Source: a virus | Reading direction: 5' to 3' (one strand) | Length of the DNA stretch: 31,938 bases | Virus genome (UHGV): UHGV-0224535 | Shown here: piece after piece, positions 1 through 31,938 of the stretch | Position numbering within the stretch: the stretch's first letter is position 1 | Layout: each line of letters opens with the position of its first letter | The notes under the pieces: model-generated | What the model was told of the DNA's origin: nothing | The model's database searches: none | Seen by the model: the letters and a program-made list of their open reading frames with translations, nothing else | Translations under genes and position numbers: made by a program

Positions 1-1
1 T

Positions 2-85
2 CAGGTTGCGGAGGCTATGGCCCTGGTACGAGCGCTGAACAAAATGACGAAAGCAGGTATACCTGAAAGCGTGCGTATTGCCTGA
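2..85 (+). CDS. 3' end of a gene that starts upstream of the window (C-terminal ...QVAEAMALVRALNKMTKAGIPESVRIA*)
   Basis: Frame open from the window edge to TGA at 83-85; not on the ORF track because it is truncated. Confidence 0.3.
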   Translation, partial: QVAEAMALVRALNKMTKAGIPESVRIA

Positions 86-155
86 AAACACAACCCGCTA
101 CGGGGGAGACTTACCCGAAATCTGATTTATTCAACAAAGCCATAATGAATTAACA

Positions 156-335
156 ATGTTTGCCACTGACGGAAAGCGCGTGGTTATCGCTACATGGACG
201 CATAACCATGATGATATTGTTTTTCGTCGCAAGGCTGCGGAGTGGCTTTTCTCTGATGGCGGCTACACGATGAACATCGCACAGCTTGCCAGAATGAAGG
301 ATGAAAAGCTGGTAGACAGCTACACAACTGCATAG
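156..335 (+). CDS. hypothetical small protein (59 aa)
   Basis: ATG at 156, stop TAG 333-335; followed by a hairpin plus T-run terminator at 364-389; below the ORF-track size cutoff. Confidence 0.4.
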   Translation: MFATDGKRVVIATWTHNHDDIVFRRKAAEWLFSDGGYTMNIAQLARMKDEKLVDSYTTA

Positions 336-363
336 CGGGGTAAATATGCGTATCTATGAACAC

Positions 364-389
364 AAGCGGGATAAAACCCGCTTTTTTTT
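364..389 (+). terminator. rho-independent terminator (AAGCGGG-ATAAAA-CCCGCTT followed by T8)
   Basis: 7-bp GC-rich stem and 8 consecutive T read directly; lies inside track ORF 346..549, arguing against that ORF. Confidence 0.6.
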
Positions 390-401
390 GTTCGTGCTGG
401 C

Positions 402-581
402 GTGGCGTATCAGTATCACGACTGCGGATATATTGAGGCGCTTGCTTACGACTTGGATTTCGAACAAGAAAAAGAATGGTTTGACTTCAAGATCTACAGA
501 AAGCGCAAGCCAACGCGCGACGAACGACACGCTATACGTGACTTTTTAATCAGCGTTGACCGATGGGAGGCAGACGAATGA
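402..581 (+). CDS. hypothetical protein; start uncertain (GTG at 402 is the only in-frame candidate, no clear RBS)
   Basis: Frame-0 reading ...DFEQEKEWFDFKIYRKRKPTRDERHAIRDFLISVDRWEADE* is protein-like and its TGA (579-581) overlaps the next ATG (578) in an ATGA coupling. Confidence 0.3.
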   Translation: MAYQYHDCGYIEALAYDLDFEQEKEWFDFKIYRKRKPTRDERHAIRDFLISVDRWEADE

Positions 582-871
582 AAGCAAAGAAAGCAGCAGA
601 TCAGAAAGCGTTAGTTATCGCTACAACGGATGTATCGTTATTCACGAAGGGAGAAGAAATAGATCTTAAATTGCTTTTCGGTATGTTTGAGCCACACGAA
701 AAGCCGTGGTTTGTTCATGAAGACAAACAAGGCAATATGCGCGTAGTAGTGCCGGACAAAAACAGCGACATATTTTTTGCTATTCCAGACCCGTTGCATG
801 ACGGAGAAATGCTGGCGGTATTGCTTATCGCTGATGCTGTTACTTACAAGGGAAAGAAATATGAAAGTTAA
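578..871 (+). CDS. hypothetical protein (97 aa)
   Basis: GGAGG 8 nt upstream of ATG 578; the track ORF 563..871 probably starts at this internal Met. Confidence 0.55.
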   Translation: MKAKKAADQKALVIATTDVSLFTKGEEIDLKLLFGMFEPHEKPWFVHEDKQGNMRVVVPDKNSDIFFAIPDPLHDGEMLAVLLIADAVTYKGKKYES

Positions 872-1088
872 ATTCTTGCACGATCACGGATACCCGTCAT
901 TGAAACAGGTTGTTGGTAAGGTCGTTAATGTCGCTCATAGCGATGATGTTACTTGCATGATTAATGGTGCTGATCTCATTGCCGCTGGTGCTGATGACCA
1001 TTACATCAATCCGGCGTGGTCGTATACGTTCAGCCTGGGCGACTTCGTGGGCGATAAGGGGCGCGGGCTGCAAGTAGTCGAGGGTTAA
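861..1088 (+). CDS. hypothetical protein (75 aa)
   Basis: ATG at 861 overlaps the upstream stop; chosen over the longer 777 start, which would lie fully inside the preceding gene. Confidence 0.5.
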   Translation: MKVKFLHDHGYPSLKQVVGKVVNVAHSDDVTCMINGADLIAAGADDHYINPAWSYTFSLGDFVGDKGRGLQVVEG

Positions 1089-1092
1089 TATT

Positions 1093-1341
1093 ATGGACGT
1101 TTACGAGGATGTTTACCTGGCACCTTCATCTTATAGCTTTTATTTTCTGATAAATGGAAAGGCTTATAGATGCGATTCTGACGGGGTGAGAGAAGAAAAG
1201 CTGTTTTGCACTAAAGGATACCTGGATGATTTGGTTTTTGCCGGGATATTTCGTAAACGCCCGGCTAACCTGGAAGAAGAAATGTTGATTGAGGTAATTA
1301 AAAATGAAAATAAGGGTAAGTTATTTCCGGGCGAAAGATAA
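1093..1341 (+). CDS. hypothetical small protein (82 aa)
   Basis: GAGGG RBS then ATG 1093; ...FLINGKAYRCDSDG... loosely resembles the paralog family below. Confidence 0.5.
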   Translation: MDVYEDVYLAPSSYSFYFLINGKAYRCDSDGVREEKLFCTKGYLDDLVFAGIFRKRPANLEEEMLIEVIKNENKGKLFPGER

Positions 1342-1555
1342 GGCAACAGGAAAGCAGATTGCGATCCTGGTTAACGAGGCGCAGTACATGTTTGTCCTTC
1401 AGCCGTGGTGTGTTGTAGATCTTAACGACAACTGTCGCCGCCACGCTGCGCGAAGTGCTGTTGGTATGAAAGGCTGGCAACCGCGCGACATGGAAAAATA
1501 TTGTGAATGGAAATTGGTGGCAAAATACACGGTCGATTATAAAGGGGTTTTCTGA
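1304..1555 (+). CDS. hypothetical small protein (83 aa); start uncertain (alternative ATG at 1385)
   Basis: Track ORF; overlaps the previous gene by 38 nt; its stop overlaps the next start (TGATG at 1553-1557). Confidence 0.45.
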   Translation: MKIRVSYFRAKDKATGKQIAILVNEAQYMFVLQPWCVVDLNDNCRRHAARSAVGMKGWQPRDMEKYCEWKLVAKYTVDYKGVF

Positions 1556-1779
1556 TGTTTGTAAAATGTATAAAGTCTCGTTTCCCTAATCTTTTTGTGG
1601 TTGATGAGATTTACGACATAGAAACGCTAATAAGCAGAACTAACGATATTCAGTACATTTATGATGAAGATGGCGATCCGTGGTTTTTTTATAACGATCT
1701 CAATGGTAGCGGATTCGTTGATGGCGTTGGCGGTAATGGTGTGTCAGTTGCGCTATTTATAAATGCAAATAAGGAATGA
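1555..1779 (+). CDS. small protein, member of paralogous family (motif F-x-x-G-x-IY ... D-D/E-x-G-x-W-x-F/Y-Y)
   Basis: MFVKCIKSRFPNLFVVDEIYDIETL...YIYDEDGDPWFFYND aligns position by position with the 1785, 2001, 2269 and 2511 ORFs. Confidence 0.6.
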   Translation: MFVKCIKSRFPNLFVVDEIYDIETLISRTNDIQYIYDEDGDPWFFYNDLNGSGFVDGVGGNGVSVALFINANKE

Positions 1780-1784
1780 ATATC

Positions 1785-1991
1785 ATGTATGTTAGATGCA
1801 CTGAATCAAAATCATCATGCTTTGAGGTTGGCGGAATATATACCGTAGCTCACCTGACTGGTGATGAACTTAACACCTAATACATTAAAGACGACCACGG
1901 AGACGCGTGGCGCTATTGGGATTGTTACGCACGGGGACACGTTACCAGTCATTTCGGTATGGAAGCGATCGTGCGTTTTGTTAAATGGTAA
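1785..1991 (+). pseudogene. paralog-family member interrupted by an in-frame TAA at 1878-1880 (nonsense allele, or read through)
   Basis: MYVRCTESKSSCFEVGGIYTVAHLTGDELNT*YIKDDHGDAWRYWDCYARG... is one continuous frame; the TAA aligns with a Gln in the 1555 paralog; both halves keep the family motifs. Confidence 0.5.
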
Positions 1992-2000
1992 GGGGTAAGC

Positions 2001-2258
2001 ATGAAGCATTTATATTTTGAGGTATTGCAGACGCGAGACCGCAATATTTTTGAAGAAGGGAAGATCTATTGCGGCGTTCAACTCCACGGCGCACCGGGCG
2101 GTGATGGTGCAATGGCGATAACTGGCGATGATGATAAGGTTTATTTCGCTTATGTTAGCCATATCAATAACGCCGCTGGTCTGTATATTTATCGCATAGT
2201 GCATGATTTCCGTGAGATCGCGGAGTTTTGCGCCCGCGAAGGCAGTAAACCGGAATAA
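2001..2258 (+). CDS. small protein, paralogous family member (85 aa)
   Basis: AAGGGG RBS; ...NIFEEGKIYCGVQLHG...ITGDDDKVYFAYV... matches the family motif. Confidence 0.6.
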   Translation: MKHLYFEVLQTRDRNIFEEGKIYCGVQLHGAPGGDGAMAITGDDDKVYFAYVSHINNAAGLYIYRIVHDFREIAEFCAREGSKPE

Positions 2259-2268
2259 GTGAGGGGTT

Positions 2269-2508
2269 ATGAACCGGAACCATAGATACCAGTGCACATA
2301 CTCACTATGCAGCGCGTTTTTTAAGAATGGCAAGATCTACGAAGTCGGCGCGGCATTGGTTGATGCAAAGGATCAGGAATATATTCACGCCATTACTGAC
2401 GACCAGGGCCGGTTATGGCGCTTTTATAAAATGGGGTACGGTACGGCGCTTGTTTATGCGCGTAATAGTAGTGGTGCTTTTGCTGCATTTTCATATGTCG
2501 GGGCGTAA
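2269..2508 (+). CDS. small protein, paralogous family member (79 aa)
   Basis: ...AFFKNGKIYEVGAALVDAKDQEYIHAITDDQGRLWRFY... matches the family motif. Confidence 0.6.
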   Translation: MNRNHRYQCTYSLCSAFFKNGKIYEVGAALVDAKDQEYIHAITDDQGRLWRFYKMGYGTALVYARNSSGAFAAFSYVGA

Positions 2509-2510
2509 AA

Positions 2511-2726
2511 ATGATTTTAACGTGTCACGGATCTGATCTTGATTGTTTCGAAGACGGTTGTCAGTACGAAGCGGAAAAGCCAGGCGGATTACCGAAAAAC
2601 CCGTTTTTAGTCGTTACAGACACTTACGGTCACTTATGGTATGCAGCGCCCAGCAAGGCGCGTGGCTGGTGGCTGATTCAGAATGAAGATCGCGAGGTTG
2701 TAGTGGCCCTCAGGCAGGACGAATAA
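2511..2726 (+). CDS. small protein, paralogous family member (71 aa)
   Basis: ...CFEDGCQYEAEKPGG...FLVVTDTYGHLWYAAP... matches the family motif; start 2 nt after the upstream stop. Confidence 0.55.
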   Translation: MILTCHGSDLDCFEDGCQYEAEKPGGLPKNPFLVVTDTYGHLWYAAPSKARGWWLIQNEDREVVVALRQDE

Positions 2727-2743
2727 AAAGCGTGATCTACCCC

Positions 2744-2790
2744 CGCAAAGTTTACAAAATGGCATTGTTTCAGCAGTGCCATTTTGTTAT
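2744..2790 (+). promoter_or_regulatory. candidate sigma70-like promoter (TTGTTT, 17 nt spacer, TATAAA) overlapped by a perfect 10-bp inverted repeat CAAAATGGCA / TGCCATTTTG
   Basis: Read directly in the 100-nt gap upstream of the 2829 gene; the half-site ACAAAATG recurs at 18967, 22567, 24476 and 31287. Confidence 0.4.
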
Positions 2791-2828
2791 AAAGAAGCTG
2801 AAGAGAGAACGATGCGGAGGGTAGAAAA

Positions 2829-3107
2829 ATGAAACGCTGGATTAACAAAGAAGTCGAATCTCGCTTAAACGCATTTTGGGAGATGGTGGAGAAAGAAGAC
2901 CCAGCACACGCTGCAAGCCCTTACCTGAACAACATCGAATATCACTACATTGCAGCAAACAACGCGGAGTTCGAAGAAGAAGGTGGAGCCGACAAGTTCG
3001 CACAAAGCAACGCATTCAACAACGCAAACGAAATGATGATGGCAGTCATCGAACAGGCAGAGGAAGACTACGAATGCAAATCACTTGAATTTGCACGCAT
3101 GGCATAA
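2829..3107 (+). CDS. hypothetical acidic protein (92 aa)
   Basis: Track ORF with GGAGGG RBS; strongly acidic (EFEEEGG..., EQAEEDYE). Confidence 0.6.
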   Translation: MKRWINKEVESRLNAFWEMVEKEDPAHAASPYLNNIEYHYIAANNAEFEEEGGADKFAQSNAFNNANEMMMAVIEQAEEDYECKSLEFARMA

Positions 3108-3116
3108 GGGGGAACC

Positions 3117-3257
3117 ATGAACGCTAACGCTAAATATCCGGCCTGGGTTTTCGAACTATACGCCCGCTACTTTGAAGTATTGGCACCAGGTGAAGAAGCA
3201 TTAAGCATTGACGAATACGCGGAGTGCTTAGGATTTAGAGGAGGAGAAGAAGAATAA
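3117..3257 (+). CDS. hypothetical small acidic protein (46 aa)
   Basis: GGGGG RBS 5 nt before ATG 3117; MNANAKYPAWVFELYARYFEVLAPGEEALSIDEYAECLGFRGGEEE*; below the track cutoff. Confidence 0.4.
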   Translation: MNANAKYPAWVFELYARYFEVLAPGEEALSIDEYAECLGFRGGEEE

Positions 3258-3269
3258 ACACGGGGCAGA

Positions 3270-3551
3270 ATGGCCCCATCAAACGGAGTAGAAATTATGG
3301 TTGTGATCAGACTATGGCGCGGAGTTAGTAGGCTTGATGGCACATACAGCCGTGTAATTGAGGTTGTTAACAATAGTATGTTTTATAAACTGGAATACAG
3401 CGAAAAAAGGGAGAATGAATATTTGAGCGAATCGACCCCTATGTGGTGCAAAGTGGCTGGCCTTTCTTCACTTATGCGTTGCGGGTTTTATACAGATTAT
3501 AACACGCTAACAGATGCCGAACTGGTGGCAACTCTTTACGGAGGAGAATAA
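3270..3551 (+). CDS. hypothetical protein (93 aa; alternative start 3297)
   Basis: Track ORF, co-directional packing. Confidence 0.5.
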   Translation: MAPSNGVEIMVVIRLWRGVSRLDGTYSRVIEVVNNSMFYKLEYSEKRENEYLSESTPMWCKVAGLSSLMRCGFYTDYNTLTDAELVATLYGGE

Positions 3552-3554
3552 ACA

Positions 3555-3878
3555 ATGACTAAATTTATCAGTGTTAAAGTTTTCCGTGGCACTATTCCAG
3601 AAAGTGAAAAATACGGCGAATTTAGTGGAATGCCTGGCGCATGTTTCCGTGTAGCTACAGAAGACGATAACCGTGTTAAATGTTTCCACATATCAGAACC
3701 GCCTTTCGATCCAGAACATCTTAAACATCCAGGTAAAATTAAAACGCTTATTTTCGCTTTTCTGACGATTAATCCTTACCCTGATCTTGAGGTTGATTTA
3801 GTCGGCGCGGAACTGGTCGCAGAATACAAAATAACCCCGGCAGAAAGCGGAGATTCTGAAATTGAGCGCATCAAATAA
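3555..3878 (+). CDS. hypothetical protein (107 aa)
   Basis: GGAGGAG RBS then ATG 3555. Confidence 0.6.
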   Translation: MTKFISVKVFRGTIPESEKYGEFSGMPGACFRVATEDDNRVKCFHISEPPFDPEHLKHPGKIKTLIFAFLTINPYPDLEVDLVGAELVAEYKITPAESGDSEIERIK

Positions 3879-4113
3879 ACCTTACAAAATCCGGTGTAAA
3901 GTGGAATATCCTGGCTTTACGACTGGATGCGAATACCTGGGCCATATGGGGTATGGCCCGTTCGGCGAGTTAGGAATGAATACGATTGACGACGACGGCG
4001 ACAACAGGACGCTTGATCTTGATAGCGATGATTTCGAATACATCCCGCCAGTCACTTACCGCGTCGTCGATGATTTCCTGGCTGAACATGAAGACGAGGA
4101 TGATGATGATTGA
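3862..4113 (+). CDS. hypothetical protein with poly-acidic C-terminus (EHEDEDDDD); TTG start at 3862 per track, true start uncertain
   Basis: Track ORF; GGAG upstream of the TTG. Confidence 0.45.
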   Translation: MSASNKPYKIRCKVEYPGFTTGCEYLGHMGYGPFGELGMNTIDDDGDNRTLDLDSDDFEYIPPVTYRVVDDFLAEHEDEDDDD

Positions 4114-4306
4114 ATGCCTTATCGCTGTGATTGTTTTGCTTTATATCGCTGGCGCGATCCTGATGTCATGTTTTATTAAGTTTAGCGGCGCTGAACCTGG
4201 TGGCCTTGAGATTCCTTTTTGGCCTGTGACTGTGTTTATCGCTTTCTTCGATGCAACGCTAGTGCAGATTAAGCGAGCCATTAAGGAGCGTAAAAATGGG
4301 AAATAG
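4106..4306 (+). CDS. small membrane protein (about 66 aa, two hydrophobic helices)
   Basis: GAGG 6 nt before ATG 4106 (three tandem ATGs at 4100-4108); MIECLIAVIVLLYIAGAILM...IPFWPVTVFIAFF... is hydrophobic; the track ORF 3986..4306 probably starts here. Confidence 0.5.
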   Translation: MIECLIAVIVLLYIAGAILMSCFIKFSGAEPGGLEIPFWPVTVFIAFFDATLVQIKRAIKERKNGK

Positions 4307-4520
4307 CGACCATCAATATGACGGCGTTTATCAGTCATTGGTGTCACGCGCTTATTATCGCCTTGAAGGTGAACACGTAATGATGCGATCACGCCAGTTT
4401 GAACTGTGGCATGAAACGGTTTTACCTGTGACAGCGAAAGAAGTTATCACGATGTTTAATCACGGACATTGGAGCAAGATTGGCGATATTAAGTTCAGGA
4501 TGTTTAAAGAGGGCGATTAA
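4296..4520 (+). CDS. small protein related to the 4521 and 4700 paralogs (74 aa)
   Basis: AGGAG RBS; ...YDGVYQS... N-terminal motif. Confidence 0.55.
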   Translation: MGNSDHQYDGVYQSLVSRAYYRLEGEHVMMRSRQFELWHETVLPVTAKEVITMFNHGHWSKIGDIKFRMFKEGD

Positions 4521-4703
4521 ATGATTGAAGATGGTATATACGCCGTGAACCTCATTGATGAAATGTTTTACCGCGTGGAGGGTAATGATATTCGTATCAG
4601 TATCGATGGTGGCGAGTGGAAAGAGCCATTCATGGATATGACGCGGGAAATAATTGAAATCATGCTTTATAACGGCGACGTGGTGAAGGTTAGCGACCTG
4701 TGA
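4521..4703 (+). CDS. small protein, paralog of the 4700 gene (60 aa)
   Basis: MIEDGIYAVNLIDEMFYRVEGNDIRISIDGGEWKE versus IEDGIYLHKVFNIVYLLKGNKVMIRPDDDPHWES in the next gene. Confidence 0.6.
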   Translation: MIEDGIYAVNLIDEMFYRVEGNDIRISIDGGEWKEPFMDMTREIIEIMLYNGDVVKVSDL

Positions 4704-4876
4704 ACGAGATCGAAGACGGCATCTATTTGCATAAGGTATTTAACATCGTCTATTTACTTAAAGGTAATAAGGTGATGATAAGACCTGATGACGATCCACA
4801 TTGGGAATCAAGCGGCATGGATCGCGAACACATGCAAACATTGCTTGATAATGGCCTGATATACAGAAAGCAGTAA
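4700..4876 (+). CDS. small protein, paralog of the 4521 gene; GTG start overlapping the upstream stop (GTGA)
   Basis: Similarity to the 4521 protein reaches the GTG codon, supporting a non-ATG start; below the track cutoff. Confidence 0.5.
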   Translation: MNEIEDGIYLHKVFNIVYLLKGNKVMIRPDDDPHWESSGMDREHMQTLLDNGLIYRKQ

Positions 4877-4898
4877 AGCCGTATTTGTTGGGGGTAAT

Positions 4899-5126
4899 AT
4901 GGAAGAAAGGGTTTTGCTGTCATCAATATGGCATCGGTTCGGAAGTGAAAAAGGTTACTCACCTGCTTGCTGGCTGGATAGTAAAAGCGGAAAGGAGTAT
5001 CAAAACGAGTGCGAATTTAGAAGGGAGTGGCGAGGCGGTAAGGAAGTGCAAGGATATTTTGCACCAAAACACGTTGCCGTCAAATACAAAGAATGGCTTG
5101 TTCGTTTGCTTGGACCTTATCGTTAA
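4899..5126 (+). CDS. hypothetical protein (75 aa)
   Basis: GGGGG RBS then ATG 4899; preferred over the overlapping 4885..5160 ORF, which is Cys/Gly-rich and lacks an RBS. Confidence 0.45.
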   Translation: MEERVLLSSIWHRFGSEKGYSPACWLDSKSGKEYQNECEFRREWRGGKEVQGYFAPKHVAVKYKEWLVRLLGPYR

Positions 5127-5191
5127 CGCCGTATTTGTAGAGCGCAAACAAACAGATTAAAATATTTCCTAACAATGCGAAATTGTAATTA

Positions 5192-5215
5192 CCCGGCCCC
5201 GCGCCGGGTTTTTGC
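5192..5215 (+). terminator. rho-independent terminator (CCCGGC-CCCGC-GCCGGG followed by TTTTT)
   Basis: Read directly; separates the early block from the lysis cassette. Confidence 0.6.
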
Positions 5216-5233
5216 TTTGTTGGAGGAAAATCT

Positions 5234-5434
5234 ATGTTCGACAGAATACGGGAGGCGTGTGCGTATGTGACTGGGGCCGTAACTGCTTTTTTCGGCGCGA
5301 TAACCATCAATGACATCGCTGTTTTCGTTGGTATCTTATCAACCGTAGGCACATTTGCCGTTAATTATTACTTCAAATCACAGGAGAACAAGCGGGCGCA
5401 AGAGGAACACGACGCGCGAATGGGGAACAAGTAA
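5234..5434 (+). CDS. holin, probably pinholin-type (66 aa, two hydrophobic segments)
   Basis: GGAGG RBS; two TM-like stretches (ACAYVTGAVTAFFGAITI, IAVFVGILSTVGTFAVNYYF), charged C-terminus; immediately upstream of a SAR-type lysozyme. Confidence 0.75.
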   Translation: MFDRIREACAYVTGAVTAFFGAITINDIAVFVGILSTVGTFAVNYYFKSQENKRAQEEHDARMGNK

Positions 5435-5926
5435 ATGATTAGCCAATCGCTAAAGAATAAGATTATTGCTGCGGCGGCTGGTGGGGCTATCGCTATTGCG
5501 GCGGTGATGATAAAAGATCTTGAGGGTGTGGAGTACAAGCCATACAGAGATGTCATCGGTGTTTACACGATATGTTATGGACACGTCGGAAAAGACATCA
5601 TGCTGGGTAAGACTTACACGCAATCAGAATGCGATGCTTTGTTGAACAAAGATCTTCATAAAACCGCAAAAGCGATTGACCCCTACATTAAAGTCGAAAT
5701 ATCAGATTTTACCCGCGCTGCGCTTTATTCATTCGCCTATAACGTAGGCGCTACCAACTTCAAAACATCAACCTTATTGAAGCTACTCAATGACGGCAAG
5801 AAATCAGAAGCGTGCGCACAGCTTAAACGCTGGATTTATGCTGGCGGTAAGCAGTGGCAAGGGTTAATAAACCGCCGTGATGTTGAATATGCCGTTTGCG
5901 AATGGGGTGAAACATGGAAAAGGTGA
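5435..5926 (+). CDS. SAR endolysin (lysozyme with T4-lysozyme-type catalytic spacing)
   Basis: N-terminal Gly/Ala-rich weakly hydrophobic segment [18 protein letters not shown], then E-x8-D-x5-T in [17 protein letters not shown]; overall resembles phage 21-type SAR lysozymes from memory. Confidence 0.85.
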
Positions 5927-6384
5927 AGACGTTAATTATCGCCGCCATTGTTTGTATTGTTGTTGGGCTTGTTGCCGCGCTTAGTCATTGCCAGTCAGTG
6001 ATAAACACAATGCAAAGCGAGCTAACGACCACGCAAGGCGCACTAAAAACAGCGAGTAACACTATTCAGCAGATGAAGGAGCGAAACGCCGAACTGTCAA
6101 AACTTGATAAGAGGTATCACGATGAAATTAAAGCTATCAGATCTGACATTGCCGATCTGCGCACTGGTATTGATAGCGGCGCTATCCGGTTGCACGTCAA
6201 CGCCGAACCAGTGCGATTGCTCGACAATACCGGAACCGCCAGCCGCATTGATGGAGCCACCTGTAGACTCACTCCAGACGCTGAATCGGCTTATCTATCC
6301 CTCAGAGAACAATTAAAAGAAAAAGACGCGAAGATCACCGGATTGCAGGACTACATCAAAACTCAGTGCTTACGCAAAGAATAA
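5914..6384 (+). CDS. Rz: Rz-like i-spanin (N-terminal TM helix, coiled-coil periplasmic domain)
   Basis: [23 protein letters not shown] then helical charged sequence; overlaps the endolysin stop; contains the embedded Rz1 ORF. Confidence 0.75.
6122..6316 (+). CDS. Rz1: Rz1-like o-spanin lipoprotein, wholly embedded in Rz in the +1 frame
   Basis: AGAGG RBS then ATG 6122; [24 protein letters not shown] has a lipobox (LSGC); proline-rich mature part. Confidence 0.75.
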   Translation: MKLKLSDLTLPICALVLIAALSGCTSTPNQCDCSTIPEPPAALMEPPVDSLQTLNRLIYPSENN

Positions 6385-6652
6385 CAGCGCGTGGACGTGT
6401 CGCCATTTCCGCCAGCCAGCCATAACCGGGACAATCCTTCCCGCGAGCGACGGCGGAAATTCAAAAACACGTAATACCGGATCAACAGTCCCATTAACAG
6501 GTCGGGCGCTACCTGGGTAGAAGAAAGCGCCATTCACCAATTTTATAAAATTCTGGAAACGGTACTGATGAAGCGCCGTTCTCAGTGTTTTATGTCATTC
6601 CTGCCGCTGTATAAACAGGAAGTAAAAGCAAACCAGACAGGAGATTATTCTG

Positions 6653-15295: not shown

Positions 15296-15682
15296 ATGGT
15301 CACTACAGAACAGGCGCGGGAATATATTGAAAGCCAGGGTATTGACCTGCCAGACGTTATCTTATCTTTGCTGGTGGAGCAGGCAAATAGCGTTAATGAA
15401 TGCCTTGATGCCAACTATCCGGCCTCCACTGCAACATTGATTCAGCTTTATCTGATTGGCCTGTTAGGACTAAGCCAGGCTGATAAATACGTTTCCTCGC
15501 AGACTGGTCCGAACGGTGCAAGCCAGTCTTACCGCTATGTCGATTTTAATAAGCGATGGAAGGCGGCCTATTCGTTGCTTTACTCACTGGACAAACACCA
15601 TTGTACAGCCGAACTAATTCCACCAGATCCAGAAAACACCGCGCACGCCGGGCTGTGGATTGGTAAGAGCAGGAGGATGTGA
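15296..15682 (+). CDS. head-tail connector / DNA-packaging adaptor (gp6-like) protein
   Basis: GGAG RBS then ATG 15296; the track ORF 15236 start would run through the terminator hairpin; position after the capsid gene. Confidence 0.55.
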   Translation: MVTTEQAREYIESQGIDLPDVILSLLVEQANSVNECLDANYPASTATLIQLYLIGLLGLSQADKYVSSQTGPNGASQSYRYVDFNKRWKAAYSLLYSLDKHHCTAELIPPDPENTAHAGLWIGKSRRM

Positions 15683-15684
15683 CA

Positions 15685-15870
15685 ATGTGGAACGACCTGA
15701 CATTACCAAATCCAGTATTGCCGAAACCATTTACCCGCGTGTGGGTTAAAACGGATAGCGGACGCCAGGTGGCGGCCTACCTCAATGATGCTGGCTTATG
15801 GGTAATTCTTTGCCCGCGCGTGGCGAAAACTCATCCAAAGGTCATTAGCTGGAGTTACGGCTATGAGTAA
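15685..15870 (+). CDS. hypothetical head-tail module protein (61 aa)
   Basis: AGGAGGA 7 nt before ATG 15685; overlaps the next gene start. Confidence 0.45.
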   Translation: MWNDLTLPNPVLPKPFTRVWVKTDSGRQVAAYLNDAGLWVILCPRVAKTHPKVISWSYGYE

Positions 15871-16231
15871 GATTGCGCGATTCAGTTACAAGGCATTAGC
15901 CACTATCTACCCCGTAACGCATGACGACTGGACAAACGCCGACGTATACGGCGCACCATACCTGATTAACTGCGCATGGGAGCGCACCGACGGCACTGCA
16001 ACAGACACAAACGGTAATGAGGTTAGCAATACAATAACCGTATTTACCGAACTGCTTCATAATATGCAGCCAGTGCAGCGCCCGAAAAACGGCTGGATGA
16101 TTGCCACTGGCGACACCACTAATATTTCCGACCCGCTGGTGGCTGGGGCCAACGTTATTACCGGGATCGTTGAATGGGATATGAGCATGTTTAACGACAC
16201 GCCGGATTATAAGATCGTGACAGGGGGTTAA
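15863..16231 (+). CDS. head closure / head-tail joining protein
   Basis: 122 aa; position between connector and tail genes. Confidence 0.5.
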   Translation: MSKIARFSYKALATIYPVTHDDWTNADVYGAPYLINCAWERTDGTATDTNGNEVSNTITVFTELLHNMQPVQRPKNGWMIATGDTTNISDPLVAGANVITGIVEWDMSMFNDTPDYKIVTGG

Positions 16232-16233
16232 TC

Positions 16234-16698
16234 ATGCCTATCAAGGGGGTTAAACGCGTCCGTGAGAGATTAAAGCAGGAGCTAAAGGAAATCACCGATA
16301 AAAAGACGCACGAAGTTTTATGGCGCGTCGGTATGCTGGCTGGTGGCTTCGCGGCTAATATGACGCCAGTCGATACGGGCTTCTTAATTAACAGTCAGTT
16401 CCAGTACATAGGGAACACGGCGGACGGTATGCAATTACGCCTGGGATATACGGCCCGCTACGCTGAATGGGTGCACAATATGCCGGGTACATTAAAAGGC
16501 CAGCCGCGCGAAGATTTCGGCAAAACGAATAACCTTTCAGATTTCGGACCGAAACAGGTAATTAGTTTTGGTGGTGGTACTGGAAAGGGTAATTATTGGG
16601 ATCCAAATGCGGAGCCTGGATTCTTGCGTAAGGCATTCGAAGATCCTAACCACGCCGATGATATTTATAAAGAAATTGTAGAAGGTTACAAAGCATGA
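16234..16698 (+). CDS. neck / tail component protein (HK97 gp10-like)
   Basis: 154 aa; position; overlapping stop and start with the next gene. Confidence 0.5.
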   Translation: MPIKGVKRVRERLKQELKEITDKKTHEVLWRVGMLAGGFAANMTPVDTGFLINSQFQYIGNTADGMQLRLGYTARYAEWVHNMPGTLKGQPREDFGKTNNLSDFGPKQVISFGGGTGKGNYWDPNAEPGFLRKAFEDPNHADDIYKEIVEGYKA

Positions 16699-17081
16699 AA
16701 CGCAGCGAAGTTTACGACGAAATAAGGGATTGGATTCAATCCCACGGATACGATGAAGGCTATATTTTGCAGGCCCGTTTCTGGAATGAGCGAAGTAATT
16801 CGAATAATGACAGATACATCGTGATCCAGCAAAACGGCGGCGCGGCTGGTGAGGAAGCAATAACCCGTGATTATTTCCGCATCCTGGTTATTTCAGCGCG
16901 TAATGATGCAAATATCAGTGAGGTGGAAGACCTTGCCGATGCCATCCGTCAAAGTATGTTAACAGAATATAAAACTGATAAAATTACACACATGAAGCCA
17001 GTTGGCGCTATTCCTGCAATACAGACAAGAGAAGGGCGCTTTATTTTTACCGTAGCCTTTCAAACCATCATATCAAGATAA
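16695..17081 (+). CDS. tail completion / tail terminator-like protein
   Basis: 128 aa immediately upstream of the major tail protein. Confidence 0.5.
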   Translation: MKRSEVYDEIRDWIQSHGYDEGYILQARFWNERSNSNNDRYIVIQQNGGAAGEEAITRDYFRILVISARNDANISEVEDLADAIRQSMLTEYKTDKITHMKPVGAIPAIQTREGRFIFTVAFQTIISR

Positions 17082-17094
17082 GAGGTAAATTAAC

Positions 17095-17571
17095 ATGTCT
17101 CAGACTTGCGAAAAAGGCACGTTTTCAGGCCGTGACGTTGCTGTATTCTTCGCTATCGCTTGTCCAAATGCGAAGCCGGAAACTGGAGCGTACAAAGCGT
17201 TAGGCATGATGCGTGGTAAAACACTTTCCGTTGAATGGGAAACCGCTGACGCCACCGCCGATAAATCAGCCGATTACACGAAAGAATCAATGGTTACTTA
17301 CAAATCCGTTTCTTTCTCCGGCGACGGTGTGTCCCGCACTGAAGAAATCCATAATCAGAAAGCGCTGAAACGCCACGTAATTACGCCAGGTGAAACCACC
17401 GGATCACAACCTTATGTATGGCTGAAGATCGTTTCTCCTGTAGACGTAACTGAAGGCCCATTCCTTTGCACTTCCTTTAAAGAAGAAGATCCGTATGATG
17501 ATGTTTCCACCTGGTCTATTGAGTGCGAAAGCGCTGGCAAGGTAACGGTAGGCGACGTTCCGCCAGCATAA
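17095..17571 (+). CDS. major tail protein
   Basis: 158 aa, strong RBS (GAGGTAAATTAACATG), followed by a strong terminator. Confidence 0.7.
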   Translation: MSQTCEKGTFSGRDVAVFFAIACPNAKPETGAYKALGMMRGKTLSVEWETADATADKSADYTKESMVTYKSVSFSGDGVSRTEEIHNQKALKRHVITPGETTGSQPYVWLKIVSPVDVTEGPFLCTSFKEEDPYDDVSTWSIECESAGKVTVGDVPPA

Positions 17572-17589
17572 CAGCCAATATTAACAATC

Positions 17590-17614
17590 GGGGCCATTTG
17601 GCCCCTTTTCTTTT
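17590..17614 (+). terminator. rho-independent terminator (GGGGCC-ATTT-GGCCCC followed by TTTTCTTTT)
   Basis: Read directly after the major tail gene. Confidence 0.7.
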
Positions 17615-17626
17615 AAGGTGAATACT

Positions 17627-18304
17627 ATGATCCATGTTCGTACAGGGCAATTTGCGGCTGTGGTGAACGGTAAGCGCTATGAGTTTAATCCTTGCTTTGC
17701 TGCGATGGCTAAAATCGGCAACGATAGTGAGCTTGTCGAATATTTCGCACTTATCCACGGCAGCAAATACCCTTCACGATTACCTACAGATCCAGACCTC
17801 CGCAAACGCATTATGGCACGGTGTTATGGTGAGATAGTGCAAACGTCAATGCGCATCCTGAAATGTTGCTCAGACGACGAAACAGGCCCGTTATTGGGCA
17901 AATGTAGGTTTACTCCTTCTGGTAAATTGAGACTAAAACCCGGACTGATGCCTACAAGTGATGTTATCACGCTGGCGCAACATTGCATGTACCACGGTTT
18001 AATTGGTGACGGGCCGGAAGAAGACACGGGCGCGATCCAGGAAGGCGAGTACAAGCCGACATTTGACGTACTTGAGTTTGTTTATTCTGCCGTTGCTCAC
18101 CTGGGATTGTCAGAATCAGAAGCATGGAATATGACAATGACCGGATACAGGGCCGCAGTGCGCGCTAAAACGCCGCCAGACGAAAGAAATGAAAGAAGTA
18201 GACCAAATGTTCACATAAATAAACGTGCTTATGACGAGCAAATGGAGGCCGCTAAAAAGGCACTGGAAAGAATGAAAAATAGCAAGCAAGAAAAAGCCCG
18301 GTAG
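17627..18304 (+). CDS. putative tail assembly chaperone (position of lambda G/GT)
   Basis: AGGTGA 6 nt before ATG 17627; sits between the major tail protein and the tape measure gene; no frameshift extension found. Confidence 0.5.
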   Translation: MIHVRTGQFAAVVNGKRYEFNPCFAAMAKIGNDSELVEYFALIHGSKYPSRLPTDPDLRKRIMARCYGEIVQTSMRILKCCSDDETGPLLGKCRFTPSGKLRLKPGLMPTSDVITLAQHCMYHGLIGDGPEEDTGAIQEGEYKPTFDVLEFVYSAVAHLGLSESEAWNMTMTGYRAAVRAKTPPDERNERSRPNVHINKRAYDEQMEAAKKALERMKNSKQEKAR

Positions 18305-18315
18305 ATCCGGGCGTT
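18291..18315. terminator. bidirectional hairpin (GCCCGG-TAGAT-CCGGGC) flanked by A5 on + and so T5 on -
   Basis: Overlaps the + gene stop (TAG in the loop); on the minus strand it is followed by a T-run, so it probably terminates the 18320..18733 gene. Confidence 0.5.
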
Positions 18316-18319
18316 CATC

Positions 18320-18733
18320 TTATTTGATTCTAATAATATCAATAAACCCGTTACCCAAATCTACAATTGCGTAATTTTTTGCGCCCGCGCCGCCTTCATT
18401 AAAAATTCTTTCCGCGAAAGCAACTTTATTTGCCTTGCACTCGTTTGCTATCCTGTTTTTTATTTCGCTATTATTTTCAAAGACTACGCCTACAGCAGCC
18501 TCGTTTACAAGGCCATAATTAAACCAGCGAGCATAAACTGGTTTACCTTCAAATTTTTTATCAATTGCCTTAAAAAGAATTGCTGGCGCGGCTGGTTCTT
18601 TTTTGATCATGTCGTGATATGCTGCTACATGGTTTGCCACTTCTTCACAGTTAATGCTTATGGCCTCGTTAGCGTTCGCGTTAAATGCGAGTGCGGCAAT
18701 CACAGTAAGTGCCATTTTTGCTAACCGTTTCAT
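18320..18733 (-). CDS. secreted protein of unknown function (signal peptide MKRLAKMALTVIAALAFNANA), opposite-strand insert in the tail module
   Basis: AGGAG 6 nt before ATG 18733; typical Sec signal with an ANA cleavage site; AT-rich relative to its neighbours. Confidence 0.7.
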   Translation of the reverse strand: MKRLAKMALTVIAALAFNANANEAISINCEEVANHVAAYHDMIKKEPAAPAILFKAIDKKFEGKPVYARWFNYGLVNEAAVGVVFENNSEIKNRIANECKANKVAFAERIFNEGGAGAKNYAIVDLGNGFIDIIRIK

Positions 18734-18961
18734 AATCAACTCCTACCGCTTATTATGATTTGCTAAATTCTTCCTTTAACTTATTTATACACGCATATTG
18801 TTTATTTTTTAAGTGCTTTTAACATTTCTTCGATGAAATCCGCATAGCGTTCATGTTCGTTGGGGCGGTAGTTTGCGTTTTTCATTTTCTTGTCCCCTTT
18901 TGCTTCCTCCGGTTAATCCGGCCTTTTAAATCCATTTGCTCTATCCCTTCCCTTTAGCTTC

Positions 18962-19010
18962 TTTATACAAAATGTATTCGTTGAAATGAAGCCATTTTGT
19001 ATAAAATAGA
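18962..19010 (+). promoter_or_regulatory. candidate promoter for the tape-measure operon with inverted repeat ATACAAAATG / CATTTTGTAT and a TTGAAA / TAAAAT pair
   Basis: Read directly in the 300-nt divergent intergenic region. Confidence 0.4.
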
Positions 19011-19042
19011 GGCATACATCACATTCTGCATGAGGTTAAATC

Positions 19043-21382
19043 ATGGCTACCAGTGTAGGTACAATTTATTACGAAGTTGATGCGAAAACTGGTCAACTTC
19101 TCGTTGCACAACGACAGGCAGACCAGGCCTTTGATCGTATAGAGCGCGGCGCAAAACAGGCTGACCGCCAGGTAAACACCCTGAAAACATCCATCAAGGC
19201 ACTGACCAGGGTTATCCATTTGCTAATTGCTGCCGAGGCTGTGCGCCAATTTATGGATATGGCGGAGCAAGCAAAAATGCTTCGCGTAAAAATCAAAATG
19301 CTTACGGGCGATGCAGAGTCCGCCGGACGGGTTTTTGACGGCCTGAAAGCAATATCCAGGGAGACGGGTCAGAGCCTGAAGGATACTGGCGAACTATGGC
19401 AAGGCCTGGCTATCTCACTGAAGAACACGTCAGCTACCGAAGGTCAATTACTTAACCTTGTCGGCACTATTCAGAAAATGGGGGCGTTAGGCGGTGCGTC
19501 AGCAGAGCAAATGTCAAACTCTATGCGCCAGTTCCGCCAGTCTATAGACGGCGGCGTGCTGCGTGCTGAAGAATTTAACAGCCTACTTGAAAACACCCCG
19601 ACCATCGTACAAACAATGGCCCGCCATATGGGATTATCAATGGGCCAGTTCCGCGCCGAAATGCTGGACGGTAAGATCACGGCAGAAAGGATGGTTAACG
19701 CAATCCAGGCGGCTACGCAGGAAACAAACGAGAAGTTTGCGCAGTTGCCGCGCACATCCGGCACGGCTATCAATGAACTAAAAGTCGAGGTAATGGGTCT
19801 GGTGGAACAACTGGACGATCTTTTCGGTGTATCAGATGGCGTAGTCTCAGCTATCGACTTGATCACAAAAGGAGTTAATGGGCTAGGTGAGGGCGCTAAA
19901 TTCGCTAAAACCTGCTTTGATACGCTCAAAACGGCTGGTAGCGAATTCATCGACATGTTTGATGATGTGGCTGTGAAGGCTGGCGAGGTGGCAGAGAAGA
20001 TCATCGCAATGGTGACGCCAATCAAGGCGCTAATGGATGGCTATAAATGGATGAAAGAGATTGTCGATGAACGCAAGGAAGAACTAAACAGCAACAACGA
20101 GAAAAAATTTGGCCCTACCATCGGTAAATTCATGACGTTTAAAAACGACATTGAAAAGGCGACCGCCGCTTATGACGAGCTTATGCAGAAACAGGCAGAA
20201 GCCAACGACGGAGCTATTACCGGATTCGATAAGCCAGTTGATAAGCCGAAAAAACAGAAAAAAGAGAAGAAATCGGAAGCTGATCGGCTTGGAGACAAGG
20301 GCATAAGCGTTTCTGATCAGTACAACAAAGACGCCGCCGCCATGCGCAAAGCGTTAGAGAACGGCAAGGCCATTGATGCTGCGTTCGCCCAGGGTAAAAT
20401 CACACTCCTTGAGTACCGCGCCGCGCAAAAAGGGATCGGCAAGGAACTGAAAGAAGAATTAGCGCAGATCCCGGTAGATGAATTGCGTGATAAATGGTCG
20501 CAAATAGTTAGCCCAATGGACCAGCTAAAAGGCGAAGTTGACCCTATCCAGCAGGCGCAAAATGAATGGGCCGTCCGTAAGCAAATGCTTATCGACCTGG
20601 GCGCTACAGAAGCACAACAGAAACAGGAATTATTAGCCTATGAGCAGCAGATCCGCGATCTGAAGTGGGAACAGTGGCAGGCGCAAAGCCAGACAAACGG
20701 CCTGATCGGTGATTGCGTTAATGGCCTTAAAGGTGGCATGAGCAATGCGCTTGTTGGCCTGCTTAACGGTACTCAATCATTGAGCGATGTTTTTGCTAAC
20801 TTAGGCAGCAATATACTTGGGAATATCGGTAACAGACTTTCGGACATAGCTGCCAACTGGATAGCAGATCAAATCATGATGGAGACACAAAGCAAAGCCA
20901 CGCAGGCCAGCACAACGGCAAGCGCGGTTGCCGCTCAGGGAAGCATTGCGGCGGCGGCGGCCCCGGCGGCGGCAGCGACAGCGGCATCAACTGGCGGTAG
21001 CTGGGCGGCGGCTGGCTCGGCGGCGCTTACTGCGATCATGTCGCTGGCAACATCCATTTTCGGCGGCGGGCGCTTTAATGGTGGTAGCGTAATTGGTGGC
21101 AATATGTACCGCGTCGGGGAACATAACAGGCCGGAGCTATTCCAGACGTCTAACGGCAACCAATACATGATCCCCGGCGAGAATGGCAGGGTTATCCCGG
21201 GCCGTGATATTGGCGGCGGCGGCGGTATCAGTATGCCTGTTTACATCGACATTCAAACCACAAACGGATTTAGTGACGAAGACAGCCGCAGACTTGAACA
21301 GACAATGGAACGTGTAGCCATGAAAATGATAACAAGGGAATCGCAAAGACCTGGCGGGATGTTGCAACCGCGCCGCAAATAA
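19043..21382 (+). CDS. tail tape measure protein
   Basis: 779 aa, largely helical, with a Gly/Ala-rich segment; position between chaperone and minor tail genes. Confidence 0.9.
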   Translation: MATSVGTIYYEVDAKTGQLLVAQRQADQAFDRIERGAKQADRQVNTLKTSIKALTRVIHLLIAAEAVRQFMDMAEQAKMLRVKIKMLTGDAESAGRVFDGLKAISRETGQSLKDTGELWQGLAISLKNTSATEGQLLNLVGTIQKMGALGGASAEQMSNSMRQFRQSIDGGVLRAEEFNSLLENTPTIVQTMARHMGLSMGQFRAEMLDGKITAERMVNAIQAATQETNEKFAQLPRTSGTAINELKVEVMGLVEQLDDLFGVSDGVVSAIDLITKGVNGLGEGAKFAKTCFDTLKTAGSEFIDMFDDVAVKAGEVAEKIIAMVTPIKALMDGYKWMKEIVDERKEELNSNNEKKFGPTIGKFMTFKNDIEKATAAYDELMQKQAEANDGAITGFDKPVDKPKKQKKEKKSEADRLGDKGISVSDQYNKDAAAMRKALENGKAIDAAFAQGKITLLEYRAAQKGIGKELKEELAQIPVDELRDKWSQIVSPMDQLKGEVDPIQQAQNEWAVRKQMLIDLGATEAQQKQELLAYEQQIRDLKWEQWQAQSQTNGLIGDCVNGLKGGMSNALVGLLNGTQSLSDVFANLGSNILGNIGNRLSDIAANWIADQIMMETQSKATQASTTASAVAAQGSIAAAAAPAAAATAASTGGSWAAAGSAALTAIMSLATSIFGGGRFNGGSVIGGNMYRVGEHNRPELFQTSNGNQYMIPGENGRVIPGRDIGGGGGISMPVYIDIQTTNGFSDEDSRRLEQTMERVAMKMITRESQRPGGMLQPRRK

Positions 21383-21386
21383 CACT

Positions 21387-21413
21387 AAGGCCGCTATAAG
21401 CGGCCTTTATTTT
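21387..21413 (+). terminator. rho-independent terminator (AAGGCCGC-TATAA-GCGGCCTT followed by TATTTT)
   Basis: Read directly, 5 nt after the tape measure stop. Confidence 0.65.
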
Positions 21414-21519
21414 ACATGGTAAGGATATAAATTAAACAGCACAGGAATGCGGGCGCGGCGAAGTCGCAAACGCTAGCCATATTCCATGCTTTTGGTAAAA
21501 AACCACCATACCACGGCAT
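21412..21519 (-). CDS. possible small hydrophobic protein (35 aa from an internal ATG)
   Basis: GGAGGG RBS before the ATG; C-terminal half is hydrophobic (FAAPAFLCCLIYILTM); weak. Confidence 0.25.
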   Translation of the reverse strand: MPWYGGFLPKAWNMASVCDFAAPAFLCCLIYILTM

Positions 21520-21562
21520 TCTTTCTCGTTTCCCTCCGCAAAATTCCGCTATGTAACGATAT

Positions 21563-21697
21563 TCAGCCTGTGTGTTCCCGCGCAAAAAAGAATGTACATC
21601 CAATCAGGCCGCCAGTGAGATAATCGCCAGTAAGCAGGCCGATAACAACCTGTATAGTCGCCGCAGCCAGTGCGTGACCAATAACGGTTAAATCCAT
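21563..21697 (-). CDS. small membrane protein (44 aa, one TM helix)
   Basis: GGGAGG 7 nt before the ATG; MDLTVIGHALAAATIQVVIGLLTGDYLTGGLIG...; start is 2 nt after the upstream gene stop. Confidence 0.4.
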   Translation of the reverse strand: MDLTVIGHALAAATIQVVIGLLTGDYLTGGLIGCTFFFAREHTG

Positions 21698-21699
21698 CG

Positions 21700-21885
21700 T
21701 TAATCCTCCCGATCGTTCTCAAATGTGCCATCTACAAATTTTTGCAGCCCGGCGATAAGTTGTGTTGCCTGCGATTTTTCAATCACTATGGTTTCAGTCC
21801 CCATAAGTTCGGTTATCCACAGCCGACCATCCTCATCAAGATCTAACCTAACTCCGTAACATAACTCTGTTTCGTCAATAATCAT
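21700..21885 (-). CDS. hypothetical acidic protein (61 aa)
   Basis: Strong RBS AGGAGG; track ORF. Confidence 0.6.
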   Translation of the reverse strand: MIIDETELCYGVRLDLDEDGRLWITELMGTETIVIEKSQATQLIAGLQKFVDGTFENDRED

Positions 21886-21994
21886 TTTTCCTCCTATAAT
21901 CTTCCGTTACGTGCGACGTAACCCCTGCCGAACATCACTAACCAGATGTTCCAGATCTCCCGCTAGGTATATTTCTCCTCCTCCATATTCCACC

Positions 21995-22249
21995 TCACTT
22001 ATGAGCGCCTTTCACTCCGCAATGACGGTTGTATTCCAGGTGATCGATAATTAACCAAATATTCAAATCTTCACTGAACAGCCGCCAGTCAGGATTGATA
22101 TCGAATTTAAAGCCATAACCATCACGTAATTTTTTGGGGCGGGCTTCTTTTTTCAGGAAGGCGTTAAGCAACTTCTTGCCTTTCTTGATTACCCGTTCCT
22201 GTGCATTCTTTTGTGCTTTCAGGTTTTTTTCGATAGTTACCAGTTTCAT
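21995..22249 (-). CDS. hypothetical basic protein (84 aa)
   Basis: Track ORF; GGGTGAG RBS; Lys-rich N-terminus (KKGKKLLNAFLKKEARPKKLR). Confidence 0.55.
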   Translation of the reverse strand: MKLVTIEKNLKAQKNAQERVIKKGKKLLNAFLKKEARPKKLRDGYGFKFDINPDWRLFSEDLNIWLIIDHLEYNRHCGVKGAHK

Positions 22250-22266
22250 AACTCACCCCATCGTCC

Positions 22267-22422
22267 TTAGTTAAGCGCCCTCAGGAAGAAATCCCGGTAT
22301 TCATCATCCTTCGCGTTCATCATGAATTGACCGTATTTGAATGCGTCGTCGAAACCCTTAACAATTGCTACTTCCACTTGCTCGAATGCGTTGTTTAGCA
22401 TCACTACTACATAGCTACTCAT
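22267..22422 (-). CDS. hypothetical small protein (51 aa)
   Basis: GTGAGG RBS before the ATG; MSSYVVVMLNNAFEQVEVAIVKGFDDAFKYGQFMMNAKDDEYRDFFLRALN*; first gene of the minus-strand island. Confidence 0.45.
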   Translation of the reverse strand: MSSYVVVMLNNAFEQVEVAIVKGFDDAFKYGQFMMNAKDDEYRDFFLRALN

Positions 22423-22535
22423 TTTTGGGCCTCACTTGCTGGTACCGCTTTTCTTCTTGCTTCCTGTATACAGCTTGTTGCTTCATGTGTGAATCCATAT
22501 TGTAAACTAGCTATAATTCTTGTGATGAATATCTC

Positions 22536-22560
22536 ATTTTTCGCGTAGAAGCGCGTAAAG
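22536..22560 (+). promoter_or_regulatory. conserved 25-nt motif ATTTTTCGCGTAGAAGCGCGTAAAG (copy 2), upstream of the gpM-like gene; TATAAT-like element at 22513-22518
   Basis: Matches 10099-10123 at 21 of 25 positions; followed by TACAAAATGTAAC. Confidence 0.45.
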
Positions 22561-22592
22561 ATATATACAAAATGTAACTTACAGGAGGGGGT

Positions 22593-22946
22593 ATGCCGGA
22601 AGTGTTCAGATGGACACCACAGAGAAGCTACAGCGTAAACAGTGAGCCTAACGTGTCCGTTATCAAGCTGGGCGATGGCTATGAACAGCGCCAGACAAAA
22701 GGGATTAATCCACTACTTGACAGCTATACGCTGGTCTTTAAAGGTACGAGCGCCGGATGCGGTGACGCCGGAAACGTGGCGCTCCAGGTTGACGCATTTT
22801 TAAGAGCACGTTGCGCGGTCGAGGCGTTTTACTGGACGCCATCTACAGACGGAGTGAAAAGGCTTTTTGTATGCCGAAAGTGGAGCATGGCGAAAGACGG
22901 CCCGGTATGCACTCTGAATGCAACGTTTGAACAAGTTATCAATTAA
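22593..22946 (+). CDS. minor tail protein, lambda gpM-like
   Basis: 117 aa; ...KLGDGYEQRQ... and C-terminal FEQVIN resemble lambda M (remembered FEQVVN); sits upstream of the L/K/I/J set. Confidence 0.75.
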   Translation: MPEVFRWTPQRSYSVNSEPNVSVIKLGDGYEQRQTKGINPLLDSYTLVFKGTSAGCGDAGNVALQVDAFLRARCAVEAFYWTPSTDGVKRLFVCRKWSMAKDGPVCTLNATFEQVIN

Positions 22947-22959
22947 TGGAGAAGTCAAT

Positions 22960-23145
22960 ATGTATGCTATTTGTGTAGTTGACCGCACGGGCGCTTTTAC
23001 ATTATTTGACGACTATGAAATCAAAGATCTTACCGTAAAGGCTGACAATGGCGAGATCTGGTATCTTCATGACGTTGGTGACGGGTATGTCGGATGCAGA
23101 TCGAGAGAGGGTAGGGAAGTTTTATTCTTGCTTGATGGCGTATAA
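22960..23145 (+). CDS. hypothetical small protein (61 aa) between gpM-like and the minus-strand island
   Basis: GGAG RBS then ATG 22960; followed by a strong terminator. Confidence 0.45.
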   Translation: MYAICVVDRTGAFTLFDDYEIKDLTVKADNGEIWYLHDVGDGYVGCRSREGREVLFLLDGV

Positions 23146-23151
23146 ACACTA

Positions 23152-23179
23152 CCCCGCGCGAAGCGGGGTTATTATTATT
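23152..23179 (+). terminator. rho-independent terminator (CCCCGC-GCGAA-GCGGGG followed by TTATTATTATT)
   Basis: Read directly. Confidence 0.65.
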
Positions 23180-23291
23180 CCATTTCCATTAACGCTATAT
23201 TTTCCGCTATCGTTTTCCAGTCCAGATCTACAGCATGAACACCAAATACTATCAATCCCATTGCGATTAGTGCTAAAACTTCGATTTTCAT
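23175..23291 (-). CDS. small hydrophobic or secreted peptide (38 aa, MKIEVLALIAMGLIVFGVHAVDLDWKTIAENIALMEME)
   Basis: GTGAGG RBS; hydrophobic N-terminus. Confidence 0.35.
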   Translation of the reverse strand: MKIEVLALIAMGLIVFGVHAVDLDWKTIAENIALMEME

Positions 23292-23383
23292 AATCAACCT
23301 CACTTAATTAAGAAAGGCATAAACGATGACAATCGCGCCAGCCACTACCAAAACGTTTTCGATTACTTCGTCCACTCTATTCA

Positions 23384-31938: not shown

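Follow-up and report, generated by a model that had tools for sequence, protein, structure and literature searches.

Five small genes that follow one another on the same strand of a phage genome raise three related questions: do they form one family, how did their arrangement arise, and what might their products do? The genome is UHGV-0224535, and the whole stretch of 31,938 nucleotides that was analysed is called the window below. It has ~83% nucleotide identity to phages mEp010, MagusPhagus, mEp044, mEp554 and mEp013 and derives from a temperate siphophage of E. coli of the mEpimmI (mEp021-like) type. The mEpimmI phages, which include these relatives, are recently described Nus-dependent, non-lambdoid temperate coliphages (PMC11893012) and are reported to be as prevalent as lambdoid phages in one human-faecal collection of Nus-dependent coliphages (PMC11893012). 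The closest prophage, that of E. coli 2017C-4173W12 (locus L007), is 99.6% identical to the window across positions 1093-2800. So far the five genes bear no annotation beyond that of hypothetical proteins, and neither paralogues nor duplications are mentioned for this stretch of the genome in the mEpimmI paper (PMC11893012).

The five genes (family A), their flanking elements and three further small genes downstream (family B) are located as follows:

1304-1555, + strand: g1304 (83 aa), conserved gene at the left edge of a variable slot, outside family A
1555-1779, + strand: paralogue 1, 74 aa; phrog_31142 at E = 4.5e-9; hhalign to the 1785 subfamily E = 8e-13
1785-1991, + strand: paralogue 2, 68 codons with an in-frame TAA; phrog_31142 at E = 8.6e-38
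2001-2258, + strand: paralogue 3, 85 aa; hhalign to the 2269 subfamily E = 1.3e-5
2269-2508, + strand: paralogue 4, 79 aa, the modelled member; phrog_31142 at E = 4.7e-5
2511-2726, + strand: paralogue 5, 71 aa; hhalign to the 1785 subfamily E = 4.3e-5; dN/dS = 0.07-0.17
2754-2787, + strand: conserved stem-loop of 15 bp with a U-rich tail, right edge of the variable slot
4296-4876, + strand: family B, three genes (4296-4520, 4521-4703, 4700-4876); pairwise p = 1e-7 to 1e-4; phrog_15318

A sequence-only reading of the window had proposed that the five consecutive + strand genes at 1555, 1785, 2001, 2269 and 2511 encode paralogous proteins. All five ORFs were confirmed; each is preceded by a Shine-Dalgarno (SD)-like sequence, their starts are coupled, and the ATG of gene 1555 overlaps the TGA of the upstream g1304. 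The common motif F-x-x-G-x-(I)Y, followed by D-D/E-x-G-x-W-x-F/Y-Y, is seen in alignments of the five. The most divergent member is gene 2001, which has D-D-D-K-V-Y-F in place of D-D-x-G-x-W.

The significance of this resemblance was examined in two ways. Smith-Waterman scores, evaluated against 300 shuffles, revealed strong links among 1555, 1785 and 2269 (p from 4e-7 to 3e-5), namely 1555/1785 (z = 11.0, p = 4e-7), 1785/2269 (z = 8.8) and 1555/2269 (z = 7.8), and marginal ones for 1785/2511 (z = 5.0, p = 9e-4) and 2001/2269 (z = 3.8, p = 4e-3). Profile-profile comparison of the subfamilies with hhalign, orthologues added, linked 1785 to 2269 at E = 1.5e-6 and 1555 to 2269 at E = 9e-6, besides the three links listed above. 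Thus, every hhalign link lies at about E <= 4e-5, and the five genes constitute one paralogous family, whose members are 17-28% identical to g1555.

Three of the five proteins (g1785, g1555 and g2269) match phrog_31142, a PHROGs v4 family with no annotation. Since g2001 and g2511 have no PHROG match, family A in its present outline is broader than phrog_31142. A Pfam scan of ten small proteins of the region, including the five of family A, assigned none of them to a family, the best result being a sub-threshold match to DUF6363 (E = 0.25). With nothing in Pfam and a PHROG without function, the earlier statement that no function could be assigned still holds.

Larger protein collections yielded 57 matches in a word-indexed search of 5.8 billion proteins and, when 1.84 billion representatives were searched exhaustively with the family profile, 36 matches at E <= 1e-3. 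Nearly all of them belong to E. coli prophages and are orthologues of one or another of the five subfamilies; the exhaustive search also revealed two new small relatives, P0179 and P0182. The latter (212 aa, phrog_10580), like L068 and L070, carries two tandem F-x-x-G-x-x-Y … D-D/E-x-G domains in a single polypeptide, so that the module exists both as tandem genes and as tandem domains. The C-terminus of P0182 contains a hydrophobic stretch that by eye resembles a membrane anchor. Profile matches to long proteins (Vgb_lyase/NHL/Reg_prop propellers and CshA/Big_9 adhesins) were rejected as short, multi-stretch matches of a D-x-x-G-x-x-W β-hairpin motif. We also rejected the PliC/MliC periplasmic lysozyme inhibitors, as family A does not show their combination of an eight-stranded barrel, a signal peptide or lipobox and a periplasmic location. 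A search of PDB sequences with the family A profile gave chance matches alone (E > 1), and 9AXB, a structure considered below, was not among them.

The array had also been thought to extend loosely to position 1093 and to include three more copies at 4296-4876. The former extension was not borne out, as family A and g1093 were compared by hhalign at E = 0.14. The latter was not supported either: the three genes do form a family, but hhalign against family A gave E = 0.06 and the predicted folds differ, β-β-β-α-β in family B vs. an all-β six-stranded barrel in family A. Family B is thus a separate paralogous family by both the profiles and the predicted folds; its copy number across loci varies from zero to three. 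Among the other small neighbours, hhalign detected no significant similarity of family A to g3862, g563, g861, g1304 or g3555. It should be mentioned that g3862 displays a visible F-x-x-G…D-D-D-G-D pattern, for which hhalign gave no significant support. Between family B and the holin gene, the window contains a 75-aa ORF with an SD sequence (4899-5126), for which the RefSeq prophage annotation gives 'hypothetical protein'.

The genomic setting of the cassette is seen in annotated relatives, in which a gene for a Q-like antiterminator lies upstream of the cassette region and the holin, lysozyme and Rz genes lie downstream; in the window these lysis genes begin at 5234, 5435 and 5914. The term 'early region' used previously is therefore imprecise: the cassette is located between the antiterminator gene and the lysis genes, and the sequence alone does not tell its expression class. 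On its left border, g1304 was found in 49 of 49 loci (dN/dS 0.05-0.15). On the right, the 79-nt segment 2722-2800, which contains the stem-loop, folds as RNA at -24.1 kcal/mol (z = -5.35); the hairpin is kept in mEp010, mEp044, mEp554 and MagusPhagus regardless of the gene that precedes it, and the annotations of mEp010, mEp044 and mEp554 give a Rho-independent terminator at the homologous position. An Rfam search gave no relevant match. Family A occupies a dispensable, variable slot that extends from g1304 to the terminator-like hairpin.

Several other elements were noted around this slot. Directly upstream of the conserved hairpin, mEp044 carries TGTGATCTGTATCACA (L004, ~4757-4772) and mEp554 carries TGTGATCTTTATCACA (L005, ~4310-4325), a perfect TGTGA-N6-TCACA palindrome that resembles a CRP site; a degenerate form, CGTGATCTACCCCCGC, is present at 2731-2746 in the window. 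Directly 5' of the SD sequence and start of the holin gene (5234), a strong, GC-rich hairpin that resembles a terminator and has a T-run (5191-5209) recalls a tR'-type terminator, which would require Q antitermination. In the related prophage L009, an HNH_3 endonuclease gene (7564-8085) lies between the lysozyme and Rz-like lysis genes, and mEp013 has an HNH gene near the terminase; both resemble mobile endonuclease insertions within the group. On the left side, g1093 (1093-1341) is orthologous to mEp021_41, which is annotated as 'virion structural protein' although it is not located in the structural module.

In lambdoid phages, morons classically reside between Q and the lysis genes. Family A might accordingly consist of 'moron' or lysogenic-conversion genes expressed from the prophage, whose small products would be made in the lysogen to the benefit of the host, e.g., by excluding other phages, instead of acting in lytic growth. 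The position of the cassette in this interval would agree with such a role, as would the conserved terminator-like hairpin of its own that follows it, the presence/absence polymorphism of its genes and the occurrence of the family almost exclusively in E. coli prophages. However, a promoter scan of positions 1-5300, upstream of the cassette and within it, revealed no sigma-70-like promoter on the + strand. Moreover, the genes of the region form one long, tightly packed co-directional string in which the cassette is translationally coupled to upstream phage genes, and structural relatives occur in virulent Drexlerviridae, which have no lysogens. We consider this explanation quite unlikely.

To follow the cassette among related phages, we used a set of loci anchored on the conserved g1304, which comprised 41 IMG/VR loci, eight loci from GenBank, RefSeq and Logan, and the window, and which is counted as 49 with the window included. 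Across these mEpimmI-type loci the copy number of family A ranges from zero to five, and the gene order is always 1555-1785-2001-2269-2511. The rarest member, gene 1555, is present in six of the 49 loci (window included), and no member at all is found in 11 of the 49, i.e., mEp021 and 10 others. Since the order is fixed while anything from none to all five genes may be present, the duplications predate the divergence of these phages and the variation comes from loss.

The array had been interpreted as a tandem amplification under diversifying selection. This is not supported: we found a fixed order with loss and, for orthologues, dN/dS of 0.07-0.32, which corresponds to purifying selection (lysozyme, 0.07-0.11; Nei-Gojobori estimates from small counts). 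The divergent gene 2001 has dN/dS = 0.13 against its MagusPhagus orthologue. Family A is an old, decaying cassette rather than the product of a recent amplification; its retained members are under purifying selection, but members are frequently lost.

Traces of decay are found both in relatives and in the window. Split copies and in-frame fusions are common among the related loci. Family A copies are split in L015, L043 and L050. In-frame fusions join a 2269-like N-terminus to a family B C-terminus (P0007), a 2269 N-terminus to a g3555 C-terminus (P0014, P0055) and the N-terminus of 1555 or 1785 to the C-terminus of g3862 (P0019, P0040), the last two with the junction at the common D-D/E-x-G-D motif; one in-frame fusion ORF was seen in its genomic context, in locus L009 (6001-6231). 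Presumably, these ORFs are products of deletions. The two junctions at D-D/E-x-G-D hint either that g3862 is a cryptic relative of family A or that the deletions were driven by microhomology. Further in-frame chimeric ORFs were noted in P0168 and in L006 (4275-4577); in all, the chimera types include family A joined to g3862, g3555 or family B, and g3862 joined to family B.

In the window itself, gene 1785 contains a premature in-frame stop codon, a TAA at 1878-1880, where the intact orthologues P0016 and P0017 have a Gln codon (CAA). The window copy is a nonsense pseudogene or encodes a truncated product of 31 aa, and the window therefore contains four intact copies and one nonsense copy. As the gene differs from that of the L007 prophage by this single C→T substitution (CAA vs. 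TAA), the stop codon would either stem from a very recent nonsense mutation or reflect a sequencing error. It should be mentioned that the intact 1785 orthologue in L007 was left unannotated by PGAP in RefSeq, as a gap at locus positions 5187 to 5409.

Such observations might suggest that the genes are functionless, decaying ORFs hitch-hiking in a recombination-prone region; the nonsense copy 1785, the split copies and in-frame fusion ORFs of relatives, and the full absence of the family from mEp021 and 10 other loci could all be read in this way. This is the least probable of the explanations that we weighed, given that orthologue dN/dS falls in the range of lysozyme, that the motif and the predicted fold are conserved at 17-28% identity to g1555, and that gene order is conserved.

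If the retained genes have a function, it might lie in the virion, with family A encoding proteins that are minor parts of the particle or serve its assembly, for instance decoration proteins or ejected ones. Several annotations point in this direction: that of mEp021_41, the orthologue of the neighbouring g1093; that of phrog_14592 ('virion structural protein'), which is matched by the distant relative P0182; and the name 'putative minor capsid protein' of one structural neighbour in BFVD. Mass spectrometry of virion proteins has been reported for mEp021 in the mEpimmI paper (PMC11893012); yet mEp021, the source of this proteome, has no family A gene. Likewise, 11 of the 49 loci (counting the window) do without the family, its genes lie outside the structural module, and the BFVD and PHROGs names are annotations that have not been tested. 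A role in the virion is therefore very unlikely in our opinion.

A different line of evidence comes from the predicted structure. The AF2 model of g2269, built without templates from an alignment of 22 sequences, has a pLDDT of 81.7 and a pTM of 0.70 and contains six β-strands (E5-12, 23-31, 38-43, 49-56, 59-63 and 70-78) with a long β1-β2 loop. Its match to Gp54 of Escherichia phage Bas11 (PDB 9AXB; Pfam PF25180, 'Phage antiviral trigger protein Gp54') was unique, and the two features by which the Gp54-like fold was recognised, a six-stranded β-barrel and a prominent β1-β2 loop, are both present in the model. The 2269 protein is thus predicted to adopt a rare six-stranded β-barrel, solved so far for Bas11 Gp54 alone, and the other four members probably share this fold, which we assign to them by homology. 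We regard the assignment of fold and family with good confidence; the link to Gp54 itself comes from one predicted structure, computed from a shallow 22-sequence alignment.

At the level of sequence, Gp54 is more distant. None of the five proteins reached the gathering score of PF25180 (27 bits) or had a Pfam match at E <= 1; Gp54 itself scores 116 bits. Comparison of Gp54 homologues with family A by hhalign was not significant (E = 0.078), and the F-x-x-G segment alone was aligned. Gp54 carries F21-K-K-G24, before β2, and G40-L-T-W43, which, considering sequence and predicted secondary structure together, may parallel the two motifs of family A. Within the same two segments, G24D is an escape substitution of Gp54 towards CapRelSJ46, and W43* is a loss-of-function escape mutation.

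Family A might also consist of small nucleic-acid-binding regulators with an SH3- or Sm-like barrel, with transcripts or DNA of the phage or the host as their targets. The structural comparison speaks against this, as the SH3 and FeoA scores were far below that of Gp54. In addition, no member matches any Pfam family, nucleic-acid-binding ones included, and the sequences, judged by eye, are acidic to neutral rather than basic. We find this explanation as improbable as a role in the virion.

What is known about Gp54 gives some content to a further possibility, an interaction with host proteins. Gp54 triggers the defence protein CapRelSJ46 (PMC11578894) by binding its zinc-finger-like antitoxin domain (PMC11578894), in a mode that involves partial unfolding and β-sheet augmentation via the β1-β2 loop and β2-β5 (PMC11578894). 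The authors suggest that the native role of Gp54 may be inhibition of another defence system (PMC11578894); our literature search revealed no Gp54 function beyond CapRel triggering and no paper tying the mEpimmI group to Gp54. Even close homologues of Gp54 fail to activate CapRelSJ46 (PMC11578894), and the fold therefore does not predict the partner.

Host takeover or anti-defence had been named earlier as a typical role of such arrays. Because the 2269 model matches the CapRelSJ46 trigger Gp54, a link to phage-host immunity is plausible, even if no function can be assigned. The best explanation of the data as a whole, to which we give about an even chance, is that family A is a cassette of ancestral origin, whose five genes encode small, single-domain proteins (68-85 aa) with Gp54-like barrels that engage host proteins. 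Each paralogue would serve in lytic growth as a small protein-binding module with a host protein of its own as the target, be it a factor of defence or of physiology. Binding might occur through the conserved F-x-x-G loop and exposed edge strands, much as Gp54 clamps the zinc-finger-like domain of CapRelSJ46. Proteins of this kind can act as inhibitors of a host factor or be recognised by one, which would explain why loss, fusion and pseudogenes are frequent while the retained copies stay under purifying selection. Different host targets for individual paralogues are the most likely mechanism, which we nevertheless put forward only tentatively; frequent loss and pseudogenisation could also mean that the genes matter little.

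A bolder version of this proposal would have the five paralogues form a battery of Gp54-like 'immune interface' proteins, each binding its own sensor or effector of E. coli defence, in some cases as an inhibitor and in others as an inadvertent trigger. We consider it unlikely as it stands. If it were true, the polymorphism in presence/absence, fusion and nonsense alleles that the cassette shows among gut prophages would be the trace of a continuing arms race with CapRel-like sensors, and the 'very rare' Gp54 barrel would be a widespread modular scaffold for host immunity in temperate and virulent enterobacterial siphophages. More generally, the recurrence of a Gp54-like fold in the mEpimmI cassette and in further Drexlerviridae proteins would offer natural variants with which to ask what such barrels bind. 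The cassette also supplies a defined set of proteins to screen for triggers and inhibitors of defence and, with its fixed gene order and frequent losses, lends itself as a clean natural experiment on dispensability.

It remains to compare family A with known systems. In a Foldseek search of the model against BFVD, the best matches were mainly small uncharacterised Drexlerviridae proteins (TM 0.7-0.86), headed by a 127-aa protein of NBD2 (E = 9.7e-4, TMq = 0.72), whose membership in phrog_2684 is assumed. The phrog_2684 group includes uncharacterised Drexlerviridae proteins such as Bas11 gp48 (121 aa) and A0A192YAG3 of Escherichia phage NBD2 (127 aa), and its C-terminal domain has F-K-A-G-K-R-Y … F-D-E-D-G-D-R-F-x-L-Y, similar to the family A motif. 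With hhalign, the C-terminal domain of phrog_2684/Bas11 gp48 matched the 1555 subfamily at E = 1.6e-5 and the whole of family A at 1.4e-4; g1555 matched phrog_2684 at E = 0.018. This suggests a weak but consistent sequence homology. At the same time, the phrog_2684 proteins are two-domain proteins of ~120 aa from virulent phages, and 36-40 residues of the motif core alone can be aligned with family A.

SH3-like β-barrels differ from family A in having five strands and a 3-10 helix; their scores were less than half of that of Gp54, and they have no sequence relation to the family. Gp54 is the product of a single-copy gene of a virulent T1-like phage, and an HMM search revealed no paralogues of it within Bas11, whereas family A forms a five-gene tandem cassette in a temperate phage. 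The family A proteins also differ from Gp54 in that their β2-β3 hairpin is longer and their C-terminal tails vary, and no sequence homology between them is detectable. On the strength of the predicted structure, family A is best placed among the Gp54-like small β-barrel proteins, as a branch of five tandem members that is distinct in sequence.

Follow-up and report, generated by a model that had tools for sequence, protein, structure and literature searches.

The open reading frame (ORF) at 1785–1991 of the window, i.e., the whole 31,938-nucleotide stretch of viral DNA analyzed here (UHGV virus genome UHGV-0224535), is probably a young pseudogene, in which a C-to-T change at position 1878 replaced Gln32 (CAA) with TAA, most likely through neutral decay in a prophage. 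The frame comprises 68 codons and is open but for TAA at 1878–1880, as the first-pass annotation had claimed and as translation confirmed. When the frame is translated from 1776 to 1991, it gives MNIMYVRCTESKSSCFEVGGIYTVAHLTGDELNT, the single internal stop, YIKDDHGDAWRYWDCYARGHVTSHFGMEAIVRFVKW, and the terminal stop. The disrupted gene is made up of the following parts:

1771..1775, + strand: Shine-Dalgarno-like AAGGA, read from the sequence, 9 nt upstream of ATG 1785
1785..1880, + strand: 5′ part of the disrupted paralog, from ATG 1785 to the premature TAA, encoding 31 aa (MYVRCTESKSSCFEVGGIYTVAHLTGDELNT)
1878..1880, + strand: premature stop TAA; the mutation lies at T1878, where all complete relatives have C (CAA, Gln32)
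1881..1991, + strand: 3′ part, now untranslated, with codons 33–68 and the native TAA at 1989–1991

ATG 1785 is taken as the conserved start because the orthologues begin with MYVRC. A 34-aa product from ATG 1776 was considered and rejected, since it has no record anywhere and the conserved start is ATG 1785. The 31-aa product of 1785..1880 has been called as a gene in two Logan assemblies. For annotation purposes, 1785–1991 should be marked as a disrupted gene and not as a 31-aa or 34-aa ORF.

Twelve complete orthologous copies were compared, including five from complete E. coli genomes or prophages (L005–L009), three from IMG/VR contigs (L010–L012), and four from metagenome contigs (L013–L016). 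Each of them has a continuous 68-codon frame with CAA (Gln) at codon 32. The first-pass annotation had proposed a comparison with relatives at 1878, and the stop was present in none of the 12. In three of them (L005, L012, and L015), the C/T difference at 1878 is the only one from the 207-nt ORF of the window; thus, the view that a very recent nonsense mutation struck a redundant paralog gains direct support. The 111 nt of 1881..1991 are the same as in these three intact orthologues, with zero further changes after the stop, presumably because the mutation is recent.

For seven distinct intact orthologues, the dN/dS value was 0.22 overall, 0.35 for codons 1–31, and 0.14 for codons 33–68. These ratios show that purifying selection acts on the intact orthologues both before and after the stop, and the value of 0.14 for codons 33–68 means that the part after the stop is selected coding sequence in the relatives. 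The arrangement against which the first-pass annotation had set its own reading, namely two separate short genes that show no conservation across the stop, does not agree with these data: the relatives have one continuous, selected 68-codon gene, and two independent short genes at 1785–1991 are excluded by the continuous frame and the dN/dS values. Of the five complete RefSeq E. coli genomes in which the intact orthologue occurs, four lack an annotation for it (L005 and L006, both at 1746–1952; L008 and L009, both at approximately 1502–1708). Strain N25 is the sole one of the five in which it is annotated (WP_021519024.1).

The window covers the late region of a temperate E. coli phage or prophage of the mEp021-like type, to which Escherichia phages MagusPhagus, mEp010, mEp013, and mEp044, together with E. 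coli chromosomal prophages, are most closely related. All genes of the window lie on the + strand, and a block of small genes is followed by lysis, terminase, head, and tail genes. In the related prophages, the small-gene block is located between the late antiterminator gene and the holin/lysozyme (lysis) genes. The left end of the window is the end of an insertion sequence, 99% identical to the IS903 copies in phages P7, SJ46, and HK022:

1–141: IS903 end; the transposase C-terminus ends at 85, and the terminal inverted repeat lies at 124–141

A phage gene of 76 aa, located 1.6 kb upstream of the 1785 ORF, has lost its first 12 codons to this insertion. A 59-aa ORF of this gene is left at 156–335, and the gene is intact in L005 and L017. 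The contig probably breaks at this point because IS903 is repeated, and the insertion may have made the prophage of the window defective. A strong hairpin that resembles an intrinsic terminator, T-run included (AAGCGGGATAAAACCCGCTT TTTTTTGTT), is present at 364–383 on the + strand, just 3′ of the IS903-cut ORF and inside the co-directional small-gene block.

The disrupted copy belongs to a tandem family of which the window contains four further, intact members:

1555..1779, + strand: intact neighboring paralog, 74 aa, with Pro64Ser (C>T at 1744)
2001..2258, + strand: intact, more distant family member, 85 aa (alignments A1–A4); the family profile recovered close relatives of it
2269..2508, + strand: intact paralog, 79 aa, matching phrog_31142 with an E-value of 4.7e-5
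2511..2726, + strand: intact, more distant family member, 71 aa

The ORF at 3862–4113 is likely a further relative of the family. When the stop is read as Gln, the 68-aa product aligns with that of 1555–1779 over 55 residues spanning the stop, with 35% identity (BLASTP E-value of 3e-9), and Gln32 of the restored product is placed opposite Gln33 of the neighbor. The earlier claim that both halves align to the 1555 paralog with the stop opposite a Gln is therefore borne out. The restored product also gives a full-length family match with phrog_31142 (residues 1–68 on profile positions 1–71; E-value of 1.5e-38), and judging from these scores both matches are far beyond chance. The transition from CAA to TAA proposed in the first-pass annotation stands on the orthologues, all of which have CAA, but not on the neighbor, whose Gln codon is CAG (1651–1653).

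The family is narrow, with 29 cluster representatives at E-values up to 0.001 among 1.8 billion proteins, and its named members are nearly all from E. coli. No annotated function was found across the family members, no Pfam family was found for any of the paralogs, and the mEp phage paper is silent on these genes. Distant blastn searches of phage genomes with the ORF alone returned nothing; the relatives were obtained by megablast with a longer query and from E. coli genomes. A scan of GTDB genomes with a 30-nt pattern also found nothing. The tandem array appears to consist of small (~70–85 aa) all-β accessory proteins, as judged from the predicted fold described below.

Many of the family’s database entries carry a frameshift, a truncation, or a fusion between paralogs (P0003–P0007, P0020, P0024, P0026, P0028, P0043–P0046, and P0050). 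Decay is thus common in the family, which fits a tolerated loss of the 1785 copy. The lesions seen in public data, where the tandem family is highly plastic, take the form of frameshifted C-termini, N-terminal truncations, and paralog fusions at the conserved D-D-x-G-D motif. In P0005 and P0024, an N-terminus of the 1785 type or the 1555 type is joined to an acidic C-terminus of the 3862–4113 type; these fusions imply that paralogs recombined with the loss of ~2 kb.

An AlphaFold2 model of the intact protein was built from P0001 (93% identical) and 28 relatives, i.e., from a 29-sequence alignment. The model has a pLDDT value of 87 and six strands, at residues 2–8, 18–23, 32–35, 41–47, 50–54, and 61–67, strands 1 and 2 being joined by a long loop. 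The first model, built from a 6-sequence alignment, was poor (pLDDT of 59). The stop at codon 32 removes strands 3–6, so that the 31-aa product retains only two of the six predicted strands.

These features suggest the following course of events. A single C-to-T transition at 1878 would have turned the Gln32 codon CAA into TAA. Ribosomes would start at ATG 1785, terminate at UAA-U, and release a 31-residue peptide that corresponds to strand 1, the long loop, and strand 2 of the predicted six-stranded barrel only. With this truncation, the function of the protein is most likely lost. Met59 is the first in-frame start past TAA 1878–1880, with no ATG, GTG, or TTG earlier; re-initiation past the stop is therefore unlikely, and the C-terminal part should not be made alone. 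No effect is expected on the next gene (ATG 2001), since it has a ribosome-binding site of its own. The loss would be tolerated if the gene is dispensable or backed up by its paralogs, and the 1785 paralog appears to be dispensable, at least in the prophage state.

The predicted six-stranded β-barrel of the family has the same fold as Gp54 of Escherichia phage Bas11 (PDB 9AXB), and the likeness is one of predicted fold only. Bas11 Gp54 (66 aa) folds into a six-stranded barrel with a rare topology; it is non-essential, and its function is unknown (PMC11578894). It shares only 9% identity with the protein studied here. Bas11 is a virulent, T1-like phage, whereas the phage of the window is temperate and mEp021-like, and, unlike Gp54, the window proteins form a tandem array of paralogs. 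A Foldseek search against the PDB gave no significant match and did not recover Gp54. An HMM/profile search of the PDB sequences did not retrieve Gp54 either and returned only a weak repeat-motif match to a β-propeller lactonase. Matches to β-propeller families (FG-GAP, Reg_prop, and NHL) were obtained with the A2 profile and P0060–P0069 at E-values of 1e-6 to 1e-4, and these were not taken as homology. They center on a shared turn motif (D-D-x-G-x-W / D-x-D-G-x-W) and probably reflect motif convergence.

An exact look-up of the 31-aa product located the TAA allele in the Logan assemblies of SRR9670883 (L017) and ERR10498846 (L018). Over 4.7 and 2.7 kb, respectively, these contigs show 0 substitutions relative to the window and only homopolymer-length indels. 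Indeed, the only differences are one- or two-base changes of homopolymer length at window positions 1992, 2725–2726, 2740, and 4216; they are mostly intergenic, and that at 2740 is common to L017 and L018. Such length differences could be sequencing-technology artefacts or real variants, and they suggest that at least some of these data sets derive from error-prone reads. L017 runs on into phage sequence where the window has IS903 (1–141); thus, the TAA allele occurs on at least two backgrounds, with and without IS903.

A second lineage-specific C>T change, at 1744, is common to the window, L017, and L018 and causes Pro64Ser in the 1555–1779 protein, which is otherwise identical in L005–L007 (WP_021519023.1). 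Relative to L015, only two substitutions are present in 1.1 kb, both of them C>T and each altering the protein of a paralog. One further contig, L019 (ERZ27293770 k109_49313), was rejected as a carrier of the TAA allele, since it matched the 31-aa product merely because the contig stops at the C of CAA. Its last base is the first base of this codon, i.e., the variable base itself. This end point could be a coincidence, or it could be an assembly-graph branch arising from both alleles in that sample.

The explanation that the TAA is a sequencing or assembly artefact and that the true base is C is very improbable. It has in its favor that a single base differs from otherwise identical relatives, and that the Logan contigs with the TAA show homopolymer indels relative to the window, so that some of the data may come from error-prone reads. 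However, a homopolymer-length error does not give a substitution, T was called in the window and in the assemblies of two separate runs from different archives (SRR and ERR), and all three share the C>T change at 1744 with no other substitutions. Since the TAA allele recurs in two other read sets, a one-off assembly or sequencing error is unlikely. Judged from the assemblies, the TAA allele is genuine and inherited and did not arise in assembly; a systematic miscall common to these data sets, or heteroplasmy, may still lie behind assembly-level TAA calls. The first-pass annotation had offered a sequencing or population variant as one option, and of this the population variant stands, whereas the one-off sequencing error is unlikely. 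Its other option, that the stop is read through or suppressed, fares poorly. According to this explanation, the TAA is decoded through read-through, a suppressor tRNA, or a reassigned codon, and the full-length protein is still made. The frame downstream of the stop is intact, and a moderately stable RNA structure (−16.7 kcal/mol, z of −2.6) takes in the stop. Yet the intact frame can be explained simply by the youth of the mutation, and the local RNA structure is made of codons of the family’s conserved motif and carries no comparative support. The stop is found in no relative; hence, there is no conserved recoding site. Its context is UAA-U, which in E. coli ranks with the most efficient signals for termination. 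Codon reassignment is ruled out by the use of TAA as the main stop codon of the window, where it terminates 26 of the 38 genes, including the native end of the disrupted gene itself. A search for tRNA genes with ARAGORN found none in the window, and the annotation of the closest complete prophage lists none for its left arm; for these regions, a suppressor tRNA encoded by the phage was therefore dismissed. There was also no Rfam match within the window. Decoding of the stop is thus hardly credible.

Neutral decay has further to be weighed against the possibility that the loss is itself positively selected, the intact protein being sensed by a host defense protein in the manner of Bas11 Gp54 and truncation allowing the phage to escape. 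Bas11 Gp54 directly activates the defense protein CapRelSJ46, and one of its escape mutants carries the premature stop W43*; not all close Gp54 homologues, however, trigger CapRel (PMC11578894). In the family studied here, two other lineages lack the same C, with CCC changed to CC and a frameshift after Thr31 (P0006 and P0007; window-equivalent 1876–1878). The deletion allele is found in L020 (SRR13992036) at 183–401, which over 1867 nt shows no other difference from the prophage of strain GN05505, and in L021 (SRR21482994) at 3001–3324, on a diverged background. The coincidence of lesions at 1878 was estimated, post hoc, as roughly a 1–10% event; it may point to a hot spot or to selected truncation at 1878 but is not compelling. 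CAA32 is the only codon of the ORF from which C>T makes a stop, and nine runs of at least three bases, CCC among them, were counted; three lesions at one base could therefore be due to chance. Moreover, loss-of-function escape would be expected at many positions, the family has no known sensor, no sequence similarity to Gp54 was detected, the Foldseek search against the PDB was empty, and in the databases intact alleles predominate (clusters of 53 and 49 member sequences). Positively selected loss is accordingly unlikely. A broader proposal, in which base 1878 is a recurrent inactivation point of a Gp54-like protein, with loss of four strands selected via host immunity sensing, or else a true mutational hot spot, is quite doubtful. 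The evidence fits either neutral decay or selected loss, and neutral decay in the prophage is the most likely reading. More work might be worthwhile only on the Gp54-like predicted fold and the recurrent lesions at one base, and an unannotated tandem family with a predicted Bas11 Gp54 barrel and frequent natural knock-outs and fusions would offer a candidate set for phage proteins that interact with host defense.

Comparison with known systems places the disrupted ORF among ordinary pseudogenes. Its restored 68-aa product matches phrog_31142, a family without an annotated function, from end to end; the neighboring paralogs match it more weakly, and the window copy differs from the family in being broken at codon 32. 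Programmed read-through resembles the present case in that the frame stays open and protein-like after an in-frame stop. The A1 protein of phage Q-beta, for example, arises by read-through of UGA. In contrast to such systems, the stop of the window is present in no relative, its context is UAA-U and not a leaky UGA context, and the part after it is the core of a single domain and not an extension. The closest parallel is provided by the nonsense pseudogenes of decaying (“grounded”) prophages of E. coli (PMC6379469), in which a point mutation inactivates a dispensable accessory gene. As in those prophages, an IS insertion is found in the phage and the relatives keep the intact gene. No substantive difference separates the two; in the window the decay is at a very early stage, with a single substitution in the ORF and no secondary lesions. 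Collectively, these comparisons indicate that the feature is of an already known kind, an ordinary young pseudogene in a prophage accessory array.

Follow-up and report, generated by a model that had tools for sequence, protein, structure and literature searches.

Gene Organization at the Locus

Three small genes are packed end to end on the plus strand between positions 4296 and 4876 of the window, as the whole stretch of 31,938 nucleotides analyzed here (virus genome UHGV-0224535) is called. They form a tandem array of three diverged paralogs, named C, A and B in the order in which they are read. The C-type gene (4296..4520) starts with ATG, encodes 74 amino acids and corresponds to the PGAP coding sequence WP_023278316.1. 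The A-type gene (4521..4703) encodes 60 amino acids (PGAP, WP_001703243.1), and the B-type gene (4700..4876) encodes 58 amino acids from a GTG start (PGAP, WP_001703242.1). The coordinates and peptides quoted for these three open reading frames (ORFs) in the initial annotation were rechecked in the sequence and are correct, and the GTG codon that it placed at 4700, overlapping the upstream TGA, is present as GTGA.

A Shine-Dalgarno (SD) sequence, AAGGAG, lies before C at 4283..4288 on the plus strand, with an anti-SD duplex of -9.6 kcal/mol. The ATG of A adjoins the TAA of C directly. The GTG of B (4700-4702) overlaps the TGA stop of A (4701-4703), such that the four bases GTGA (4700..4703) make up the A stop/B start overlap, a candidate translational-coupling junction. 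Before B lies a weak SD-like GAAGG (4685..4689), 10 nt 5' of the GTG, with a duplex of -3.9 kcal/mol. In the frame of B, the GTG is preceded by two sense codons and, before these, by an in-frame TAG at 4691-4693.

The window represents a temperate coliphage or E. coli prophage of the mEpimmI type (mEp021-like). Between 3500 and 5500 it is 84-90% identical to phages mEp554, mEp010, mEp044 and mEp013, and the segment 4296-5233 occurs with 100% identity in a prophage of E. coli LP-26-E1-261 and with 99.9% identity in those of strains 2017C-4173W12 and M1/5. The C-A-B array closes a long run of small genes on the same strand, which in relatives spans the interval from Q to the holin/lysozyme/Rz cassette, and in every relative the family sits directly upstream of a conserved promoter/terminator/holin segment. 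The genes mEp021_45, mEp554_66/67 and mEp010_72/73 are orthologs at the same site upstream of the lysis cassette, and mEp554 and mEp010 have the same 4-base A/B overlap as the window. Unlike the window, mEp021, mEp554 and mEp010 start B with ATG and have no C copy, and mEp021 also lacks A. A term search of the text and supplements of the mEpimmI paper (PMC11893012) found no mention of the A, B or C genes; the mass spectrometry of mEp021 in that paper covered virion proteins only.

Several other features mark the small-gene run. The window does not start inside gene Q, as had been considered: bases 1-141 are the 3' end of IS903B, an IS5-family element, with 100% identity to the copies present in about 1900 E. 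coli records. Because phage homology begins at base 142, the element is an insertion that borders the small-gene region on its upstream side. Just after a 59-amino acid ORF (156-335), and within the supposedly antiterminated operon, there is a strong hairpin resembling an intrinsic terminator on the plus strand at 364-383 (AAGCGGGATAAAACCCGCTT, followed by eight T). An Rfam search of the whole window gave no match. The gene at 3862-4113 on the plus strand adjoins the array and encodes a very acidic protein of 83 amino acids (phrog_25234, pI 4.05) from a TTG start. That TTG is found in the window and in 25/25 related loci, with an SD of the GGAG(G) type 7-9 nt upstream, and its universal conservation makes it a more systematic case than the GTG at 4700, which is specific to one lineage. 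PHANOTATE called shorter, ATG-started versions of this gene in mEp554 and mEp010.

The Segment between B and the Holin Gene

Downstream of B, a gene of 75 amino acids on the plus strand (4899..5126; phrog_23715, E = 1.6e-55) separates B from the lysis promoter region as an insertion/deletion cassette. The cassette is flanked by the direct repeat TAA(A/C)GCCGTATTTGT (window 4874-5147), and its protein has a weak KilA-N-like match. Most relatives lack the gene, and there the stop of B adjoins the promoter-like segment directly.

The segment from 5128 to 5233, which ends at the holin gene (plus strand, ATG at 5234), is near-invariant across 22 distinct locus sequences. By resemblance to consensus and by conservation, it holds a promoter-like element of the sigma-70 type on the plus strand at 5135-5163 (TTGTAG, 17 nt, TAAAAT), with a -35 hexamer that matches at 3/6 positions; the scan tool did not list this promoter. 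Beyond a short leader, a terminator scan detected a GC-rich intrinsic terminator with a T run on the same strand at 5191-5209, directly before the holin SD. A -10-like TAACAAT also occurs at 5170-5176. The last 90-110 bases or so of the segment (from about 5124/5146 to 5233) recur in further E. coli prophages at 88-97% identity and are unannotated there. The layout of 5128-5233 resembles lambda pR'/tR', and by this analogy 5135-5209 is probably a Q-dependent late promoter/terminator unit with which the small-gene operon ends. Given this lambda-like layout, C-A-B would belong to the preceding, delayed-early transcript, and the three genes would be cotranscribed in the delayed-early/Q operon, ahead of the putative late promoter.

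Codon 1 of B, Gene Layouts and Recombination

The B start differs among relatives. The homologous start codon in mEp554, mEp010 and mEp021 is ATG (...agcgacctATGAAC...), versus GTG in the window (...agcgacctGTGAAC...), and the sequence 5' of the B start is near-identical in all four. Among full-length homologous IMG/VR loci, codon 1 of B is ATG in 29/32 and GTG in 3/32; counted over the 21 unique DNA sequences, it is ATG in 19 and GTG in two. The gene content of the array varies as well, with B alone in mEp021, A-B at 27 loci, C-A-B at six, and a C-like gene followed by B at one. All six of the C-A-B loci have GTG at the start of B, all A-B loci have ATG, and the C copy is present only in the sublineage that also carries GTG. 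Comparison of these loci points firmly to an ancestral ATG that mutated from A to G, the derived GTG having become fixed in the sublineage with the gain of C.

A different reading of the same change is that it weakens or removes the start, with B silenced or decaying and perhaps made redundant by C. In E. coli, initiation at GTG is generally less efficient than at ATG. The SD of B is weak, and GTG is a minority state that strictly co-occurs with the gain of C. However, the B ORF is intact in every GTG carrier found, namely at least three strains of separate origin (France, Germany and one unstated) and three IMG/VR contigs, and in locus L017 the GTG is joined to a C-terminus of B that is recombinant yet intact. 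In addition, GTG is a normal start codon in E. coli, and the overlap needed for coupling is preserved. Silencing or decay of B is judged unlikely on this balance, and the derived GTG is taken as a working start. The A-to-G change, rather than being neutral, could lower or abolish expression of B in the GTG lineage.

The paralogs also recombine with one another. There are B bodies with A-type N-termini, including 56-amino acid forms such as P0023, as well as A bodies with B-type N-termini (P0092) and a C/B chimera (P0111). In mEp021, A was lost by deletion at an 8-base microhomology (CTGGTGAA), and the final 20 bases of A persist as the ribosome-binding region of B. In public assemblies, deletions between adjacent small genes have often yielded in-frame chimeric ORFs, for instance with the N-terminus of a 3862-like protein or that of a first-cluster protein (described below) joined to the C-terminus of B; the loci and proteins concerned include L003 4647-4830, L038 2986-3081, P0076, P0090, P0122, P0126, P0129 and P0137. 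One of these, P0076, hinted at kinship of the A/B/C family with the ORF at 3270 (phrog_32200), which was rejected at an hhalign probability of 0.3%. The 3' end of C (4447-4518) contains an imperfect 24-base direct repeat, with 75% identity and copies 48 bases apart, that encodes ITMFNHGH and then FRMFKEGD. Because of this repeat, the 11-residue C-terminal extension of C, relative to 65-amino acid intermediates, is suggested to be a local duplication.

Paralogy and Family Membership

The initial annotation described the proteins from 4521 and 4700 as paralogs and that from 4296 as related to them, and the similarity is far above chance. With 2000 shuffles as the reference, Smith-Waterman z-scores are 8.8 for A/B, 9.7 for A/C and 6.2 for B/C, and none of the shuffles reached the observed score. 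The A and B subfamilies match by hhalign with 99% probability. When the small ORFs of the window are compared by BLASTP, C, A and B are linked solely to one another (E = 7e-6 for C/A, 8e-6 for A/B and 1e-3 for C/B).

All three proteins match phrog_15318, a PHROG family (PHROGs v4) with no assigned function. A matches over positions 1-60 of 60 (E = 5.6e-33) and B over residues 3-58 on positions 1-58 (E = 3.8e-31), such that both align end to end and the PHROG is the same family as the ORFs of the window. C matches with residues 9-62 on positions 4-57 (E = 1.2e-4). An HMM built from A and B sequences, excluding any C-type sequence, still finds residues 9-63 of C (E = 1.5e-7); membership of C is thus upheld with no circular use of its own sequence. 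Two of the 65-amino acid intermediates, P0131 and P0133, bridge C and A, and the same PHROG is matched by 68/68 aligned relatives. By these sequence comparisons, C, A and B are genuine paralogs.

The family is small. A census of a 5.8-billion-sequence collection gave 189 clusters, for which the names listed are all Escherichia except for two unclassified phage (Caudoviricetes) metagenome entries. An exhaustive HMMER search over 1.84 billion representatives gave 19 proteins. The short proteins among them are members or chimeras of the A/B/C family; four long ones are repetitive, beta-rich surface proteins and were judged to be spurious relatives. These searches mark the family as tiny and lineage-restricted, confined to one phage group.

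Predicted Fold and Possible Function

The AlphaFold2 model of A has a pLDDT of 95.6, with strands at residues 5-9, 15-20 and 23-28, a helix at 42-50 and a final strand at 54-58. The C, A and B proteins are described as small (58-74 amino acids), soluble, single-domain proteins with a predicted beta3-alpha-beta fold. They are acidic to neutral, with pI values of 4.05 for A, 5.4 for B and 6.5 for C. The conserved positions (D4, G5, Y7, Y17, G21, R42, D50 and G52) are mostly structural. The C-terminal third of the protein (codons 40-55) has a dN/dS of 0.09. The loop from strand 3 to the helix (codons 27-39) is variable, with up to six residues per site and a dN/dS of 0.42, a value that indicates relaxed constraint rather than demonstrating positive selection.

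Searches for characterized relatives gave little. The AlphaFold model of A matched no characterized structure, and its matches in BFVD were uncharacterized small phage proteins (TM about 0.7, E at least 0.01). Scans of the three proteins and their neighbors with Pfam, NCBIfam and PADLOC gave nothing usable, and the best E value of a sequence profile search of the PDB was 0.33. A Pfam scan of the 68 relatives gave weak matches to the GYF domain (PF02213) in eight members, the best with an E value of 0.0086 and below the gathering threshold, and none for the A protein of the window. These and the other sub-threshold Pfam matches in the set were rejected as noise.

The best guess at function, offered with low confidence, is that the proteins are dispensable, fast-evolving accessory factors that bind other proteins in host takeover or anti-defense. 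Binding specificity would reside in the variable loop that joins strand 3 to the helix, and A and B may work as a pair. A more specific version, in which the paralogs are lineage-specific, rapidly recombining binders, A and B form a coupled hetero-oligomer and the loop sets the target against a host or defense protein, is a speculative proposal with a rather small chance of being right in full. If the proteins are such binders, the changes in copy number (B, A-B and C-A-B) and the many paralog chimeras would reflect an arms race.

Relation to the First Cluster of Small Genes

The initial annotation presented C-A-B as the second cluster of a small-protein family whose first cluster lies at 1555-2726. 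This view does not survive comparison, given that no homology between the clusters is detectable and the predicted folds differ. The first cluster is phrog_31142-like and consists of the ORFs at 1555 and 2269 and a truncated one at 1776, together with the more distant ORFs at 2511 and 2001. The truncated gene (1776-1880) encodes 34 amino acids, versus 71 for the full-length protein in relatives (MNIMYVRCTESKSSCFEVGGIYTV...FVKW), and a deletion or frameshift seems to have occurred in the window between 1880 and 2000.

The first cluster does have a number of traits in common with C-A-B. It too consists of small tandem paralogs, in the same operon, found only in Escherichia prophages and with G-x-(I)Y near the N-terminus. 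These traits would fit a single superfamily built on a G-x-Y beta-hairpin, of which the two clusters had diverged past sequence recognition: both have [DEG]-G-x-(I/V)-Y near the N-terminus, both are small, tandem and limited to one and the same group of phages, and small proteins of T1-like phages include structural look-alikes of each. However, hhalign gives a probability of 0.2-0.7% (0.18% in one run) between the A/B/C family and the first cluster, iterative searches from either do not recruit the other, and the two fall into different PHROGs (15318 and 31142). The AlphaFold2 models are likewise dissimilar, with three strands, a helix and a strand for A/B/C (the model with a pLDDT of 95.6), versus six strands and no helix, all beta, for the first cluster (pLDDT 73.9), and the best 50 BFVD matches of each have no target in common. 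Common descent of the two clusters is thus very improbable, and the shared G-x-(I/V)-Y, as a short beta-strand motif, is no evidence of such descent. The small-gene region of the window therefore contains not one small-protein family but at least two that are unrelated.

Initiation and Translation of B

The GTG start proposed for B in the initial annotation is upheld by comparison of homologous loci. The N-terminus upstream of the first ATG, which begins MNEIEDGIY, is conserved. Codons 2-25 have a pS of 0.36 and a pN of 0.10, with a dN/dS of 0.21, which is indistinguishable from the 0.23 of codons 26-55, and synonymous third-position changes occur at Ile4, Asp6, Gly7, His11, Ile16 and Leu19. 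Constraint thus reaches the GTG, the very codon at which orthologs begin, as expected of a functional non-ATG start. No homologs were found to begin at the internal methionine, and one, L037, lacks it, with TTT at codon 26. Whenever the gene directly preceding B is a family member, the two overlap as xTGA (ATGA or GTGA). Because of the ATG codons of the orthologs, the purifying selection upstream of the internal methionine, the preserved overlap and the TTT of L037, the start of B is placed at GTG 4700, a comparative assignment that can be regarded as firm.

Translation of B from the internal ATG at 4775 (Met26) into a 33-amino acid peptide, with the upstream likeness to A as a relic of duplication, would suit the facts that 4775 is the first ATG in frame and that AGGTG stands just ahead of it, but it is extremely improbable, given the equal purifying selection on codons 2-25, the predominance of ATG at codon 1, the TTT of L037, the zero spacing between the SD-like AGGTG and the ATG, and a product deprived of residues 1-25, which by alignment to the A-type model make up the first two strands and the beginning of the third in the confidently predicted fold.

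With the start at GTG 4700, the gene proves to be well represented in public annotation. It had been supposed that callers restricted to ATG would miss B. On the contrary, PGAP calls exactly 4700-4876 in two RefSeq genomes as WP_001703242.1, which is the same protein with the same coordinates, GTG start included. In the LP-26-E1-261 prophage, with its 100% identity to the window across 4296-5233, the RefSeq coordinates of all three genes equal those given here. An IMG entry (P0005) is the identical B protein with its first residue written as V, and PHANOTATE calls the ATG orthologs of B in the mEp phages. The B gene, its GTG start and the family are already in RefSeq, IMG and PHROGs as hypothetical proteins. 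Among E. coli phages, a GTG start that overlaps an upstream stop is commonplace. The value of the present analysis is therefore mostly annotation hygiene, with a clean comparative demonstration of a real GTG start and the separation of the two small-protein families as modest gains.

The signals around the GTG suggest how B is translated. The SD duplex of B, at -3.9 kcal/mol, compares with -6.3 to -9.7 kcal/mol for most neighboring genes. The GAAGG motif sits in the conserved 3' end of A (codons ...VKVSDL) and is itself conserved in relatives. Given the weak SD and the conserved stop/start overlap, termination-reinitiation coupling to A is the most likely route to B. Ribosomes terminating on the UGA of A would reinitiate at GUG 4700, within GUGA, to translate B. 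Taken as a whole, it is very likely that the locus comprises tandem paralogs of predicted beta3-alpha-beta fold before the lysis cassette, with B read from GUG 4700, likely by coupling, from a derived GTG; the accessory role enters this picture as the low-confidence guess given above.

In E. coli, trpE-trpD and trpB-trpA are translationally coupled, overlapping genes with stop-start overlaps of the ATGA/GTGA kind. The A and B genes resemble these pairs in their 4-base overlap, in the weak SD of the downstream gene and in their conserved adjacency. They differ in that the B start in the window is GUG, not AUG, and in that the coupling here is predicted.

Follow-up and report, generated by a model that had tools for sequence, protein, structure and literature searches.

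The lysis genes of the phage lie at positions 5234-6384 of the window, that is, of the whole 31,938-nucleotide stretch that was analyzed (UHGV virus genome UHGV-0224535). Four genes are found there, all on the + strand: a holin, a lysozyme, Rz, and an Rz1 embedded in Rz. The coordinates were rechecked, and every gene and feature that an earlier sequence-only reading had placed in this interval was found where it had put it. The first gene encodes a class II holin of 66 aa (5234-5434, from ATG at 5234 to TAA at 5434). Its stop codon is directly followed by the ATG at 5435 (TAAATG) of a 163-aa GH24 lysozyme (5435-5926), a strongly supported candidate for an R21-type SAR endolysin. The i-spanin gene Rz (156 aa; 5914-6384) overlaps the lysozyme gene by 13 nt, and the 64-aa o-spanin gene Rz1 (6122-6316, ATG at 6122) lies wholly within Rz in the +1 frame. 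In the profile search, all four proteins exceeded the curated Pfam cut-offs. Terminase and portal genes are located downstream of the cassette. A search of Rfam at gathering thresholds gave no match anywhere in the window.

These are the lysis genes of an Escherichia coli mEp021-like temperate phage or prophage of the mEpimmI group. Across ~25 kb, the window shares 85-87% identity with mEpimmI phages, and the cassette is 88-90.5% identical to theirs at the nucleotide level. The same cassette, with 88-99% nucleotide identity, is present in mEp021, mEp010, mEp013, mEp044, mEp515, mEp554, MagusPhagus, and E. coli prophages. At the protein level, identity to the mEpimmI and prophage loci was 89-100% for the holin, 74-95% for Rz, and 69-98% for Rz1; for the endolysin, it was 91-99% at all loci except L036 (53%).

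The closest characterized arrangements are those of phage 21 (S21, R21, Rz/Rz1) and the DLP12 prophage (essD-rrrD-rzpD/rzoD), which have the same gene order and an Rz1 embedded in the +1 frame. The mEpimmI backbone, which is that of the window phage, has been described as non-lambdoid (PMC11893012). HP1 resembles the window in that its holin gene immediately precedes that of an endolysin bearing a hydrophobic N-terminal segment; the HP1 cassette differs in its position, as it belongs to a P2-like myovirus and is surrounded by tail genes.

Holin

The sequence-only reading had described a 66-aa holin with two hydrophobic segments, and these are present: uncharged, hydrophobic stretches at residues 8-26 (nt 5255-5311) and 28-47 (nt 5315-5374), with a charged C-terminal tail. 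In the mEp021 protein, which is 97% identical, two TMDs are annotated by TMHMM and Phobius. The protein belongs to PF16080, the HP1 holin family (54.1 bits; cut-off 28.8; profile positions 1-53 of 56), to which HP1 Hol itself scores 84.6 bits. With PF04971, the family of phage 21 S, it reached 22.9 bits, under the cut-off of 26. The two families are linked, because some relatives, such as that of locus L047, score above the cut-off for both. BLASTP detected no similarity between the window holin and HP1 Hol, and the relationship to HP1 is thus one of Pfam profile only. PHROG 20, a holin family, matched at 3.7e-20, and a search of PDB sequences returned a chance match only (E=1.4, a capsid protein). 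The exact holin sequence was found on at least 1000 contigs, under the name "holin", and one member of its 90% protein cluster is called "HP1 family phage holin" by NCBI.

Compared with DLP12 EssD, the holin is 27% identical in pairwise alignment (E=6e-6) and shares the two-TMD layout and a T-x3-N-x-YFK motif at the end of TMD2 (T40, N44, Y46, F47, and K48 are identical). Three small residues, A29, G33, and T37, are aligned with G40, S44, and G48 of EssD, the glycine zipper positions of S21. Besides its membership in PF16080 and not PF04971, the window holin differs from the phage 21 and DLP12 proteins in a less polar TMD1. Gly, Ala, Ser, and Thr make up 53% of this segment. Using scale values after Hessa et al. 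(2005), the summed insertion energies were +1.6 for TMD1 and +2.0 for TMD2, versus +6.5 and +0.2 in EssD and +3.9 and +0.5 in HP1 Hol. As TMD1 is not weaker than TMD2, a SAR-like character of TMD1 is not evident from composition.

Another difference from phage 21 and DLP12 is that the window holin has no dual-start (MKSM) antiholin form. It has a single Met start, with no in-frame start upstream and the next Met not before residue 62; the dual-start motif is likewise absent from HP1 Hol. In the distant relatives at loci L047-L050, the holin starts with MHM or MRM.

We consider the protein a probable pinholin, based on its membership in the HP1 holin family and its pairing with a SAR endolysin. 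HP1 Hol kills E. coli without lysis and without leakage of β-galactosidase, and its partner is a SAR endolysin (PMC7312051). The pairing recurs among relatives: of the 62 related loci in which the gene downstream of the holin was readable (two annotated phage records plus 60 IMG/VR contigs), 61 encoded an endolysin with an uncharged N-terminal segment there, and the segment was Gly/Ala-rich in most groups. The suggestion in the sequence-only reading that the holin is consistent with a pinholin partner is thus backed by family and gene pairing; it found no backing in the phage 21 S cut-off or in the relative strength of TMD1.

A rather unlikely alternative is that the protein is a class II holin of the conventional large-hole or another non-pinhole kind that stands beside a SAR endolysin and only times lysis. 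Depolarization would then still free the enzyme, and the lesions would not be heptameric pinholes of ~2 nm. The missed PF04971 cut-off and a TMD1 no less hydrophobic than TMD2 on the summed scale would fit such a holin. SAR endolysins with non-pinholin partners do occur, Mu and N4 being examples. The HP1 evidence is also indirect, and an unusual N-in/C-out topology, unlike that of S21, has been reported for HP1 Hol (PMC7312051). Against a large-hole holin stand the PF16080 membership shared with HP1 Hol and the size of the protein, only 66 aa with two TMDs. The small residues at positions aligned with the S21 glycine zipper also speak against it. In addition, the relatives are nearly always paired with endolysins that have an N-terminal hydrophobic segment, and there is therefore no sign of selection for large holes.

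Endolysin

The lysozyme matched PF00959 with 146.6 bits (cut-off 22.3). Alignment to characterized SAR endolysins, the check that had been proposed for this protein, gave PDB matches to RrrD (4ZPU, E=3e-63) and R21 (3HDE, E=3e-62; 3HDF, E=1.5e-57). RrrD, the R21-like enzyme of prophage DLP12, is 62% identical over the full length. Residues 5-159 of the window protein are included in the R21/RrrD alignment, which therefore covers the N-terminal segment. A catalytic spacing of E-x8-D-x5-T had been reported from the sequence, and the sole match to E-x8-[DC]-x5-T in the protein consists of E30 (5522-5524), D39 (5549-5551), and T45 (5567-5569), aligned with the triad region of R21 and RrrD. The likeness to the phage 21 and DLP12 enzymes thus includes both the SAR segment and the catalytic triad. 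The catalytic Glu30 lies four residues past the N-terminal segment; compared with R21, 6 residues are missing from the linker between them, as the window enzyme lacks the residues of the TGPSGN region found in the phage 21 and DLP12 proteins.

The Gly/Ala-rich start that had been singled out as weakly hydrophobic and SAR-like, and quoted as a stretch of 18 letters, corresponds to lysozyme residues 9-26. The SAR segment proper spans residues 10-26 (nt 5462-5512), with 17 uncharged residues, 59% Gly+Ala, and K7 and K9 ahead of it. Its alignment with the R21/RrrD SAR domain includes a ten-residue block with the string AIGGGAIAIA, and G16-G17 are conserved with the GGG of R21. This GG pair is probably functionally important. 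On the summed scale, the window segment has a marginal insertion energy of -1.05, compared with +0.15 for RrrD and -0.30 for HP1 Lys. Stable anchors are far more hydrophobic (-4.2 for the window Rz and -3.1 for lambda Rz). The only Cys residues of the enzyme are at 47, 66, 127, and 155, and the N-terminal segment has none. HP1 Lys, which is P1-Lyz-like and 30% identical to the window enzyme, does have a Cys in this segment.

These data strongly support the assignment of the lysozyme to the SAR endolysins of the R21 type. From the close homology to R21, whose mechanism is covered in PMC6139136 and PMC9636201, export through Sec, an uncleaved tether, and release upon depolarization are predicted.

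It is very improbable that the N-terminus is instead a cleavable signal peptide or a permanent anchor, which would leave the enzyme constitutively active or always tethered. Compared with the RrrD segment, that of the window enzyme is slightly more hydrophobic, and it contains A-I-A and I-A-A motifs; in addition, T4 RI was first termed a SAR protein and was reportedly found later to be cleaved (PMC8385771). However, A-I-A-I-A is also present in R21, an uncleaved, releasable anchor in the literature (PMC6139136), and the segment can be aligned position by position with the R21/RrrD SAR domain. The motifs at which cleavage might occur are located within the hydrophobic core and not behind it. 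The segment is also kept across 46 relatives and is far less hydrophobic than the true Rz anchors. We therefore rejected a cleavable signal peptide.

Spanin genes

Rz was assigned to PF03245 (88.2 bits; cut-off 25.4) and to PHROG 13 (1.7e-39). It has an N-terminal signal-anchor TMD at residues 6-24, the anchor with a summed energy of -4.2, and a periplasmic domain with many weak matches to coiled-coil families in the Pfam profile search, consistent with a coiled coil. The protein is 32% identical to lambda Rz (E=2e-21). Of its four Cys residues (14, 26, 117, and 152), C152 is aligned with C152 of lambda; lambda C99 has no Cys counterpart in the window protein, which has C117 instead. The exact Rz sequence was found on 21 contigs in a collection of 15 billion proteins.

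An Rz1 with an LSGC lipobox and a Pro-rich sequence had been proposed entirely inside Rz in the +1 frame, and our results bear this out. The offset of its start, (6122-5914) mod 3, is 1, and the gene spans nt 209-403 of Rz, or 0.44-0.86 of its length. The start is within the typical range of 0.4-0.5, and the end is slightly short of the usual 0.9-1.0 (PMC6139136). In lambda, Rz1 is likewise nested completely in Rz, also in the +1 frame. A Shine-Dalgarno sequence, AAGAGG (6109-6114, + strand), lies inside Rz, 7 nt upstream of the ATG, and is identical in all close relatives. The lipobox LSGC occupies residues 21-24 (nt 6182-6193), with Thr at +2; the o-spanin consensus is [LVI][ASTVI][GAS]C (PMC6139136). 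The mature protein would have 41 aa with 7 Pro, compared with 10 Pro in the 40 aa of mature lambda Rz1 (PMC6139136); Cys would occupy positions 8 and 10 of the mature form, one Cys more than in lambda. Rz1 scored 42.7 bits with PF06085 (cut-off 27.9), matched PHROG 3198 at 2.3e-18, and shares 37% identity with lambda Rz1, in which the internal Cys of the mature protein is aligned with C33. The periplasmic Cys residues available for putative intermolecular disulfides are C117 and C152 of Rz and C33 of Rz1.

An embedded Rz1 was present in all 48 loci that carry both spanin genes. The ATG, the Shine-Dalgarno sequence, and an LS[GS]C lipobox were kept in each of the 30 distinct 64-aa Rz1 variants. 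None of the 37 distinct related Rz sequences interrupts the +1 frame across the Rz1 span; when the window Rz was synonymously recoded, this frame stayed open in only 1.8% of 5000 trials. The +2 frame has 7-9 stops. Among the related Rz sequences, third-position entropy was 0.53-0.56 outside the overlap versus 0.25 inside it. This substitution pattern is that of dual coding, with purifying selection in both frames.

Rz1 is therefore strongly supported as a real gene. That the +1-frame ORF is a chance open frame has practically no likelihood: although it is unannotated in all three related records inspected and the 15-billion-protein collection does not contain the exact protein, the Pfam match and likeness to lambda Rz1, the start signals, lipobox, and length kept in 30 variants, the 37 open frames, and the halved third-position variability of Rz inside the overlap effectively refute it.

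The nested gene had been said to be easily missed, which is what we found in the records: no nested Rz1 CDS is annotated in mEp021, in MagusPhagus, or in a 98.9%-identical RefSeq E. coli prophage. These three records name only a holin or class II holin, a lysozyme, and a "lysis protein", with no mention of SAR or pinholin character. Since these records lack Rz1 and the protein collection lacks its exact sequence, surveys that use called genes would count no o-spanin in these common gut coliphages.

Leader and proposed course of lysis

Upstream of the holin gene, we found three elements on the + strand. The first is a candidate late promoter (5135-5176), in which a putative -35 (TTGTAG, 5135-5140) is separated by a 17-nt spacer from a putative -10 (TAAAAT, 5158-5163). 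The sequence TAACAAT (5170-5176), 6 nt past the candidate -10, resembles the -10-like promoter-proximal pause element of lambda pR', where inspection of the sequence shows TAAATT, 6 nt, and AACGAT. TAAAAT and TAACAAT were unchanged in 29 distinct upstream sequences (47 loci), even with a different upstream gene; in the same 29 sequences, the candidate -35 region was not kept in one subgroup. A consensus promoter scan of 4700-6800 returned no more sites than shuffled sequence and did not flag the conserved TAAAAT.

The second element, detected by a terminator scan, is an intrinsic terminator hairpin (5191-5215) with the stem ACCCGGC-loop-GCCGGGT followed by TTTTTG. It ends 19 nt upstream of the start codon of the holin. 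A terminator is annotated at the homologous place in mEp021, and among relatives the stem is invariant and the loop variable. The hairpin would behave like tR', with antiterminated polymerase reading through it. The third element is the Shine-Dalgarno sequence of the holin, GGAGG (5222-5226), read in the sequence. The fold of 5165-5233 had z=-4.8, and in the minimum-energy structure this Shine-Dalgarno sequence pairs with 5168-5175. Both strands of the pairing are invariant among relatives, so it offers no covariation to test, and the variable positions that flank it in the relatives' upstream sequences showed no covariation.

One doubtful possibility is that the mEpimmI clade, which lacks a dual-start antiholin, times lysis through holin expression instead. 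A conserved leader of ~45-65 nt (5158-5233) immediately ahead of the holin start might then, quite speculatively, combine a lambda-pR'-like -10/pause, a terminator, and the strand CUAACAA, which can pair with the Shine-Dalgarno sequence. The gene for a Q-like antiterminator is located more than 6 kb away and not adjacent to the cassette. If this were true, the late promoter/terminator module would be detached from Q and would also throttle holin translation. The paper on the mEpimmI group does not treat the lysis genes or the late promoter, and the words holin, lysozyme, and spanin are absent from it.

Taken as a whole, the cassette most likely acts through a pinholin, a SAR endolysin, and a two-component spanin. 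Late transcripts would read through the hairpin 19 nt ahead of the holin gene, perhaps starting at the conserved promoter-like element just upstream. By homology to R21, the lysozyme would be exported by Sec and held inactive at the inner membrane by its uncleaved Gly/Ala-rich N-terminus. The 66-aa holin with its two TMDs, judging from its family and its gene pairing, would build up, trigger, and collapse the proton-motive force through small holes. Depolarization would free the SAR segment from the bilayer, and the enzyme would refold as R21 does and cut the cell wall. As the SAR segment contains no Cys, this activation would proceed without a disulfide switch, unlike that of P1 Lyz. Rz1 would be translated from its own start within Rz in the +1 frame. 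Rz, anchored at the inner membrane, and Rz1, a lipoprotein of the outer membrane, would form a complex that spans the periplasm and disrupts the outer membrane after loss of the wall.

The cassette implies no new mechanism. Because each of its parts is a member of a well-studied family, it is ordinary apart from the unannotated nested gene. The combination of an R21-type SAR endolysin with a holin of the HP1 family, and not of the S21 family, provides a further natural pairing for studies of partner exchange.

Layout and phage background of the lysis cassette

The lysis cassette occupies positions 5234–6384, and the four plus-strand genes proposed in the sequence-only reading were recovered at exactly the positions it gave, together with all of the strings it quoted. 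The holin gene (5234–5434, +) runs from ATG to TAA, encodes 66 aa, and has a GGAGG 7 nt ahead of its start. The ATG of the lysozyme gene (5435–5926, +; 163 aa) abuts the holin stop (TAAATG), and that of Rz (5914–6384, +; 156 aa) lies 13 nt within the end of the lysozyme gene. Rz1 (6122–6316, +; 64 aa), with an AAGAGG 7 nt before its ATG, is contained entirely in Rz in the +1 frame (one-base offset). The gene order and all protein families are those of the phage 21/DLP12 cassette. The window holin belongs to the HP1 family and not to its sister, the family of the phage 21 pinholin S21. The cassette stays within the known pinholin/SAR-endolysin/spanin scheme, with no departure from it.

The cassette was 88–90.5% identical to Escherichia phages mEp021, mEp010, mEp013, mEp044, mEp515, mEp554, and MagusPhagus, and over its first 25 kb the window aligned to the same phages at 85–87% identity. 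A chromosomal copy was present in 35 of 5426 complete E. coli genomes (top match, 98.9% identity). The mEp021-like phages, which are temperate, Nus-dependent, and non-lambdoid, make up the "mEpimmI" group of coliphages; the words holin, lysozyme, and spanin do not appear in the paper on this group (PMC11893012). The cassette is uncharacterised, and the lysis genes of its phage group were previously unstudied.

The genes for terminase and portal follow the cassette on its downstream side, and a string of small ORFs of unknown function lies upstream. Positions 1–142 are the end of an IS903-type element, 99% identical to the IS903 copies of phages P7 and SJ46; because this end adjoins the small-ORF region of the phage, the window is probably a prophage struck by an IS. 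Three successive small ORFs (4296–4876, +; 74, 60, and 58 aa), all belonging to PHROG 15318 (unknown function), form a tandem paralogous array immediately upstream of the lysis region. Rz is followed by a 268-nt noncoding gap (6385–6652) in which a simple terminator scan found no terminator; the homologous gap of mEp021 carries an annotated one. Between the cassette and the small terminase gene is a 185-aa ORF (6653–7210, +) whose product contains HEAAH, a motif of the HExxH type, and has a C-terminal tail rich in Lys. The ORF matched PHROG 1365 (unknown function), a Pfam search returned no match, and its mEp021 homologue is a hypothetical protein.

Endolysin and holin

The window lysozyme clearly belongs to the R21 group and is predicted to act as an R21-type SAR (signal-anchor-release) endolysin. 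It scored 146.6 bits on Pfam Phage_lysozyme and matched two enzymes of known structure, RrrD (4ZPU, E = 3e-63; 62% identity) and phage 21 R (3HDE, E = 3e-62; 3HDF, E = 1.5e-57). The N-terminal segment falls within the R21/RrrD match, which takes in residues 5–159 (R21 side, AAIGGGAIAIASVLI). R21 is the paradigm of these enzymes and is exported by Sec; it is inactive while held by an N-terminal transmembrane domain (TMD) that requires the PMF, and its release leads to refolding into the active form (PMC6139136; PMC9636201).

The Gly/Ala-rich, weakly hydrophobic N-terminus noticed earlier corresponds to residues 9–26; the segment has 17 uncharged residues, 59% Gly + Ala, and K7 and K9 ahead of it. 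As a plain sum of Hessa insertion energies, its hydrophobicity was −1.05 kcal/mol, compared with +0.15 for RrrD and −0.30 for HP1 Lys, and with −4.24 and −3.09 for the true signal anchors of the window Rz and lambda Rz. The A-x-A-like motifs of the lysozyme fall within the hydrophobic core, and the AIAIA string of its segment also occurs in R21, whose N-terminal segment is described as an uncleaved, releasable membrane anchor (PMC6139136). The catalytic spacing E-x8-D-x5-T was borne out by E30/D39/T45, the sole E-x8-[DC]-x5-T match in the protein. R21 has six more residues (in TGPSGND) linking the SAR segment to the catalytic Glu than the window enzyme, so that Glu30 of the latter sits just four residues beyond the hydrophobic stretch. 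Such a short link is common in the family, since that of more distant relatives is equally short or shorter. The disulfide switch of P1-Lyz is inapplicable because the segment has no Cys.

One IMG/VR relative (L036, IMGVR_UViG_2703718833_000007, 2703–3700) encodes a holin 94% identical to that of the window and a SAR endolysin just 53% identical, whose first 8 residues are exactly those of the window enzyme; about 500 extra bases lie ahead of its Rz. The arrangement resembles a mosaic replacement whose junction falls within the endolysin N-terminus.

The holin has the two hydrophobic segments attributed to it, seen as uncharged stretches at residues 8–26 and 28–47. Its top Pfam family was PF16080, "holin family HP1" (54.1 bits vs. 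a cut-off of 28.8), and it fell below the cut-off of the phage 21 S family, PF04971 (22.9 vs. 26). HP1 Hol scored 84.6 bits on PF16080 and DLP12 EssD 121 bits on PF04971, and both cut-offs were passed by some intermediate relatives (L047, from IMG/VR). BLASTP found no similarity between the window holin and HP1 Hol; with EssD it gave an alignment of 27% identity (E = 6e-6) that takes in the two TMDs and the beginning of the tail. In the EssD alignment T40, N44, Y46, F47, and K48 are identical, and the small residues A29, G33, and T37 lie opposite EssD G40, S44, and G48, which we take to be the S21 glycine zipper; this is a lead, not a test.

HP1 Hol is supported experimentally as a pinholin by cell killing without lysis, no β-galactosidase leakage, and a SAR endolysin partner, and an unusual topology has been reported for it (PMC7312051). 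Gene pairing adds to the evidence: of the 62 related loci having a readable downstream gene, 61 encode an endolysin that opens with an uncharged segment, which most groups have in a Gly/Ala-rich form, and these loci include holins just 42–51% and endolysins just 29–61% identical; the sole exception, L063, has the most distant holin. TMD1 of the window holin is 53% Gly/Ala/Ser/Thr. On the summed scale it is no weaker than TMD2 (+1.6 and +2.0, vs. +6.5 and +0.2 in EssD and +3.9 and +0.5 in HP1 Hol), which counts against over-reading the pinholin case. The window holin has no dual-start motif, and SAR endolysins with non-pinholin partners are known from papers on Mu and N4. These three points call for caution; pinholin function is the likeliest reading and a probable one. 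Distant members of the holin family (L047–L050, IMG/VR) begin with MHM or MRM, the classic dual-start holin/antiholin motif; holins throughout the mEpimmI clade start with a single Met.

The leader ahead of the holin gene

A terminator scan found a hairpin terminator (5191–5215, +) ending 19 nt before the holin ATG, and mEp021 has one annotated at the equivalent place. The stem did not vary among 29 distinct upstream sequences (47 loci), whereas the loop did. The stretch AAACAAAYAGATTAAAATA ... TAACAATGCGAAA was conserved even with a different upstream gene. A promoter-like element on the plus strand, TAAAAT (5158–5163), six bases, and TAACAAT (5170–5176), resembles lambda pR' (TAAATT, six bases, AACGAT), at which Q makes use of the downstream element (AACGAT) as a sigma-70 pause site. 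Conservation of the weak −35 region breaks down in one subgroup; a consensus promoter scan did not flag the TAAAAT/TAACAAT site, and the Q-like gene of the closest prophage is more than 6 kb away on the upstream side.

The RNA of 5165–5233 folds with z = −4.8, and in the minimum-energy fold CUAACAA is paired to UUGUUGG of the holin Shine-Dalgarno region; covariation is no test of this pairing because both strands are invariant. As a lead and no more, 5135–5233 might act as a late promoter/terminator module and at the same time restrain translation of the holin.

The nested Rz1 reading frame

Rz scored 88.2 bits on PF03245, also matched PHROG 13, and shared 32% identity with lambda Rz (E = 2e-21), including a match at the C-terminal Cys152. 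Rz1 scored 42.7 bits on PF06085 (cut-off, 27.9), also matched PHROG 3198, and was 37% identical to lambda Rz1, with C33 opposite the internal Cys of the mature lambda protein. The lipobox LSGC was located at residues 21–24, followed by Thr, and the Pro-rich character holds for the mature form (41 aa, 7 Pro).

To see whether the nested frame is a genuine gene, 62 loci were taken from IMG/VR with the holin as query; a 156-aa Rz with a 64-aa Rz1 was found in 46 loci, the window included. Rz was the most divergent gene of the cassette in these relatives (74–95% identity; Rz1, 69–98%). In all 37 distinct Rz nucleotide sequences, the Rz1 span had 0 stops in the +1 frame and 7–9 in the +2 frame; the +1 frame stays open in just 1.8% of 5000 synonymous recodings of the window Rz. 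All 30 distinct Rz1 variants of the close relatives are 64 codons long, start at an ATG after an AAGAGG, and encode an LS[GS]C lipobox. Third-position entropy of Rz was 0.53 and 0.56 in its two non-overlapping parts vs. 0.25 in the overlap, where first-position entropy (the third position of Rz1) rose to 0.35. This is the pattern expected from two coding frames. Embedded spanins typically start at 0.4–0.5 and end at 0.9–1.0 of the i-spanin length (PMC6139136); the span of Rz1 within Rz, 0.44–0.86, is close to these ranges. The window spanins are of the lambda embedded type.

The nested gene is indeed easily missed: mEp021, MagusPhagus, and the closest E. coli prophage as annotated in RefSeq have no nested CDS, and no o-spanin is among the feature names at the 15 E. 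coli matches listed. The exact Rz1 protein was not found in a collection of 15 billion proteins, in which 21 contigs carry the exact Rz, 115 the exact lysozyme, and at least 1000 the exact holin. The practical value of the cassette finding is this missing Rz1 annotation.

Between otherwise close relatives, positions 6200–6290 (Rz residues ~96–125; mature Rz1 ~4–15) are a hypervariable patch in both frames, with AIPVRVSDSTG as one Rz form and TQYPCECPTPPE as one Rz1 form. The Rz1 Cys pair in the patch is mostly retained, and the pattern suggests recombination or co-variation of interacting spanin parts.

Follow-up and report, generated by a model that had tools for sequence, protein, structure and literature searches.

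A conserved folded RNA module beyond the lysis genes of temperate coliphages related to mEp021

Background

In phage lambda, the sib/tI region is a structured RNA placed past the end of a coding unit, where a terminator hairpin grows into a longer duplex in antiterminated read-through transcripts and acts in cis on the upstream message. The element described here, which follows the lysis genes of a temperate coliphage, is laid out in much the same way, and a parallel cis action is a prediction that we make for it. It is unlike sib/tI in that the two share no kinship in sequence or in Rfam, in that it adds a conserved domain of ~150 nt, and in that the antiterminator would be Q here, as against N there.

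The processive antitermination RNAs, namely putL and putR of phage HK022 and EAR of Bacillus, offer a second comparison. Like the present module, they are conserved folded RNAs with conserved loops, located in a long operon upstream of terminators and at a flexible distance from them, and EAR is also intercistronic. The put structure is a two-stem one, and the fold of the module differs from it. Further differences from put and EAR are that no Rfam model matches the module and that a protein antiterminator, Q, is encoded in every phage record of the group.

Small RNAs of bacteria and prophages that derive from 3'-UTRs or end in a terminator form a third class of relatives in terms of layout: they start at the upstream stop codon, have no promoter of their own, finish in a hairpin with a U-tail, and behave as autonomous units. 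In contrast to such RNAs, which rely on a short seed, the module is constrained over ~150 nt; its synthesis would be confined to the late part of the lytic cycle, and no target for it was found in the window. Finally, the intercistronic RNase III sites of phage T7 are irregular hairpins, conserved from one relative to another, that separate the cistrons of a long phage transcript. The module shares these traits, but is far larger and multi-domain, and has a U-tailed hairpin of the terminator type attached to it.

The phages in question belong to the mEp021-like (mEpimmI) group of Nus-dependent, non-lambdoid temperate coliphages, for which a family was proposed in 2025 and which are reported to be as prevalent as lambdoid phages in human gut samples (PMC11893012). 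The mEpimmI genome paper does not mention the element (PMC11893012), its sequence strings are absent from indexed papers, and a keyword search of the literature gave nothing relevant. In its general kind the module is familiar, a structured phage RNA that is intercistronic or lies in a 3'-UTR and carries a terminator; within that kind we class it as a new RNA family. What was already known of it is the hairpin, as a predicted terminator; the conserved RNA domain, absent from databases and annotation, is new.

Results and discussion

Genomic setting of the module

The window analysed here is a stretch of 31,938 nucleotides from the viral genome UHGV-0224535, which we assign by its sequence to a temperate coliphage of the mEp021 group (mEpimmI). 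Seven phage records (mEp021, mEp010, mEp013, mEp044, mEp515, mEp554, and MagusPhagus) are 85-89% identical to the region. A gap of 268 bp (6385-6652) separates the stop codon of the Rz spanin gene (5914-6384) on its left from the start of a 185-aa ORF (ORF185, 6653-7210) on its right. The original prediction had singled out this gap as a non-coding interval lying between lysis and packaging genes. Pfam matches bear out the lysis side of that placement, with holin (5234-5434), lysozyme (5435-5926), and Rz located 5' of the gap. The other side has to be amended: the next gene is ORF185, and the small terminase gene, terS, begins only at 8030 (8030-8515), 1.4 kb beyond the gap, followed by the large terminase gene, terL (8512-9996). 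ORF185 carries an HEAAH motif and matches phrog_1365, whose function is not known; no match to it was found in Pfam. The Rz gene contains an embedded Rz1-like ORF.

The features of the interval at the largest scale are as follows.

6385-6593, + strand: whole conserved RNA module (core plus terminator-like hairpin), found as a single unit in all relatives examined
6385-6535, + strand: core structured domain of ~150 nt
6536-6544, + strand: variable linker from the core to hairpin H9; relatives differ here by an insertion or deletions
6545-6593, + strand: hairpin H9, of the intrinsic-terminator type, with arms at 6545-6562 and 6576-6593 and two compensated pairs
6594-6638, + strand: replaceable 3' segment, outside the conserved module and occurring in two unrelated versions
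6639-6643 and 6653-6655, + strand: AGGAG ribosome-binding site and ATG of ORF185, both read off the sequence

Distribution and edges

The module was found in all seven phage records, in 24 metagenome contigs, and in 47 IMG/VR contigs, the latter being the identical set of 47 that bear an ORF185 homolog. It is also carried by 35 of 5426 complete E. coli genomes, with one copy in each, always chromosomal and with nothing annotated beneath it, which brings the total to >100 related phages and prophages. A search of 72,556 plasmids gave no match to the module. Among GTDB species-representative genomes, two search patterns yielded no true match: the first returned zero, and the sole match to the second, uninspected and most likely due to chance, was in a Syntrophobacteraceae MAG. 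Two metagenome matches (L108 and L127) were likewise discarded as chance, as they lie in unrelated DNA without the flanking sequence of the element. Neither blastn-short nor nhmmer with the alignment profile detected a second copy or a partial repeat within the window. All named ORF185 homologs from the protein search were from E. coli, which leaves no deeper relatives for comparison. We conclude that the module, as judged from these database searches, is specific to mEp021-like (mEpimmI) phages of E. coli.

Gene insertions in relatives are seen on either side of the module, never within the core or H9, and thus define both of its edges. At the left edge, a 100-aa gene stands between Rz and the element in three relatives (L009, L133, and L134) and a 200-aa gene in another (L131), and even with these inserted genes the start of the element remains 0-8 nt past the upstream stop codon. 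At the right edge, H9 is separated from ORF185 by an HNH endonuclease gene in two relatives (L038 and L135).

Sequence constraint outside any reading frame

Mean pairwise identity, calculated over 49 distinct sequences, reaches 0.947 across all positions of the core (0.957 at paired and 0.936 at unpaired positions), compared with third codon position values of 0.781 in the endolysin gene, 0.745-0.769 in Rz, and 0.729 in ORF185. This indicates that the element is constrained to the degree of first and second codon positions. In other words, the RNA in the long gap that divides the lysis genes from the block of ORF185 and packaging genes is conserved as strictly as protein sequence. Identity is 0.636 in the 5-nt loop of H9 and averages 0.756 in the segment 6594-6638.

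These values bear on another explanation of the conservation, in which the module is without function in itself and has been kept similar by recent common ancestry, or by serving as a homologous 'linker' for the recombination of mosaic modules. All carriers do belong to one phage group, and the sequence to either side is mosaic and has received gene insertions. However, adjoining synonymous sites differ by 22-27% in pairwise comparisons versus 5% inside the element, the loop of H9 drifts freely, and compensated pairs (see below) are more numerous than in any of 500 shuffles. We therefore hold an absence of function to be very unlikely.

The gap is non-coding, as the original prediction had it. 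The ORFs in 6385-6652 are all short and mechanical (two minus-strand ORFs of 56 aa, plus single ones of 30 and 39 aa). In relatives every frame is broken, by 1-nt indels at each of two sites, by an insertion of 2 nt, and by a 58-nt block, from which it follows that the module is not coding. Annotation of the phanotate style does call small ORFs in the interval in several records, but those of the depositors (a minus-strand 56-aa ORF, mEp013_65 in the mEp013 record, and + strand phanotate ORFs) differ in frame and strand from one record to another, and PGAP calls zero genes over the element in E. coli genomes. As matters stand, the element draws spurious small-ORF calls. A promoter was among the functions first proposed for the gap, and an invariant TATAAA/TAAAAT is indeed present within the 5' arm of H9. 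On inspection, however, no acceptable -35 accompanies the invariant TATAAA (6544-6549), whether the 58-nt insertion is absent or present, and a sigma-70 promoter scan of positions 6000-7000 returned zero sites. It is thus scarcely credible that ORF185 and the packaging genes have a promoter in the interval, or that a small protein is encoded there.

A predicted nine-helix fold and its support by covariation

The inverted repeat that first drew attention to the gap is exact: ATTTCCGCC (6405-6413) pairs perfectly over 9 bp with GGCGGAAAT (6452-6460), and the 38-nt spacer between them is GC-rich, as had been noted, with 24/38 G+C by direct count. By itself the repeat is marginal. Of 5000 dinucleotide shuffles of the interval, 181 (3.6%) contain a perfect 9-bp inverted repeat with a loop of 3-60 nt, as do 15 of 237 real 268-nt tiles of the window (6.3%). 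It is the comparison across relatives that makes the repeat significant. The pair 6405:6460 is specific to the window, being unpaired in 30 of the 50 relatives; since 6460 is G in most of them, this pair is not conserved, and the conserved helix is 6406-6413 with 6452-6459. The repeat is a single helix within a larger fold, and the original prediction overlooked both this and the terminator-like hairpin at 6545-6593.

RNAalifold, applied to 43 distinct sequences, predicted a fold of nine helices; divergent copies, recovered via ORF185 homologs, were added afterwards. For the covariation test, a model of 61 pairs was evaluated on a MAFFT alignment of 50 sequences; the alignment had not been fitted to any structure, and all its sequences come from one phage group and are of limited divergence. 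The elements of the core fold are listed below.

6387-6390 with 6527-6530, + strand: H1, predicted closing helix, an alternative to the possible pseudoknot helix; invariant or one-sided changes only
6395-6400 (5' arm, ACGTGT) with 6467-6472 (3' arm, ACACGT), + strand: H2, three of six pairs compensated, all cells paired
6406-6413 with 6452-6459, + strand: H3, the inverted repeat of the original prediction, four compensated pairs
6414-6451, + strand: near-invariant apical segment of 38 nt (the former 'spacer'), with predicted inner helices H4 and H5
6475-6531, + strand: domain II, with H6, H7, H8, and a possible pseudoknot helix
6475-6478 with 6516-6519, + strand: H6, one compensated pair (A-U 44, G-C 4, G-U 2)
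6479-6482 with 6488-6491, + strand: H7, one compensated pair (A-U 38, G-C 11, G-U 1)
6498-6502 with 6511-6515, + strand: H8, essentially invariant, with a single G-U cell in relative L130
6505-6510 with 6526-6531, + strand: possible pseudoknot helix, one compensated pair (G-C to A-U in L130)

In the 61-pair model 97.7% of cells were paired. Twelve pairs had changes on both sides, where shuffles averaged 4.0 ± 0.9 and 0 of 500 reached 12; cells with two-sided changes numbered 36 versus 8.5 in shuffles, and slid controls produced 0-3 compensated pairs. Half of the compensated pairs come from a single divergent sequence, L132, in which both arms of H2 and of H3 have been rewritten and all six changed pairs are still paired. 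The changes in H2 consist of A-U to G-C in two relatives (L034 and L040) and of U-A to C-G plus G-C to C-G in L132. In H3, the pairs 6406:6459, 6407:6458, and 6408:6457 are compensated in L132 alone, and pair 6410:6455 occurs as C-G in 28 sequences, U-G in 16, U-A in 5, and C-A in 1.

Pairing also depends on the strand on which it is read: it is 97.7% on the + strand versus 91.1% on the - strand, and the variable pairs comprise 120 G·U cells versus 18 A·C cells. The great excess of G·U over A·C indicates that what is selected is RNA of the + strand, and not duplex DNA or a cruciform. Compensatory pairing beyond that of the controls, and on one strand, is the mark of a structured functional RNA, and it is present here. 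The original prediction had counted a small RNA among its options, with covariation in related phages as a means of checking it, and what the comparison upholds is a conserved RNA structure. We conclude that 6385-6593 is a discrete, strongly conserved non-coding module, selected as a folded + strand RNA.

Not every helix takes part in this evidence. In the 50-sequence alignment no covariation was seen in H1, H4, H5, or H8, in which pairs are invariant or changed on one side. Within the apical segment, 6431 is the sole commonly varying position and the remaining changes are singletons; as H4 and H5 are invariant, covariation neither supports nor refutes them. In terms of folding energy, domain I (a 78-nt irregular hairpin that includes H3) stands out from shuffled sequences at z=-3.1, and domain II, in nested folding alone, does not (z ~0). 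The whole module (z=-1.9) and the core alone (-0.9) fold modestly better than shuffles. Folding energy thus backs individual hairpins, and the whole module weakly.

No known family accounts for this fold. A search of the window against Rfam 15 returned no match at E<=10 within 6410-6535 of the core on either strand, and no tRNA or tmRNA was found in the window. The sole Rfam match touching the module, TtnuCD34 at 6337-6409 (minus strand, 15.9 bits, E=8.1), lies mostly in the Rz gene and was rejected as chance. The same verdict applies to matches to mir-142 (13.3 bits) and mir-30 (18.4 bits), on or overlapping H9, that were obtained with the 58-nt-insertion variant and L132.

Relation to the packaging genes

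A cos or pac site was another of the functions first proposed for the gap. A conserved non-coding stretch upstream of packaging genes, containing invariant blocks and the invariant inverted repeat CAGGT/ACCTG, is what might be seen if the module were a packaging site recognised by terminase at the level of DNA. The terminase genes point away from this. TerS is Sf6 gp1-like (PF20901, 1.1e-36; PDB 3HEF/4DYC, E ~5e-29), which makes it a small terminase of the headful family and not of the cos type, and TerL has a Terminase_6C domain (a search of TerL against PDB sequences gave no match). The element therefore does not adjoin a cos-type terminase, be it one with a Nu1-like TerS or an HNH-assisted system, and there is no sign of cohesive ends. 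The known pac sites of Sf6-type systems are located in terS or adjoining it, but here the element and terS are 1.1-2.0 kb apart, at a distance that varies among relatives and with different genes between them. Further to that, compensatory changes with G·U intermediates on one strand indicate RNA, which disfavours a site in duplex DNA. Altogether, a role in packaging appears very improbable.

The terminator-type hairpin and its linker

It had been stated that no T-run was present. This is correct beside the 9-bp repeat, and incorrect for the interval as a whole, where the hairpin formed by 6545-6562 and 6576-6593 ends in TGTTTTAT. H9 consists of an A-tract, a stem of ~20 bp, a free loop of 5 nt (6567-6571), and, at 6586-6593, the U-rich tail TGTTTTAT. 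Six of the 8 tail positions are T, and the tail is able to pair with the A-tract. Its minimum free energy (MFE) is -17.1 kcal/mol (z=-4.2) in the window and -21.2 kcal/mol (z=-6.5) in the common variant; for the inner stem-loop of 33 nt the corresponding values are -11.8 and -15.9 kcal/mol. The window copy reads TTCTCAG where relatives have TTTTCAG, and an A·C mismatch (6557:6581) weakens its stem. A simple terminator scanner did not call H9 in either the window or relative L003. Depositors have annotated it as a terminator, namely TERM_6 in mEp021 (MH706966.1) and T11 (ARNold) in mEp013 (PP180002.1). These two annotations cover the hairpin 6545-6593 alone and leave the conserved domain upstream unannotated in both records. 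Even as an ordinary 3'-end element, the module merits annotation.

The spacing between core and hairpin is flexible. About one-third of relatives carry a 58-nt block that begins at or just before the linker (after ~6534-6536), and short linker deletions are found in L132, which has lost 8 nt, and in L039.

Late transcription and the proposed role

Directly 5' of the holin gene there is a strong terminator (5191-5209), preceded by a promoter-like sequence, TTGTAG-17-TAAAAT (5135-5163), read off the sequence. A Q antiterminator of the P22 gp23 type (PF03589) is encoded in 7/7 phage records, with its gene 2.0-5.7 kb upstream of holin in the six mEp records. We infer that the promoter-like site and the terminator before holin are arranged as in a late promoter under Q control. 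Lacking a promoter and starting directly at the stop codon of whichever gene precedes it, the module would be made within a late transcript starting at this PR'-like promoter and terminator, and carried onward by the P22-gp23-type Q.

We suggest that H9 would stop RNA polymerase that has not been modified by Q and that, in read-through or processed RNA, it would block 3' exonucleases. The outcome would be a protected lysis-gene message together with a stable structured RNA of ~200 nt, whose invariant unpaired stretches may bind a specific partner, protein or RNA. As a whole, the explanation that we favour, a structured RNA module that originates from the late transcript and has a role at the 3' end and in stability, has in our estimate a probability of about one-half. 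The intercistronic 3'-end and stability role, when taken alone, is a more tentative proposal, and somewhat doubtful. Two considerations temper it. Q-modified polymerase should ignore H9, so that late in infection few 3' ends would arise by termination and the stable-RNA idea requires processing. Moreover, the constraint on ~70 unpaired positions exceeds what a simple stabiliser needs, and this favours a more specific role, of which control of read-through is one. If the module does control the stability of the late transcript or read-through along it, it would offer a new handle on the balance between lysis genes and virion genes in temperate coliphages, and a ready, well-delimited unit of ~210 nt for testing.

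Two observations bear on whether the module might be an Hfq-dependent 3'-UTR small RNA. The locus has a hairpin with a U-tail and a sharp 5' edge of conservation at the stop codon. When three conserved segments were compared with 55 translation-start regions in the window as possible targets in trans, duplex energies were no better than with shuffled queries.

Control of read-through would mean that the folded domain acts in cis, modifying polymerase or recruiting a factor so that H9 and later terminators are passed, and would thereby gate the passage of transcription into ORF185 and on to the genes for packaging and morphogenesis, on the model of HK022 put, Bacillus EAR, or an attenuator that senses a ligand or protein. 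The core lies directly upstream of a terminator-type hairpin within a long operon, and read-through appears obligatory, no promoter match having been found between H9 and the next gene. The tolerance of the linker for a 58-nt insertion and an 8-nt deletion fits action at a distance, and near-invariant unpaired positions (0.936) are typical of binding surfaces. Most members also contain an 8-nt complementarity between 6403-6410 and 6555-6562, a candidate antiterminator pairing. This pairing, however, shows no covariation, with observed and shuffled values equal (395 of 500 shuffles were as high), and it is broken in L132, whose two sides of the pairing covary instead with their respective local partners. 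The presence of a P22-type Q in 7/7 phage records would make an RNA antiterminator redundant, there is no Rfam match, and the variation in the distance from core to terminator (+58, -8 nt) speaks against the expression platform of a classical riboswitch. A riboswitch or attenuator built on conserved, mutually exclusive terminator and antiterminator pairings was rejected on the same grounds (a pairing without covariation that is lost in L132, and variable spacing). On balance, we consider a cis-acting controller of read-through unlikely, though worth keeping in view.

Cleavage of the module offers another route to regulation. As a processing site for RNase III (or RNase E), and a retroregulator like lambda sib/tI, the module would be cut, in read-through RNA, in the full 20-bp form of H9 with A-tract and U-tail paired, or in the long hairpin of domain I, leading to decay of the lysis mRNA or to its separation from the structural-gene mRNA. 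Its position between cistrons suits such a role, as do the stem of H9, which reaches ~20 bp only once the U-tail has been transcribed, and domain I, whose irregular hairpin of 78 nt resembles those at the intercistronic RNase III sites of T7. As a rule, though, processing sites do not call for ~150 nt of near-invariant sequence, and the lower stem of H9 is invariant, its pairing being a predicted one. This reading seems to us improbable.

A bolder reading assigns the ~150-nt domain to a new class of regulatory RNAs in phages, one that has a specific partner. In one form, it would act independently of Q or assist it, binding polymerase or a factor, or sensing a ligand or protein, and would decide whether transcription proceeds from lysis to packaging and morphogenesis genes; in the other, it would be an RNA cofactor that works in trans late in infection. 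We rate this proposal as unlikely. Compatible with a regulatory RNA are the ~70 unpaired positions, conserved to the level of protein-coding positions, the possible pseudoknot, and the constant location just 5' of a terminator-type hairpin.

The segment beyond H9

The stretch between H9 and the ribosome-binding site of ORF185 (6594-6638) is of a different character, with two unrelated versions in circulation. The window carries version A, which contains a small hairpin formed by TTCCTG (6598-6603) and CAGGAA (6616-6621), and most relatives carry version B.

Insertions in and around the RNA element

The folded RNA element downstream of the lysis cassette (core at 6385-6535, hairpin at 6545-6593) is not uniform across the phage group, as about one-third of relatives carry a further block of 58 nt between its core and its hairpin. 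Within the block lie two small hairpins, CCTGC..GTAGG, where a G·U pair is replaced by A-U in the relative L026, and ATCTG..CAGA. The block could be a small insertion or else an additional RNA domain. This block and the further genes that interrupt the lysis-to-terminase region of other relatives are listed by each relative's own coordinates:

L001 ~3636-3693, 58-nt block, aligning between window positions 6535 and 6545, the core/hairpin junction
L009 2413-2715 and L133/L134 2423-2725, extra gene of 100 aa between Rz and the RNA element
L131 2129-2731, extra gene of 200 aa between Rz and the RNA element
L038 2413-2985, free-standing HNH endonuclease gene (HNH_3)
L135 913-1485, free-standing HNH endonuclease gene (HNH_3)
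L130 1752-2273, free-standing HNH endonuclease gene (HNH_3)
L136 256-774 and 3098-3531, free-standing HNH endonuclease genes (HNH_3)

The 100-aa and 200-aa genes have no family match on record, and the gap that they occupy looks like a moron-type insertion slot in these relatives. The HNH_3 genes, some with a faint AP2 match, lie at several distinct intergenic sites that vary by relative, which suggests a phage group with active homing-type mobility of these genes.

ORF185 and the interval preceding the small terminase gene

The RNA element and the 185-aa ORF that follows it (ORF185, 6653-7210) occur together in 47 of 47 IMG/VR contigs. The ORF185 product combines an HEAAH (HExxH) motif with a lysine-rich tail and matches phrog_1365 (function unassigned); for a homolog, one source (P0114) gives the name "PolyVal metallopeptidase superfamily domain". 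Between the hairpin and the ORF185 ribosome-binding site, two unrelated versions of the sequence exist. The majority version (L003 3564-3620) has a second hairpin, CCCTGC..GCGGGG, followed by TTATATTTTT, whereas the window (6594-6638) has a different small hairpin, TTCCTG..CAGGAA, without a T-run.

The ~800 bp from ORF185 to the small terminase gene terS (7210-8030) contain only very short ORFs, and differ among relatives in both length and content. The original prediction had considered 6385-6652 as a possible packaging site; if a defined pac site exists outside terS, 7210-8030, or terS itself, would be a better candidate. One predicted feature, a scanner match alone, lies within the start of terS:

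8053-8074, minus strand, terminator-like hairpin, TGCTGGCTTTTTATCGTCAGCA and TTTGCCTTTT

Putative late promoter region upstream of holin

Two closely spaced elements precede the holin gene, separated by ~30 nt:

5135-5163, promoter-like site (TTGTAG, 17 nt, TAAAAT)
5191-5209, strong terminator (ACCCGGCCCCGCGCCGGGT and TTTTGCTTTG), immediately 5' of the holin start

The same pre-holin terminator is annotated in relatives' records (as TERM_5 and T8-T10). Judged from sequence, the 5135-5209 arrangement is the layout of a late promoter controlled by the antiterminator Q, with a short terminated leader. Upstream of this region, three neighbouring small ORFs at 4296-4876 (74, 60, and 58 aa) all match phrog_15318, and seem to derive from one function-unassigned gene by tandem triplication.

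Follow-up and report, generated by a model that had tools for sequence, protein, structure and literature searches.

F2, a family of predicted secreted proteins in an exchangeable reverse-strand slot beside the tape measure gene of mEp021-like phages of Escherichia coli

Introduction

[quoted passage not shown] Its product, gp15, is a superinfection exclusion protein that stops the DNA entry of superinfecting phages (PMC3594210). Exclusion factors have also been described in the mEpimmI group of phages, which is reported to equal the lambdoid phages in frequency in a human faecal collection (PMC11893012). The Lpp proteins of these phages are Cor/Llp-like exclusion lipoproteins, as shown by expression from plasmids, and one of them, mEp021_81 (gp81), cloned as pLpp021, is an experimentally validated exclusion factor (PMC11893012).

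The DNA analysed here (virus genome UHGV-0224535, 31,938 nucleotides, hereafter the window) is that of a mEp021-like (mEpimmI) temperate siphophage of E. coli. On its minus strand, in the same slot as HK97 gene 15, it carries a gene for a predicted secreted protein of 137 aa, designated F2. The two loci have in common the slot, a deviating GC content, an own terminator and a product directed to the cell envelope (by prediction in the case of F2). They differ in that gp15 is a small inner-membrane protein akin to the host protein YebO, whereas F2 is predicted to have a cleavable leader and to be a soluble periplasmic protein, and in that the F2 cassette is oppositely oriented and represents only one among several alleles of its socket. 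No similarity of F2 to gp15 or YebO was found, i.e., there was no Pfam or PHROG match and no tblastn match outside the mEpimmI group, the presence of HK97 in the searched collection being unchecked.

The window also has a Cor/Llp-like lipoprotein gene of its own (30904..31152), the product of which is 91.5% identical to the tested Lpp010 and which is located after the J gene in a layout matching that of F2. The Lpp genes resemble the F2 gene in belonging to the same phage group, in being reverse-strand genes that follow a tail gene of the + strand, the junction of the two having a terminator, in having an upstream region that contains the 11-mer TATACAAAATG, and in encoding a product exported by a signal peptide (predicted for F2). 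Unlike F2, which lacks a lipobox and occurs with both receptor types, the Lpp proteins are lipobox-containing lipoproteins of about 80 aa that are matched to the receptor type (OmpA or LamB). A soluble periplasmic blocker from a temperate coliphage, as proposed here for F2, is also represented by Sim of phage P1, a signal-peptide-processed superimmunity protein that blocks infection after adsorption and whose mechanism is, to our knowledge, poorly understood; its size and genomic position differ from those of F2. Ltp of the temperate siphophage TP-J34 of Streptococcus is an all-helical exported exclusion protein that binds the incoming tape measure protein and halts DNA injection, and is a precedent for a possible mechanism, given the place of the F2 gene beside the tape measure gene.

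Here we present a description of F2, of the slot in which its gene resides and of the alternative cargos of that slot. The F2 family itself is new, whereas the kind of element to which it belongs, an accessory envelope add-on, is already well known; the more interesting point is the design of the socket, in which one leader is combined with swappable mature domains.

Classification and distribution

Between positions 17000 and 19500 the window is 89% identical at the DNA level to MagusPhagus and 81% identical to mEp021; a near-identical contig (locus L010) is present in IMG/VR. Homologues of F2 formed 17 protein clusters, 67-96% identical, among 5.8 billion sequences, and the source of every named cluster was E. 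coli, all hosts being of gut or animal origin. Among 5,426 complete E. coli genomes, 8 were found to have the gene, which in each of them is chromosomal, present once and located in this slot. A tblastn search of 50,697 phage records with F2 yielded three phages, all of the same group, and no match outside mEpimmI at E <= 0.01 (P1 is assumed to be part of this collection); F2 was not found by tblastn on any plasmid. The mEp021 homologue, gp63, is annotated as 'hypothetical', and those mEp021 proteins that were detected by mass spectrometry are annotated as 'virion structural protein' (PMC11893012); the annotation of gp63 was counted in favour of the view that F2 is not a virion protein.

No match to F2 was obtained in Pfam, PHROGs (E <= 0.1 or 0.01) or NCBIfam, nor among the 5,027 defence-protein models of PADLOC-DB 2.0, which also gave no match for any of the alternative cargos; the homology search proposed in the preliminary description thus revealed no relatives among conversion or exclusion factors in these four resources. 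A sequence profile search of the PDB returned noise only (E >= 0.56), and a fold relative was not found. An exhaustive profile search of 1.84 billion representatives recovered the family itself, one fragment and EF-hand-like repeat proteins, residues 39-75 of F2 matching the EF-hand-like repeats of two long tandem-repeat proteins. An EF-hand identity (the criterion being that positions 1, 3, 5 and 12 of a 12-residue loop bear acidic or polar ligands) was rejected: the calcium ligands are absent, positions 3 and 12 of the loop D-K-K-F-E-G-K-P-V-Y-A-R being Lys and Arg, respectively, and D58 is not strictly conserved. F2 lies outside the gp15/YebO, Cor/Llp/Lpp, PADLOC and EF-hand families, and no relative was detected, by sequence or by fold, outside E. 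coli prophages.

The F2 gene and its flanks

The F2 reading frame (18320..18733, minus strand) comprises 137 aa counted from an ATG; in the ORF listing the frame extends to a TTG at 18739. The ATG is regarded as the start because every homologue begins with MKRL and because a ribosome-binding site, TAGGAG (18740..18745, minus strand, i.e., read from 18745 to 18740), is located 6 nt before it. F2 is a protein-coding gene under strong purifying selection, with a median pairwise dN/dS of 0.088 across 16 unique nucleotide sequences (dS reaching saturation) and of 0.071 for the mature part. The leader, C29, C99 and 63 further positions are invariant in the alignment, the ribosome-binding site is conserved, and the ORF is intact (137-139 aa) in 19 of the 19 loci having F2. 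Truncation was seen in three of the 17 clusters (75-86 aa), one of which, P0018, has a frameshifted appearance. None of the + strand ORFs within the slot is conserved, and any in the slot of the window are shorter than 60 aa.

The left flank of the slot is a + strand gene (17618..18304) in the position of the tail assembly chaperone gene; its product has matches to two families of unknown function, Pfam DUF6246 and PHROG 791. The right flank (19043..21382, + strand) is the tape measure protein gene, as identified by Pfam and PHROG searches. The preliminary description had placed the F2 gene between tail chaperone and tape measure genes; the latter assignment stands, whereas the label 'tail chaperone' reflects position only. 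The slot has a GC content of 0.382 versus 0.480 in the flanks, and the same kind of contrast is repeated in 7 related loci.

An intrinsic terminator (18286..18312, minus strand) with the stem GCCCGG/CCGGGC, a 5-nt loop and a T-run begins 7 bases past the F2 stop codon. On the minus strand it reads GCCCGG-ATCTA-CCGGGC (18312..18296), followed by TTTTTCTT, and its hairpin has a folding energy of -16.5 kcal/mol (z = -4.3). On the + strand, its 5' arm is formed by the final Ala-Arg codons of the DUF6246 gene, whose TAG stop codon (18302-18304) sits in the loop. The hairpin is kept in the listed E. coli-type loci regardless of the cargo; the loop varies, and the only stem mismatch occurs in L026. 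The reversed 137-aa gene, its own ribosome-binding site, the AT-rich segment and a terminator hairpin overlapping the stop codon of the + strand gene had all been read from the DNA in the preliminary description, and each of these observations held up in the present analysis, the gene itself being further backed by its homologues and by its low dN/dS.

Predicted export and structure of the product

Codons M1-A21 (18671..18733, minus strand; MKRLAKMALTVIAALAFNANA) have the features of a signal peptide with cleavage before NEA. The criteria used for Sec export and signal peptidase I (a charged n-region, an h-region of 10-15 residues, and small residues at -3 and -1) were scored by a heuristic of our own making, according to which the F2 leader agrees with all of them: the n-region MKRLAK has a charge of +3, the h-region MALTVIAALAF comprises 11 residues (best 10-residue Kyte-Doolittle mean 2.56), and the c-region A19-N20-A21, followed by N22, has small residues at -3 and -1. 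These features are conserved in all homologues. The heuristic flags 3 of the 43 window ORFs of at least 80 aa as signal-like, i.e., F2, a lipobox lipoprotein and a lysis-cassette ORF that scores via an N-terminal hydrophobic segment. A lipobox ([LVI][ASTVI][GAS]C) was not found in the F2 leader, the first Cys being C29, past the predicted cleavage site.

Comparison with other cargos of the slot provides independent support for the export signal, since leader DNA is common to cargos that are otherwise unrelated. Leader DNA of F2 and of the secreted family F9 is up to 93% identical across the first 60 nt, and identity drops to 44% right after the cleavage site. In hhalign comparisons of F2 with F9 and with the secreted protein F15, the alignment was confined to the leader and the first residues, so that the mature domains of F2, F9 and F15 have no detectable relationship. 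Lipoprotein alleles designated F3 have a similar leader (DNA up to 68-75% identical) that terminates in a lipobox. The occurrence of the same leader DNA before unrelated domains indicates that mature domains are exchanged at the cleavage site. The Sec signal peptide with cleavage after ANA that had been proposed from the sequence is accordingly upheld by the heuristic features and by the leader DNA common to other cargos.

We infer that the precursor of 137 aa is a Sec substrate, that signal peptidase I cleaves it after A21, and that the mature protein (N22-K137, 116 aa, helical) would stay soluble in the periplasm, probably with a disulfide between C29 and C99. In the AlphaFold2 model (pLDDT 78.7, pTM 0.77), the leader helix is followed by five helices and, at the C-terminus, a beta-hairpin.

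The slot and its alternative cargos

In order to catalogue the gene content before the tape measure gene, 77 IMG/VR loci and, in addition, GenBank and RefSeq loci with a DUF6246 gene were collected. The slot was filled in 54 of 54 E. coli-type loci, the reverse-strand cargo amounting to 646-1318 nt. Among 13 distant relatives, the distance between the DUF6246 and tape measure genes ranged from a 16-nt overlap to a gap of 165 nt, and was at most 110 nt in 12 of them. The first position was most frequently occupied by F2 or by a VasI/TagO-like lipoprotein (PF11319, 58 bits), with 19 loci each, followed by the secreted family F9 (116-119 aa; 7 loci), the secreted protein F15 (165 aa; one locus) and the lipoprotein F19 (245 aa; one locus); the remaining 7 loci have no first-position cargo and hold a second-position membrane pair alone. 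The second position is optional and can be occupied by a 124-aa lipoprotein, by a leaderless protein of 106 aa, or by the membrane pair (35 aa and about 100 aa). The 124-aa lipoprotein, which is joined with F2 in L046, has a weak, sub-threshold BamE-like match (18.9 bits, the cut-off being 23.2).

Relatives whose flanks are 93-95% identical hold different reverse-strand genes in the slot, the flanking tail genes being unchanged, and tape measures that are 98-99% identical to that of the window are paired with either an F2 or a VasI-like cassette. The preliminary description had regarded absence of the ORF from otherwise near-identical genomes as an argument against the gene. Such genomes were indeed found, with other cargo in the slot, but their existence points to dispensability and cassette exchange and not to a spurious ORF. 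No association of the cargo type with the tape-measure type or the receptor type was seen among the catalogued loci; F2, for example, is present in both mEp021 and mEp010, which use OmpA and LamB, respectively, as receptors (PMC11893012).

F2 is one interchangeable cargo allele of a fixed reverse-strand socket at the junction of the DUF6246 and tape measure genes. The socket contributes the promoter-like module, a leader ORF of 27-29 aa, the ribosome-binding site and signal-peptide codons, and the terminator at the DUF6246 stop codon, and the cargo contributes the mature domain. Three of five hallmarks of a moron in the Juhala/Hendrix sense (PMC3594210) are seen at the F2 locus, namely extra DNA between genes that are adjacent in relatives, a deviating base composition and an own terminator; the other two hallmarks are an own promoter, for which candidates are described below, and expression in the repressed prophage.

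Upstream module and candidate promoters

A promoter-like module (18950..19023) is located where the slot and the tape measure gene diverge. It has the order TGTGAT-N13-TTTATACAAAATG-N18-CATTTTGTATAAA, the key positions of which do not vary among 40 unique sequences. The module contains a 13-bp perfect inverted repeat (arms at 18962-18974 and 18993-19005) and folds far better than shuffled sequence (z = -6.6); its possible -10 element is TATAAA (18967-18962, minus strand), without the usual final T. Also part of the fixed upstream region is F1, a small ORF of 27 aa (MKNANYRPNEHERYADFIEEMLKALKK; 18802..18885, minus strand) with its own ribosome-binding site, which was intact and separately called in 36 of the 54 E. 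coli-type loci with a length of 27-29 aa and a dN/dS of 0.068. A putative proximal sigma-70 promoter, TTAAAA-17-TATAAA (18784..18812, minus strand), was read from the sequence; the 45-nt insert in which it resides is confined to the window-type subgroup of F2 loci. A stricter consensus scan called no promoter on the minus strand, and all Rfam matches within the slot were far below the gathering scores.

The 11-mer TATACAAAATG occurs in six exact copies in mEp021, all of them intergenic and most of them just upstream of the start of a gene or operon. Copies are found at the rightward early promoter (TATACAAAATGgaTTGACT-17-TATATT), in the island after the tape measure gene (TTTACAAAATGgcTTCACA-17-TATATA) and in the slot (TATACAAAATGgcTTCACT-17-TATAAA); another copy is located upstream of the exclusion lipoprotein gene mEp021_81. 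The architecture of the slot module is that of the rightward early promoter (motif, 2 nt, -35, 17 nt, -10). The window has the module in full once more, at 2729-2810 on the + strand in an array of small genes, and partial copies precede the + strand gene at 22593 and the lipoprotein gene 30904..31152. The composite pattern of the module was found three times in the window with none expected, the pattern having been designed after the sites were seen. Local alignment of the slot upstream region was strong with the copy at 2729-2810 (score 49) and marginal with the region upstream of the Lpp gene (score 25, reached by 8 of 1000 shuffles).

Judging from these motifs, the F2 cassette very probably has a candidate promoter of the phage's standard type. 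Its expression in the prophage is uncertain because the motif is also present at the early promoter, which must be repressed in lysogens. The inverted repeat was considered as an operator for a CI-like repressor, and a comparison with both mEp021 early promoter regions revealed no clear shared operator. As regards CRP, the left half of the consensus is matched perfectly by TGTGATCT, and the copy upstream of the Lpp gene fits 9 of the 10 core positions; a CRP site at the slot and Lpp upstream regions was nevertheless set aside as speculation, the spacing to the candidate -10 element being inconsistent among the copies.

Proposed function and its alternatives

By analogy with the systems outlined above, the F2 gene most likely has an accessory role in the cell envelope. 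We tentatively propose, as a possibility that falls somewhat short of being probable, that it is a periplasmic factor for superinfection exclusion or envelope protection. The Sec-exported and processed protein, soluble in the periplasm and probably having a disulfide, would act in the envelope in favour of the lysogen or of the infected cell, and may block a periplasmic step of an attack from outside, above all the delivery of DNA by a superinfecting phage, as gp15 does in HK97. The strongest analogy is the positional one with HK97 gene 15. The use of small exported lipoproteins for exclusion in the same phage group (PMC11893012), the upstream motif common to the slot and the validated exclusion gene mEp021_81, and the combination of a moron-like architecture, a constrained gene and an export-type leader all point in the same direction. 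Against exclusion, F2 has no match to known exclusion, conversion or defence families, the window already has an exclusion lipoprotein, and promoter evidence on the minus strand is limited by the negative scan and by the candidate -10 element without a final T. With a cargo that is independent of tape-measure and receptor types, a factor adapted to the entry route of the phage itself finds no support, and the occurrence of the upstream motif at an early promoter, by which a lytic-cycle role becomes conceivable, also speaks against such a factor. The preliminary description had remarked that periplasmic proteins in tail modules are often conversion or exclusion factors; what can be retained is that F2 is accessory cargo in the HK97 gene 15 slot, but a match to a known family of this kind was not obtained.

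Taken one step further, the slot might be a fixed expression-and-export socket whose domains are swapped by recombination at the cleavage site, with F2 as a new soluble periplasmic type that would keep phage DNA from entering or counter another attack on the envelope; that this full scheme applies is rather doubtful. The slot is occupied in every E. coli-type member examined, always by envelope-directed cargo, and at least five unrelated first-position families stand behind one common leader. Should the cargos serve in exclusion or protection, this slot would amount to a small library, compiled by nature, of periplasmic proteins directed against phages or toxins, and to a clear case of domain swapping at a signal-peptide junction. 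The practical value of F2 itself is modest, i.e., that of a clean, small candidate for a simple plating screen.

Bor and Lom of phage lambda are precedents for envelope factors of lysogenic conversion, and F2 could similarly alter the envelope to the advantage of the host (stress, serum or bile resistance, colonisation). This reading, which we consider unlikely though worth keeping in view, agrees with the moron architecture of the locus, with a cargo that is independent of the phage's receptor and tape-measure types, with the resemblance of other cargos to host envelope proteins (the VasI/TagO-like and, weakly, the BamE-like proteins) and with the restriction of F2 to E. coli hosts from gut or animal sources; it is weakened by the rarity of F2 among complete E. 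coli genomes and by the lack of similarity to known conversion factors.

Less likely still is a lytic-cycle accessory protein that is switched on early after infection or induction and protects the infected cell or the progeny, in the manner of Llp of phage T5, which blocks the receptor during infection. The architecture shared by the slot module with the rightward early promoter, the second full copy at 2729-2810 and an inverted repeat that could be an operator would suit such a role. However, the motif also precedes the Lpp exclusion gene, no operator-like sequence was identified that the slot shares with both early promoter regions, and a minus-strand operon within the late tail operon would face head-on collision with late transcription.

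It appears improbable that F2 is an orphan periplasmic protein of the immunity type, directed against a T6SS effector, a colicin or a CDI toxin. A small protein, predicted to be periplasmic and disulfide-bonded, whose locus is polymorphic and combines one leader with several unrelated alleles would be in line with this idea, as would the membership of one alternative allele in the T6SS-associated VasI/TagO family, but no function is known for VasI/TagO, which is not an immunity protein (PMC13584744), and there is no toxin gene near F2 in the window. A spurious or decaying ORF, to which the truncated clusters, the frameshifted appearance of P0018 and the absence of the ORF from many close relatives might be taken to point, is highly improbable in view of the low dN/dS at dS values up to saturation, the intact ORF in every locus having F2, and the conservation of its ribosome-binding site, leader and cysteines.

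Gene content of the slot

The reverse-strand cargo site between the DUF6246 gene and the tape measure gene, here called the slot, has a fixed upstream part consisting of a micro-ORF, F1, and a promoter-like module. In the window, F1 (18802-18885, minus strand) encodes the hydrophilic peptide MKNANYRPNEHERYADFIEEMLKALKK and has its own RBS. F1 is a conserved ORF of 27-29 aa, located upstream of the slot cargo regardless of cargo type, and its dN/dS is 0.068. Among the 54 catalogued E. coli-type loci, F1 was called as an intact and separate ORF in 36 and is deleted in 14. A search for a family match to F1 yielded none.

The cargo of the window is F2, a predicted secreted protein of 137 aa. The number of Asn-Ala repeats at its signal-peptide cleavage region varies from two to four (AFNANA, AFNANANA and AFNANANANA) in the homologue clusters P0003 and P0004 and in locus L020, a variation for which slippage within the imperfect AACGCN repeat is the probable origin. 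Alternative cargos were described from locus L004 (2819-3863, minus strand) and from the slot regions of L006, L017, L007, L012 and L052. Three of them are lipoproteins: one is VasI/TagO-like (PF11319, 58 bits; PHROG 1848), one has 245 aa, and one, of 124 aa, matches BamE weakly and has its end 8 nt inside the DUF6246 gene. The others are a leaderless protein of 106 aa, a secreted protein of 165 aa and two paired membrane proteins (35 aa and approximately 100 aa).

The DUF6246 gene (17618-18304, plus strand) occupies the tail-chaperone position, and in distant relatives the tape measure gene lies directly 3' of it. Neither space nor an ORF for a lambda G/GT-type frameshift extension of this gene was seen in the window or in loci L008, L060 and L073.

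Promoter-like module

The slot copy of the module (18950-19023) consists, in this order, of TGTGAT, the 11-mer TATACAAAATG, its inverted partner at a distance of 18 nt, and TATAAA GAAGCT. A second full copy is located at 2729-2810 (plus strand), and partial copies are found at 22521-22574 (plus strand), 24422-24434 (minus strand) and 31249-31284 (minus strand). The 11-mer occurs exactly six times in mEp021, always in intergenic positions, and one of these copies is directly upstream of the -35 element of the rightward early promoter. Possible roles for the module are those of an UP-like element, of an operator and of a promoter assisted by CRP.

Other features of the genome

Two further reverse-strand islands, both with negative GC skew, break up the plus-strand tail operon: one at 21400-22500, with small ORFs of 61, 84 and 51 aa, and one at 23384-24489, with small ORFs of 67, 82, 149 and 102 aa. 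The tail module of the window therefore has at least four backward cargo sites. Counterpart islands are present in mEp021, one of them with a putative antirepressor.

The lysis cassette (5234-6384, plus strand) comprises four ORFs, and the mEp021 annotation of a holin, a lysozyme and a lysis protein agrees with it. The 66-aa product is holin-like, and the 163-aa product is an endolysin with a hydrophobic N-terminus. The 156-aa product, which carries a hydrophobic segment at its N-terminus, may be the inner-membrane spanin, and an embedded ORF of 70 aa with the lipobox-like motif LSGC may encode the outer-membrane spanin.

An 82-aa lipobox lipoprotein is encoded just 3' of the J gene (30904-31152, minus strand), and a terminator marks the junction of the two genes. 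The lipoprotein shares 91.5% identity with Lpp010 of mEp010, which excludes LamB-dependent phages, including lambda (PMC11893012); this similarity suggests that the phage represented by the window uses LamB as its receptor.

Follow-up and report, generated by a model that had tools for sequence, protein, structure and literature searches.

Genome context and accessory islands

The window (the whole 31,938-nt stretch of viral DNA analyzed here) corresponds to the late half of a temperate coliphage or prophage of the mEp021-like (mEpimmI) type. MagusPhagus, mEp021, mEp554 and other phages are 82-88% identical to it, and a prophage of E. coli 2017C-4173W12 is 93% identical. Positions 1 to ~160 share 94-96% identity with IS903B-like (IS5 family) ends found in thousands of plasmids; therefore, the window begins within an IS insertion in the prophage. 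The IS end is followed by about 25 small ORFs 3' of Q, and then by the genes for lysis, head and tail. Phages of the mEpimmI group have been described as non-lambdoid and dependent on Nus, and as having three nut sites together with N-like and Q-like proteins (PMC11893012). Ahead of the holin gene, the direct repeat GCCGTATTTGT occurs at 4871-4881 and 5127-5137, 256 bp apart, and its second copy overlaps a promoter candidate, TTGTAG-17-TAAAAT (5135-5163), about 30 nt before a strong terminator (5191-5209). This candidate and terminator could be a Q-dependent late promoter and a tR'-like terminator.

Four islands of minus-strand accessory genes break up the tail operon. Each is closed on its left by a bidirectional intrinsic terminator and on its right by one of the motif-bearing sites B, C, D and E, respectively (Table 1), so that a unit of terminator, cargo and cassette is repeated, with the terminator distal to the promoter cassette. 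A fifth site, A (2731-2793), is flanked by two plus-strand genes and lies at no strand switch. The island cargo includes a ParE-like toxin, a KilAC fragment and an exclusion-type lipoprotein, among others. Directly 3' of the leftward promoter candidate at site B is a small conserved ORF of 27 codons with an RBS (18803-18886, minus strand; MKNANYRPNEHERYADFIEEMLKALKK), which precedes a minus-strand gene of 139 aa.

The recurrent 8-mer and its surroundings

The 8-mer ACAAAATG occurs in 12 exact copies on the two strands of the window, where 2.20 would be expected, and none of 100 dinucleotide shuffles reached that number; an earlier note on this DNA had reported the motif at five sites, and both the sites and a frequency far above chance are borne out. 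In the 3,181 nt of non-coding DNA the excess is steeper, with eight copies against 0.22 expected and a maximum of three in 1000 simulations. ACAAAATG ranks second among the over-represented 8-mers of the window and first in phage mEp021 (17 copies versus 3.3 expected), where most copies are intergenic and spread over both arms, and where copies can point in both directions within one operon. Its density is 0.27-0.89 per kb in mEp021, the prophage and 31 mEpimmI-like IMG/VR loci (L001-L035), falling to 0-0.12 per kb among 49 relatives of the same tail protein that are more distant. ACAAAATG is thus a real, lineage-specific, promoter-associated motif. A scan of IMG/VR for the pair ACAAAATG-N18-CATTTTGT found no second phage group with the arrangement: the matches were site A or B of mEpimmI phages, the rest being contigs of unrelated context or composition. 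A similar scan for ACAAAATGGATTGA found at least five mEpimmI P_R copies, the other matches listed being chance or coding. A literature search for the motif and its extensions as strings matched unrelated primers only; no description of promoters, operators or late control in mEpimmI phages was found in the literature searched, nor one of their promoters, operators, morons or CRP sites in PMC11893012.

Four of the window copies lie outside sites A-E, one in the IS903B-like end and the others at start codons (Table 1). About ten different genes in these phages share the start context RBS-N-ACAAAATG; therefore, part of the 8-mer excess reflects a preferred translation-start context, apart from the promoter copies. 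The ATGs of the intergenic copies open ORFs of only 1-21 codons, which have no RBS and are not conserved. Two further sequences are in excess. AAAACCCG, the most over-represented 8-mer in the window (12 versus 1.4-1.7 expected; e.g., at 373, 5205, 9030 and 17935), has two copies in terminator arms and the others in coding sequence. GTTAATTA (9 versus 1.45 expected), which resembles the ArcA-box core, is also mostly coding, with one copy (31303/31305) just 5' of the tail-fiber gene RBS.

Table 1. Sequence elements of sites A to E and related features of the window
Feature	Position	Strand	Detail
Site A, CRP-like left half	2731-2741	+	CGTGATCTACC
Site A, upstream 8-mer	2754-2761	+	ACAAAATG at about -46 to -39; 3 nt 5' of -35-like TTGTTT (2765-2770)
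Site A, inverted copy and -10-like hexamer	2780-2793	+	CATTTTGT (2780-2787), end of 17-nt spacer; then TATAAA (2788-2793)
Site B, symmetric pair	18962-19005		ACAAAATG 18967-18974 (+); CATTTTGT 18993-19000 (-)
Site B, leftward promoter candidate		-	-35-like TTCATT (18990-18985); TATAAA (18967-18962)
Site B, rightward TATAAA	19000-19005	+	
Site B, weak CRP-like site	19008-19023		AGAGGCATACATCACA; ~60.5 nt 5' of predicted leftward start
Site C, leftward promoter candidate	22465-22503	-	ACAATATG (22503-22496), GA, TTCACA (22493-22488), 17 nt, TATACA (22470-22465)
Site C, CRP-like site	22521-22536		TGTGATGAATATCTCA; 9/10 core positions
Site C, exact 8-mer	22567-22574	+	ACAAAATG; 10 nt 5' of RBS of plus-strand gene at 22593; moderately conserved
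Site D, leftward promoter candidate	24416-24454	-	CCAAAATG (24454-24447), GA, TTGATC (24444-24439), 17 nt, TATATT (24421-24416)
Site D, CRP-like site and 8-mer	24465-24485		CGTGACGCAGATCACA (24465-24480); right half continues into ACAAAATG (24478-24485)
Site E, FNR-type box	31229-31242		TTGATATAAATCAA; perfect
Site E, minus-strand copy	31249-31256	-	CATTTTGT; 8-mer conserved, following plus-strand hexamer TATAAG not
Site E, CRP-like site and 8-mer	31269-31289		TGTAACACAGATCACA (31269-31284), overlapping ACAAAATG (31282-31289)
Bidirectional intrinsic terminators, left edges of islands	18296-18312, 21387-21407, 23151-23169, 30878-30898		
Start-codon contexts	15291 (+), 25219 (+), 24385 (-)		RBS-ACAAAATG
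Start-codon context, first minus-strand gene of island 3	24385-24392	-	GGAGGAGTTAACAAAATG; non-regulatory
8-mer copy inside IS903B-like end	39		ACAAAATG

The pairs of copies differ in arrangement from site to site. At A they belong to a perfect inverted repeat of 11 bp rather than the 10 bp noted earlier (ACAAAATGGCA / TGCCATTTTGT, 2754-2764 / 2777-2787), and at B the arms are also 11 bp (TATACAAAATG / CATTTTGTATA); the spacing of the inverted pair is 26 bp at both. Site C has a one-mismatch copy, CATATTGT, at 22496-22503. At D, CCATTTTGG lies at 24446-24454, and the 13-mer AGATCACAAAATG is identical at D (24473-24485) and E (31277-31289), consisting of the right half of the CRP-like site running into ACAAAATG. 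The copies at D and E are everted, with spacings different from those of A and B, and the geometry of E differs from that of the other cassettes. The earlier note had recognized these pairs, the start of the copy at C and the 13-mer at 24473, together with the first copy at B; its other positions shift, several of them by 2-5 nt, as the pair at A had been placed at 2749-2756/2778-2785, the second copy at B at 18994-19001, CCATTTTGG at 24451-24459, the pair at E at 31246-31253/31287-31294 and the second 13-mer at 31282.

The proposed association of the motif with promoters is also supported, with -35/-10-like hexamers at a fixed distance from it at A-D. From 5' to 3', the recurring layout opens with a CRP-like palindrome; ACAAAATG(G) then stands at about -45 to -38, directly against a -35 hexamer that is mostly weak, and a spacer (17 nt in every case compared) leads to a TATAnn -10. 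The 8-mer starts 33-34 nt 5' of TATAnn, and the -35-like hexamer follows 2-3 nt past the motif. This geometry is seen rightward at A, leftward at C and D, in both orientations at B, and again at the P_R candidate of mEp021. The hexamers read TTGTTT-17-TATAAA at A, TTCACA-17-TATACA at C leftward and TTGATC-17-TATATT at D leftward, the last being picked up independently by a promoter scan. Matches to the -35 range from 2-3/6 at A and B up to 5/6 at C and P_R, while T at -7 of the -10 is present at D-leftward, P_R (TATATT) and P_L (TAAACT) and absent at A and B (TATAAA) and C-leftward (TATACA). The spacer ends in the inverted copy CATTTTG at A, B and the P_L and nutR2 promoter candidates, and in a direct near-copy ending in TG at C and D (ACAATATG in the case of D leftward). 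The candidates aim at a plus-strand accessory gene at 2829 (A) and at minus-strand genes starting at 22422 (C) and 24392 (D). At E, a leftward promoter with GATATT (31206-31201) for the lipoprotein gene 30904..31152 (-) is a conjecture. A fully conserved plus-strand TATAAT (22512-22517) lies just 5' of the CRP-like site at C, and a conserved short dyad, TTTTTCGCGTAGAAGCGCGTAAAG (22541-22560), lies between that site and the ACAAAATG copy 5' of the tail gene at 22593.

Start sites here are predictions with an uncertainty of 1-2 nt. On that scale ACAAAATGG spans -46/-45 to -38/-37 at six predicted promoters and matches about 7/9 of the proximal UP consensus AAAAAARNR. In the literature this proximal subsite occupies -46 to -38, the extended -10 is TRTGn, and a UP element just 3' of the CRP site boosts class I activation (PMC4132738). 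In one cassette of mEp021, at 16543, the upstream 8-mer copy is inverted, which fits a minor-groove contact with an A/T tract better than an oriented regulator.

CRP-like palindromes (TGTGA-N6-TCACA) with at most one mismatch number four in the window versus 0.94 expected; sites C, D and E account for three of them, each with 9/10 core matches. The match is weaker at B, where relatives read AGAGACATAGATCACA, and A has a half-site that in relatives is a full, perfect palindrome (TGTGATCTTCATCACA, TGTGACTCGTATCACA); the half-site AAATGTGATCTA is identical to the CRP consensus half. The sites are 5' of the leftward promoter candidates and over the plus-strand -10/+1 regions. Relative to the predicted starts, their centers are at about -61.5 (A), -60.5 (B), -70.5 (C), -63.5 (D) and -82.5 (E), in agreement with class I CRP positions near -61.5, -71.5, -82.5 or -92.5. 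Site E also carries TTGATATAAATCAA at 31229-31242, a perfect FNR-type box by the FNR consensus. It is semi-conserved in relatives, and its center would be at -41.5 of the start predicted from GATATT, which suggests anaerobic control of the probable exclusion lipoprotein gene 30904..31152.

Early region and conservation in relatives

In mEp021, ACAAAATG is also found in early intergenic regions and in the leftward operon. The best promoter match of the early region is the P_R candidate TTGACT-17-TATATT, whose -35 is abutted by ACAAAATG and which lies about 40 nt 5' of the nutR1 boxA. The P_L candidate, TTGAYC-17-TAAACT, lies about 70 nt 5' of nutL and has CCATTnTG at the end of its spacer; conservation covers the motif and both hexamers, whereas the 5' half of the spacer is variable. 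A third copy, followed by TATACT, is situated about 20 nt 5' of the nutR2 boxA. With copies at the early promoter candidates of nutL, nutR1 and nutR2, the motif is therefore not late-specific. An alternative P_L, CTGACA-18-AATGAT, was rejected as its -10 is not conserved, and a Q-utilization site was likewise set aside, given the number of copies and their presence at early promoters. We also discarded an immunity operator of the lambda CI type: the 8-mer has no dyad and is present in a single copy each at P_L and P_R, where the conserved dyads are CTTGCATCATTGCAAG-like. The conserved dyads of the immunity region, CTTGCATCATTGCAAG and GTGACTTGCATCAAA (mEp021, L002, 11040-11062 and 11126-11141), are better candidates for the Rep021 operator than ACAAAATG. 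The repressor gene probably starts at an upstream ATG (MKTKWYDL...) that is near a TATAGG box, close enough for a leaderless mRNA.

When 22-28 distinct relatives are aligned, the motif and the hexamers stay conserved and the spacers change in part, a pattern that at C and D has the look of a promoter-type footprint. Plus-strand hexamers are almost invariant at B and C and degenerate at D and E, with A-11 or T-12 lost in many relatives. C2 and G8 of the 8-mer are the same in every variant listed from the alignments of B-E and P_L. A-rightward and B-leftward are obvious paralogs over about 80 nt, and D-left and P_R have 13 nt in common, so part of the recurrence is common descent rather than independent selection. 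Behind unchanged cassettes the cargo falls into unrelated clusters, nine at B, four at C and seven at D, and genes vary on either side of cassette A. Together with the CRP-like sites, the motif would make up a reusable promoter cassette, which most likely drives swappable accessory genes as well as early operons rather than late-gene restarts.

Lambdoid morons, as known from HK97, HK022 and lambda (bor/lom), are units of promoter, gene and terminator inserted in late operons. The islands resemble them in that minus-strand accessory genes of variable content have a promoter region on one side and a bidirectional terminator on the other, inside the tail operon. A classical moron is considered to carry a promoter of its own, whereas here the candidate promoter belongs to the conserved backbone and the cargo is exchanged, and four islands bear the same motifs, three of them with the full geometry.

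Possible roles of the motif

The reading that we prefer, tentatively and as something just short of probable, is that ACAAAATG is a UP-like and extended -10-like cis element of sigma-70 promoters aided by CRP. The layout is like that of class I CRP promoters, natural as well as engineered (PMC4132738), and on this ground ACAAAATG at -45 to -38 is read as a UP-like A-tract. The upstream copy would be an A-tract at the proximal UP-element subsite, in contact with the alpha subunit, and the copy in the spacer would supply a T-tract and TG in a TRTGn-like extended -10 that offsets a poor -35. In the back-to-back promoters of site B, one inverted pair 26 bp apart would serve both. Sites B, C, D and probably E would fire leftward into the minus-strand accessory (moron) islands, cassette A would fire rightward into an accessory gene block, and in the early region motif-marked promoters would lie 5' of nutL, nutR1 and nutR2. 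Promoter activity, start sites and the contacts of CRP and the alpha subunit are all things we infer from the DNA.

Among known systems, class I/III CRP-dependent sigma-70 promoters (lac P1; the CC(-61.5)/CC(-72.5) series, PMC4132738) share with these cassettes a CRP palindrome near -61, -71 or -82, a proximal-UP A-tract (the 8-mer being shifted 1-2 nt in the 3' direction from the consensus position, -46 to -38), a poor -35 and TG at the spacer end. They differ in that UP is normally a degenerate A/T run, whereas here the element is a nearly fixed 8-10-mer with invariant C and G that recurs inverted in the spacer, its TG sometimes one base out of register. Site E, with a perfect FNR box 41 nt 3' of the CRP-like site, resembles ansB-type promoters, which FNR(-41.5) and CRP activate jointly.

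Several features are at odds with a UP-like element. The fixed C2 and G8 are more specific than a typical UP subsite, the TG at B abuts TATAAA, one base off the canonical extended -10 register, and several -10 candidates (TATAAA, TATAAG, TATACA) are without T at -7. At A the inverted pair is conserved though a leftward promoter is neither needed nor conserved there. In addition, copies in either orientation lie 0-10 nt 5' of an RBS (window 22567 and 24478; mEp021 6066 and 12610; L246 8085), which is outside the promoter model. The fixed C and G, the conserved A pair, the register shift at B and the RBS-proximal copies are left unexplained, and so a dedicated regulator stays as a rival: a sequence-specific protein of phage or host, with the 8-mer as its genome-dispersed operator or activator site, an explanation we regard as possible though doubtful. 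It could repress when bound at -17, activate at -41.5 and block elongation 5' of an RBS. Dispersed sites of this sort have precedents in the asymmetric operators of P1 C1 and the "stoperators" of mycobacteriophage L5 gp71, which like ACAAAATG are short, non-palindromic and present in many intergenic copies in early and late operons, sometimes paired, and overlapping promoters or just 5' of genes. L5 stoperators are oriented, however, whereas no orientation bias is seen here, and the P1 and L5 sites are 13-17 bp, against 8-10 bp here with separate dyad-type operator candidates in the immunity region. Exact 8-10-mers at about 20 independent intergenic places argue for such a protein, as do the invariance of C2 and G8, the 11-bp arms at A that stay intact in every variant but one although the loop changes, the common 26-bp spacing at A and B, and the 8-mer center at -41.5, a classical activator position. 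Yet the site has no dyad and is variable in position and orientation, and the upstream copies of C and D show less conservation than the adjacent -35/-10 hexamers. Half-sites 26 bp apart would be on opposite faces of the helix, the shared spacing of the paralogs A and B is a single event, and at the symmetric B a single protein would have to occlude each promoter as well as activate it. The candidate put forward in the earlier note, an HTH-like protein at 23596..23844, is actually an 82-aa antirepressor fragment, with a KilAC (ANT) domain rather than an HTH. As the immunity region has other dyads (TTGCA-N4-TGCAA-like), a regulator would not be a CI-like repressor. Compared by eye with the consensus sequences of IHF, Fis, sigma-54, TyrR, PhoP, CpxR, OmpR and GntR-type regulators, the motif appears to fit none at more than one class of site. 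An unlikely variant has the cassette as a compact and symmetric bidirectional promoter switch of 60-90 bp that is a plug-in expression slot of the backbone, or the motif as the dispersed operator of a P1 C1-like global regulator in a phage that depends on Nus, N and Q. As a switch, the inverted ACAAAATG pair would work both ways, with the CRP-like site near -61 or -70 relative to the leftward promoter and covering +1 of its rightward counterpart, so that cAMP-CRP would activate the accessory cargo and silence the neighboring tail-gene promoter.

The earlier note had also seen all sites as gaps where plus-strand transcription restarts, possibly under a phage-specific promoter class. The motif is indeed specific to this phage group, but a role in restarting late plus-strand transcription after the islands, under a late activator, appears improbable. 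In its favor, CATTTTG on the plus strand is followed by TATAAA at A and B, with TATGAT and TGn at D, TATAAG at E, and TAAACT then TATAAT at C; the hexamers at B and C are those that hardly vary, and two loci (L022 and L012) that are non-homologous 5' of the fiber gene nevertheless have similar CATAATGTATAC and CGCATTGTAAAC after a terminator. Phage promoters of this kind include those with P2/186 Ogr/B sites (TGT-N12-ACA near -55) and Mu Mor/C dyads near -43. The likeness lies in a repeated element at a fixed distance 5' of weak-(-35) promoters in a temperate phage and in inverted repeats that flank the -35 region; but the P2 Ogr and Mu Mor/C elements are confined to late or middle promoters, and here the arms are 26 bp apart and antitermination is of the N and Q type. 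Against a late restart are the copies at early promoter candidates and in the leftward operon, the loss of A-11 or T-12 from the D and E hexamers, plus-strand -35 elements that are poor or absent, and CRP-like sites that overlap the predicted plus-strand starts. The best-conserved geometry at B, C and D is leftward, A is between two plus-strand genes, and the group has a Q-like antiterminator, which makes late plus-strand restarts unnecessary. Recombination linkers at module boundaries, with the motif kept for the exchange of accessory genes, seem to us quite improbable. Mosaic breakpoints do flank the A, B and E cassettes, and cargo differs behind an unchanged cassette, but the breakpoints are 20-60 nt from the 8-mer and not at it, the conserved block is 60-90 nt with promoter-like internal structure, and no mosaicism is seen at P_R and P_L, which also have the motif; the idea is in any case compatible with the promoter explanation and no true alternative to it. 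We think it very improbable that the inverted pairs act as an RNA hairpin or DNA cruciform. The 11-bp arms of A (perfect) and B would allow one, but 7 of the 13 pairs are invariant, a core T to C change in two B sequences breaks a pair and is uncompensated, the outer positions for the most part do not pair, and changes on both sides chiefly set the A paralogs apart from those of B. The upstream arm is 5' of the predicted start and would not be transcribed, no Rfam match was found in the window, and D and E have everted copies that are spaced differently.

In conclusion, a motif that is newly described marks the cassettes of a phage group that comprises common, prevalent temperate phages of gut E. 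coli, while the mechanism we favor, a UP-like and extended -10-like element in CRP-aided promoters, is itself of a known kind and brings no new principle. If the switch or dispersed-operator reading were true, the expression of swappable lysogenic-conversion genes would be tied to host physiology through CRP and, at the lipoprotein island, FNR. If the favored promoter model is true, promoters open to testing are at hand for the three early transcripts linked to nut sites and for the accessory islands, whose genes would respond to carbon source through CRP and to oxygen through FNR. The phage backbone would then keep fixed expression slots for exchanged cargo genes, and recognizing these slots may aid prophage annotation and the prediction of lysogenic-conversion gene expression.

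Follow-up and report, generated by a model that had tools for sequence, protein, structure and literature searches.

A moron-type antisense operon with a toxin-like core of predicted RelE/ParE fold among coliphage tail genes

Layout and conservation of the island

What is a string of small minus-strand genes doing in the middle of a phage tail operon, and what might its products do? The question is raised by UHGV virus genome UHGV-0224535, of which the whole stretch analysed (31,938 nucleotides) is called the window here. The original prediction, made without database searches, described four such open reading frames, of 51, 84, 61 and 44 amino acids, between the tape measure and gpM-like genes, and took them for an operon-like accessory module of unknown function. 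All four are present exactly as described, and the Pfam matches of the two flanking genes confirm where they lie (Table 1). On our reading the island is a self-contained 'moron'-type accessory operon, of an ordinary kind, with a toxin-like core that is predicted to adopt the RelE/ParE fold.

Table 1 Features of the antisense island and its flanks
Feature	Position	Strand	Remarks
Tape measure gene (flank)	19043-21382	+	PF20155, E 2e-50
Bidirectional hairpin terminator, common to the tape measure gene (+) and the island (-)	21387..21407	.	9-bp stem
p95, frameshifted membrane-protein gene	21412..21697	-	phrog_1443 / 'Ybl63'-like
CA-repeat 2-bp deletion in p95	21569..21574	-	(CA)3 here, (CA)4 in relatives
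p61, small acidic protein, variable cargo	21700..21885	-	61 aa, pI 4.05, phrog_13627
p30, 30-codon microprotein gene, amber at codon 8	21894..21986	-	intact in relatives
p84, basic protein of predicted RelE/ParE-superfamily fold, conserved core	21995..22249	-	84 aa, PF24732 ParE_like
p51, operon gene 1, small acidic protein	22267..22422	-	51 aa, pI 4.46, phrog_29810
Divergent regulatory region, p51/gpM interval, conserved	22423..22592	.	candidate promoter and two TGTATAYA motifs
gpM-like minor tail gene (flank)	22593-22946		PF05939, E 2e-28

The relatives of the window are mEp021-like (mEpimmI) temperate coliphages together with prophages of E. coli; a 52-kb IMG/VR contig, IMGVR_UViG_2541047752_000007, shares 100% identity with it. 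The mEpimmI group has been reported as prevalent among gut coliphages, in a paper that holds no discussion of the island genes (PMC11893012).

The operon-like arrangement stands, while the count of genes has to be revised. Because the 44-aa frame is the stump of a longer gene (p95), and because a 30-codon gene (p30) had been overlooked, the island is a five-gene operon, and this copy of it carries two broken genes. The 44-aa frame (21697..21563) was described as a single-TM peptide, and both its GGGAGG site and the TAA-cg-ATG junction are there; it is the 5' stump of the frameshifted p95, not a gene of its own. It overlaps a 63-aa frame (21603..21412) that holds the 3' part of p95, and the two match positions 1-43 and 40-94 of phrog_1443, a single family of 95-97 aa. 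An uninterrupted 95-aa frame is found in E. coli PAR, GN05505 and KKa019 and in L021, L029 and L036, the last being a 99% identical relative of the window. In DNA alignment with relatives, the window lacks 2 bp of the CACACACA run. A programmed ribosomal frameshift joining the 44-aa and 63-aa frames was considered and rejected: since there is no slippery heptamer and relatives have one in-frame 95-aa frame, the break is best read as a recent mutation or a sequencing error.

The second broken gene, p30, translates in the window as MEEEKYT*REIWNIWLVMFGRGYVARNGRL*. Its codon 8 (21963-21965) is TAG here and in L036, and TGG in relatives; mEp010, MagusPhagus and 23 IMG/VR loci have an intact version. 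Both p95 and p30 are probably non-functional in this copy. The stop codon of p30 overlaps the ribosome-binding site of p61, the perfect AGGAGG singled out in the prediction, which lies 4 nt before the ATG of that acidic protein. Homologues of p61 (47-53% identity) occur in mEp010, mEp044, mEp515 and many IMG/VR relatives. Cluster look-ups for names of p95, p61 and p30 return only 'hypothetical' or 'Ybl63'.

Conservation, on which the prediction had been made to depend, is clear: the island frames are kept in 45-46 related phage contigs. Across these ~45-46 viral contigs, dN/dS is 0.045 for p51, 0.076 for p84, 0.126 for p61 and 0.059 for p95, and it is 0.076 for p30 in relatives; the neighbouring tail genes give 0.099 (tape measure C-terminus) and 0.069 (gpM). 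All five island genes are thus under strong purifying selection (dN/dS 0.05-0.13) across ~46 related phages.

The prediction that these genes make up an accessory module set among late structural genes is likewise borne out. They run antisense to the tail genes, have a GC content of 0.43-0.45 against 0.48-0.60 in the neighbours and an inverted GC skew, end at a bidirectional terminator and vary in their distal part. The terminator hairpin, with six GC pairs in its stem followed by a T-run on both strands, is kept in E. coli prophage relatives and annotated as a terminator in mEp021 and mEp010. An own terminator, a composition unlike that of the neighbours and a cargo present in some relatives and absent from others are among the moron features of Juhala and Hendrix (PMC3594210), and the island has these three; a further one is an own promoter, active in the repressed prophage, for which the island has a candidate. 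To reach gpM, L, K, I and J beyond the tape measure gene, late transcription has to read across the island.

At the other end, the 170-bp region between p51 and gpM has a mean pairwise divergence of 0.14 per site, against a dS of 0.7-1.0 in the flanking genes; synonymous sites thus diverge five to seven times as much. Divergence so far below the synonymous level argues for functional regulatory DNA. Two palindromic TGTATAYA motifs lie in it (22465-22472 and 22562-22569) and occur nowhere else in the 32-kb window. A candidate sigma-70-like island promoter (-35 ATCACA, 22526-22521; 16-nt spacer; -10 TACAAT, 22504-22499) matches the consensus at 9 of 12 positions, which is no better than chance (8 sites found, 6.9 expected). 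A LexA box, CTGTATACAG, was judged by eye and discarded for its wrong spacing. The Rfam search gave no match. In PADLOC, none of the island proteins had a match at E <= 1, and at E <= 0.1 p95 and the proteins of the neighbouring island had none either.

A conserved core with exchangeable cargo

In the 46 loci examined, p84 is found in every one; p51 lies directly upstream of it in 44 and never occurs without it. What follows downstream differs. The window type carries p30, p61 and p95, other relatives have p30 with m55, or p30 with m55 and a p61-like gene, mEp021 carries zinc-ribbon genes, and one locus (L060) has an insertion of an HNH-AP2 endonuclease. In about ten 'pair-only' loci the cargo is absent and a 3' remnant of p30 is kept. 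We conclude that p51 and p84 form the conserved core of the island and that the distal genes are exchangeable cargo. Every relative found has the p51/p84 core, which thus behaves as near-core within this phage group.

Family, predicted fold and conserved residues of p84

The Lys-rich character noted for the 84-aa protein is confirmed (15 Lys, 5 Arg, pI 9.95). A sensitive homology search and fold prediction, which had been suggested as checks, place it in PF24732 ParE_like and give it a RelE/YoeB-type predicted fold; for p84, at least, the claim of unknown function is narrowed accordingly. The Pfam match (E 9.2e-11) scores 42 bits against a gathering score of 24.4, and every distant homologue found also matches PF24732. 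NCBI names the homologues 'ParE family toxin-like protein', and other annotators have labelled them 'YafQ-like ribonuclease toxin' and 'HigB-like'. By sequence the family is narrow, since a full-sensitivity search of 1.84 billion representatives returned only 8 proteins at E < 1e-3. Searches of the PDB (phmmer, hmmsearch) gave no match to p84, and no other Pfam or NCBIfam family, the classical ParE_toxin model included, was matched at E <= 1. A profile scan of genome contigs yielded no confirmed locus, and a literature search found no papers on PF24732.

A first AF2 model of p84, built from close homologues only, was discarded (pLDDT 69, pTM 0.34; meaningless Foldseek matches). The second, built on an alignment reaching down to 23% identity, has a pLDDT of 87.8 and a pTM of 0.76. 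Its topology is a beta-hairpin, a helix, four strands and a C-terminal helix, and it presents the compact alpha/beta fold of the RelE/ParE toxin superfamily, with an antiparallel sheet on the N-terminal helix. Fold-match scores are moderate. On this model, we take p84 to have a toxin fold of the RelE/YoeB/HigB/YafQ type. It differs from the RelE, YoeB, YafQ and HigB interferases in several respects. Neither sequence nor profile comparison links it to them (hhalign probability below 1% against E. coli RelE, YoeB and YafQ), and its N-terminus has a beta-hairpin and a single helix where these toxins have two helices. One lineage dispenses with its partner, in which neither an antitoxin domain nor a DNA-binding one is recognised, and the p84 family is essentially confined to phages.

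In the same alignment, K40, L41, R56, H70 and N74 are invariant and Y73 is nearly so. In the model they map before strand 2, in strand 3 and at the junction of strand 4 with the C-terminal helix, which would be where RelE and YoeB keep their catalytic residues. Because of these positions and of the pI of 9.95, p84 is more probably a translation-directed endoribonuclease (mRNA interferase) than a gyrase poison.

Outside this phage group, T7-like, jumbo (121Q, PBECO4, K64-1) and other lytic phages carry single PF24732 homologues, each placed in a long array of small genes of early type. The neighbours of these homologues are mutually unrelated, and no antitoxin is annotated alongside.

The p51 gene and the possible roles of the pair

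The acidic p51 gene sits 17 nt upstream of the basic p84 gene. The two show the classical toxin-antitoxin order and charge pattern, tight linkage and strong constraint on both members. For p51, Pfam, NCBIfam, PADLOC and PDB gave no match, and no antitoxin or DNA-binding domain was recognised in it; this is not decisive, because exceptions such as PaaA2 exist. The neighbouring antisense island also begins with a 51-aa gene, but the idea that p51 is a paralogue of it was dropped (hhalign probability 0.08).

PaaA2 belongs to PaaR2-PaaA2-ParE2, a system of E. coli O157:H7 prophages. Among the fold matches of p84 is 5czf, which we take to be a complex of the PaaA2-ParE2 system. The likeness has its bounds: the island has no equivalent of the paaR2 regulator gene, p51 resembles no PDB chain, PaaA2 included, and the residue pattern of p84 points to the RNase branch of the fold, not to gyrase poisoning.

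In the complete genome of E. coli UMNK88 and in contigs L025 and L034, p51 is deleted exactly from ATG to ATG and p84 is left intact. As the p84 of UMNK88 and of the metagenomic contig L025 keeps all invariant residues, p51 is not an essential antidote. Elsewhere p84 is disrupted beside an intact p51 (E. coli PAR and L036), and it is also truncated in Ecol_244; such decay of the presumed toxin speaks for a toxin-antitoxin pair. The alleles of the two genes are uncoupled: their pairwise identities are uncorrelated (r = 0.09), and one identical p51 allele is paired with p84 alleles 60-89% identical to that of the window. A toxin-antitoxin reading is weakened by the p51-less UMNK88, by the partnerless homologues of lytic and jumbo phages and by the unlikeness of p51 to known antitoxins.

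Our leading proposal, plausible though short of probable, is that the island is a toxin-based accessory operon, in which a protein that is probably an mRNA interferase is expressed in the lysogen together with a small partner of inhibitor type, both being silenced by head-on late transcription. The operon would be transcribed against the late tail genes, from a promoter of its own in the conserved region beside gpM to the terminator behind the tape measure gene. In this operon p84 would be the RelE-type interferase, and p51 would be to it what PaaA2 is to ParE2: a small acidic, inhibitor-like antitoxin that lacks a DNA-binding domain. Together they would serve the lysogen as an addiction or abortive-infection module, and would be shut off in lytic growth when antiterminated late transcription runs head-on through the island.

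Expression in the lysogen and silencing by late transcription are proposed by analogy with the HK97 gp15 moron, discussed below, and with the geometry of phi80 tai. In phi80, taiEcA/atiEcA form a 'non-contiguous operon', a Tai (tail-assembly-interference) defence placed divergently in a Q-dependent late operon, and late transcription has been proposed to switch off the divergent defence gene (PMC11364771). This geometry looks identical to that of the island, but there is no evidence of a sequence relationship between the two. For the most part, Tai genes are located on the upstream side of the packaging module, whereas the island lies amid tail genes; and Tai acts by interfering with tail assembly, whereas the function of the island would be RNase-based.

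It is possible, if on the unlikely side, that p84 is instead a stand-alone RelE-fold effector RNase that remodels the translation of host or phage mRNA soon after infection or induction and needs no antitoxin, with p51 as an independent accessory or a non-essential modulator. The single PF24732 genes in the early-type arrays of lytic phages, with no conserved neighbour, fit such a role, as do the intact p84 of the p51-less UMNK88 and L025 and the uncoupled alleles. There is also a precedent in T4 RegB, an RNase encoded by a phage, for which the RelE/YoeB-like fold is documented and no antitoxin is known (PMC3014915). The likeness to RegB lies in the solitary homologues of lytic and jumbo phages; RegB belongs to the early genes of a virulent phage, but p84 sits in an antisense, terminator-bounded island of temperate phages beside a near-constant partner, and RegB was not among the fold matches of p84. 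The linkage of p51 to p84 in 44 of 46 loci, its failure ever to occur alone and its very strong purifying selection speak against an independent p51, and an antisense, terminator-bounded site in a late operon suits lysogenic expression better than an early lytic role. These points on either side, together with the RegB precedent, are why we hold the paired proposal to be plausible and the stand-alone effector to be possible but unlikely.

More speculatively still, PF24732 as a whole may be a phage-specific branch of RelE-fold RNases that act as partner-independent effectors in phages as different as lytic jumbo phages and temperate coliphages. In mEp021-like phages they would be controlled by gene geometry in place of a classical antitoxin, p51 being a dispensable modulator of a new kind. 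Control by geometry here means head-on late transcription together with the conserved, operator-bearing promoter region.

That p84 is no nuclease at all is improbable. It would then be a regulator binding RNA, the ribosome or a protein, or an anti-defence decoy, with p51 as a partner or unrelated; a decoy might, for example, titrate a host antitoxin or a defence component. Such a role would agree with the absence of sequence similarity to any catalytically characterised member of the superfamily, with the deviating N-terminal fold, with the tolerance of p84 without p51 and with the almost entirely phage-borne family. It is hard to square with Lys, Arg, His and Tyr/Asn residues that stay invariant, down to 23% identity, at what would be the positions of the RelE/YoeB active site, and with the strongly basic character that p84 shares with ribosome-dependent RNases.

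Still less probable is a ParD/ParE-type pair with p84 as a poison of DNA gyrase. In both fold searches RNase members rank above ParE, most of them at about twice its residue identity, and the ParE structures share only 6-7% identity with p84 in the structural alignment. In its conserved Arg, His and Tyr residues p84 follows the pattern typical of RNase members, and the classical ParE_toxin model had no match. That the frames are chance ones or decaying junk amid the tail genes might be suggested by the two disrupted genes of the window and the complete loss of cargo in several relatives, but this is already refuted by the selection analysis, in which every island gene is as constrained as the tail genes, and is further opposed by their retention in ~46 phages and 33 E. 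coli genomes and by the curated Pfam match and confident predicted fold of p84.

Should p84 prove to be an active RelE-type RNase, the tail operon of mEp021-like phages would harbour, in its midst, a toxin gene that could stabilise the prophage or abort infection by other phages; its homologues in jumbo and T7-like phages would then make up a widespread and unstudied class of translation-targeting nucleases. As it stands, with p84 already labelled by Pfam and NCBI, the island is an uncharacterised but ordinary moron. Its most interesting loose ends are the natural p51-less variant and the solitary PF24732 homologues found across phages, and the p51-less E. coli UMNK88 lineage offers a natural way to learn whether a toxin of this kind depends on an antitoxin.

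In our leading proposal, p95, where intact, would act at the inner membrane, for instance in superinfection exclusion. This is the function of the HK97 gp15 moron, which encodes a small inner-membrane product and is inserted into the tail operon beside the tape measure gene; it brings a promoter and a terminator of its own and deviates in GC content (PMC3594210). The island likewise has a terminator, a low GC content and, in p95, a small membrane protein; it differs from gp15 in having five genes, in running antisense and in that its membrane-protein gene is broken here. Homologues of p95 (~53% identity, 'Ybl63') also occur in lambda-like phages, directly after the side tail fibre genes.

Putative control sites and the start of p51

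The predicted sigma-70-like promoter of the minus-strand accessory island, located between p51 (the small acidic first gene of the island) and the gpM-like gene, is flanked on either side by a palindromic TGTATAYA motif. Only these two sites are found in the whole 32-kb window, and both are kept in relatives, even where p51 is missing. We consider the pair as candidate operator sites for some regulator; their interpretation as LexA boxes was rejected. The top promoter-like match of the region lies inside the island itself, on the plus strand, directed toward p84 (coding for the basic RelE/ParE-fold protein), p51 and gpM. This site could give rise to an antisense RNA or serve the downstream tail genes.

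Upstream of p51 lies a short ORF, whose TAG stop overlaps with the start of p51. Gene callers assign 68 aa to p51 in many relatives, adding ~17 N-terminal residues from the upstream region; in the window, such an extended form is excluded by an in-frame TGA three codons upstream.

Features in and around the island, in window coordinates
Feature	Position	Strand	Details
DUF6246 protein gene	17618-18304		
AT-rich stretch	18320-18739		GC 0.36-0.39
Promoter-like site	21872-21900	+	TCGTCA-17-TATAAT, 10/12
Short ORF upstream of p51	22418-22498	-	27 codons from ATG 22498; 23 from ATG 22486
TGTATAYA motif	22465-22472		palindromic
TGTATAYA motif	22562-22569		palindromic
75-aa ORF	22918-23145	+	overlaps end of gpM-like gene
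gpM/gpL-gap island	23151-24489	-	GC 0.37-0.45
Bidirectional terminator	23151-23169		bounds gpM/gpL-gap island
KilAC antirepressor-domain protein	23596-23844	-	82 aa; PF03374, E 3e-7; in gpM/gpL-gap island

Neighbouring antisense islands

Another antisense island is located in the gap between the gpM-like and gpL-like genes, with four or five ORFs, all on the minus strand. No relationship was detectable between p51 and the first gene of this island (51 aa in phage mEp021). The 75-aa ORF overlapping the gpM end has no Pfam match; at the corresponding position, a 186-bp CDS is annotated in mEp021, mEp010 and MagusPhagus.

On the other side of the tape measure gene, between it and the DUF6246 protein gene, the AT-rich stretch carries a 139-aa ORF on the minus strand, for which Pfam and PADLOC returned no matches. 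The 'first' opposite-strand island is presumably this stretch.

Variation of p84 and of the downstream cargo

In some relatives p84 is broken, by independent events: in locus L036 (3970-4010) its A7 run is short by 1 nt, which disrupts the gene, and in E. coli PAR (L004, 3199-3453) the disruption is N-terminal. The database has 55 p84 protein clusters, of which ~11 are truncated forms. With its numerous A-runs, p84 may be prone to mutation or error.

The position directly after p84 behaves as an insertion hotspot. In one relative (L060, 4243-4749), a 168-aa HNH-AP2-type homing endonuclease gene has inserted there, and an unrelated insertion of ~800 bp occupies the same position in L052 (4253-5056).

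The variable cargo of mEp021 (L001, 1683-3017) consists of two zinc-ribbon-repeat proteins, the second of which (157 aa) weakly matches PDC-S57 in PADLOC (E 0.0027). In the lambda-like Escherichia phage 1H12 (L008, 2886-5282), a homologue of p95, the membrane-protein gene of the cargo, adjoins the genes for SitC and SitD, by annotation permeases of a manganese ABC transporter, a cargo that is atypical for phage genomes.
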